Below are positions 1 through 41,999 of a DNA stretch of 41,999 nt, one piece after another. The stretch spans positions 1 through 41,999 of the forward strand of contig JBDKUT010000152.1 in NCBI GenBank assembly GCA_039679545.1. The letters run 5' to 3'. The notes under the pieces are model-generated. The model was not told where the DNA came from. It did not search any database and worked only from the letters and a program-made list of their open reading frames with translations. A program made the translations under genes and the position numbers. Numbering within the stretch: position 1 is the first letter of the stretch; each line of letters opens with the position of its first letter. The DNA is from Thermotogota bacterium. Lineage in GTDB: Bacteria > Bipolaricaulota > Bipolaricaulia > UBA7950 > UBA9294.

Positions 1-60
1 GGTGCCTCCTGGCTCCGACGGCTTTCGGCGTCCGGCAGAGCCGGCCTCTCACAGCGGCGC

Positions 61-107
61 TTGACCCTATGGGTGGTGCCGGTAGAATAGTTGCATTATG
101 GTGCAAC
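61..107 (+). promoter_or_regulatory. sigma70-like promoter with a putative ArsR operator overlapping the arsR start codon
   Basis: TTGACC (61-66), 16 nt, TAGAAT (83-88). Inverted repeat GTTGCA-N6-TGCAAC (90-107) spans the ATG at 98. Confidence 0.6.
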
Positions 108-484
108 AAAGCATCGAGCGCGCGGGAACGGCGCTTGACCTTGCCTGCGCAGGAATCGGCGTCGGACTCTCGCACCCGATTCGGATCGCGATCCTTCGAC
201 TGCTCTGTGAGCGTGGCGAGCTCTGCTCGTGTGAGATCGAGCCGTGCTTCGAGGTCGATCCGTCCGGCGTGTCTCGCCACCTGTCCGCGTTGCGCGATGC
301 GGGGCTCATCGTCTCGCGACGCGACGGGGTCCGCATCCTCCATCGCACTGCATCGCCGGCCGTTGTGGAGCTCCTGGCGGTCGCCGACCGCATCGCCGCT
401 CGAGCAGACGCGGCCGAACAGGCCCGGCGCGAGAGGCGAGAGGCGCAGTACCGCACGGAGGTGAGGCGTCGTGACCGTATCTAA
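98..484 (+). CDS. arsR: ArsR/SmtB family metalloregulator
   Basis: LSHPIRIAILRLL...GELCSCEI...SGVSRHLSALRDAGLIVSRRDG winged HTH, with an alpha3 CxC motif like the ArsR ELCVCD box. Heads an ars-like operon. Confidence 0.85.
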   Translation: MVQQSIERAGTALDLACAGIGVGLSHPIRIAILRLLCERGELCSCEIEPCFEVDPSGVSRHLSALRDAGLIVSRRDGVRILHRTASPAVVELLAVADRIAARADAAEQARRERREAQYRTEVRRRDRI

Positions 485-1787
485 GAACCTGAAGGCGTTC
501 GCCTGGATCGCCGCGTTCTTTCTCGCCGCGTACTTCATTCCGTTCTCAAGCCCCGTCGTCCGGCGCTCCGGCCTCGAGGCGTTCCTGCTCCTCCAGGAGT
601 ACGCCCGACAGCACGTGCTGCTCTGTCTCGTGCCCGCCTTGTTCATCGCGGGAGCGATCTCGGTCTTCATCAGCCAACAGAGCGTGATCCGCTATCTAGG
701 TGCGGGAGCGAAGAAACCCCTCGCCTATGCCGTGGCTTCCGTGTCGGGAGCCATCCTTGCCGTCTGCTCGTGCACGGTCATCCCCCTCTTTGCAGGGATC
801 TACAAGCGGGGAGCGGGGCTCGGCCCGGCGATCGCTTTCCTCTACTCCGGGCCGGCGATCAACATCCTGGCGATCGTTCTGACGGCCCGCATCCTGGGAA
901 TCGAGTTCGGCCTCGCCCGCGCCCTCGGCGCGATCCTCTTCTCGGTCGTCATCGGCCTCGCCATGCACTTCCTCTTCCGAAAGGAAGAGGCGTCGCGCAA
1001 GGCGGCGGCGGCCTCCCTGCCCGAGGAGAAGGTGGCCCGCCCTCTGTGGAAAACGGCGGTCTACGTCGCGACGATGGTCGCCATCCTCGTCTTCGCCAAC
1101 TGGGGCAAGCCCGGCACGATCTCCATCGTCACGGCGTCGGGAGCCACGCTCGTCGGCTCGCGCGCCGGGGAGACGGCCGAGTCCGTCCTCTACAAGCCGG
1201 CGGAAGAGGGAACGGTCGTGGTCGCCATGCCGCGAGCAGAGATCGCCAAGGTCAGCTACGCACCCTCTCCGTACACGTCGATCTACAACGCGCGGTTCAT
1301 CATCGCCGGCGCCCTTTTGGCCCTGCTTCTCCTCGAGCTCGCGCTCTGGTTCAAGAAGCCGGAGATCGTCGAGTGGGGTGGCTCGACGTGGTCGTTCGCG
1401 AAGCTGATCCTGCCTTACCTGCTCGGCGGAGTCCTCGTCGCCGGGTTCCTTCTCGGCCGACCGGGCCACGAGGCCCTGATTCCCTCGGAATGGATCGCTC
1501 GCGCCGTCGGGGGCAACTCCTGGGTCGCGAACCTCGCAGCGAGCGTCGCCGGCGCCTTGATGTACTTCGCCACACTCACGGAGATCCCGATCCTCCAGGG
1601 CCTGCTCGGCTCGGGGATGGGCAACGGGCCCGCGCTCGCTCTCCTTCTCGCGGGACCTGCGCTCTCGCTTCCGAGCATGATCGTCCTTGGCAAGGTGATG
1701 GGGGCGAAGAAGACGGCCGCCTACGTCCTGCTTGTTGTCATCGCAGCCACGCTCACCGGCAAGCTGTTCGGGGCGATCGTCCCCTAG
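471..1787 (+). CDS. ArsP/DUF318-type permease with an inserted soluble domain
   Basis: Multi-TM protein with AVCSCTVIPLF, FLYSGPAIN, MYFATLTEIPI and LLLAGPALSLPS motifs typical of this permease family. Confidence 0.85.
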   Translation: MTVSKNLKAFAWIAAFFLAAYFIPFSSPVVRRSGLEAFLLLQEYARQHVLLCLVPALFIAGAISVFISQQSVIRYLGAGAKKPLAYAVASVSGAILAVCSCTVIPLFAGIYKRGAGLGPAIAFLYSGPAINILAIVLTARILGIEFGLARALGAILFSVVIGLAMHFLFRKEEASRKAAAASLPEEKVARPLWKTAVYVATMVAILVFANWGKPGTISIVTASGATLVGSRAGETAESVLYKPAEEGTVVVAMPRAEIAKVSYAPSPYTSIYNARFIIAGALLALLLLELALWFKKPEIVEWGGSTWSFAKLILPYLLGGVLVAGFLLGRPGHEALIPSEWIARAVGGNSWVANLAASVAGALMYFATLTEIPILQGLLGSGMGNGPALALLLAGPALSLPSMIVLGKVMGAKKTAAYVLLVVIAATLTGKLFGAIVP

Positions 1788-1801
1788 GGAAAGGAGGCAC
1801 G

Positions 1802-2041
1802 TTGAAGATCGAGATCCTGGGCACCGGATGCCCGAAGTGCAGGGCCTTGGCCGATGCCGTGACCAAAGCGGTCGCTGACCTGTCGCTCCAGGCCGAGGTC
1901 GTCAAGGTGACGGACATCGACGAGATCGTGAACCGTGGCGTCATGCTGACGCCGGCGCTCGTCGTGGACGGCGAGATTGTGGCCGTCGGCAAGGTCCCTT
2001 CGACGGAGGAGCTGAAGAAGCTGCTTGGAGGTGCCCGATGA
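1802..2041 (+). CDS. small redox-active disulfide protein (MTH895-like thioredoxin family)
   Basis: TTG start after AAGGAGG. KIEILGTGCPKC...KVTDIDEI...GVMLTPALVVDG. It is the C-terminal part of ORF 770..2041. Confidence 0.9.
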   Translation: MKIEILGTGCPKCRALADAVTKAVADLSLQAEVVKVTDIDEIVNRGVMLTPALVVDGEIVAVGKVPSTEELKKLLGGAR

Positions 2042-2358
2042 GGCTCTTAGCCGAGTGGTTCCCCGAGTTCGCCGGGAAGCTCGACGAGATGGACAAGCTC
2101 TACGCGGAGAAGCGGTCGATCGACGAGAAGACGTACCAGTTCATCTGCTTCGCGCTCGCCATCCGCGCCCGATCGAAGCCCTGCGTCCTCAAGCACTTCA
2201 AGGGGGCGCTGGCCGCAGGGGCCACGCTGAAGGAGATCGCCTACATCCTTGCCCTCGTCGAGCGGGAGAGCGCCGGCGGCGACGACTGCTGGACGCATGA
2301 CGCGCTCGGCGACTACAAGGAACTGATGAAGTCTGACGTGCAGTGCTGCCCCCGATAG
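2038..2358 (+). CDS. carboxymuconolactone decarboxylase/AhpD-like protein
   Basis: IDEKTYQFICFALAI...PCVLKHFKGALAAGATLKEI is the CMD-family pattern. ATGA overlap with the upstream gene. Confidence 0.8.
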   Translation: MRLLAEWFPEFAGKLDEMDKLYAEKRSIDEKTYQFICFALAIRARSKPCVLKHFKGALAAGATLKEIAYILALVERESAGGDDCWTHDALGDYKELMKSDVQCCPR

Positions 2359-2377
2359 GCAGCTTCGTCGAGGAGGC

Positions 2378-2977
2378 ATGGTGAGTCCCAAGATCGTACT
2401 GATCGTCGCCCTCATTCTCGCCGGCATCGCGGGAGCGGTGCTTCTTCTGGCGCGTGCGCCTCAGGCGTCGACCGAAGCGGTCGCAGCGACGGCGGCTTCG
2501 AGAGCCACCGGGCCGGCGGAAGCGCCAACCGCGGCTCTGCCCGGCGTGCAGCCGCAGGCGGCCCAGATGCCCGCAGCCCCAGGTCTGAGCGCCCAGCAGA
2601 CCCCGAGCGACGTCGCCGCGCCGTCCTCGGCCGGCCTCACACGCCAAGTCGTCGCCACGTACTTCCACAACACCGTGCGGTGCGTGACTTGCCGCACGAT
2701 CGAACAGCGGGCGCGGGAGGCGATCGAGTCCGCGTTCGCCGCCGAGCTCGCATCGGGACGGCTTGTCTGGCAGGTCCTGAACATGGAGAAGAAGGAGTAC
2801 GAGCACTACGCCACCGACTACAACCTCACGTCGCCGTCGCTCGTGCTCGCGCTCGTCGAGGGCGACCGAGTCGTCCGCTTCGCCGTCCTGAAGGACACGT
2901 GGACCCTCGTCCACAAGAAAGCGGAGTTCGAAGCGTACGTCGTGGCGGAGACGCTGGCGTTTCTGGAGGAGCTGTAG
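2378..2977 (+). CDS. arsF: ArsF-like exported thioredoxin-fold protein
   Basis: N-terminal TM/signal, Ala/Pro linker, then YFHNTVRCVTCRTIE (CxxC) and ELASGRLVW...SLVL. GGAGG RBS. The symbol is family-level. Confidence 0.7.
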   Translation: MVSPKIVLIVALILAGIAGAVLLLARAPQASTEAVAATAASRATGPAEAPTAALPGVQPQAAQMPAAPGLSAQQTPSDVAAPSSAGLTRQVVATYFHNTVRCVTCRTIEQRAREAIESAFAAELASGRLVWQVLNMEKKEYEHYATDYNLTSPSLVLALVEGDRVVRFAVLKDTWTLVHKKAEFEAYVVAETLAFLEEL

Positions 2978-3669
2978 TGCCGGAGTGGGCCCTCGCCGCG
3001 GCGTCGTCGCTTTGGTTCGGGATCCTGACGTCGATCAGCCCGTGCCCGTTGGCCACCAACATCACGGCAATGTCGTTTGTCGGGCGGCGCGTCGGAAGCC
3101 CCGGACGCGTCCTTCTGGCTGGCGTCCTGTACACGCTCGGGCGCTCTCTCACCTACATGATCGTGGGCGCTCTGCTCGTGTGGAGCCTGCTGTCGGCTCC
3201 ACGCGTCTCCCTCGTCCTGCAGCGGACGATGAACAAGGTCCTCGGGCCGATCCTCATCGTCGTCGGCATCCTTCTTCTCGAGCTCATCCCTCTCAGGATT
3301 CCGTCGTCCGGCTTCGCGCAGTGCGCCGGAGTGCGCATCGCCAAGCTGGGATCGCTCGGGGCTCTCCTCCTGGGAGTCCTCTTCGCTCTCACGTTCTGTC
3401 CCGTGTCCGCCGCCCTCTTCTTCGGGAGCCTGCTCCCCCTGGCCGTCGAGCAGCATTCGCCGCTCCTGCTTCCGGCCCTATACGGCGTGGGGACAGCTAT
3501 TCCCGTGCTCGGATTCGCCGTCGCGATCGCTCTCGGGGCCAAGTCCCTCGGAAGGGCGTTTGGGAGACTGACCCGGGTTGAGCGATGGGGCCGGCGGATC
3601 ACCGGCGCGGTCTTCATCGGCGTGGGCATCTACCTCACCCTCGCGAACCTCGTGCAGGTGTGGGGCTAG
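2977..3669 (+). CDS. arsG: ArsG-like / CcdA-DsbD family membrane protein
   Basis: GTG start overlaps the upstream TAG. GILTSISPCPLATNI and FALTFCPVSAALFFGSL motifs, about 6 TM. The symbol is family-level. Confidence 0.75.
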   Translation: MPEWALAAASSLWFGILTSISPCPLATNITAMSFVGRRVGSPGRVLLAGVLYTLGRSLTYMIVGALLVWSLLSAPRVSLVLQRTMNKVLGPILIVVGILLLELIPLRIPSSGFAQCAGVRIAKLGSLGALLLGVLFALTFCPVSAALFFGSLLPLAVEQHSPLLLPALYGVGTAIPVLGFAVAIALGAKSLGRAFGRLTRVERWGRRITGAVFIGVGIYLTLANLVQVWG

Positions 3670-3969
3670 AAGGTCGGTGAGAACACCGCAGGGGGGCGTC
3701 TTGCCGTCGCTTGGCGACCAGCGCCCACCAACGGACGGCGGAATGCCTTTGCTGCGGCGAGACGCTAAGGAGCCGTACGGCTTGCATTCGCTCTTCAGTC
3801 GTATCCTCTCCCGAGGCATCCGGGGGGCAGGGCGAGTCATGCATTCACGCACACCGAGCATTGCCGGCAGCCCTCTTGCCTACACGTTCGCTCTCCCACC
3901 GGCCGCCCCTGTCGGCCGACGGAGGCGCTCCGCGACGGTAGCGAGACGGAAGCGGGCAACGCTTGGGAC

Positions 3970-5457
3970 GTGCCGACGCGCAGGAGGCTACGACAGGCGT
4001 TGCTGTGGGCCGCCGCCCTGGTGATTGCGACGACTGGGGCGCTTGCCCCTGTTGCGAGCGAGTCCCCCGAGTCGGTGCTTGTCCCGCCGGGTTCTCCCGT
4101 CACGCTCGACGGAACCCTCCAACCTGGGGAGTGGAATGATGCCTGCCGCGTCGCCGTGAGCGACGCCTTGGCGCTTCACATCAAGCACGCCGACGGTTCG
4201 CTCTGCGTGGGTGTGCGGGCGCCCGAGATGGGCGTGGGCAGTCTGCTGGTCCTGGATGGAGAGACCATCCGAATCCTCCACTCCTCCGCGGCGCTTGGGA
4301 CGGCGGAGTACGAGCCGGGCGAGAACGGCTGGCGTCTGAAGACGGACTTCGTCTGGCGGTGCCGGTCGCTCGGGATGTCGGCAGCCGTCCTTGCAGAGCG
4401 GCAGAGATTCCTGGAGACTGACGGGTGGCTGGCGAGCACGTCGTACATGGGAGTTCCCGGCGACCGCGAGTACCGCGTCACGTGCGTGGAGGACTCTGTC
4501 CGCGTCGCGTTCGTCTGGCTTCCGGCGGCGAACCCCAGCGCGCTCGTCACGTGGCCGGCGGATCTGACGCAGGACGCCTTTCCCGGCCCGATCCCGGCCG
4601 TCGCGCACTTCGACCCAGGCGGATGGGTCAAATTGACCCTGCAGCCCTCCGGGCAGAACGCCGCTTCTCCGTGCTCGGCAGTTCCGGTTGGCGAACTAGC
4701 CTTCAGCTCGCAGCGCGGCGGGAACACTGATATCTACGCGATCTCCGCTGACGGAACGAACCTGCGGCGCCTCACGACGGCGCCGTGCGAGGATCTCGAG
4801 CCAAGCTGGTCGCCTGACGGGGAGCGTCTTGCCTACCAGTCTCGCCGGCCGATGTGGCGCATTCTGACGATGCGCCCGGACGGAACGGAAGAGCTGACGG
4901 TGACGAACAGCCTGAGCTGGAGCCCCGCGTGGTCTCCGGACGGCCTATGGCTCGCCTACTCAACGGGGGCCTCCATCCAGCGCATCTCCCCCACGGGCGC
5001 CGAGCGGCAGGCGCTTGTGCCTGCTTGCGGAGACTGCGGCCGGCCCGCGTGGTCGCCCGACGGGGCGTGGCTGACGTTCCACTCCGACACCGGCGGGAGT
5101 TTCGACATCTACGTCATGGATCTCCAGACCGGCAGCGCTCGCCGGCTGACCGAGACAACTTCGCGCGACTTCCTGGCATCGTGGTCCCCCGACTCGTCGC
5201 ACCTGGTGTTCGCGTCGGACCGCGACGGGGACTTCGAGATCTACACCGTTGCGCTGGACGGAACGGACCTGACGCGCCTGACGGACAACCTCGCCGAGGA
5301 CATCCTGCCGGCATGGTCTCCATCGGGCGACTGGATCGCCTTCGTCTCCGACCGCGATGGCAACCGCGAGATCTACGTGATGGCGCTGGACGGCTCGTGC
5401 GTGCGACGACTGACCGACAACCCGGGCGAGGACATGTACCCGGCGTGGAGGCCATGA
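3970..5457 (+). CDS. exported protein: N-terminal beta-sandwich-like domain plus TolB-like PD40 beta-propeller
   Basis: Signal peptide; VTLDGTLQPGEWNDA N-domain; repeated P(S/A)WSPDG..(L/I)AF.S.RDG..EIY.M..DG...RRLT units. Confidence 0.8.
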   Translation: MPTRRRLRQALLWAAALVIATTGALAPVASESPESVLVPPGSPVTLDGTLQPGEWNDACRVAVSDALALHIKHADGSLCVGVRAPEMGVGSLLVLDGETIRILHSSAALGTAEYEPGENGWRLKTDFVWRCRSLGMSAAVLAERQRFLETDGWLASTSYMGVPGDREYRVTCVEDSVRVAFVWLPAANPSALVTWPADLTQDAFPGPIPAVAHFDPGGWVKLTLQPSGQNAASPCSAVPVGELAFSSQRGGNTDIYAISADGTNLRRLTTAPCEDLEPSWSPDGERLAYQSRRPMWRILTMRPDGTEELTVTNSLSWSPAWSPDGLWLAYSTGASIQRISPTGAERQALVPACGDCGRPAWSPDGAWLTFHSDTGGSFDIYVMDLQTGSARRLTETTSRDFLASWSPDSSHLVFASDRDGDFEIYTVALDGTDLTRLTDNLAEDILPAWSPSGDWIAFVSDRDGNREIYVMALDGSCVRRLTDNPGEDMYPAWRP

Positions 5458-5543
5458 TGATCGGGAAGGCGTTGGCTTCGGTCCTCGAACGTGCCGGCTT
5501 AGCGCGGCTGGATACGGATACAGCGAACCGAAAGGGAGGGCCT

Positions 5544-5873
5544 ATGGCATTGAGAACGGGAAGCAGAAGCGCCGAGGAACAGGTGGCGGACCTGGTGCGC
5601 TCCCTGTCCCAAGAGGTCAGGAAGGGGATCGTGGAGGGAGTCATCATCCTCTGCCTGGGATTCGGACTGCTCGGATGGTCGCTCGCAGCTCGCTCCGCAG
5701 ACCCAGCCAGACTCGCTCCGGCCGCCGTGTTCTGGAGCTCCATTCCAACCATGATCCTCGGCATCAGCTACTTCGTGCGGTCGTACGCCGACTCTCAGGT
5801 TCGCCGCGAGGTCAAGGCGATCCAGCACGCCCTCACGCCCGCCCGTGCTCCGTCCCCGCTGGACCGCTCGTAG
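5544..5873 (+). CDS. small hypothetical membrane protein (2 TM)
   Basis: GGGAGG RBS then ATG 5544; two hydrophobic segments. C-terminal part of ORF 4854..5873. Confidence 0.6.
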   Translation: MALRTGSRSAEEQVADLVRSLSQEVRKGIVEGVIILCLGFGLLGWSLAARSADPARLAPAAVFWSSIPTMILGISYFVRSYADSQVRREVKAIQHALTPARAPSPLDRS

Positions 5874-6036
5874 GGAGCCGCTAGCGCTTCGTCACCTCGG
5901 CAGAGGAAGACGGCGCGGCCTTGGGCGCGTGTCGGCCCGCCTACGGGCGCTCCAAGAGCTGTCTTTGGAGTCCAGCAGTTGCTTTCTGAGCCCCGGGTAC
6001 CGCAGGATGTCAAGCAACATCTGGTGAGGCTATCCC

Positions 6037-7019
6037 ATGGACGAAGAGACGCCGGACAGCGTCCGAGGTTTCAGATCGACCGCCAGGGGTCTGCACGGAC
6101 CTCGACTCCGGCTGGCTCTTTCGTTTGCCGTCCTTGCTGCATTCCTGGTCCTGATCGGCGGCTGCGCGAGTCGCTACGACGAGCTCGATCTCACGATGTA
6201 CAAGTACCGCGACACGCGGAACCTCGTGAAGTTCGTGTACGACGCCTCGCGCATTCTGAGCAGAGACGGGGAGGCCGGCCTCTCCTACCTGCAGAGCCAC
6301 CGCAAGGACTTCCAGACGGAGGGCTTCTACCTCTACGTCTACGACGCGGCGGGGACGAACCTCTTCCACGCCGGGATGCCGGAACTCGAGGGCAAGAACC
6401 TCTGGGACGTGAAGGACAAGGACGGCAAGCCCGCCTTCCAGCTCGCCGTTCAAGCGATGAAGGACCCGAGCAACCCCCACGCGTGGGTTCAGTACTCGTG
6501 GTGGGAGCCGGGAAGCTTCTACCCGGTCCCGAAGGCATCGTGTCACTTCGCGGTCACGACGCCGGAAGGCAGGGAGCTGGTCGTCGGCGGCGGCATCGAC
6601 TATCCGCACGAGGAGCCGGAGTTCATCCGGATCGTCGTCGACGATGCGGTGAGTCTCATCGAGCGGGAGGGCGCGAAGGCGCTCACCGGGATTGCCGATC
6701 CGGCCTCCGAGTTCGTCTACCGCGACGTCCGCGTCTTCGTGTTCCGCCGTGACGGTGAGATGGTGATCTCGCCCGCCATCAACAGCACCTTCTCTCAGAC
6801 GAACCTCCTCGAGTGCGTCGACGAAGCCGGGCAGAAGCCGTTCGTGCAGGCGCTCGAGACGCTCAAGTCGGCGGACAGCGTGTGGGGCACCTTCATGGCG
6901 AAGTCTCCCTACGACACGCGGTTGAAGCGGAAGACCCTCTACACCCGCAAGAGGTCATGCTCTCGGACGAAGAGATCTACGTAGCAGCCGTCACAGACCT
7001 CCCGGAACCCCCGTACTAG
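6037..7019 (+). CDS. double Cache-domain lipoprotein, with an apparent frameshift near 6952
   Basis: Lipobox-like LIGGC. Two Cache repeats (YLYVYD..G..LFH...LEGKNLWDVKDKDGK; VFVFRRDG...NLLECVDEAGQK). The main frame ends at 6984, but a Cache-like last strand (VMLSDEEIYVAAV) continues in another frame to the TAG at 7019. Confidence 0.75.
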
Positions 7020-7071
7020 GAGGGATCGGAGCCTCACATGGCGGAAAGGACTTGGAGAGCACGGGTACGGA

Positions 7072-8385
7072 GTGAACGAGGTTCCTCCTCCAGCGCACAT
7101 CCTGATCTCGTCGATCCAACACCTGCTCCTCATGGTCACATCGCTCGTGATCCCGATCCTGTTCGCGAGCCAGCTCGGCGCGACGCAGGAGTTCACGGCC
7201 AGCCTGATCGCGTTCTCGCTGCTCGCCGCCGGGATAGGCTCGATCATCCAGTCCGTCGGACTGCCGTTCATCGGCTCCGGATACCTGTGTCCGAACGTCT
7301 GCGGCCCCTCCTATTTCGGTGCGTCCCTGGCGGCCGCCTGGGTCGGCGGCATGCCCCTCGTCCGCGGGATGACCGTCGTGGCCGGTCTCGTCGAAATGGC
7401 GCTCGCTCCGCTCATCCAGAAGCTCCGCAAGCTCTTCCCGATCTACATCGTCGGCCTCGTCGTCGCGATGGTCGGCGTCAGCATCCTGGCGCCGGCGATC
7501 ACTTCGTTCTTCGGGCTCTCTTTCCGCGACGACGCGATCCGGAGCATCGATATGCTCATCGGCGGTGTCACCCTGCTCGTCATGATCCTGGCGAACCTGT
7601 GGGGAAGCCGCTTGGTGAAGATGTACTGCCTGCTGATCGGCGTCCTTGTCGGGTGGACCCTGGCATGCATCCTCTGTCCCGAGTACTGGAACGACCTCGT
7701 CGCGGCCAAGGGCATGCCCGTCGTGGCGGCGCCCTCCATGGGGCCGGCGTTCGGGGGAATCACCTTCAGCCTCAAGATCCTCATCACGTTCGTCGTGATC
7801 GCCATCATCGGTTCGCTGAAGTCGTTCGGAAACCTCCTCGCGGCTCAGGAGATCTCGGAGCCCGACCTGAAGGGGACCGACTTTGCTCCGATCCGGAAGG
7901 GCCTTCTCGCCGACGGACTCTCGACCGTCGTTGCGGGCCTCTTGGGAGGCATGGCCGTCGACACGTCATCGAGCAACGTCGGCCTGGCCGGCGCAACGAA
8001 GGTCTTGAGCCGGTGGATCAGCGTTGCCGCGGGAGTCATCTTTGTGGTCTTGGCTTTCTTCCCGGGGCTCATCGTGGTCCTCTCCGCGATGCCCAAGCCC
8101 GTCATGGGCGCCTCGCTCATCTTCGCCGGCAGCTTCATGGTCACGACAGGCCTGCAGGAGATGTTCAGCGAGTCTTGGGACGCGCGGAAGACGTTCGTCG
8201 TCGGCGTCGCGTTCTTCTTCGGGATGAGCACTGCCTTCCTGCCCAGCCTCTACGCGCGGACACCCCACATCATGCAGACCCTGTTCACCGACCCGCTCGC
8301 CACGTCGACCATCGTCGCCGTCGTCCTGAATCAGGTCCTCGGGCTCGACGCCGTCTTCAGAAGACTCAAGGGAAAGGGCGACTAG
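7072..8385 (+). CDS. NCS2 (xanthine/uracil permease family) transporter with an atypical signature; true start probably ATG 7038 via a frameshift
   Basis: YGVNEVPP...IQH in TM1, GLLADGL, SSNVG...TKV.SR, and MPKPVMG motifs; more than 12 hydrophobic segments. Confidence 0.85.
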   Translation: MNEVPPPAHILISSIQHLLLMVTSLVIPILFASQLGATQEFTASLIAFSLLAAGIGSIIQSVGLPFIGSGYLCPNVCGPSYFGASLAAAWVGGMPLVRGMTVVAGLVEMALAPLIQKLRKLFPIYIVGLVVAMVGVSILAPAITSFFGLSFRDDAIRSIDMLIGGVTLLVMILANLWGSRLVKMYCLLIGVLVGWTLACILCPEYWNDLVAAKGMPVVAAPSMGPAFGGITFSLKILITFVVIAIIGSLKSFGNLLAAQEISEPDLKGTDFAPIRKGLLADGLSTVVAGLLGGMAVDTSSSNVGLAGATKVLSRWISVAAGVIFVVLAFFPGLIVVLSAMPKPVMGASLIFAGSFMVTTGLQEMFSESWDARKTFVVGVAFFFGMSTAFLPSLYARTPHIMQTLFTDPLATSTIVAVVLNQVLGLDAVFRRLKGKGD

Positions 8386-8691
8386 CGGACCGCGAAGTAG
8401 CTAGAGGAGGGCCGAGTCCAAGGGGTCGCGCCTCGTGAACTGCACTTGTCGTATGCGAAGGCTCCGCTCCGCCAGGGCAGGCCTCCACGCGTAGCAGCGG
8501 TTGGTCCCGCGCTCCCGTTTGTCTCTCGGTGCGCCTAGCATAGAATGACGTAGAGTCCCATGTCGCTCACGACATGTGCTGATCGTGCGCGGGTCTTGGA
8601 GACCGCTCGGAGGGTGACAAGAGACGGGCCTCCCCGAGCGGATCGCGAGCACCAGACGGGATGCGGTCGCCGACGGGCAGAAGGAGGAGAA

Positions 8692-9114
8692 GTGAAACGC
8701 GGGGTCGTGCTTGCAGCAGTGGCACTTCTGGCAATCAGTTTCGTCGCGGTGTCGTCGATCGTGGGCGGATGGACGGCCTTCCTGGGTACGTGGGTGAATG
8801 TGGACTGCAACACGGGGGGCTGCACGCGCTTCGTCATCTCCGGCATGGGACCCGATAGCCTGGTCTTTCAAGGCTACGGGGCATGCCACCCAACAGATTG
8901 CACTTGGAGCCCGGCTGAGCTTGTGGTCTACGCGGACTCCGTAAGCGACACGCAGGCGTTCTACGCCTCATGGATCTCGAACGAGGGTTTTGCGGTCAGC
9001 ATTGGAACCTTGCGGTTCCAGGGACCATGCCTCGTGCTCACGCTCTACACGAGGTTTGTGGACGGGTCTGGGCGATCGAACTACATGACGACGGACACGT
9101 TCCGCAGGATGTAG
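8692..9114 (+). CDS. exported hypothetical protein with Cys pairs
   Basis: AAGGAGG RBS, GTG start, signal peptide; GTWVNVD...TRFVI...GACHPTDC.W motif. Confidence 0.7.
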   Translation: MKRGVVLAAVALLAISFVAVSSIVGGWTAFLGTWVNVDCNTGGCTRFVISGMGPDSLVFQGYGACHPTDCTWSPAELVVYADSVSDTQAFYASWISNEGFAVSIGTLRFQGPCLVLTLYTRFVDGSGRSNYMTTDTFRRM

Positions 9115-9131
9115 GAGTCGTGGCGGCAGCC

Positions 9132-9172
9132 GGGCAGGTTTGGCTGCTGACTGCGAAGAGCCAGACCTGCCC
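9132..9172. terminator. strong hairpin between convergent genes
   Basis: GGGCAGGTTTGGCT ... AGCCAGACCTGCCC stem just after the stop at 9114; no clear U tail. Confidence 0.45.
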
Positions 9173-9195
9173 TAACATCAGCCATCCGCCTCGCC

Positions 9196-9310
9196 AACAG
9201 AACCGGGGAGACGGCAGCCAAGGACCCGTTCCGCCGGCGACCCGGTCGAGTGCGTAGGTCTCCGGCGACGTCGTGCCGCGGCGATAGGCTGACGGCTCCT
9301 GAGCCGCAGA
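9196..9310 (-). pseudogene. degenerate remnant paralogous to the C-terminus of the serine hydrolase at 9927..11579
   Basis: Reads YRRGTTSPETYALDRVAGG/(frameshift)RVLGCRLPGS, versus FRRGGETSPETYAFDWIASGKALRCRFSGC in the intact gene. Confidence 0.65.
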
Positions 9311-9384
9311 CTGGCATGCGATCGACCTCACTCCGCTCGCGCAGCTTGCCGCTCGAGACCGGCTCATGTCCTGGCCAGGCGCGA

Positions 9385-9858
9385 TCACGTGTGCGCCGCT
9401 ACGTCCCGCATCACGATCTCCCGAGCCTTGTCGACCGGGAGAGAGGCGTGCATCTGCACGATGACCCAACGGCCGTCTCGCTTCTCGAGGACGCCCGTCC
9501 AGCGGAGGCCTTCGCCGAACCTGTCCGTCTTTCCGTCCCACGAGACCATGTCATCGAGCGTCGCCGAGTACCAGGCGACATCGCCAGACCGGGCTAGGTG
9601 GATCTGGAGGTCCCGGACCTCGGCCCTCTCGGCCTTGAAGCGTGGATCGAGCACCGTCTCCAGGTGCTTCTCGTGCTCTCCCCAGCCGGACGTGACGTGC
9701 CACGAGGCGGTCCAGATGATGAAGAGGTCGTCATCATGGGCCAGCGTGCCCGTCTGCATCTCGACGTCCTTCGTCAGGCCCCACGCGACGCTGCGGCGGA
9801 TGACGTCCGCGATGACGGCCTTCTCATCTGCATCTCTCTTCCTGCGCATCCCTGTCAC
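9385..9858 (-). CDS. SnoaL/NTF2-like protein
   Basis: RDLQIHLARSGDVAWYSATLDD...LRWTGVLEKRDGRWVIVQMHAS. The start may be ATG 9849. Confidence 0.85.
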   Translation of the reverse strand: MTGMRRKRDADEKAVIADVIRRSVAWGLTKDVEMQTGTLAHDDDLFIIWTASWHVTSGWGEHEKHLETVLDPRFKAERAEVRDLQIHLARSGDVAWYSATLDDMVSWDGKTDRFGEGLRWTGVLEKRDGRWVIVQMHASLPVDKAREIVMRDVAAHT

Positions 9859-9926
9859 CTCTAGTCAGCCACGGTGGCCCGGCCTTTGCGTCAGACGGGG
9901 CGGCAAGCGCGTCGTGAAGTCACCTG

Positions 9927-11579
9927 CTACCCCTCCACCCGGTAGAAGTCGCATCCGGAGAAGCGGCAGCGAAGGGCCTTCCCACTCGCGATCCAGTCGA
10001 ACGCGTAGGTCTCGGGCGACGTCTCGCCACCGCGCCGGAATCTTCCGCCGCCGAGATCCGTCAGCGGCTCCTCGCCGTAGCCGCCGTACATCTGGCACCA
10101 GAGCTGCCTGCCTCGGGCGAAGATCCGGAAGTTCGTGACGAGCGAGCCGAACGATCGGTAGCGGCCGAGGTACGCGTTCCATTCCTCCGGCAGCTCCTGC
10201 CCCTTTGCTCTCGCCTTGGCGTCGCGCGCGTAGACGTCGCCGAGCTGGACGGCCTCGAAGATCCTGCCTGCGTCGTCGCGCGAGAACGAGAGCATCCCCT
10301 GATCGAACCCCGCCGCGGGAGAGATGAAGCTGTCCTGCCATAGGAGCTTGAGAAGCGCGCTCGTTCCTGGGGCGGCAAAGCGTAGTTCGCCGTCTTCCTC
10401 GAAGATCGTGAAGGAGCGCTCGGCGGACGTGTACGTTCCGACGTAGTCCTTCGCGCGCTCGCCGAGCTTCTCTTCGAACAGCGGCCTAAGCGTCGCCGGG
10501 GCGGGCAGCTCGCAGCCTTCCGCGGCGGCGACGAGCGCGTCCAGGCTCCACCGCGTCTCGGCCCAGGCGACGTCAAAGCTGTTGCAGAGAAGGACCACCC
10601 CGACGCCGGCCTCGAGGTCTCCGTACATCGCCGCCTCGAACCCGAGGTTCTCCCCACCGCCGATGATCCGTCGATGGCCGCCCGTCTTCTCCGACTGCTC
10701 GACCAGCGCCCCGTAGCCCTGCGTCGTCCCTTCGAAGAACCCCTCGAACGGAGCATAGGGGTGCACCATCTTCGCGAACGACTCGGGGGACAGGAAGACC
10801 CGGCCGTCATCACTGCGCCCTCTCCGCAGGAACATGCGGAGGAACTTCGTGAGGTCGGCGGCCGTCGTGACGACGCTTGCGCACCCCTGGCAGACACGGA
10901 GGCGGTTGACGACGACCTGCCGCTCCGGACGGGGCACGGGGCGATCGTCGACGCTCGAGTACTTGTGCCCGTCGGCCAGGCGCGGGTAGAGGTCCCAGAG
11001 GATCTCGCCCCACGTTTCGTCCATGCCGAGCGGCGCGAAGACGAGCTCGCGCAGCGCGGCGTCGAAGCAGAGGCCGGTCACCGTCTGGATCACGCACTGA
11101 AGGACGTTGTAGCCGACGCTCGAGTACGAGAAGCCGGTCCCCGGCTCGAAGCCGAGCTCCGTCTCACGCAGCATCCACGTCTGCGCCCAACTCGACGGGT
11201 ACGAGTCCATCATCATCACCAGCCCTCCGGTGTGCGTCAGCAGGTGATGGAGGGTGATCGGCGTCGCAAATCGCGACCCGACCTTGAACCAATCAAGGTA
11301 GCGGGTCACCGGTGCGTCGAGGTCGAGGCGCCCCTGCTCGGCGAGCCGCAGGCAGGCCACGCCCGTGAAGTGCTTGCTGATCGACCCGATCTGGAAGAGC
11401 GTGCGATCGGTCACGGGGTCTCCGCGGTCGGCGTTCGAGACTCCGTACGTTCTCGTGGCCACGAGTTCATCGCGCGTCGTCAGCGCCAGCGACAGGCCGG
11501 GGCCGAATCCCTGGCGATGGCGTTCGGCGAGCATCCGGTCGATCGCGCCCACAGCAGAGCTGAAGGGTGTTGACTTCAT
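9927..11579 (-). CDS. beta-lactamase-family serine hydrolase with C-terminal extension domains
   Basis: FQIGSISK (SxxK), LLTHTGG, FSYSSVGY; GAGGAGG RBS; no signal peptide. Confidence 0.9.
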   Translation of the reverse strand: MKSTPFSSAVGAIDRMLAERHRQGFGPGLSLALTTRDELVATRTYGVSNADRGDPVTDRTLFQIGSISKHFTGVACLRLAEQGRLDLDAPVTRYLDWFKVGSRFATPITLHHLLTHTGGLVMMMDSYPSSWAQTWMLRETELGFEPGTGFSYSSVGYNVLQCVIQTVTGLCFDAALRELVFAPLGMDETWGEILWDLYPRLADGHKYSSVDDRPVPRPERQVVVNRLRVCQGCASVVTTAADLTKFLRMFLRRGRSDDGRVFLSPESFAKMVHPYAPFEGFFEGTTQGYGALVEQSEKTGGHRRIIGGGENLGFEAAMYGDLEAGVGVVLLCNSFDVAWAETRWSLDALVAAAEGCELPAPATLRPLFEEKLGERAKDYVGTYTSAERSFTIFEEDGELRFAAPGTSALLKLLWQDSFISPAAGFDQGMLSFSRDDAGRIFEAVQLGDVYARDAKARAKGQELPEEWNAYLGRYRSFGSLVTNFRIFARGRQLWCQMYGGYGEEPLTDLGGGRFRRGGETSPETYAFDWIASGKALRCRFSGCDFYRVEG

Positions 11580-11816
11580 GCTTCCTCCTCTTGTGTCGCC
11601 GTGCCGCGCGCTTGGGGCGTGGGCCCACGCCCCAACGGCAGCACGAAGGAAAGAGCCATGGAGACTGCAGTTCTCCCCCAGCTCCGATCGGAGGGCTCGA
11701 TCCTAGGGCACGGAGATCGGCAATGCAACAAGGTTTCGGTTTTTGAGGGTTCGCAAGGCGACGACTCGTTGCGCCGATTCCCGCCGTCGAGTAGGGTGGA
11801 TACCGGTGATCGAGCG

Positions 11817-12326
11817 ATGATGCGGCGACCGACGCCTCTTCCCGGAGAGGGGATCCCTCAGACGGTGTACGCGCTGACCGAGCGCATCCAGCGCCGCCTG
11901 ATGACGCACCTCCAGGGCACCGGCCTCCACTGGGGACTGCGGCGGGTCCTCCAGGAGTTGTGGATCCAGGACGGCCTGTCGCAGACCGAGCTGGCCCACG
12001 CCGTGCGCTCGAGCGAGGCCAGTGCCTCGAACATGCTCAAGCACCTCGTCAGCGGCGGCTGGGTCGAGCGGCGCCGCGACCCGTACGACTACCGCATCTC
12101 CCGCGTCTACCTGACGGAGCAGGGGCGCGCCCTGCGCGCCGCCGTCGAGAAGGAGTGCGCCGCCATCCACGAGGAGATCTGCCAGGAGCTCGGGGCCGCG
12201 GACGCCGAGCAGCTGATGACGCTCCTCGGGAAGGCGCTCGATCGCCTCATGTCAGCCGAGGGCGAAGACGAGGAGACCAGCGCAACCGGCATCTACGACT
12301 CGCCAAGCCCGCCGGGCCAGTTGTGA
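11817..12326 (+). CDS. MarR family transcriptional regulator
   Basis: LWIQDGLSQTELA...MLKHLVSGGWVERRRDPYDYRISRVYLTEQG. Divergent from the serine hydrolase. Start uncertain. Confidence 0.88.
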   Translation: MMRRPTPLPGEGIPQTVYALTERIQRRLMTHLQGTGLHWGLRRVLQELWIQDGLSQTELAHAVRSSEASASNMLKHLVSGGWVERRRDPYDYRISRVYLTEQGRALRAAVEKECAAIHEEICQELGAADAEQLMTLLGKALDRLMSAEGEDEETSATGIYDSPSPPGQL

Positions 12327-12392
12327 GCGCGCTGCGCCAGGGTGCGGGGTTTGCGTTGGGTCTCAACATCGAAACACAGGCAGGCTATGCCA

Positions 12393-12977
12393 TCACACAG
12401 CAAGATCGAACGCCTCCCCGTGCGCAGGGAAGACCCTCCTTGCCCCCGCGGCCTTGATTTCCTGCCAGCTCCTCTCGGCCAGCTCGGCCGCCGGTCCGGT
12501 GTATGCCTCGGGAGGTCGGAGGTCGCCAACGAAGACATCGCCTCCACCCGTGACGACGGTGACAGAGTCGTCGGAGTGGCCTGGGGTGTGAAGCAGAACG
12601 CCGCCAACTCCCGTCGTCGCCTTCCATGCGGCGGGATCGCCGGTCTCCACAACCACGTTGCCTGCGTCTGAGATTGGGGTGAACCCGGGGAACCTCGCCA
12701 GCCACCGATTGGCCTCGGCAAGACGCGGCGCCTGGACATCGCCGAGGAGCAGAGCCACGCCCGCGTTTTTCAATTCCTGTGCGACTCCGCAGTGATCGGG
12801 ATGGAAGTGGGTCACGACGAGGAAGCGGATCTTCTTGAGCAGCACGGACTTCCGGCGGAGCGCGGAGGCCAGTTCACCGAACGATCCGGGCATTCCCACG
12901 TCGATCAGCAGGTAGCCGCCTGCGACCTCGAGGGCGTAGCAGTTCACCGACCTGTAGCCGACATTGACGACGTTCAT
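12393..12977 (-). CDS. MBL-fold metallo-hydrolase
   Basis: LIDVG, THFHPDH (HxHxDH), HTPGHS, GD and PAHG motifs. Confidence 0.9.
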   Translation of the reverse strand: MNVVNVGYRSVNCYALEVAGGYLLIDVGMPGSFGELASALRRKSVLLKKIRFLVVTHFHPDHCGVAQELKNAGVALLLGDVQAPRLAEANRWLARFPGFTPISDAGNVVVETGDPAAWKATTGVGGVLLHTPGHSDDSVTVVTGGGDVFVGDLRPPEAYTGPAAELAERSWQEIKAAGARRVFPAHGEAFDLAV

Positions 12978-13013
12978 GTCTCCCGCGCAGCGCTCGGAGT
13001 CCGTTCGGACCGA

Positions 13014-13577
13014 CTACGGCGGCTCCATCCTGCGAATCACCCTGGCCGGATTCCCGGCGACGACAACGTCCGGAGGAACGCTCCGGGTGACCACCGCCCC
13101 CGCGCCGACCACGGCGTTCCGGCCGATCGTCACGCCGGGCAGGATGATGGCCCCGCCGCCGATCCAGACGTTATCCTCGATCGCGATCGGCTTCGCCACT
13201 TCCCAGCCCTCAATCCGCGTCCGTGCCTCCAGGGGATGCGCTGCGGTGTAGATCTGTACGGCGGGCCCGAGCATGGCATGGTCCTCGATGCGCACCTCGT
13301 TGTTGTCGAGGATGACGCACGAGAAGTTCAGGTAGACGTGATCGCCGAGGCGGATGTTCTTGCCGTAGGTGCAGTAGAAGGGCGGCTCGACGAGCGAGTC
13401 GCGGCTCACCTCCCCCAGCAACTGCCGAAGGAGAACCTGTCTCTCCGATTCGCTTTCCGTCCGGTTGTAGAGCCGAAGGAGCTTCTTGGTCGCCTCCCGT
13501 TCGGCGGCAAGATCGGGATCGAGGAAGGTGTACATCTCTCCTGCCATCATCTTCTCTCTCTCGCTTCGTGAGACCAC
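13014..13577 (-). CDS. maa: maltose/sugar O-acetyltransferase (hexapeptide repeat)
   Basis: EKMMAGEMY...VEPPFYCTYGKNIRLG...IYTAAHP...NVWIGGGAIILPGVTIG...GNPARVIR. GTG start after GGAGG. Confidence 0.92.
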   Translation of the reverse strand: MVSRSEREKMMAGEMYTFLDPDLAAEREATKKLLRLYNRTESESERQVLLRQLLGEVSRDSLVEPPFYCTYGKNIRLGDHVYLNFSCVILDNNEVRIEDHAMLGPAVQIYTAAHPLEARTRIEGWEVAKPIAIEDNVWIGGGAIILPGVTIGRNAVVGAGAVVTRSVPPDVVVAGNPARVIRRMEPP

Positions 13578-13735
13578 CTTGCGCCTCCTCTCCGGCCGCG
13601 GCGAGCCACCGCCGCCCGTCACGGACGACTTGCCGCAAGAGCCAGTCTAGTCGGCTGGGGCCTCGGGCGCCGAATGGCAGCCCCGTTCCCTCCTCATCCT
13701 CGACGCTTGGGCGGCGGGACAACATCAGGCGTCTC

Positions 13736-13990
13736 TAGCACGGCGTGCGCACCCTCGCCTCAACCGCGTTGAAGTCCCCGCGCTACATCGGGCCGTGCGC
13801 CATCGCCCCGACAGGATCCTCGGCCTTCGCGGCGGTGCGTCCGCCAGCGCCAGCAACCCGCGAACCGGGTGCGCCATCGAGGCCAGTCTGTCGGCATCGC
13901 AGGACAAGACCCTATCGTGCAAGAGCCATGCCGTCGCCCTGCCCCGCGACTCAAGGACGCCCTGCGCCGCCATCGACGCCCCTTCTCGCT
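13736..13990 (-). pseudogene. possible decayed C-terminal part of an aldo/keto reductase
   Basis: Frames read ...GASMAAQGVL...AWLL and GRTAAKAEDPVGAMAHGPM*RGDFNAVEA, resembling the AKR tail (AQ.ALAW...G.RT..Q.EEN.GA...GPL). In-frame stop at 13783-13785. Confidence 0.4.
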
Positions 13991-14024
13991 CGCACTGTGA
14001 TGCTACGTACTGCACCTAGCATTC

Positions 14025-14052
14025 TTGACACTTTCTGCCATGAGCAGATACT
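14025..14052 (+). promoter_or_regulatory. sigma70-like promoter for the 14133 gene
   Basis: TTGACA (14025-14030), 16 nt, GATACT (14047-14052). Confidence 0.45.
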
Positions 14053-14132
14053 GGTCGCGTGTCGTGTCCGCCTTGTAGATCGGCAACTGCCGCCACGCAG
14101 GAGAGGCGCATGCGGCACAGGGAGGCAGGGGT

Positions 14133-14948
14133 ATGAAGCGAGTGACGACGTTGGCGGTGGGTGTCGGCTTGGTGGTCTTGCTTGCCCTGGGTCTGCTCTT
14201 CGCGGCGCAGGCCCAAGGAATGTTGCTTGACGTCTCCAACCCAGCACCGATCAGGACAGCGGAAAGGGCAAATTGGGTTGGGATGGAGCTCATGCTCGCC
14301 CTGTCCGCGACGCAGGGAGGAGCAGAGGTCGGATCGTCGGTGCCGCAAACGTCTTGCAGCTGCTCCAGCTCGACGTGCCAGGGTTTCTTGATCGACATCA
14401 GCACTGGCGCGCCCGTGAGCGCGCCGGCCGGACCATGGATGCTTTCGACGGTGCTTGCACATAACGCGTGCGGAGTCCAAAGCTTGCTGGTCCCCGGCGT
14501 TGCCCCCGTCGTGTCGACGAACGACGCCGTAGCGATGAATTGGATGGACCCCGCGAAGGCCAACAAGTGCACAACCGTTTTCTCGCCGAGCGCGCACTGG
14601 ATCGGCGAGGCCGTCTACGCGTGCGCGCCGAGTCTCTACGTCTATGAGCTGACATTCTGTCTCTGTGAAGGATTCAGCGACGCAAGGATCGAGGGATGTC
14701 TTTGGGCTGACAACGACGCACAGCTGTGGCTGAACGAGAACCTCATCGCGACGACTCCGTTGGACGAAGCGTTCAGGCAGAAGGCGGGCACGCCGGTGCT
14801 CGTGACAGACCAGACGTACTTCCGGGCAGGAGCGAACGTGCTCACAGTCAGCGTTCGCAATACGCACAACTTCCGCTCCCCGACCGGGATGCTGTTCGTG
14901 GGCTCGCTCAGCGCGCAGGCAGGGGGGTGCTCGTCCCCTGCTCCGTAG
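14133..14948 (+). CDS. exported Cys-rich protein with a galactose-binding-like beta-sandwich
   Basis: Signal peptide; A.WI...Y...F.L...LWADNDAQLWLN...FRAGANVLTVSVRN...PTGMLFVG pattern. Confidence 0.7.
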   Translation: MKRVTTLAVGVGLVVLLALGLLFAAQAQGMLLDVSNPAPIRTAERANWVGMELMLALSATQGGAEVGSSVPQTSCSCSSSTCQGFLIDISTGAPVSAPAGPWMLSTVLAHNACGVQSLLVPGVAPVVSTNDAVAMNWMDPAKANKCTTVFSPSAHWIGEAVYACAPSLYVYELTFCLCEGFSDARIEGCLWADNDAQLWLNENLIATTPLDEAFRQKAGTPVLVTDQTYFRAGANVLTVSVRNTHNFRSPTGMLFVGSLSAQAGGCSSPAP

Positions 14949-15001
14949 ATGTCCGCCGTGTCGAAGAACGTGACGCCTCGATCGACCGCCGCGCGGAGGG
15001 C
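14936..15001 (-). pseudogene. aldo/keto reductase N-terminal fragment
   Basis: ALRAAVDRGVTFFDTADIYGAG is the AKR catalytic DTAxxY motif. There is no intact AKR ORF around it. Confidence 0.75.
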
Positions 15002-15106
15002 GCGCGACGTCAAGCTACCGGCTAGCAACTCGTCTCTTCGTCAGGCTCCGCCGGATCCAGGGGAACCCGTGCAGCACAACCGCGCGTTTCGGGCTCTTCT
15101 CCCCGG

Positions 15107-15775
15107 TTATCGAGGTCCGAACATGGAGCTGCCGGCCTCAGCCGAGTCGCTGAAGCCGCGGCTTTCCCAGTACCCCCTGTACGCGACGTCGCTCGAAAGC
15201 TCGATGCGCACGATCCACTTAATCCACTTGTACCCCCACTTGTCCTCGGCCACGAGCTGGAACGGAAAGCCGTTCTTCGCCGGGAGCACAAAACCGTTGA
15301 TTCGATCGGCGATAATCAGGTTTCGGCCGATCACGTCTTCGAGAGGCACGGACGTCGTGTATCCGTCGACGGCGTGGAAGATGACGGTGTTGGCCGCCGC
15401 CAGCGGCGCGACCGACGCGAAGAGGTCTACGAGCGGTATTCCTTCCCAGAGAGCCTTGACCGACCACCCCTCGACGCAGTGGATCGTCACCAGCTTCGCG
15501 ATGTGGGACATCGACTGCAGCTCCTGGTACGTGAACGCGGCGGATGCGTTGACAAGGCCGTCGATGACAAGGCGATAGCTCTCCGGATCGACGACTTGGA
15601 CGCCGCGGATCGAGTTCTCGCGGAAGTCGCCAACGGAGCCGAGCTTCTCTCCCTGGTACTCGGTGATCTCGACCTGCTCAGTCTCCGAAGCGGAGAACGC
15701 GGCAGGCGCAACGACAAGCACGGCGAGCGTTATCCAGAATGTGTATTGAACCCATCGATGTATGCGCACGAACAA
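15107..15775 (-). CDS. molybdopterin-dependent oxidoreductase (sulfite oxidase/MsrP-like catalytic domain)
   Basis: YRLVIDGLV...TIHCVEGWS...WEGIPL...GFPFQLV...WGYKWIKWI..IEL...GYWESRG; N-terminal hydrophobic signal. Confidence 0.9.
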   Translation of the reverse strand: MFVRIHRWVQYTFWITLAVLVVAPAAFSASETEQVEITEYQGEKLGSVGDFRENSIRGVQVVDPESYRLVIDGLVNASAAFTYQELQSMSHIAKLVTIHCVEGWSVKALWEGIPLVDLFASVAPLAAANTVIFHAVDGYTTSVPLEDVIGRNLIIADRINGFVLPAKNGFPFQLVAEDKWGYKWIKWIVRIELSSDVAYRGYWESRGFSDSAEAGSSMFGPR

Positions 15776-15925
15776 GGCCGCCTCCCCCAGTTTCCACTGT
15801 CTGCACCGTGCCTATTGGCCGGCCCACGAACCGTACCCTCAGCGTGTGAAGCGCCCGTGGGAGCGGTGTGAGTGAATGGCGCGGGGCGCTCGCGTCGCAC
15901 CCAGGCGCCGCAAAGGCCGGCGTTG

Positions 15926-15954
15926 TTGCGCGCGATGGTTCCTTGAGTTAGTAT
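15926..15954 (+). promoter_or_regulatory. possible promoter of the recombinase gene
   Basis: TTGCGC (15926-15931), 17 nt, TAGTAT (15949-15954) within an AT-rich patch. Confidence 0.35.
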
Positions 15955-15991
15955 TTCGTCATCTTTGGAACAACGATCGACGGAGGACCCT

Positions 15992-16558
15992 ATGGCTGAG
16001 CGTGTGGAAGCCCTGACGCGCGAACAGGCGCTGTCCGTGCTGGCGTACTTGAAGCAGGCAGGCAACCAGCGCGACGTTGCGCTGTGGGCCCTGGGAATCG
16101 GAACGGGAATGCGCATCGGAGAGCTCCTCGAGCTCCGCGTGTGCGACTTCCGCACATCGAACGGCCGCATCGATGCGCTGCAAGCGGTTCGCACGACGAA
16201 GGCGAAGCAAGGCCGGGACGTGCAGCTCATCCCTGTCGCGCGCGAAGCGGTTGAGGAGTACCTTCCCACGCTCCGGCGAACCGAACTCCTGTTTCCGATC
16301 ACGCGGCAGCACGCCCGTCGCCTCGTGAAGGAGTGGTGCGAGGCGGCGCACGTTGAAGGCCAGTTCGGAACGCACTCCATGCGCAAGACGTTCGCGACGA
16401 TCGCCTACGACCGCTCGGGGGGGGACGCCGCTCTGACGGCCCGCGTCACCGGTCACCGCAATCCGACTCAGCTGATGAACTACATCGGCCGGACGCCGGC
16501 GACCGAGCAGAGCGTCTGGGATGGGGTTCGCGAGGCGTTTGCAGGACGCGCGGGTTAA
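15992..16558 (+). CDS. tyrosine recombinase, catalytic domain only (about 188 aa)
   Basis: GMRIGELLEL (Arg), K, THSMRKT (HxxR), GH..P...MNY (His, Tyr); GGAGG RBS; no N-terminal core-binding domain. Confidence 0.9.
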   Translation: MAERVEALTREQALSVLAYLKQAGNQRDVALWALGIGTGMRIGELLELRVCDFRTSNGRIDALQAVRTTKAKQGRDVQLIPVAREAVEEYLPTLRRTELLFPITRQHARRLVKEWCEAAHVEGQFGTHSMRKTFATIAYDRSGGDAALTARVTGHRNPTQLMNYIGRTPATEQSVWDGVREAFAGRAG

Positions 16559-16739
16559 GGTTTCCGGAACGGCGTCTTTGGCGCCCGGTCCTCGCCTGGC
16601 ACGGTCCGCGCCGACCGGCCACGCAGCGTGGCCTGACAGGCATCGAACCTGGCTCCGGCCGAAAGAGGCCGACCGGTCAGAGCTTTGGCGCGCGGCCGGT
16701 GGCCGCAGTACCCGCCTCTTCCGATGCGGTCAGCATCAC

Positions 16740-16872
16740 TTGACTCCGCGCGCATCGCTTGCGTAGACTGCTTCAGTGCTAGGCCGCTTTGTGTGGGGCG
16801 GCGTAGTTGCGAAAGGCCCTGTGGGACTGACGGGGCCTTCGGTGAACTGGGAGTACGCAAGGAGGGTGGGCC
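16740..16872 (+). promoter_or_regulatory. promoter plus a structured 5' leader of about 100 nt
   Basis: TTGACT (16740-16745), 18 nt, TAGACT (16764-16769). Leader hairpins GCCGC..GCGGC and AAGGCCCTGT..ACGGGGCCTT precede the AAGGAGG RBS. Confidence 0.5.
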
Positions 16873-18258
16873 ATGAAGAGGGCTCTTGTGCTGGGCCTGT
16901 TCGTCGTTCTCGGAGCGGCATGCGCCGCCTCCGCGGAGTTCCAGGCGAAATGGGATACGTGGTTGAGGCTCGATCTGTCCCCGGCGCTGGCATTGGAGGA
17001 CTTCTACTCGTTCCTCGATCTGCGGTACGTCACGAGCAGCCTGACGGCCGCGGCGGCCGCCCTGGTCAGCCCGGACGGACTGGACGCGGTCTGGTTCGAA
17101 GCGTACGGGTCCGTCGGCGCGTTCAGCGCGTGGTCGCTGCTCTTCTTCGACCCGAACGAAGGGCTGGATTCGCAGTTCTCGCTCTTCCAGAACGCCGCCG
17201 AGATCTCGATCGGCGATGTCGACTTGTACGCCATCTTCGCAATGCAGGACGTCTTCGGTGGTGGGACCATCGGCTCCGGTCTCGCGTTCGGAGCGATCGG
17301 TACGGCCGGTAGTTGCCGCTTCGCCCTGGAGGTCACGTCGAACCTCGAGCCTCTGCTCTTCCCGATCCTCCGGTACGGGCTGTACGCAGGCCTGACAGAC
17401 TGGACGTACACCCTCTGCTCGAGCGATATCTGGTACCCGTACTGGATCATCGGCGGCTACGATGTCCTCGTCGATGAGGATACCTGCGAGGTCTTCGTCA
17501 GCTACGTCACCGGCATTGCGGAACTCCCGATCTGCTGCGCCGACATCTTCCTGGGTGCGACGTTTAACTGCGAGGGTCTCGGGTTCTTCTCGCTCCTGGT
17601 CGAGGATGTCGACTTCGGCATCGACTGGCTCAAGATCTACGGCTTCAGCATCACCTACTTCCTCAACTGGAAACACATCGAGCTGTGGACCGCGGTCGAG
17701 ACCGGCGAGGTCGTCTGCTTCAAGCCGTACTTCACGGTGCACTACGACCATGAGCTGGCGACGGAGTTCGGTCCCGTCACCCTGAACGCACTGACCCTGA
17801 GCTGTTGGGCGCTCGGCTGCGAGTTCTACTGGGGGCACCTGTTCGACCGCCAGATGGTTCACTACGACGGCCGGATGTACTACCCGACCTACTTCTACGG
17901 CGGACCGCACTTCGATGAGTTCGGCTTTGAGCCGATCGGAGTCGGTCTCGTCAGCCTGAACGAGCAGTTCGAGTGCGCGTGGGTCGCGTGGGACGGCGAC
18001 GACGCCTACCTTCCGAACGAGGTCATCGGCTTCCGATGCGATGAGGATAGCTGCTGCGGGGGGCTGTTCAGCATCGCCGTCAGCAGCTTTTTCTCCACGG
18101 AGTACGACGAGCCGATCACAGGCCTCTTCGGCTGGATGGGAAGCTACGTCGAGTTGGCGGCCGCCGTAGGTCCCCACATGGAGCTTGTGGGAGCGCTGAA
18201 TGTCAGCGCGCTCAACGGCGCCGACTCGATCACCATGGGCGTCGAGGTCGCCTGGTAG
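16873..18258 (+). CDS. large exported protein, putative outer-membrane beta-barrel/surface protein
   Basis: Signal peptide, alternating hydrophobic beta-strand pattern, aromatic/acidic/Cys-rich composition, C-terminal ..ITMGVEVAW (aromatic last residue, beta-signal-like). Confidence 0.7.
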   Translation: MKRALVLGLFVVLGAACAASAEFQAKWDTWLRLDLSPALALEDFYSFLDLRYVTSSLTAAAAALVSPDGLDAVWFEAYGSVGAFSAWSLLFFDPNEGLDSQFSLFQNAAEISIGDVDLYAIFAMQDVFGGGTIGSGLAFGAIGTAGSCRFALEVTSNLEPLLFPILRYGLYAGLTDWTYTLCSSDIWYPYWIIGGYDVLVDEDTCEVFVSYVTGIAELPICCADIFLGATFNCEGLGFFSLLVEDVDFGIDWLKIYGFSITYFLNWKHIELWTAVETGEVVCFKPYFTVHYDHELATEFGPVTLNALTLSCWALGCEFYWGHLFDRQMVHYDGRMYYPTYFYGGPHFDEFGFEPIGVGLVSLNEQFECAWVAWDGDDAYLPNEVIGFRCDEDSCCGGLFSIAVSSFFSTEYDEPITGLFGWMGSYVELAAAVGPHMELVGALNVSALNGADSITMGVEVAW

Positions 18259-18293
18259 AAGAAGCGACCGAGCACTCGGAGGTGGCACCTGTC

Positions 18294-18331
18294 AGACCTC
18301 GGCTCTCTCGCCGAGGTCTCCTCCTTGTTCT
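18294..18331 (+). terminator. probable intrinsic terminator
   Basis: AGACCTCGGC-N6-GCCGAGGTCT perfect stem followed by a pyrimidine-rich run. Confidence 0.55.
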
Positions 18332-18587
18332 TGACCACCCCCTCGGCGCCGACTACGGCGCGGCGCGTGTAGCGCAGGTCCAACCCAGACCGCACGGAGC
18401 CCGGCGGAGGCGTCTGCACACCGGGAGCGCCGCCAGGAGGGTCTGCCGGTGACCGCGGCCTGGGCGTCCTCGATCGATTCAACCATGTCGGCAACACCGC
18501 GGCCTAGCGAGGCAAACCCCCGGTATGCTATGCTCCCTTCCAGTGGATAGGGCTGGGTTCTGCTGGCCTGTGTAGCGAGGGGGTTCT

Positions 18588-19289
18588 ATGCTGAAGCGGC
18601 TTGGTGCAGAGTTCTTTGGAACGTTCTGGCTCGTCCTTGGTGGGTGCGGCAGTGCCGTGTTGGCGGCGGCATTCCCGGGTTTTGGGATCGGGTTTGCCGG
18701 AGTGGCCCTCGCATTTGGACTCACGGTGCTCACGATGGCCTACGCGGTCGGCCACATCTCGGGCTGTCACCTCAATCCGGCGGTCTCCGTCGGCCTGTGG
18801 ATCGGTGGCCGATTCCCGGCAAGGGATTTGGTGCCCTACATCATCGCGCAAGTCGCCGGCGGGCTCGCCGGCGCGGCCATTCTCTATGTGATCGCGACCG
18901 GCGTGCCCGGGTTCGGTGTCTCCTCGGGGTTCGCAACGAACGGCTTCGGCGACCACTCGCCCGGTGGCTACTCGATGGCGGCGGCGCTCGTCTGCGAGAT
19001 CGTCATGACGGCGATGTTCCTCCTCGTCATCCTCGGAGCGACGGACAAGCGCGCCCCCAAAGGGTTCGCGCCGATCGCCATCGGACTCGCGCTCACGCTG
19101 ATTCACCTGATCTCGATCCCGGTCACGAACACGTCGGTCAACCCGGCGCGCAGCACCGGCGTCGCGATCATCCAGGGTGGATGGGCCATCGAGCAGCTGT
19201 GGCTCTTCTGGGTTGCCCCGATCGTCGGCGCGATCGTCGGAGGCGTGATCTATCGGCTCATCGGCGCGCCGAAGTCTGAAGCGGTCTAG
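18588..19289 (+). CDS. aqpZ: aquaporin Z
   Basis: [44 protein letters not shown] and QLWLFWVAP motifs. Confidence 0.97.
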
Positions 19290-19316
19290 CCGGGCGGTCT
19301 ACATGGAAACAGAGGT

Positions 19317-19357
19317 GGCCGGGGACGCGTCTGCGCATCCCCGGCTTGTTGCTTTTC
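19317..19357 (+). terminator. intrinsic terminator after aqpZ
   Basis: GGCCGGGGA...TCCCCGGCT stem followed by TGTTGCTTTT. Confidence 0.7.
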
Positions 19358-19607
19358 GGTTCCTGCATTTTGGGGCTCGGCCGTCCGGCTCTTGAGGGAG
19401 GACACACCTCGCGGGTAGCCTCCCCGCCCAGAAGCAACCCCGGTTCTACGCGATCCGTCGAGCAGCCGCCCTCGACCGAGGCGATCCGGGAACCTGCCTG
19501 AGCCAGCCTAGGCCAGTCTGAAGCCGTGTCTCCCCTTCCGAACCAAACCTCGCGCTCCCCTCTGCGGTATCATCCCTTCCTTCCCGGTGACGGAGGGAGG
19601 GTGGATC

Positions 19608-20039
19608 ATGCAGATCGATGACATCAAGAGGTTCCTCGCGGGAATCCCCGCGACGCTGAGCGAGAAGCGGGGCGTCTACTCGGTGGAGTTCACGGTCGCC
19701 GAGCGGAAGGCGTTTCTCTCGAAGAAGAAGCTCACCTACAGCGCGAGGTTCCGGATCGACGAGGACAAGAAGGAGCTTCGCTTCACAGAGATGCTCAGGG
19801 AGTCAGGCTCCGGCGCCTATTCGGGCGGTGACGACCTCAGTCCAGGACTCGGATTCAAGAAGGAGACCTACAAGACCGGCGCAGGGCAGCGGGAAGGGAC
19901 GATCGAAGAGCAGTCCAAGCTGTTCGGGGCGCAGTACAGCTACGCGTTCGACGTCTCGAAGGTGAGAACCTTCATAGAGAATGAGACGACGAAGGCCGGA
20001 TACGCGTTCAAGTACCAGGTAACCTCTCTCGGCCTCTAG
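19608..20039 (+). CDS. hypothetical protein
   Basis: GGAGG RBS, host-like codon usage, globular Lys-rich sequence (ERKAFLSKKKLTY...FTEMLRESG...REGTIEEQS); no function recognised. Confidence 0.75.
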   Translation: MQIDDIKRFLAGIPATLSEKRGVYSVEFTVAERKAFLSKKKLTYSARFRIDEDKKELRFTEMLRESGSGAYSGGDDLSPGLGFKKETYKTGAGQREGTIEEQSKLFGAQYSYAFDVSKVRTFIENETTKAGYAFKYQVTSLGL

Positions 20040-20285
20040 GCCAAGGGTTCGTTGCCCGCACTCGGGCGCCGGTCTTTGCGTTCACGCGTCCCAACGAGCG
20101 CTGACTCAGGAGAAGATGAGCCCTCCTCGGTACAGGCGAACGCACGCTCGTCTAGAATGCCAACGGCAAACACGATAGACTCGGCCGACTGCGCCCCGCC
20201 CAATCCTGAGCTTCCGGCGAGCGCGCAGTTCCCGCAGTGCAAGCCGCCACGGGCGTCGGCGGTAGGTTGCATCTATTGGAGGGGT

Positions 20286-21434
20286 ATGTCGGTCCGTCAT
20301 TCCGGGAGTCTCTGGGGCTTCAGCACTAGACAACGGGTCGGAGCAGGAGGCGGCGGTTTTCCATGTGGGGGGGGATGTCCTCGCCGCCCGCGGCGGCGCT
20401 TTACGTTGCTTCTGGCAGGATTGCCCACCCTGGTCGTGTGCCTTGCCGCGTACGGGCCTGTGGTCCCAGCCTGGGACGAACTCGAGGTGGTGTCGCCCGA
20501 GGAGGTCGGCTGGTCGTTCGAGAGGCTTCAGGCCTTCGACGAGGCGGCCGCAAAACTCGGATACACCGCAGTCATGCTTGCCTACGACGGGAAGGTCTTC
20601 CACGAGTGGGGCAACTCGACGTACAACTACCGCTGCCACTCGATCCGCAAGCCTTTTCTTGGCGCCCTCTACGGCATCCACGTGGCTCGAGGAGAGATCG
20701 ACCTCGACGCGACGTTGAAAACCCTCGGGATCGACGACATCCCGCCACGCCTGACGGCCGAGGAGAAGACCGCGACGATCCGGCAGCTCCTCCAGTCTCG
20801 CTCGGGAATCTACCACGAGGCCGCCGCCGAGACGGAAGGGATGAGCGCAGCACGTCCCGCCCGCGGAAGCCATGCACCCGGCACGTTTTTCTACTACAAC
20901 AACTGGGACTTCAACGCTCTCGGCACGATCTTCAACCACCTGACCGGACTCGGCGTCTTCGAGGCGTTCGAGAAGGAGATCGCCATCCCCCTCGGCATGC
21001 AGGACTTCGCTCCCGCCAACTGCGAATACCAACTCGAGGCCGAGAAGTCGATGCACCCTGCGTACTCCTTCCGGATGAGCGCGCGAGACATGCTTCGCTT
21101 CGGGATCCTCTTCCAGCAGGGAGGAACGTGGCGCGGCCAGCAGATCATTCCCAAGGACTGGATCGAGGAAAGCACTCAGACGTACTCCATCGAGGACGCC
21201 GCGAGCGGGGTCGGCTACGGCTACTTGTGGAAGACGATCCCCGCCGGCTCTCCCGCCGCCCAGGCGCTCGGCGCGAGCGCCTACCTCCACACGGGGCTTG
21301 GCGTCCATTCGCTCGTTATCGTGCCGGAGTTGAAGCTTGTCGTTGTCATGCGCTTCGACACCGACGGCGCGTGGGAGGACCCGGGCGCGGAGGGCGACGC
21401 GCTGCCCTTCCTGCTCATGAGCGCCCGCCTCTAG
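20286..21434 (+). CDS. beta-lactamase-family serine hydrolase (exported); start ambiguous
   Basis: HSIRK (SxxK), LLQSRSG, YYNNWDFN, MSARDMLRFG, HTG motifs. In-frame ATG at 20286, or ATG 20363 if the G8 run at 20367-20374 were G7. Confidence 0.85.
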   Translation: MSVRHSGSLWGFSTRQRVGAGGGGFPCGGGCPRRPRRRFTLLLAGLPTLVVCLAAYGPVVPAWDELEVVSPEEVGWSFERLQAFDEAAAKLGYTAVMLAYDGKVFHEWGNSTYNYRCHSIRKPFLGALYGIHVARGEIDLDATLKTLGIDDIPPRLTAEEKTATIRQLLQSRSGIYHEAAAETEGMSAARPARGSHAPGTFFYYNNWDFNALGTIFNHLTGLGVFEAFEKEIAIPLGMQDFAPANCEYQLEAEKSMHPAYSFRMSARDMLRFGILFQQGGTWRGQQIIPKDWIEESTQTYSIEDAASGVGYGYLWKTIPAGSPAAQALGASAYLHTGLGVHSLVIVPELKLVVVMRFDTDGAWEDPGAEGDALPFLLMSARL

Positions 21435-21577
21435 GGCCGGCGCGCGACCCTTCCGAGCCCGGTCCAAACTTGAGATCTCGCCCATGGGCTGGGGGGAGGG
21501 CGTCGCTCCCGGGATCGACGAGGTCCTCAAACAAATGACCGGTCAAGCGACTGTTACGGCAGAAGGAGGCAGCCAAG

Positions 21578-22729
21578 ATGTGGAACGGCCGAGAGAACGA
21601 GCGCACCCGCTCATCCCATTCCGCGCTCCCAGGAATCGCCGCTGGTTGCGGCATCGTACTCGCCCTACTCGCAACGGTTTGGACGGTGCCTGTGGCGTCA
21701 CCGGTCTCGTCGAGCGTTCTCCGCGACCTGGGAAGCTACCTCGACGCGCTCGCGGCGGACGACCAGTTCTCGGGCGCGGTCCTCGTTGCACACGAAGGGA
21801 AGGCTGTGTTCGAGAAGGCCTACGGTCTGGCCGACCGGGCGAGTGGTGCGGCAAACACACTGGACACACGGTTCGAGATCGCGTCGATGGGCAAGATGTT
21901 CACCGGGGTAGCGATTCTCCAACTCGTCGAGCAAGGGACGCTCCGCCTGAATGCCCGATTGAGTGAGGTCCTTCCCGACTATCCGAACCAAGAGGTCGCC
22001 CGCCGCGTCACGATTCACCAGTTGCTCACCCACACCGCGGGCGTCGCCGACTGGATGGCGTGTCCGGACTACATGGACCTGCGGATGGCCCTTCGCAGCG
22101 TCGCCGATTACGTGCCTCTCTTCATCAATCAGCCGCTCGAGTTCACGCCGGGCAGCCAGTACAGCTACAGCAACTCCGGCTACATCCTCCTCGGGCTCGT
22201 GATCGAGAAGATCTGTGGCTGCGACTACTACGACTACGTGGGTGAGCACATTTTCGAACCATCCGGCATGAGAAACACAGGCTCGTTCACGCTCGACGCC
22301 CTTCCGCCGAACACGGCCCTGGGCTACACGACACTGAACGAAAACCTGGAGAGAACGACCGATTGGCGGGACAATACCTTTGTGCTGCCGGAGCGCGGAG
22401 CTTCGGACGGAGGTGGGTACTCCACCGTTCACGACCTTCTCGCGTTCAGCCAGGCCCTTCTTGCGAATCGCCTCCTGAGCCCAACCAACACGAAGCTCCT
22501 GTTGAAAGGGAAGGTTCAGACCGAGGATGAGACACGCTGGTACGCGTACGGTTTCCAAGACAAGACCCTGAACGGCCAGCGCGTCGTCGGTCACGGCGGC
22601 AGTTTCCCGGGCGTCAACAGCTTCCTCGACATGTACGTCGACACAGGGTACGTGGTCATCGTTCTGACCAACCGCGACAGCGGCGTCGTTGTCGTGCGCG
22701 ACTTCTTGGCTTCCCACCCGCTCTACTAG
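21578..22729 (+). CDS. beta-lactamase-family serine hydrolase (exported)
   Basis: AAGGAGG RBS; signal segment; IASMGK, LLTHTAG, YSYSNSGY and GHGG motifs. Confidence 0.92.
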   Translation: MWNGRENERTRSSHSALPGIAAGCGIVLALLATVWTVPVASPVSSSVLRDLGSYLDALAADDQFSGAVLVAHEGKAVFEKAYGLADRASGAANTLDTRFEIASMGKMFTGVAILQLVEQGTLRLNARLSEVLPDYPNQEVARRVTIHQLLTHTAGVADWMACPDYMDLRMALRSVADYVPLFINQPLEFTPGSQYSYSNSGYILLGLVIEKICGCDYYDYVGEHIFEPSGMRNTGSFTLDALPPNTALGYTTLNENLERTTDWRDNTFVLPERGASDGGGYSTVHDLLAFSQALLANRLLSPTNTKLLLKGKVQTEDETRWYAYGFQDKTLNGQRVVGHGGSFPGVNSFLDMYVDTGYVVIVLTNRDSGVVVVRDFLASHPLY

Positions 22730-22896
22730 GACAAGCCGGTGCGCATCACGCCTGTCGCCGAGCCCGTGCCGCCGACTCCAACGCATCGTGCGGAAGGTCC
22801 GGGCGAGAACGTCGAGAGCGGTCGCAGCTGAAGCCGGAAGTAGAGCTCGCTGAACCAACATGACTCACCAAGCGACGTACGAGCCAGGAGGCGTGG

Positions 22897-23541
22897 ATGA
22901 ACGATCTTGCTTGGAGACTCATGGCACTCGGAGCGAGATTCAGCCGGAGGGTGCACTGCGTCGCCCCGCAGACCGTGCGCGTCGAGGACGCGTTCCGCAA
23001 TGGAGATCTGATTCTCGATCTCGGCGGCGGGGGCGAAGGCGTGATCGGACGGCTGCGCGGGCATCAAGTCGTGGCCGTCGACATCCGGAAGGATGAGCTC
23101 GACGAAACCCCAGCCGGACCGATCAAGGTAGTCGGCGACGCGCGCAATCTGCCGTTTCCGGATGAGTCGTTCGAGGCGGCCACCGCATTCTTCTTCCTCA
23201 TGTACGTCGCGGCCGCCGATCGATCGGCCGTGCTCACGGAGACTCACCGCATCCTCGCGCCCGGCGGGACACTTCATATCTGGGACGTCGAGATTCCGGA
23301 GCCCGGGGCACACTCGCCCAAGACGTTCGTCGTCCCTGTGCGTGTCAGTCTCCCGAGCCAGACACTCCGAACGGGATACGGCGTCTCCTGGAGAGGTCAT
23401 GAGATGTCGGCCGAGGGCATCGCCAGGATCGCTACCACCGTTGGCTTCACCGTGTCTTCCCGAACTCGCAGAGGTCGAACCTTCCGCCTCGCGCTGGCAC
23501 GGCCTGAGACCGGCTCTCCCACGATCCCGCCCCCGGGGTGA
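22897..23541 (+). CDS. class I SAM-dependent methyltransferase
   Basis: ILDLGGGGEG, VVAVD, GDARNLPFPDESF, RILAPGG motifs; AGGAGG RBS. Confidence 0.88.
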   Translation: MNDLAWRLMALGARFSRRVHCVAPQTVRVEDAFRNGDLILDLGGGGEGVIGRLRGHQVVAVDIRKDELDETPAGPIKVVGDARNLPFPDESFEAATAFFFLMYVAAADRSAVLTETHRILAPGGTLHIWDVEIPEPGAHSPKTFVVPVRVSLPSQTLRTGYGVSWRGHEMSAEGIARIATTVGFTVSSRTRRGRTFRLALARPETGSPTIPPPG

Positions 23542-24017
23542 TGACGCCACTTGTCCGGCCCTCTTCCGGGACGAGAGCCGCCGGCCCTTCGCCCTGAGCT
23601 CGGGCTCCTCTTCGCCGTATCTCGCAGAGGTACAACCAAGCGGCGTCGCCCGCCCAGATGAACTGATGCCACGTTCCGGTGATTGGGTGTCTCCGCGTTG
23701 TTGGCCCCCTCTCGGCTTGATTGGGTTGACAGGTGTAGCTATCCTGTCTGCTCTGAGGATGTATGCCCTTACCAGTTCTCGTCCTTGTTGGGCTTGTCGC
23801 TCATGCCATGTGCTCCCCTCCTAGCCGGCGTCCTCATGGCCCTTCCCCGGCCGTTGAGATGCGCCGACTGACCGCCGGGACGCAGCGCGTGACGGCGCAA
23901 CCCTGCGCAAGGAGGTGGTCGCCCGGGTTCAGGAGACGGCCGTCGCTGTTCTAGTCCGGCCATGCCGGTCCTGTGTCTGATCCCGATCCGGAAGGCGATC
24001 GGGCAAAGGAGGTGCAC

Positions 24018-24950
24018 GTGATTGTCACGCTTGACGTCTTCTCCGGGAGGCCCAACCCGCAGTGGCGGCTCTCCGAGGAAGAAACCGCGAGCCTTTTGCA
24101 CCGCATATCGGAGCGCTTCATCGCGCCCGAGGACGCCGCTGAAGGCGTGCTAGGCTACCGCGGCCTCATTGTCTCGGCGACGCGGGATGACCAACTACCC
24201 GAGGGAACTCCATCCTCTTTCCGTGTAGGGGGTCTGCTCCGCGCGGACCACAGAGCCCCGAAGGGAGCCGGCCGGCCGCTCACGGCAGACGAAACGGACG
24301 ACGCCGTTCGCTGGCTTCTCTCCACGGGCAGGAACGCGGTCGACCCCTCGCTCTTGGCGTACGTGGAAGACGTCGTGCAGTTGAGGAAGCAGGGGAAGGC
24401 GCCGGAGGAACCTCCGGGAAGCGAGGAAGTCAGGGAATTGGAGCCTGAGGAGGATGCCGACCGCGGGTTCCCACTACCTCCGTTCCCCGGCCCCTTCCCT
24501 CCCGTGTGCATCAAGATCAACCCTCCGTACAACCCGGCGTTCTGGAATGCCCCGAACGTGCGTCCGTACAACAACTGCTACAACTACGCCACAAACTACC
24601 GCAGCGACACCTTCGCCCAGCCCGGAAGGATCTCCGGCCACCTATACACCGCAATCGACTGCAGCCATGTGTCTGCGGCAGCCAAGTGGGACGGTCTGCG
24701 GAGCAACTGCGTCGCACGGAATGCGTATGTCGCCCTGGCTATCTGGCCGCCTGGGTGTGACTACCATTGGTATCGCCAGGACGCGTCTGGGTCCTGGAGC
24801 CACAAGCCCGGCGGCACGGCCGTGCAGAACAAGGACCAGAGCGGAAACCCGATCGACGGTACACAACGCACCCCACAGAACTGCAACCGAGGTCCGTACA
24901 CGGTGTTCTGCGGCTACCTCTGGGTTCCAGCCGGGACGCGAGTACGATAG
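24018..24950 (+). CDS. two-domain protein: SGRPNP N-domain plus a putative papain-like Cys/His catalytic domain
   Basis: AGGAGG RBS then GTG. N-domain LDVFSGRPNPQW...LGYRGLIV, acidic/Pro linker, C-domain NNCYNYA..AQPG..DYHWYRQD..G.WSHKPG. Confidence 0.75.
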   Translation: MIVTLDVFSGRPNPQWRLSEEETASLLHRISERFIAPEDAAEGVLGYRGLIVSATRDDQLPEGTPSSFRVGGLLRADHRAPKGAGRPLTADETDDAVRWLLSTGRNAVDPSLLAYVEDVVQLRKQGKAPEEPPGSEEVRELEPEEDADRGFPLPPFPGPFPPVCIKINPPYNPAFWNAPNVRPYNNCYNYATNYRSDTFAQPGRISGHLYTAIDCSHVSAAAKWDGLRSNCVARNAYVALAIWPPGCDYHWYRQDASGSWSHKPGGTAVQNKDQSGNPIDGTQRTPQNCNRGPYTVFCGYLWVPAGTRVR

Positions 24951-25003
24951 GAGCGAGCGAGGGCGGCTGGAGCGCTCGCCGGGCGAATGATGTGGGACCG
25001 ACC

Positions 25004-25348
25004 ATGATCGCGGAACTCGACGTGTACAGCGGCAGGCCGAATCCAAGGTGGTTGCTCACCGAGGACGAGTGTCGCGAGCTTGCGCTTCTTCTCCGCGATC
25101 TCCCTCCGGCCGAGGAGCGCCGCGCAGGAGTCGGGCTCGGCTACCGCGGCATCATTCTGGCCAACCCGCAGAAGGAGTGGGGACTTCCTCCGCACTTGCG
25201 TGTCTACGCGGGCGTCGTCTCCGCGGAGGCTGACGGCGCCCAGTTTCTTTCCGATGTTCGCGGTTGCGAACAGCGACTCCTGACGATGGCGGCCGCGCGC
25301 GGGTACGGTCCGCTTGTCGCAGCTATCGTGCAACAGAGAGAGGCTTGA
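25004..25348 (+). CDS. stand-alone SGRPNP-domain protein (paralog of the N-domain of the upstream gene)
   Basis: MIAELDVYSGRPNPRWLLTEDE...GLGYRGIIL...GLPPHLRVYAG aligns by eye to the upstream N-domain. C-terminal part of ORF 24767..25348. Confidence 0.75.
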   Translation: MIAELDVYSGRPNPRWLLTEDECRELALLLRDLPPAEERRAGVGLGYRGIILANPQKEWGLPPHLRVYAGVVSAEADGAQFLSDVRGCEQRLLTMAAARGYGPLVAAIVQQREA

Positions 25349-25706
25349 CCCGGGCGGGGCCGGAGACTCCGCGAGTCCCCGGCCCCCCGTGGCCGCGACT
25401 GCTGCTCGCTGTGGGCGCCCGGCGGCCTATGTCGCCCCCCGCAGTCCGAGGCGACGGCCGAACGAGGAAGACGACCGACCGCCGCCCTGTGCGGGTCGAT
25501 CGGTCGCCAGCTCGGCTTGCTGGAGCCGCGCGTGGCGAGGTTTGAGGAGCAGCTCGCCGGCAACCTGTTCTACGACGGTCGTCACGCGGCTCGCCCTGTT
25601 CGTGGCGACGACTCAGGGCAGATTCTTCGCACGGTCGGCGGTGCTTACTGGCCGAGCCACGCCCGATCGGCCGATGATGTCCGCGAGGGCGGCCACGGCC
25701 TGCGGA

Positions 25707-26888
25707 TCAGTCCTTCTGGTCGTCTGCCCTCCAGAACCCCACAGGCGCCGACCTCGTCTCGATCCTCGCCGTATACAAGGTCGAGCCTGCCGGCGTGTTG
25801 AGATCGAACGTGCGCCACGGGTTGAGGCTTGGAGGGCCGAACGAGACGTCGGCGGTTAGGGCATCGAGGTCGAGGACCAGCGAGTCCAGCGTCCCGAGGC
25901 CGTCGTCGTAGTACGACACGCAAAGCCCGTCGGGATACGGCGCGGCGAGGAGGTCGTGAGGGCGCGCGATGGGCTCCTCCGCCTTCTCGAGCCGCTTGCG
26001 GAGGAACTCACGCCGTCGGACCGACTGCCGCATCCGCAGCTCCGAGTACGCGTCCATCTCCGGCAGAACGTAGTGGTTGGTCGCGAACAGCGCTGGAGCC
26101 TCGCCCGACGCAAACTTCCGCACCGCCCTATCGGAGCACGCGATCTCGACGAGCGCGGCTTCCCCTGACTGATCCGCAAGGATGTAGTTTGAGTACCAGG
26201 CGATGGGCAGCCCTTCCAGCACATCGAGGGCCTCGGACACGGAGCGGCACCGGTCGAGCAGGATTCGCGACACGATCGAATACGGAAGCCCGGCGACCTC
26301 CACGCGCGACAAGGGCGAGCCGAGTGAACTTGTGAGTCCGAAACCGTGCTCGTTCAGTCCTGAGACCCGGCCAAAGACGGTGTCGGAAAAGCTGATGTGG
26401 CCAGCCTTCCCTTCGATGCGCGTCGTGCAGAGGCGGAGCTCCTGCATCTGTGGGTGGCAGTCGTAGTTCGCGCCAAGACGAACGTGACCCTCCGGACTCA
26501 GCCTTCTCGGCAGGTAGAAGTGGCTGCAGCCGCCTGACGTCGCGCGATCTGGCGAGACTCCCCCGCTCGACCAGAGAGTCGGAATGCGCTTCCCGTCTAC
26601 CATATGACACGCCCCGAGGAACGTCATCTTCTCGATCGGAATGCCAGTCGCATCCGACGCCCCGCGGATCTCCTCGGCGATGCCGGGACAGTGCTTCTCC
26701 ACAACCCGGAGCGCCGTCTTCCCCTCTTCCGGCGAGTAGTACTTCATGTCGGGGGGGCCGGCAGAGAACGCGCCCCGCCAGTCCGCGCCCGCCATCGCTC
26801 GGCCCTGCCATTGCCCCGCCTTGTAGGGCGAGCCCTCCATCACGTCATGCCGAAACGTCAGAACGCCCGGTCGTCCCAGAGTATTCAT
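25707..26888 (-). CDS. C45 family Ntn-hydrolase (acyl-CoA:6-APA acyltransferase-like)
   Basis: GSPYKAG..QG, EEIRGAS, GGCSHF autocleavage site, GANYD, GLNEHG, LLDRC.SV.EA, TNHY; GGAGG RBS. Confidence 0.88.
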   Translation of the reverse strand: MNTLGRPGVLTFRHDVMEGSPYKAGQWQGRAMAGADWRGAFSAGPPDMKYYSPEEGKTALRVVEKHCPGIAEEIRGASDATGIPIEKMTFLGACHMVDGKRIPTLWSSGGVSPDRATSGGCSHFYLPRRLSPEGHVRLGANYDCHPQMQELRLCTTRIEGKAGHISFSDTVFGRVSGLNEHGFGLTSSLGSPLSRVEVAGLPYSIVSRILLDRCRSVSEALDVLEGLPIAWYSNYILADQSGEAALVEIACSDRAVRKFASGEAPALFATNHYVLPEMDAYSELRMRQSVRRREFLRKRLEKAEEPIARPHDLLAAPYPDGLCVSYYDDGLGTLDSLVLDLDALTADVSFGPPSLNPWRTFDLNTPAGSTLYTARIETRSAPVGFWRADDQKD

Positions 26889-27103
26889 GCGTCTTCCTCC
26901 TCTCTCATTCGCCAGCCGATGTCGTCGGCCGAGGGCATCGTTCCGCTTCCCCCCCGTGGTCAACGCGCGTCAGAGGACAAGGCGGTGTTTAGGCTGTGAA
27001 GAGACATTCATCACCAGAGCCGAGCTCAGAGACCACAGCGTTCCGAGCGGTCAGCAACGACCGCACGGCGGCGACCCGTGGATTTGCGCCCACCCGTCGG
27101 TTC

Positions 27104-27574
27104 CTAGGGAGCGACCTCCAGGTACAGGTCAAAGACCCACTTCGCCCGGTCGGACTCTCCAGGGCTCAGCGGCTCTTCGAGCCAGCGGCCGCCACGGGCT
27201 GGACGCTTGTACGGACTCTCCTCGACCCAGGCGGAGAGTGCACGCCACCGCTCGCCGATGTGCCCGAGGCCGACGCACCGCATCACCGTATACTTGCCGG
27301 CCGCGACGCGCTTGATCTCAATCGGCGGCGACTCCTCGACATCGAGGCCGACGACGAGCCAGATCTCGTAGCCGTAGTTTGGGCTTCCCGGAGAAGGGTC
27401 CGGGTTGTTGAATCCGAAAGTCCGGTAGTCGGGACCGCCGACGCGTAGCCCGATGCTCTCTGCGAAACGCACGATCTTCCCGACCGCCTCGTCTTCCGGA
27501 TGCCGTCCATAGCCAAGCGCGCTTGCGACGCGCATCGGGGGCAGATCGATGATTCGAACGTCGGTCAATGGCAT
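27104..27574 (-). CDS. GyrI-like small-molecule-binding protein
   Basis: VRIIDLPPMRVAS...FGFNNPDPS...YGYEIW...GKY...W..L..W...WLEE...DLYL. Confidence 0.85.
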   Translation of the reverse strand: MPLTDVRIIDLPPMRVASALGYGRHPEDEAVGKIVRFAESIGLRVGGPDYRTFGFNNPDPSPGSPNYGYEIWLVVGLDVEESPPIEIKRVAAGKYTVMRCVGLGHIGERWRALSAWVEESPYKRPARGGRWLEEPLSPGESDRAKWVFDLYLEVAP

Positions 27575-27648
27575 TCTCGCTCCTCCTCCGACACGGAGCC
27601 GCGGTGACTCACTCGCCCCCTGCGGCTCCGCGCGTGTCCGCTTTCAGA

Positions 27649-28206
27649 CTACAGCTTCAACCGCTCTTCCTGCGGCAGCACATTCTCGTACTCCACGGAG
27701 CGGAACCACGTGTGCGCGGGCTTCCACGTCTCCAAGTACGTGAACCCCATTCGCTCGTAGAAGTGACGGTTCTTCGCGTGGAACTCCGGCGTGCCGAGAC
27801 GCCATCGCCTGACGTTCGGGTGAAGCCGGAAGATCTGGCGCATCGCCTCCTCGCCGATACCCCGGTCTTGATACATCGGCTCGATGAAGATCCGCCAGAA
27901 GTTCTCCATGTGGTACTTCTCCGCGTCCGCGGCGACGAGCACTCCTCCCACGATGTAGTCGCCGAGCAGGATCTTGTAGTACACGCACTCCGGAGACTGG
28001 ATCCACTCGGCGGTCTGCTTCACGTCCATGATGTCGGGAGGCCCGAGCGGTGGATCCTGAAGCTCGCGCAGCCTCTTCTGGTCTTCCGCCGACGCGTGGT
28101 CTAGCTCCGTCAGAAACGCTCGCCCCTGGATGATCGCAAGGCGTCCGGCATCCTCGGTCTTCGCTAGTTCCAGGCGTACAGGACGCTTCTCAACCCTTTT
28201 CGTCAT
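27649..28206 (-). CDS. GNAT N-acetyltransferase
   Basis: IFIEPMYQDRGIG (motif A); LGTP....NRHFYERMGF; AGGAGG RBS. Confidence 0.88.
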   Translation of the reverse strand: MTKRVEKRPVRLELAKTEDAGRLAIIQGRAFLTELDHASAEDQKRLRELQDPPLGPPDIMDVKQTAEWIQSPECVYYKILLGDYIVGGVLVAADAEKYHMENFWRIFIEPMYQDRGIGEEAMRQIFRLHPNVRRWRLGTPEFHAKNRHFYERMGFTYLETWKPAHTWFRSVEYENVLPQEERLKL

Positions 28207-28246
28207 CTGGCCTCCTCTGGTTGTCGAATCAGTGTGGCTGCCATTC

Positions 28247-28274
28247 ATGACATCTCGTGTCATCTTTGTACAAT
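28247..28274. promoter_or_regulatory. palindromic operator overlapping the promoter of the WYL gene
   Basis: ATGACA-TCTCG-TGTCAT (28247-28263), then TACAAT (28269-28274), in the short divergent intergenic region. Confidence 0.6.
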
Positions 28275-28296
28275 GTCGTGCCCAAGGAGGCATGCC

Positions 28297-29280
28297 GTGC
28301 GAGCCGATCGATTGCTGTCGATTCTTTTCTTTCTTCAGACGCGCGGCCGATCGACGACCGACCGCCTAGCGGAGGAGTTCGAGGTATCCCAACGCACGAT
28401 CCTTCGCGACCTCTATGCGCTCCGCGTTGCCGGGTTCCCCGTGTACACCGATCGCGGGCCGCACGGGGGCTGCTATCTCCACGACGAGTACCGCAACACG
28501 CTGACCCAACTCACGAGCGATGAGATCGCCACTCTATTCCTGTCGAGCATCCACAAGCCGCTCGAGGATCTGGGGCTCTCCAACCAGCTCCGCGCCGCAC
28601 GCCTGAAGCTCACCGCGGCGCTGCCGGAGTCGCAACGGGCGGCCATGAGTCGTCTGGGGCAGCGCATCGTGATCGACTCCCTCCCCTGGACGAAGCGCGC
28701 CCGCCCCGTCGGGTTCCTGTCCCTGCTCCATCAGGCGGCGATGGAGGATCGTTGGGTCCGTGTGGCCTTCGTCAGACGATTCGACGTGACAACTCAGCGA
28801 CGAGTCGCCCCCTACGGTCTCGTGGCGAAGGCCGGTGTGTGGTACCTCGTCTGGGCCGGAGAGGATGGCCACGTGCGCATCGACGCTGTGTCCGACATTC
28901 ACAAGGCGACGGCTGAGGACGAACGCTTCGAGAGACCGAGTGGCTTCGCCCTTGACTGTTTCTGGCAGACGTGGCGGGAGGAACAGGAAGCGTCCCGGCC
29001 GGGGTTCGACGTCCGCCTCCGCGTGCGCAAGGATGCTCTGCGATACGTGCAGGACGCGCTTGGTGAGCGCCGCGGGGTCTTCCCTCTGCCGGCAACAGAG
29101 ACCGACGAGTGGGTTGAAATCGGCGCACGCTTCTCCTACTTCGAAGAAGCGCGGCGGAACTTGCTGGCGTTCGGGGGCGCTGTCGAGGTCCTGCGGCCCC
29201 AGGCCCTACGCGTCTCGATGGCTGACTTCGCAGGCCAGATCGCGCGGCGCTATCGGAGCGTCAATCCGCAAGACGACTAG
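28297..29280 (+). CDS. YafY-like HTH-WYL-WCX transcriptional regulator
   Basis: RADRLLSIL...LAEEFEVSQRTILRDL, G..GG.YL, RRVAPYGLV..AGVWYLV, C-terminal G..VEVL.P..LR; AAGGAGG RBS then GTG. Confidence 0.93.
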   Translation: MRADRLLSILFFLQTRGRSTTDRLAEEFEVSQRTILRDLYALRVAGFPVYTDRGPHGGCYLHDEYRNTLTQLTSDEIATLFLSSIHKPLEDLGLSNQLRAARLKLTAALPESQRAAMSRLGQRIVIDSLPWTKRARPVGFLSLLHQAAMEDRWVRVAFVRRFDVTTQRRVAPYGLVAKAGVWYLVWAGEDGHVRIDAVSDIHKATAEDERFERPSGFALDCFWQTWREEQEASRPGFDVRLRVRKDALRYVQDALGERRGVFPLPATETDEWVEIGARFSYFEEARRNLLAFGGAVEVLRPQALRVSMADFAGQIARRYRSVNPQDD

Positions 29281-29327
29281 GAACGGGAGGCGGGATCCTC
29301 CCGCGGAACGCCGCTCCCCGCAAGGTC

Positions 29328-29957
29328 TTACAGCTTGCGCACGACCAGGTTGTCGAACGACTCCTCGACGTCAACGTTCTCATCGAATGCCTGAACCGTA
29401 ACCCCAACGTATCCTGTCGAGAAAGAAGCGTCCGTGATCTCGGCGACCTCGGTGCGGTTGATCAGGAACGTGAGCGACGTGCCGTCCGCGAGCACAGTCA
29501 AGTGGTTCTCCTCGTCAGTTCCCGTGTGGATCGCGTCCGAGGCCGTCCAGTTCACGATGGTTGTCCACACGTCCGCGACCCATCTCCCCACGCGGAAGTA
29601 CCCGGAGGCGCTCACTTGGAAGATGTAGGTGTTCTCCACGTCGGTGAACCGGAAGACGAGTCCTCCCGCCGATAGGTTGTTCGTTCCCGCTTCATGCTTG
29701 ACGTCGACGTCGAACTGTGCGTTCGCGAACGTCCCTGCGTCCGAGTTCCAGTTCATCATCGTCGTGGCCTGCTTGACGAGGTCATGGTACCGTCCGTCCT
29801 CGATCCACACGGTATTGAGTTCAGAGTCGCCGGTGTACCACTCCGTTGTGGCCGCGTCCGACCACGTCTCCTCATACAGGATGCCGCTGTCAGACAGAGA
29901 ACATCCGCCGACTACAACGGCGAGTACACACAAGAGCCCCAGCGCCGCCCTCCGCAT
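29328..29957 (-). CDS. lipoprotein with a concanavalin-like (DUF1080-type) beta-sandwich
   Basis: Lipobox VVGGC; GGLVFR...Y.FQVS...NHLTV..DG..LTFLIN...D..FSTGYVG...FDNLVV. Confidence 0.75.
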   Translation of the reverse strand: MRRAALGLLCVLAVVVGGCSLSDSGILYEETWSDAATTEWYTGDSELNTVWIEDGRYHDLVKQATTMMNWNSDAGTFANAQFDVDVKHEAGTNNLSAGGLVFRFTDVENTYIFQVSASGYFRVGRWVADVWTTIVNWTASDAIHTGTDEENHLTVLADGTSLTFLINRTEVAEITDASFSTGYVGVTVQAFDENVDVEESFDNLVVRKL

Positions 29958-30094
29958 GTTGCCCTCCTTCTCTTGCCCGCAACCATCATGAACCCCACCG
30001 CACGCCGGGTCAACGGGGCATGGCGCTTCCCGGCCTCGGATGCGATCCCTCCGCGCTATACTGGCCACGAGCCCAAGGGTTCCCGGAGGTGCGA

Positions 30095-30961
30095 GTGACG
30101 ACCATTCAGCGTCTGGCTCACGACTTGCCGAACCCCGGCACGATGCTGGGGGCGGTCTTCTACGCCGTCATCCTCTTCGCCACGGCGTGGCTCGTCGCCC
30201 GCACGGTGAAGGTGGCGTTGCGAAGATCCGCAAGGCAGCACGGCGACAGCCGCGCTGCCCGATCAGGCGCCTCGTTCGTGGGCCAATTGGCGCAGATCGG
30301 CATCTACCTAGTCGCGCTCACACTGTACGCCCATATCATCCCGTCCCTCCGTCATCTCGGAACTCCCCTCCTCGCGAGCGTGGGCGTCGTCTCGGTCGTC
30401 CTCGGCATCGCCGCGCAGCACACTCTGGGGAACCTCGCCGCCGGGGTCGCGATTCTGCTCTACCACCCGTTCCGCGTCGGCGACCAGGTGCAAGTGGCCG
30501 CTCCAACGGGGCTAGAGATGGGGTTCGTGGAAAGCCTGACACTCGGGTATACGATCCTTCGGACGTACGACAACCGCCGCATCGTCATCCCCAACAGCCT
30601 GATGACCACGCAGGTCAGCATCAACCTGAGCGCTGTGGACGCCCGCGTCGTCGTGACGATTCCATTCACGATCAGCTACCGTGCCGACATCGATCGCGCT
30701 CGCTCGATTCTCATCGAGCTGGCGACCGCACATCCCCACGTGTTGGAAGTGATCGGCTGTCCGGTCACCGAGCTCGGTGCGTCGGGGGTTCGACTCAGCC
30801 TCCGCGCTTGGTGCGCCACGATGGACGCGACCTACGAGGTCCACTACGACCTCCTCGAGCAGGCGAAGCAGCGGTTCGAGCGAGAGGGAATCGAGATCCC
30901 GTTCCCGTCCATGAACGTTGTCGTGCAGCGGCTTTCGCGAGCCTCCGGCGGCAAGTCGTAG
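30095..30961 (+). CDS. mscS: small-conductance mechanosensitive channel
   Basis: LGIAAQHTLGNLAAG..IL..HPFRVGD, T.LRTYDNRRIVIPNS, EGIEIPFP; GGAGG RBS then GTG. Confidence 0.9.
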   Translation: MTTIQRLAHDLPNPGTMLGAVFYAVILFATAWLVARTVKVALRRSARQHGDSRAARSGASFVGQLAQIGIYLVALTLYAHIIPSLRHLGTPLLASVGVVSVVLGIAAQHTLGNLAAGVAILLYHPFRVGDQVQVAAPTGLEMGFVESLTLGYTILRTYDNRRIVIPNSLMTTQVSINLSAVDARVVVTIPFTISYRADIDRARSILIELATAHPHVLEVIGCPVTELGASGVRLSLRAWCATMDATYEVHYDLLEQAKQRFEREGIEIPFPSMNVVVQRLSRASGGKS

Positions 30962-31114
30962 TGCGGTCTCGGCACCCCAGCGACTGCCCCGGCGCGGGGC
31001 ACTGTTTTGCCAGCCGCTTCCACGCGGTGATCGCTGTCCTCCTCTCCGCGACGGTCGGGCTGACGAAGAGGGTGTTCTACCGACACACGGACCCGCAACC
31101 GGAACCCGCGGCGC

Positions 31115-31879
31115 TCACTGCGCGATTTCAAGCGTCTCGTATTGATCGACGCGGGTGTAGCCGAGCTTCTCCGCGAGACAACACGAGACCTCGTTCGAAG
31201 CAAGCCACAGAGGTTCGAGGCCGCGGACAAGACACTCGAGAACCAGGGCAGCCCCGACGGCCGTCGCAAGCCCCTTCCGGCGGTGCGCCGCCGCCGTCTC
31301 GATGTCGATGTCGATTGCGCGGGCGCTCGTGACCGCCGACGTTGCACTTCCCACGACCCGCCCCTCGTGCGTCGCGACGTAGCCCGCTCCCCGACGGAGG
31401 AAGTCGTCGAGCGACCGATACGACTCGAGCAGCCAGTCCTTCTTCATGTCCGCCAGCAGACGCTCGGCAAGCGCGGCGTCGAGACGGCGAAGCTCGTACC
31501 CTTCCGCCACGGATCGCGTATGACGCTCCAGCACGGCCACGTCGAGCGACGCAGACGACAGCGTCACGAACGGAATCGCTCGAATGCGCCTGCCGAAAGT
31601 TCGTTCGAGGAAAGCGCGCCACTCGCCGGTCTCCGGCGTGACCCAATCAATTGGAGCGCAGCGCACAAGAGCCTCCGCGGCTTCTGACGTGGGGTCGCCG
31701 GCGAACGCCGTGAACGGTCCGCAGTCAAGGCGTGCGACGGTCGGATTGGCTGCATCGTCGGCTCGTGCCGTCCCGAAATGCCCTTCCAGGACGCAGTCGA
31801 TGAACGCCCGATCTCGGAGGTGGCCTTCGAACAGGGAAATCAGGGCGTTTCGCGATAGGGCGGGAACTTCAGCGATCAA
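31115..31879 (-). CDS. GNAT N-acetyltransferase
   Basis: IDIDIET..AHRRKGLATAV...PLWLASNEVS..LAEKLGY. Confidence 0.88.
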   Translation of the reverse strand: MIAEVPALSRNALISLFEGHLRDRAFIDCVLEGHFGTARADDAANPTVARLDCGPFTAFAGDPTSEAAEALVRCAPIDWVTPETGEWRAFLERTFGRRIRAIPFVTLSSASLDVAVLERHTRSVAEGYELRRLDAALAERLLADMKKDWLLESYRSLDDFLRRGAGYVATHEGRVVGSATSAVTSARAIDIDIETAAAHRRKGLATAVGAALVLECLVRGLEPLWLASNEVSCCLAEKLGYTRVDQYETLEIAQ

Positions 31880-31941
31880 CGGCGCGTGCCCCCTTTCAAC
31901 ATGTATCGTGCGCGACTCCGAGCTCCTCTACAATGGGATCC

Positions 31942-32676
31942 ATGCCGAGGTTGACGAGGTATCGCAAGGAATCCGACGTGTCGTACGCGGAGGGCGTCTT
32001 CGCGACGCTCGAGCTCCTCACGGCGCGCCCGGGAGACGTGGAGCGCGTGCTTGTGTCGAGTCGTGGAGGCGCCAACGAAGGTGTAGCGAAGATCCATGCC
32101 GCGTGCGCCGCCCGCAGAATCCCCATCGAGACCGACGACCGTACGATCGAGCGGCTGACACCGCGGGACAGCCACTTCGCGATCGGCGTCTTTCGGAAGT
32201 ACGTGATGGAACTCGATCCGGCCGCCGACCACGTCGTCCTCGTCGCCCCGGCCGACATGGGCAACCTGGGCACGATCGCGCGCGCCATGGTCGGATTCGG
32301 CTTCAACGACCTCGCTCTGGTGCGCCCTGCCGCTGACGCATTCGATCCGAAGGCCGTGCGCGCTTCGATGGGAGCGCTGTTCCGCATCTCGTTCGAGTAC
32401 GTCGACTCCTTCGACGCCTATGCAGACCGCTTCGCTCGCTCGACGTACTCCCTCATGACCGACGGCCGCGTCCCGATCGAACGAGTTCGGTTCGACTCGC
32501 CGTGCTCCCTTGTCTTCGGCAATGAGTCAAGCGGGCTCCCCGAGACCTTCCACGAGCTTGGAACGAGCGTCGCCATCCCACAGACGGACGGCGTCGACTC
32601 GTTGAGCTTGCCGACTGCGGTAGCGATCGCCCTGTACGAGCGCTCGCGCCGTCAACCGCGCACCCGCGCGGAGTAG
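31942..32676 (+). CDS. TrmH/SpoU family RNA methyltransferase
   Basis: DMGNLGTIAR, RASMGA, LVFGNESSGL, IPQ...VDSLSL. ATG lies 7 nt after TACAAT. Confidence 0.92.
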   Translation: MPRLTRYRKESDVSYAEGVFATLELLTARPGDVERVLVSSRGGANEGVAKIHAACAARRIPIETDDRTIERLTPRDSHFAIGVFRKYVMELDPAADHVVLVAPADMGNLGTIARAMVGFGFNDLALVRPAADAFDPKAVRASMGALFRISFEYVDSFDAYADRFARSTYSLMTDGRVPIERVRFDSPCSLVFGNESSGLPETFHELGTSVAIPQTDGVDSLSLPTAVAIALYERSRRQPRTRAE

Positions 32677-32685
32677 CGCAGCCGG

Positions 32686-33603
32686 CTACTCAACCTCGAT
32701 GTCCTCGCGGTAGATAAGCACATCCCGTACCACCTCGAAGCCCGCGCTCTCGTAGAGCCCCAACGCTGGCGTGCGATACGTGTCGGTTTCGACGAGCACC
32801 GCGGCCGCACCGCGCGCCATGAGTCGTCGAACGCACTCGGTCAGGAGCGCCGCTCCAAGGCCGAGTTCACGGTGGTCCCAGAGGACACCGAGCGGCTCGA
32901 TCTGGCCCAGTGCAGGCTCACCGAGGAGAAGCCACCCAACGCAGAATCCCGCCAGGCTCCCATCCTGCGTCACGGCGACGAGATCGGCCTCGCTGAGGTG
33001 GTGGGCGGCCGTGAGAGTCCGCGACCGCCACGCCGGAGTCATGTTCTTCGTTTCGAAAGCCGCCCGATGGACATCGACGTAGGCATCGACCTCCGCGGCT
33101 CCAGCGAGCGGGCGAATCGTGAACCCCGGCGGGGTCGGCTCCTGCGCAGGGACTGCTCCCGTCCTCTGGAGAAGAACCCGGGACCACGAGTCCTCTCCCA
33201 CGTCGGCCTGACAGGCGAAACCTGCCGACTCGAGTGCGCGTAGGCGCTCCGTCTGATCGCCGAAGACATGAACGTACCAAGAAGGGCGCTCATGCGTGGT
33301 CCCTCGCGCGGCACGCGCCTTGGCTTGGGCCCATTCGAGGGCCCTAGGAAAGAGGTCCGCCTCGGCGTCGGGGCGAGTAGCGATGTCCATTTCCCAGAAC
33401 GGCGCCTGCAGGACTGCCCACGCAGCCAGTCGCTCGCGGCTATCGAACCACAACGCCACGTTCCCCGGGTCATCGAGCGCCCACGACGCAAGGCGGTACG
33501 GGAGGTCCACCACATGGAGGTTGTCGTTCGGGAACTGGACGGCAAGCGCGGTCATCGCGACGAGGTCGATGCGGCCGGCGAACGCACGAGAACGGGTCTG
33601 CAT
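32686..33603 (-). CDS. tandem-GNAT acetyltransferase
   Basis: PPGFTIRPL...DLVAV..DGSLAGFC...GQIEPLGV...HRELGLG...LYESAGF. Confidence 0.88.
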   Translation of the reverse strand: MQTRSRAFAGRIDLVAMTALAVQFPNDNLHVVDLPYRLASWALDDPGNVALWFDSRERLAAWAVLQAPFWEMDIATRPDAEADLFPRALEWAQAKARAARGTTHERPSWYVHVFGDQTERLRALESAGFACQADVGEDSWSRVLLQRTGAVPAQEPTPPGFTIRPLAGAAEVDAYVDVHRAAFETKNMTPAWRSRTLTAAHHLSEADLVAVTQDGSLAGFCVGWLLLGEPALGQIEPLGVLWDHRELGLGAALLTECVRRLMARGAAAVLVETDTYRTPALGLYESAGFEVVRDVLIYREDIEVE

Positions 33604-33824
33604 AAATCCAGGATAGAGGATCTCCCCTCCGAGGTCACGAGCGGAGACCGCCACGGCGGATGCCCTAGACCACGACCGCTAGACCAGCGCACGCATGCAC
33701 ACCTGGTGTACGCGGAGGCCGGACGCCCGATCCACGGCTGCACCCGAAGCAGCGGGCTTGGGGTGGCGTTGCAGCGAGTGCGGCGCTTGCCTTCTCGTGC
33801 CGTCCTGGCCGTAGAATGACAGAT

Positions 33825-36386
33825 GTGAGAGCAGGGGTAGAGCTACGACCCAAGACGGAGGCGGAACAAGGCGCGGCGCCCGATGCATTCTGGGCTCACC
33901 CGGTGGACCGCGCCTTCGAGAAACTCGCCACAACTCCTGCCGGCCTGAACTCGCAGGAGGCGGAACTCCGGCTGGCAACTTCGGGGCCCAATCACCTCCA
34001 TGAGGCGAAGCGAGCGGGGTCGCTCGCTCTGCTGGCCGCGCAGTTCAAGAGCCCAATCACGCTTGTACTCGTCGGAGCCTCCATCCTCTCGTTCGGCCTC
34101 GGCGACATCACCAACGCTTCCATCATTCTCGGCATCGTCCTTGCGAGCGCGCTCCTCGGATTCTGGCAAGAGCGGGGCGCAACGCAGGCGGTTGCGAAGC
34201 TGCTCGACCTCGTCCGCGTTCGCGCGGCCGTCGTTCGCAACGGAAGCGAAGAGGACATCCCCGTCGAGGACGTCGTCCCCGGGGATGTCGTTCGACTCCA
34301 TGCGGGCGACGTGATCCCCGCGGACGGCCTGATCCTCGAGTCCAAGGACTTGTTCGTCGACGAAGCGAGTCTCACGGGGGAGACCTTCCCCGCAGAGAAG
34401 CAGAGCGGTGTCCTCCCGGCCGCGACACCACTCGCCGCCCGAACGAACGCCTTGTTTATGGGCACCCACGTGGTCAGCGGAACCGCGACCGCTGTCGTCG
34501 TCGCCACAGGCCTGGCCACCGAGTTCGGCCGAATCTCGCATCACTTGAGACTGCGACCGCCGGAAACGGACTTCGAGCGCGGCGTCCGCCGCCTCGGCCA
34601 CCTTCTCTTGGAGATCACGCTCTTTCTCGTCCTCGCCCTGTTCGCCGTCAACGTCACCTTCCACCGTCCTGTTCTCGACTCGCTCCTCTTCTCGCTCGCC
34701 CTCGCCGTCGGCCTCACGCCGCAACTCCTCCCCGCGATCATCAGCGTGAACCTGTCCCACGGCGCGCGTCGCATGGCCAGGCAACGCGTCATCGTGAAGC
34801 GGTTGGCCTCGATCGAGAACTTCGGCAGCATGGATGTCCTCTGCTCGGACAAGACGGGGACCCTCACCGAGGGACGAATGGAGCTCGAAGCGACGTTGGC
34901 CGCCGACGGCACCCCCAGCGAGCGGACCCTCCTCTACGCGACTCTCAACGCTCGCCTGCAAACGGGGTTCTCGAACCCTATCGATGCGGCGCTCGCGCAG
35001 GCCTGGGGAAATCGCCCGCTCGAGGCGGAGAAGCTCGACGAGATCCCCTACGACTTCGTGCGGAAGCGCTTGAGCATCCTGGCTACGCACGACGGTCACC
35101 ACGTGCTCGTCGCCAAGGGCGCCGTCGCCCCGCTTCTCGGAGCGTGTGCCACGGCCGAACTCGCCAACGGCACCACGATCCCGCTCGACAGCGTGCGGAA
35201 GGACATCGAGTCGAAGTACGCCGAGCTCTCCGGTCGCGGGCTGCGCGTCCTCGGCGTCGCCATCAAGGACGTCGGCTCCGCCACGCGCGTCAGAAAGGAC
35301 GACGAGTCAGACCTCTCGTTCCTCGGGTTCGTCGCGCTCTCGGATCCGCCCAAGCCGGGCGCGCGGGATCTGCTGGAGCGGCTCGCGTCCCTCGGCGTGT
35401 CACTCCGTATCGTGACCGGCGACAACCGATTCGTCGCCCTCCACACCGCCGCCGCCGTGGGCCTTGCAGACCCGCACGTCGTAACCGGCTCTGAGCTGCG
35501 CGAAACGGGCGACGAAGCGCTCGTTCGGCGCGTTGAGACCGCAAACGTGTTCGCCGAGGTTGAGCCGAACCAGAAGGAGCGTCTCATTCTGGCGCTGCGG
35601 AAGGCCGGTCACGTCGTCGGGTTCCTCGGCGACGGCATCAACGACGCGTCCGCTCTTCACGTTGCGGACGTCGGCATCTCCGTCGACGACGCGGTCGACG
35701 TGGCCAAGGAAGCGGCCGACATCGTCCTCCTGGAGAAGGATCTCGGCGTGCTTGCCGCCGGGATCCAGGAGGGACGCGCCACCTTCGCGAACACGCTCAA
35801 GTACGTCTTCATGGCCACGAGCGCGAACTTCGGGAACATGTTCAGCATGGCGGGCGCGTCGCTCTTCCTACCCTTCTTGCCTCTCCTGCCACGACAGATC
35901 CTGCTCATGAACCTTCTCACGGATCTGCCCGAGATGACGATCGCCTCAGACACGGTCGATCCTGAGTCCGTCGAGCGTCCGCGGCGGTGGGACATCCGGT
36001 TCATTCGCCGTTTCATGATGGTTTTCGGTCTTCTGAGCTCGGTGTTCGACTTCATGACGTTCGGCGTGCTCCTCCTGCTGTTCCGACTTTCGGAGAGCGC
36101 GTTCCGCACGGGATGGTTCCTCGAGTCCGTCGCGTCAGCGGCGCTGATCGTCCTGGTCATGCGTACCCGGAGGGCGGCCGTCAGGAGCCGACCGAGCGCC
36201 ACGCTGCTCACGGCGACGCTCGCCGTCGTCGCCGCCACGTTCGCCATACCGTGGACACCACTGGGGCGCCTGTTCGGCTTCCAGCCGCTTCCCCTCGCGT
36301 TCCTACCTCTCATCGGCGCGATCGTCATCCTCTATTTCGCCGCGGCTGAGCTCGCGAAGCGGCTCTTCTACCGCCACGCGGTGTAA
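33825..36386 (+). CDS. mgtA: Mg2+-translocating P-type ATPase (P3B)
   Basis: LTGE, AVGLTPQLLP, DKTGTLT, PYDFVRKR, KGA, DPPK, TGDN, GDGINDA, SANFGNMFS, NLLTD motifs. Start is 33816 or 33825. Confidence 0.93.
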   Translation: MRAGVELRPKTEAEQGAAPDAFWAHPVDRAFEKLATTPAGLNSQEAELRLATSGPNHLHEAKRAGSLALLAAQFKSPITLVLVGASILSFGLGDITNASIILGIVLASALLGFWQERGATQAVAKLLDLVRVRAAVVRNGSEEDIPVEDVVPGDVVRLHAGDVIPADGLILESKDLFVDEASLTGETFPAEKQSGVLPAATPLAARTNALFMGTHVVSGTATAVVVATGLATEFGRISHHLRLRPPETDFERGVRRLGHLLLEITLFLVLALFAVNVTFHRPVLDSLLFSLALAVGLTPQLLPAIISVNLSHGARRMARQRVIVKRLASIENFGSMDVLCSDKTGTLTEGRMELEATLAADGTPSERTLLYATLNARLQTGFSNPIDAALAQAWGNRPLEAEKLDEIPYDFVRKRLSILATHDGHHVLVAKGAVAPLLGACATAELANGTTIPLDSVRKDIESKYAELSGRGLRVLGVAIKDVGSATRVRKDDESDLSFLGFVALSDPPKPGARDLLERLASLGVSLRIVTGDNRFVALHTAAAVGLADPHVVTGSELRETGDEALVRRVETANVFAEVEPNQKERLILALRKAGHVVGFLGDGINDASALHVADVGISVDDAVDVAKEAADIVLLEKDLGVLAAGIQEGRATFANTLKYVFMATSANFGNMFSMAGASLFLPFLPLLPRQILLMNLLTDLPEMTIASDTVDPESVERPRRWDIRFIRRFMMVFGLLSSVFDFMTFGVLLLLFRLSESAFRTGWFLESVASAALIVLVMRTRRAAVRSRPSATLLTATLAVVAATFAIPWTPLGRLFGFQPLPLAFLPLIGAIVILYFAAAELAKRLFYRHAV

Positions 36387-36430
36387 GGAAGCCCGGCTTC
36401 TCGCCTTCGTGCACGGGAATCCGCGCCCAA

Positions 36431-37402
36431 CTACGCGGCACCGACGTCCAGGAACTTCACCCATGCGGTCGCGCTAACGCCGCTCTTGCCGAACAAGCCG
36501 GCGTAGAGCAGCTCGGCGGGAGGATTCGACTCTCCGCCGCCCCCGACCGTCGCCACGAGCGCGCCCATCTCTCTCGCACGCCGCATGCCCTCAGCAATGA
36601 CGGCCTTCGCCAACCCCCGGCGTTGGTGCTCAAGCATGGTGCCTACCGGCTCATAGTATGTGGCACGCGTGACGTCGTCGTACCAGACCGTGGCGAACGA
36701 GGCGATCTCACCGGACGGCGCCTCCGCCACGAGGTCGAGATCGCGACGGTACAGGGGCGCGCGCTCTGTGTTCTTGAGCCACTCCCAGCCCTCGTATTTG
36801 TCGTCGGGCTCGTCGGGGTGGAACGCTCGCCAGCTGGCCCAACTCCGCCTTGCGCGGTCCTCGTCGTCCGCGAGCATCGCGCGGATCCGGTATCCCTCCG
36901 CGAGCGGCGGCGTGGGGATCGGCAGTGACAAATCACGCTTGCGCTGCACTTCCTGCCAGTCTCCGCGGCGCACGTATCCCCGGCCTTCGAGCAGCTCTAC
37001 GCGCGGCACATCGCGGTCTTGAGCGGACACGCACAGGTACGGACGGCCGGACGTCTTTCCAACCCCGACCAGGTGCTCCTCCGCGAGCGAGACCATCTCA
37101 TCCTCAAGCGCGACGCTCCGGTAGCGCGGATCGACCTGCAGAAACGCGTGTCCCGCCCCCTCGCTGTTGAGGACGGCGGCCAGCTCGCCGTCCTGCGCCT
37201 CCCACAAGAAGACGTCTGTCTCGAGCTTCCCGTCGCCCAGGTTTGCGATCCCGTGCCAACGCCACCAATCGAGTCGTGCCACTTGCCACGAGTGTTCCGT
37301 CCGATCGTTTCGCAAGTAGACGTCGCGCAAGAAACCCCGGATCGCCCAATAGTCGGCTTCGTCCCGATATTGCCGCATCGTCAGCTTCGTCTGTGCCGTC
37401 AT
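36431..37402 (-). CDS. tandem-GNAT acetyltransferase
   Basis: EGYRIRAM...DLDLVAEAPSGEIASFATVW...YEPVGT...HQRRGLAKA; same architecture as 32686..33603. Confidence 0.88.
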   Translation of the reverse strand: MTAQTKLTMRQYRDEADYWAIRGFLRDVYLRNDRTEHSWQVARLDWWRWHGIANLGDGKLETDVFLWEAQDGELAAVLNSEGAGHAFLQVDPRYRSVALEDEMVSLAEEHLVGVGKTSGRPYLCVSAQDRDVPRVELLEGRGYVRRGDWQEVQRKRDLSLPIPTPPLAEGYRIRAMLADDEDRARRSWASWRAFHPDEPDDKYEGWEWLKNTERAPLYRRDLDLVAEAPSGEIASFATVWYDDVTRATYYEPVGTMLEHQRRGLAKAVIAEGMRRAREMGALVATVGGGGESNPPAELLYAGLFGKSGVSATAWVKFLDVGAA

Positions 37403-37854
37403 GTGTATCGTCCTTCGCTCTACGTAACCTACGACCTCCGGCGAGACGCCGGCGGAGTTGTATGGGATTGCCGTGGACAGAAGAGGTCGAGACGACTCTT
37501 GCGGAAGCGACCGCAATGTGCGGGCAAGCGAGGACTGCAAGACAACTCAAGCCGGACTGGTCATGACCTCTCGGTCCGTCGCATTACGCGGCCAGGTCCA
37601 CCTGAGTCTGTCTCCTTTCGCCGCCTGGTCAGGAGCGGCGGTCCCACGATGGGGTGCGTCGTGCGTCGATCGCCGGCGGCGTGGGAGTGGAGGGAGTATC
37701 GGACGCGTCGGGAGGAGAATCAAGCCCCGCCGTGCGCGCAGCGCGGAAGCACTGCCGTAACCAGGGCGGTACGCCCAAGCACGACAATCGTTCGGGCTTG
37801 CCGTGTGGGTGAGCCCAAACGATCGTCAACTCCATGGCAAGCGGGCCCTGCTCC

Positions 37855-38385
37855 CTACCCTTCGGCGGCCCACCCGGAGAGAACTCGGACAACACGGTTC
37901 GCGAACCCGATGTACGGGTTTTCCGGCGTCGGCATGCAGGTGAGGAAGCCCGCCAATGCGTCGTCCGGCGTCGGCGGAGTCCCCTCACCCGAGCACGGGC
38001 TGCCCCAGCAGTGCGACCTCCACATCCAGTATTCGATGGCCCCGCCTCCCCATCGGATGGCGTCCGACAAGCTCAGGTGCATTGCTTGGATTTGCGTTAG
38101 CTGCTCCGACGTCAGGATCGCCCGAATCGCAGCAGCGGTTGCCGACGCCCCTCGCGTGATCCCCCACGACTGATCGAGCTGCGCCCGCCACGCTTGCACG
38201 AGCGGCAGGAGCTGTCGGGCCTGTGCGGCCGATGCCGCAAAGTCCGATCCGTTGAGCTTCACGACCCCAAGCAAGAGGATGGAGACATCGTCCGTGCCCT
38301 GACTTGCTGCAACTCCGAACCCAGCCAAGAGTGCCAAGGACCACCCCAGCACCGTGACCTTGATCCCACTCCTCGATCTGTTCAC
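37855..38385 (-). CDS. exported hypothetical protein
   Basis: AAGGAG RBS then GTG, signal peptide, helical body (QARQLLPLVQ...AILTSEQL..I). Confidence 0.6.
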   Translation of the reverse strand: MNRSRSGIKVTVLGWSLALLAGFGVAASQGTDDVSILLLGVVKLNGSDFAASAAQARQLLPLVQAWRAQLDQSWGITRGASATAAAIRAILTSEQLTQIQAMHLSLSDAIRWGGGAIEYWMWRSHCWGSPCSGEGTPPTPDDALAGFLTCMPTPENPYIGFANRVVRVLSGWAAEG

Positions 38386-38610
38386 ATCGCTCTCCTTCGC
38401 GTGTCTCGCCCACTCCTCCCCATGATGGTCGGCCTGTCAACCGGGCGCCAGATCCACAGTAGGACGGTGAGCCCGCCGGCCTCACCGTCTTCCACCCCAC
38501 CGCCATGGTATCCCGCGCGCCTGGTCTGTAGGATACTCTCTTGTGAGCGGTCGAGCGTCGCTCGGCCCTGGATGGATCTGATGACGATGACACCTCGAGA
38601 AGGTGGAGGG

Positions 38611-39354
38611 ATGATGACGAAGCAAGTAGTGAAGTGGCTCCTTCTCTGGGTCGGAGCGGCTGCTCTCGGGCTTGGCCTTGCGGGATGTTGGCCGTGGCCC
38701 GCCGCGGACACATTCACGATCGAAGTCACTCCCGGCGAGATCGCCGATCTGGCGCAGAACGCTGATGGGATCTTCCTCCTGACGATCGAGGAGACGGGAT
38801 CGCGAGGATCGACAGGTCCCTTCACGCTGACCATCGACTCTTCCGACGGCATGATCCTGGTGCCCAGCGAGGTCGAGAGCGGGAAGGTCGCCGAGATTTG
38901 GCTCAACGTCCTCGGTGTCGACGTGGGCACCACGGTGACCCTGACCTTCTCGGTAGAGCGAGACGAGGAGGTCCACACGGCCACCGTGACCGCACTGGTC
39001 ACCGACCCCGTCGAGCCCCCCGACGACCGGCTCGAGACCGGCACGGCCATGCGCGACCTCTTCGTCCCCTGGCTCGCCAGCGAGCACCCGGAGCTCGGCA
39101 TTGATGAGGATACGGAGTGGATATCCAACCCGCTCCGCCCGCACATCCTCGAGGTCTCCTACTACATGTTCCTCTCCGACGAGTGGGAGCTCGTCGTCTG
39201 GTGGCACGTGATGATCCCGCCGTACGACTGGGCGCGCATGTACCTGCGTCACGTCGGCACGGAGAGCGTGCCCTCGTTCGGGGCGGAGATCAGTTCGGTT
39301 TCGGCAGGCGATGCCCCTCACACCATGGCGCCTCCTGAGGAGATCTGGAGATAG
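38611..39354 (+). CDS. hypothetical lipoprotein (Ig-like N-part, aromatic C-domain)
   Basis: GGAGG RBS; lipobox LAGC; beta-rich N-half; WHVMIPPYDW C-half. Confidence 0.75.
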   Translation: MMTKQVVKWLLLWVGAAALGLGLAGCWPWPAADTFTIEVTPGEIADLAQNADGIFLLTIEETGSRGSTGPFTLTIDSSDGMILVPSEVESGKVAEIWLNVLGVDVGTTVTLTFSVERDEEVHTATVTALVTDPVEPPDDRLETGTAMRDLFVPWLASEHPELGIDEDTEWISNPLRPHILEVSYYMFLSDEWELVVWWHVMIPPYDWARMYLRHVGTESVPSFGAEISSVSAGDAPHTMAPPEEIWR

Positions 39355-39453
39355 GGCGCCCGGCACAGGTCCCCTCGGCGGCCCGACTCCGGGCCTCTGC
39401 CCAAGTCGGATAGAATACCGGCCGTTTCCGTACGGAAGCCGTAAGGAGCGAGG

Positions 39454-39921
39454 TTGGCAAATCTCAAGCATGTGACGTACTGCGGCCTGTACTGCGGTCT
39501 CTGCCTCAACGGGGGGCGCATTCCCCGCCGAGCGAGCGAGCTGCGAGACCTCCTGGAGAAGGTCAAGATTGAGCAATGGGGACCCGACTTGCCAGGCTAC
39601 GACGGGTTTCGAACCTTTCTCGACGCCCTCGCCGGATTCGAGCCCCACGCAAGCTGTCGAGAACGATCCTGCGGACTCGAGGACTGCGCTATCCGAACCT
39701 GCGCCGAGCAGAGATCCGTCACGGTCTGCCCCTTCTGCGCCGAGTACCCATGCGAGAAGATACGGGCCCTCGCGAAGCGCTACCCACCCCTCCTTGGTGA
39801 CGGTGAGCGCCTACGCGAGGTCGGCGTCGACGCGTGGATCGAGGAGCAAGAAGCGCGGAAGGCGCGAGGCTTTGCGTACGCCGACATCCGCTACGACCCG
39901 GTCGAGCCTCCCGCCGCCTAG
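39454..39921 (+). CDS. DUF3795-like Cys-rich protein
   Basis: YCGLYCGLC...SCR..SC...CAIRTCA......CPFCAEYPCE; AAGGAG RBS then TTG. Confidence 0.82.
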   Translation: MANLKHVTYCGLYCGLCLNGGRIPRRASELRDLLEKVKIEQWGPDLPGYDGFRTFLDALAGFEPHASCRERSCGLEDCAIRTCAEQRSVTVCPFCAEYPCEKIRALAKRYPPLLGDGERLREVGVDAWIEEQEARKARGFAYADIRYDPVEPPAA

Positions 39922-39932
39922 ACACCCGAGCC

Positions 39933-39965
39933 CCTTGACCCTGACGTAAGGTCAAGGTGTAGTCT
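39933..39965 (+). promoter_or_regulatory. MerR-type promoter/operator
   Basis: TTGACC (39935-39940), 19-nt spacer, TAGTCT (39960-39965), with the dyad CCTTGACC...GGTCAAGG. Confidence 0.8.
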
Positions 39966-39984
39966 CCCGCCGGAGGCTCAACAG

Positions 39985-40591
39985 ATGGACGCATACACGG
40001 TTCGGCAGCCGGCGGAACTCGTAGGGGGCACGGTCAGGACGCTACACCACTACGACCGGATCGAACTCCTCAGACCGAGAATTCGATCGACCGCTGGGTA
40101 TCACCTATACGAGAAGGCGAAACTCCTCCGGCTACAGCAGGTCCTGTTCTATCGAAAGCTCGGCGTTCCCCTGTCGGAGATCCGCTCTGCCTTCGACGCG
40201 TCCGATTTCGATCCTATGGCCGCGCTCCGCCAACACCGGCCCACCTCGGGGAGAAGCTCCGCAAGACCCGCCGTGTACTTGAGGCGGTGACAAGACAATC
40301 GCCCAGAATGAGGGAGGCACCGTGCTGACGGGCGAGGAGTCGTACCGGGAATTCCGTCGCAACGAGATCGCCCGAACGCGGGCGGAGGCGCGAAGCCACG
40401 ATGGGGAGGCCGAGGTTGAGGAGAGCGAGCGCCGCGTGCGCGCGATGCCGAAAGACGAATGGGCTGCCGTCGGACGCGAGGGCGAGGCCGTCAACACCGA
40501 CCTCGCCGCATTGATGGGGCACGACCCGACCGACTCCGCCGTCGGGGATACACCGAACACCCCGAGTTCTAGCAATCGAAGGTGCGGCTAG
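39985..40591 (+). pseudogene. MerR/TipA-family regulator, frameshifted and truncated
   Basis: HTH TVRTLHHYDRI.LL.P...GYHLY...LQQVLFYR.LG..L.EI. Frame breaks after about 40240. TipAS-like segment EEsERRVRAMPKDEW..V..EGE...LA..MG.DP.D.AV ends early. Confidence 0.82.
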
Positions 40592-40943
40592 GCCTGTCCC
40601 ACCATTGCCTTTCGCCTGGGCTGGCACCGATGGCCGAAATGCCCAGCGCGAGCCTCTGGAGGAGTTCCTGGATCGGCGCCCGCTTGTGCTGTCCTGGGCT
40701 ACACGCCCGGCTCCCTTCCCTCTTCCCTGGGGCTCGTGTGGTGACGATGTCGATCCGACGCGCGCGCAAGCGGCGGCAATCCAGGCACAGCGAATGCACG
40801 GAAGACGCCTCCTCCGCTCGGGCTCGGCAATTATGAGAAGCCGAGGAACTCCTCGGCTCTGTCAATGCACAGGGCACGGAGAAGACCACACCAACGGCCA
40901 GCCAAGAACGCCCCCCGTTCTCGGGCCGTACGAAGCGCCGCCG

Positions 40944-41363
40944 CTACTCCGAAAGAAGCCGCAGGTTGACCGTTTCCGTGCCTCGCAGCCAGATCCGGTT
41001 CCCAACCTCCATGAGCTTGTCGAGGTCGTCGGTCACGCGAGCGATCTTGTTGAAGAACCTCTGCCCGGGGTACTGCAGAAGCTCCGGACCATAGAAGATG
41101 ATGAGGGCGCGCCAGTCAGGAGCCGGGTTGAAGGCCACATCCCCGGCAAAGCGCTCGACGGCATTCTCCTTCGGGGCGTCCATCCCGGGGATGTGCGTGT
41201 AGAATTCCTGCCCGCCGAACCTCGCGTGGCGAACCTCCAGCCCCTGGAGCGGCAGCTGCTTCAGGAACGCCTTGCACGAGGCGGGAGCGTCCTCCTCCAG
41301 AAGCGTCATGATGAACTTGCCGCCGCGTTCGAACGTGATTTCCACTCTCTTCGGTCGACTCAT
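40944..41363 (-). CDS. cyclophilin-like (DUF3830-type) protein
   Basis: LLEEDAPASCKAF...LP....HARFGGQE...EN......GDVAF...IFYG; AGGAGG RBS. Confidence 0.75.
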   Translation of the reverse strand: MSRPKRVEITFERGGKFIMTLLEEDAPASCKAFLKQLPLQGLEVRHARFGGQEFYTHIPGMDAPKENAVERFAGDVAFNPAPDWRALIIFYGPELLQYPGQRFFNKIARVTDDLDKLMEVGNRIWLRGTETVNLRLLSE

Positions 41364-41455
41364 TGTCGCATCTCCTCCTGGAAAGTTAGGCGAAACTGGA
41401 TTGCCCTCGGCTCATGGCTACCTTGTCCCTCCCGAGGGAGGAGTTATCCAGCCTT

Positions 41456-41493
41456 CTGGTATACCAGTATACCGGCCCTCTCAACCCAGTCAA
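41456..41493 (-). promoter_or_regulatory. promoter with a GntR-like palindromic operator
   Basis: Minus strand TTGACT, 16 nt, TATACT. Perfect palindrome CTGGTATACCAG (41456-41467) plus a second GTATACC copy over the -10. Confidence 0.6.
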
Positions 41494-41690
41494 TCCACTT
41501 GTCAAGATCTCCTCCAACCGCCATTTGAACGGGTTTTCCCCGCTCTTTGGGCCCTTCCCGATTGTTGGTCCGCCCAACTTGACCTCAATCGAGGACTGGC
41601 GGCCCAACAACGCGAATTGTCCTACGGACTACACAGGTGTGAGGTGCGTACTCAAAGCGGTGCGACATCGCCGGATCCTCACCGCGCAGC

Positions 41691-41999
41691 TCAGGGGCGG
41701 CCGCCGTCGGCCGTCCACGGACCGGAGCGCAGATTCGCCACGAAGTCATCGGAGGCGACGTCGTCCAGGGTTGCAGCAAGGAGGGCTGCGCCTAGCTCAG
41801 CGGGAAGGATCGGGGTTCGCCACTCGCCTCCAGGCGCCACCTTCTGCACTGCAGCCTCGAGGGGCCGTTTGAGCGGCGCTGCGTGGGGTGATTGGAAGAG
41901 ACCGCCCAGCGCGACAAGCGGAAAGGCTCCGTGGGAGAATCCGAGCCTTCGGATGACTGTGCGCGCCGCGTCTCCCAACCGCGTCCCGGCCTGATTCAC
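41691..41999 (-). CDS. BadF/BadG/BcrA/BcrD (N-acetylglucosamine kinase-like) protein, C-terminal part; truncated by the window edge
   Basis: AG..L......VIRRL.....FPLVALGGLF.....P.LPAELGAALLA is a typical sugar-kinase C-terminus. Confidence 0.7.
   Translation of the reverse strand: MNQAGTRLGDAARTVIRRLGFSHGAFPLVALGGLFQSPHAAPLKRPLEAAVQKVAPGGEWRTPILPAELGAALLAATLDDVASDDFVANLRSGPWTADGGRP

Follow-up and report, generated by a model that had tools for sequence, protein, structure and literature searches.

SpeB is a secreted protein and Spi a cytoplasmic one. Spi is described as a propeptide analogue that inhibits SpeB and is encoded by an adjacent, co-transcribed gene (PMC2873492). Staphostatin binds the staphopain cleft in a substrate-like manner in which a glycine is critical (PMC7863939). 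The immunity proteins of T6SS amidases go to the compartment of the effector, and in the Tae/Tai and Ssp/Rap pairs a leaderless NlpC/P60-type enzyme is blocked at its active site by an exported partner (PMC3852654). The two-gene protealysin/emfourin operon pairs the gene of an intracellular protease with that of a small inhibitor targeting its active site, and a role in interbacterial competition has been proposed (PMC9505478). The immunity domain Imm35, sometimes fused to Tox-PL1, for which an Asn-Cys motif is listed, has been called a possible protease inhibitor (PMC3482391), and Cpe1 is a papain-like interbacterial protease with the immunity protein Cpi1 (PMC12136450).

The window, by which we mean the whole stretch of 41,999 nucleotides analysed, carries a two-gene module that is real, conserved and unannotated, a SpeB/Spi-like design built from unrelated families. 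Its features are:

24007-24012, + strand: AGGAGG ribosome-binding site of gene 1, read from the sequence, 5 nt 5' of the GTG
24018-24950, + strand: gene 1, 310 aa, GTG start; leaderless, predicted to be a cysteine enzyme; bears a tethered SGRPNP domain
24018-24389, + strand: SGRPNP domain of gene 1 (residues 1-124), predicted in-cis active-site plug
24042-24050, + strand: plug loop S9-G10-R11 of gene 1; the second loop is L45-G46-Y47-R48
24390-24500, + strand: acidic, Pro-rich disordered linker (residues 125-161), candidate activation site
24501-24947, + strand: catalytic domain (residues 162-310), with invariant residues and weak fold matches
24576-24578, 24765-24767 and 24801-24803, + strand: catalytic-domain codons of Cys187, His250 and His262, to which Asp248 is added
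25004-25348, + strand: gene 2, 114 aa, free SGRPNP domain, predicted inhibitor, leaderless here
25028-25036, + strand: S9-G10-R11 of gene 2
25349-25392, + strand: GC-rich hairpin directly 3' of gene 2, no U-tract

Like SpeB/Spi, the module joins the gene of a predicted papain-fold zymogen to a neighbouring gene whose product is homologous to the N-terminal part of that enzyme, but no C10 or Spi Pfam match was found in 117 enzymes and 70 free copies of the domain, the enzyme is leaderless and its partner often predicted to be exported, and the domain also occurs fused C-terminally. With staphopain and staphostatin (C47/I57) it shares an adjacent gene, here for a putative inhibitor, and its invariant Gly10 is modelled on Cys187; staphostatin, however, is a beta-barrel unrelated to a propeptide, whereas the SGRPNP domain is predicted to be alpha+beta and is homologous to part of the enzyme. 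The leaderless, weakly NlpC/P60-like enzyme with a partner that is in many loci predicted to be exported recalls Tae/Tai and Ssp/Rap, although no T6SS link was found and the partner here copies a domain of the enzyme itself and is often leaderless. The pairing of a putative protease gene with that of a small putative inhibitor resembles protealysin/emfourin, but protealysin is a metalloprotease and the SGRPNP domain showed no Pfam similarity to emfourin and, against 4 emfourin sequences, no profile-profile similarity. Comparison with Tox-PL1 and Imm35 gave no Pfam match, and Cpe1/Cpi1 is set apart by the Cys-His-Asp/Asn triad and the T6SS and CDI carriers of Cpe1 and by Cpi1 leaving the active site unblocked. 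By profile the module is a member of none of the SpeB/Spi, staphostatin, T6SS amidase, emfourin, Tox-PL1/Imm35 or Cpe1/Cpi1 families. The accessible text of PMC10318531 and PMC12994826 holds nothing that matches its family, and a literature search, outside which lay subscription journals and supplementary tables, found no description of it. The first-pass annotation knew of no description of the pair; the design has a precedent in SpeB/Spi (PMC2873492).

Organisation and distribution of the gene pair

Gene 1 and gene 2 are co-oriented with a gap of 53 nt, and the GTG of gene 1 lines up with the starts of its homologues. The intergenic stretch is bridged gap-free by contigs of two other runs, one of them from a second study, so the missing leader in the window is not an artefact of assembly. 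A six-codon ORF (24987-25007) in the frame of gene 1 terminates in an ATGA that it shares with the gene 2 start and could couple translation. The hairpin 3' of gene 2 (-33.1 kcal/mol, z -2.48, with 3 of 200 shuffles equally stable) was not flagged by terminator calling and is a possible transcript end. No sigma-70 site was found, nor, on the plus strand 5' of gene 1, a sigma-54 site; the sigma-54 pattern used is present in only 2 of 80 upstream regions. The neighbours in the window tested against Pfam have no relation to the module: they encode a methyltransferase, a beta-lactamase-fold hydrolase, an AAT acyltransferase, a GyrI-like protein and a GNAT. Two tandem beta-lactamase-fold ORFs lie upstream (20052-22729, the Pfam test covering the second), and the minus-strand run downstream (25707-29280) consists of the AAT acyltransferase, GyrI-like and GNAT genes and then a regulator that we take to be WYL-like. 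A profile search finds the module once in this genome, and none of 40 related genomes (69-99% complete) yielded it; it is therefore probably a sporadic cassette, horizontally acquired.

A scan of 185,579 species genomes returned 158 relatives, of which the best 80, picked by likeness to full-length gene 1, were analysed; eight of these loci are Microcoleus-like and not independent. A free SGRPNP gene adjoins the enzyme in 72 of the 80 (73 counting one weak copy), a recurrence that excludes chance pairing and agrees with the co-occurrence of solo copies and enzyme genes that the first-pass annotation proposed to check. The free gene is downstream on the same strand in 66 of the 72 (L068 placed there by inspection), upstream in 4 and convergent in 2, both archaeal. 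Among the eight loci without a clear adjacent copy, L034 has the weak copy, L079 and L080 are on contigs ending 21 and 218 nt past the gene, and L054 and L056 have no free copy beside the enzyme. Whole-genome searches of five of the eight found another complete module in three and a leader-bearing copy ~13 kb away in a fourth, the fifth being the genome of L034. In the Streptoalloteichus locus L022 (4956-8713) two full-length enzymes stand in tandem without a free copy, and the next ORF, of 683 aa, has no Pfam match. In L023 (1442-1684) and L028 (5872-6087) the full copy is replaced by an ORF of ~66-75 aa after the enzyme, with a twin-arginine-like leader, that retains no more of the domain than its C-terminal LExWLL helices and is missing the plug loop.

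In the reverse search with the free-copy profile, the best 80 of 449 metagenome matches comprise 59 in which the catalytic domain adjoins the free copy, one lone fused enzyme, and 20 in which no enzyme is visible, many of the latter close to contig ends. At least 9 of the 59 have short enzymes without the fused domain and a separate domain gene beside them. Among the best 150 representatives of the catalytic domain, 87 have the SGRPNP domain and 63 (some of them fragments) do not; 8 of the 150 carry it fused behind the catalytic domain, six of these with hydrophobic N-termini, as have 20 of the 63 without it. Three arrangements relative to the enzyme are found, N-terminal, C-terminal, and as a separate gene beside short enzymes. 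The relatives span about a dozen phyla, and the pair is kept in two Nitrososphaerales archaea (L032, L075).

Within 5 kb, 24 of the 80 loci encode a subtilase (17), a caspase (5), a C1A peptidase with chagasin (4) or a protein-glutamine glutaminase (4), some more than one; another tally finds the glutaminase genes at 5 loci, and peptidases outnumber deamidases among the neighbours. A hydrophobic leader is absent in all 22 such neighbour proteins inspected. No T6SS family was found among 150 of 152 picked flanking ORFs, and no Hcp or sheath gene was found in this genome (93.55% complete), a VgrG-type match being sub-threshold only. Its caspase and C1A/chagasin homologues are on other contigs, and a search of it for the neighbouring type of subtilase gave no match. 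The subtilases of L006 (6672-8030) and 17 other loci form a distinct leaderless S8 subfamily, 37-70% identical across phyla, followed in several loci by a conserved ORF of ~90-100 aa (L006, 8060-8365). A leaderless family of 640-770 aa occurs near the module in 6 loci (L081, 4551-6851; L007, L011, L057, L058 and L155), and a Pfam scan of one member gave no match.

The catalytic and SGRPNP domains

Gene 1 has 2434 homologues at E<=0.001, and the profile of its C-domain matches 4248 clusters at 50% identity (E<=0.001) in bacteria, some archaea and giant-virus contigs. Its AlphaFold model (pLDDT 87.5, pTM 0.81) is confident outside the linker, where residues 133-157 fall below pLDDT 50; the linkers of homologues are 14-45 aa long and Ala/Glu/Pro-rich, with no cleavage motif conserved across them. 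The motifs quoted in the first-pass annotation are all present, as are the seven C-domain cysteines it counted (164, 187, 215, 231, 247, 289 and 298). In all 131 aligned catalytic domains (130 from the loci and that of the window, 95 after thinning to <88% identity) the catalytic residues C187, H250, H262, D248, N186, Q201 and K263 are invariant, as are W176, N177, Y188, P202, G203, C215, D225, W260, G265, D273, P286, Y294 and C298, and the catalytic residues are conserved in 19-20 of 20 secreted relatives. The canonical Cys-then-His order with a third polar residue is present (C187, H250, H262; 131/131). NlpC/P60 enzymes have a His-His spacing of 12 residues, and on spacing the third catalytic residue is probably His262, in place of the Asp or Gln originally suggested.

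A wide VIA structure search aligned the C-domain (residues 160-306) in 41 of 50 rows, by title nearly all NlpC/P60, CHAP, Josephin/USP, AvrPphB or Tgl-type, families that we in part assume to be papain-fold Cys/His enzymes; the best match has Z 4.7, rmsd 4.5 and 110 aligned residues, and every fold scores Z <5. Foldseek returned nothing at E<=0.001 for the gene 1 model, and there were zero matches for gene 1 in Pfam, NCBIfam, PHROGs, PADLOC or PDB sequences. Across 117 members neither the PF00877 (NlpC/P60) nor the CHAP (PF05257) profile matched at E<=0.1, nor did any deamidase or transglutaminase Pfam family. In the Atlas the fold falls in an RHS-associated cluster (TM 0.77; RHS in 38% of cluster members). 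A DUF7689 label there (score 0.90, 11% of a cluster) was dropped, the Pfam scan lending it no support. The domain is a member of no profiled family, and we read it, from its models, as a divergent papain-fold family with a Cys187-His250 dyad, weakly NlpC/P60-CHAP-like, in agreement with the papain-like Cys/His enzyme first proposed. Elsewhere the catalytic domain occurs without SGRPNP on viral contigs (L161, L163, L166 and L167, two labelled GVMAG), at the C-terminus of a secreted protein that presumably has trypsin-like motifs (L162/L165), and fused behind other modules in P0284 and P0268, in one case a C70 AvrRpt2-like peptidase (Pfam) and in the other an N-terminal region that we take to be peptidoglycan-binding-like.

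Gene 2 is, as the first-pass annotation held, a free copy of the N-domain of gene 1, being 43% identical to its residues 1-70 (30/70, E 3e-12), and the free-copy profile covers residues 2-113 of gene 1 (E 8e-20); a single-sequence homologue search with gene 2 found itself only. In the fused domain S9, G10, N13, P14, L45 and G46 are invariant in 117/117 homologues; Gly10 is likewise invariant in 70/70 free copies, and Ser9 is near-invariant there (69/70). The gene 2 model (pLDDT 91.5) combines a mixed sheet and a pair of long helices. VIA matches the free domain best to the Clostridium lipoprotein 4r7r (Z 7.9, rmsd 2.4, 87 aligned) and next to 2mct (Z 5.5); we treat this as a lead only, and the domain appears to have no clear solved relative. 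For gene 2 Foldseek gave no match at E<=0.001, and Pfam (70 free copies), NCBIfam, PHROGs, PADLOC and PDB sequences gave zero. Kinship with emfourin was considered and found no support: the hhalign probability was 0.7%, against only 4 emfourin sequences, and emfourin (PF20242) was absent from the Pfam results of the 70 free copies and from the VIA listing of the free domain.

A quick tree of 155 domains places 81 fused and 74 free domains on opposite sides of one branch (SH-aLRT 91), so that the free copy seems to be a specialised paralogue of long standing. It is no closer to the N-domain of its own enzyme than to others, and the median cognate rank of 40 of 81 rules out a recent local duplication. 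Distance correlations over 41 loci (0.33 for the catalytic domain against the free copy, 0.65 against the N-domain) reflect shared descent, and we therefore take no evidence of co-evolution from them. The domain is also found in longer, mostly exported proteins without the enzyme (23/120). Among P0125-P0128, P0130, P0139 and P0141 it is fused in exported proteins to another small domain, which we presume to resemble a serine-protease pro-region, and it is part of anti-sigma-like membrane proteins, one of which also has a META domain. A link to a mollusc shell-matrix protein is conceivable, but the literature search brought nothing in its favour.

Location of the partner and the predicted plug

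Neither window gene has an upstream hydrophobic leader, so the absence of signal peptides asserted by the first-pass annotation holds for both, but it does not extend to the family: 29 of 73 free copies (72 loci and the window) have an in-frame upstream hydrophobic leader with a start codon and are predicted to be exported, mostly as lipoprotein-like forms, 23 of them, including the closest relatives L001, L003 and L004, having a Cys after the hydrophobic stretch. These calls come from a hydrophobicity heuristic and not from SignalP; the same test flagged 1/82 enzymes and 1/146 other-frame controls. The remaining 44/73 have no detected leader, those of the window and of streptomycetes among them. 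In the metagenomes leaders were flagged, on hydrophobicity only, in 30/59 copies beside an enzyme and 13/20 orphans. Of the 29 copies with a leader, 26 retain an ATG where the domain begins and 17 have a plausible ribosome-binding site there, which hints at long and short forms. In Gemmatimonadota modules (L173/L178, L174) the free copies are of the lipoprotein type, and in one of these modules a single enzyme is followed by two of them in tandem.

Co-folding of gene 2 with enzyme residues 160-310 gave an ipSAE of 0.92 in three runs, with 0.01 for the best control; the 0.92 mark is reached by 116/157 solved and 2/215 mismatched pairs, a rough calibration only, in which own alignments were used. 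At least 98% of contacts are common to the three runs, and the partner has pLDDT >=87. The modelled contacts join partner residues 7-12 and 43-48 to enzyme residues 186-188, 199, 201, 247-251, 262-265 and 291-294. Ser9 and Gly10 would lie on Cys187 and His250, both of which contact Ser9, and Arg11 on the invariant Asp248, an arrangement that favours the earlier proposal of the GRPNP loop as an active-site plug; the fold matches themselves are weak (Z<=4.7). Conservation common to the fused and the free copies lies mainly in these two contact loops. The high score may echo covariation of the fused N- and C-domains together with the own alignments, and therefore shows likeness and not the binding of gene 2, and in the model the docked loop would suit a substrate as well as an inhibitor. 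The full-length pTM of 0.81 despite the disordered linker would fit a docked N-domain.

Mechanism, alternatives and implications

We consider it probable that gene 1 encodes an autoinhibited leaderless cysteine protease of divergent papain (NlpC/P60-like) fold, with gene 2 as its dedicated inhibitor, and to this extent the interpretation of the first-pass annotation is supported. The prediction is that its own SGRPNP domain keeps the enzyme inactive, with the Ser9-Gly10-Arg11 loop across Cys187/His250, Arg11 on Asp248 and the Leu-Gly-Tyr-Arg loop as a brace, and the invariant glycine may, like that of staphostatin, resist cleavage. The enzyme would be armed when the tethered domain is cut off at the disordered linker or lost, possibly through the leaderless subtilases or caspases whose genes neighbour many of the related modules, and the free copy would then catch the armed enzyme, in the cytoplasm here and in the cell envelope in lineages with a lipoprotein-like leader. 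Should the plug bind as tightly in trans, cutting the linker might not be enough to switch the enzyme on. A prodomain, as originally proposed, describes the N-terminal position in gene 1 but not the C-terminal fusions or the domains encoded beside enzymes that lack one. A protein is the likely substrate, since the pair is retained in archaea and in lineages whose partners are confined to the cytoplasm.

The SGRPNP domain could instead be a substrate, acceptor or folding partner, the enzyme cutting, acylating or cross-linking the Ser-Gly-Arg loop or requiring the domain in order to fold. Ser9 and Gly10 are modelled on the catalytic pair, as they would be in a substrate, Ser9 is near-invariant (69/70 free, 117/117 fused), the transglutaminase 7c9j is among the weak fold matches, and the domain resides in exported multidomain proteins without the enzyme (23/120). 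We nevertheless think this unlikely: fusion at either end or a free state suits a tethered blocker, exported copies and a leaderless enzyme are in different compartments at synthesis, and the domain is not needed for folding, since many secreted catalytic domains are without it (20/63 with a hydrophobic N-terminus). A peptidoglycan-hydrolase toxin with an immunity protein of the Tae/Tai or Ssp/Rap type, the effector acting outside the membrane, would account for top fold matches that are mostly cell-wall hydrolases, for the RHS-associated Atlas cluster (TM 0.77, RHS 38%), and for leaders on 29/73 partners, 23 with a Cys, against 1/146 control frames and 1/82 enzymes, given that immunity proteins sit where the effector acts (PMC3852654). 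Against such a toxin, the 44/73 leaderless partners could not guard the wall, neither PF00877 nor CHAP matches, and no Hcp or sheath gene was found in the 93.55% complete genome and no T6SS family among the 150 flanking ORFs. The pair is moreover present in two Nitrososphaerales archaea and the domain on giant-virus contigs, and neither these archaea nor giant viruses are known to have peptidoglycan; we accordingly give a wall-directed toxin little credence.

The plug and inhibitor logic could also serve a protein deamidase or transglutaminase. The Asn-Cys motif is found in Tox-PL1 too (PMC3482391), papain folds support both reactions (PMC10318531), and protein-glutamine glutaminase genes lie within 5 kb at 5 loci, but the docked loop is without Gln, no deamidase or transglutaminase Pfam family matches in 117 members, and peptidases exceed deamidases among the neighbours, all of which makes such an activity improbable. 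The inhibited protease remains our preferred reading.

A bolder extension of the protease reading, which we regard as rather doubtful, is that of an interbacterial protease weapon independent of any secretion system, in which islands of leaderless proteases cut the linker and the inhibitor doubles as an immunity protein. If true, subtilase, caspase, C1A and protein glutaminase islands would arm the enzyme, and one new inhibitor fold would be both a safety catch at either end and a two-compartment immunity protein. One gene with two starts would give lipoprotein and cytoplasmic forms (26/29 keep the domain-start ATG), and orphan exported copies would shield non-producers.

The autoinhibited protease and its inhibitor, if confirmed, would define an unannotated and widespread family of cysteine enzymes and a new family of inhibitors without a clear counterpart among solved folds, and the mechanism proposed is directly testable at the level of single residues. 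Attention would also be drawn to islands of leaderless proteases, as yet unexplored, in environmental bacteria. That the inhibitor is tethered to one end or the other of the enzyme, stands free or is exported would then be a natural experiment in how propeptides become stand-alone inhibitors or immunity proteins.
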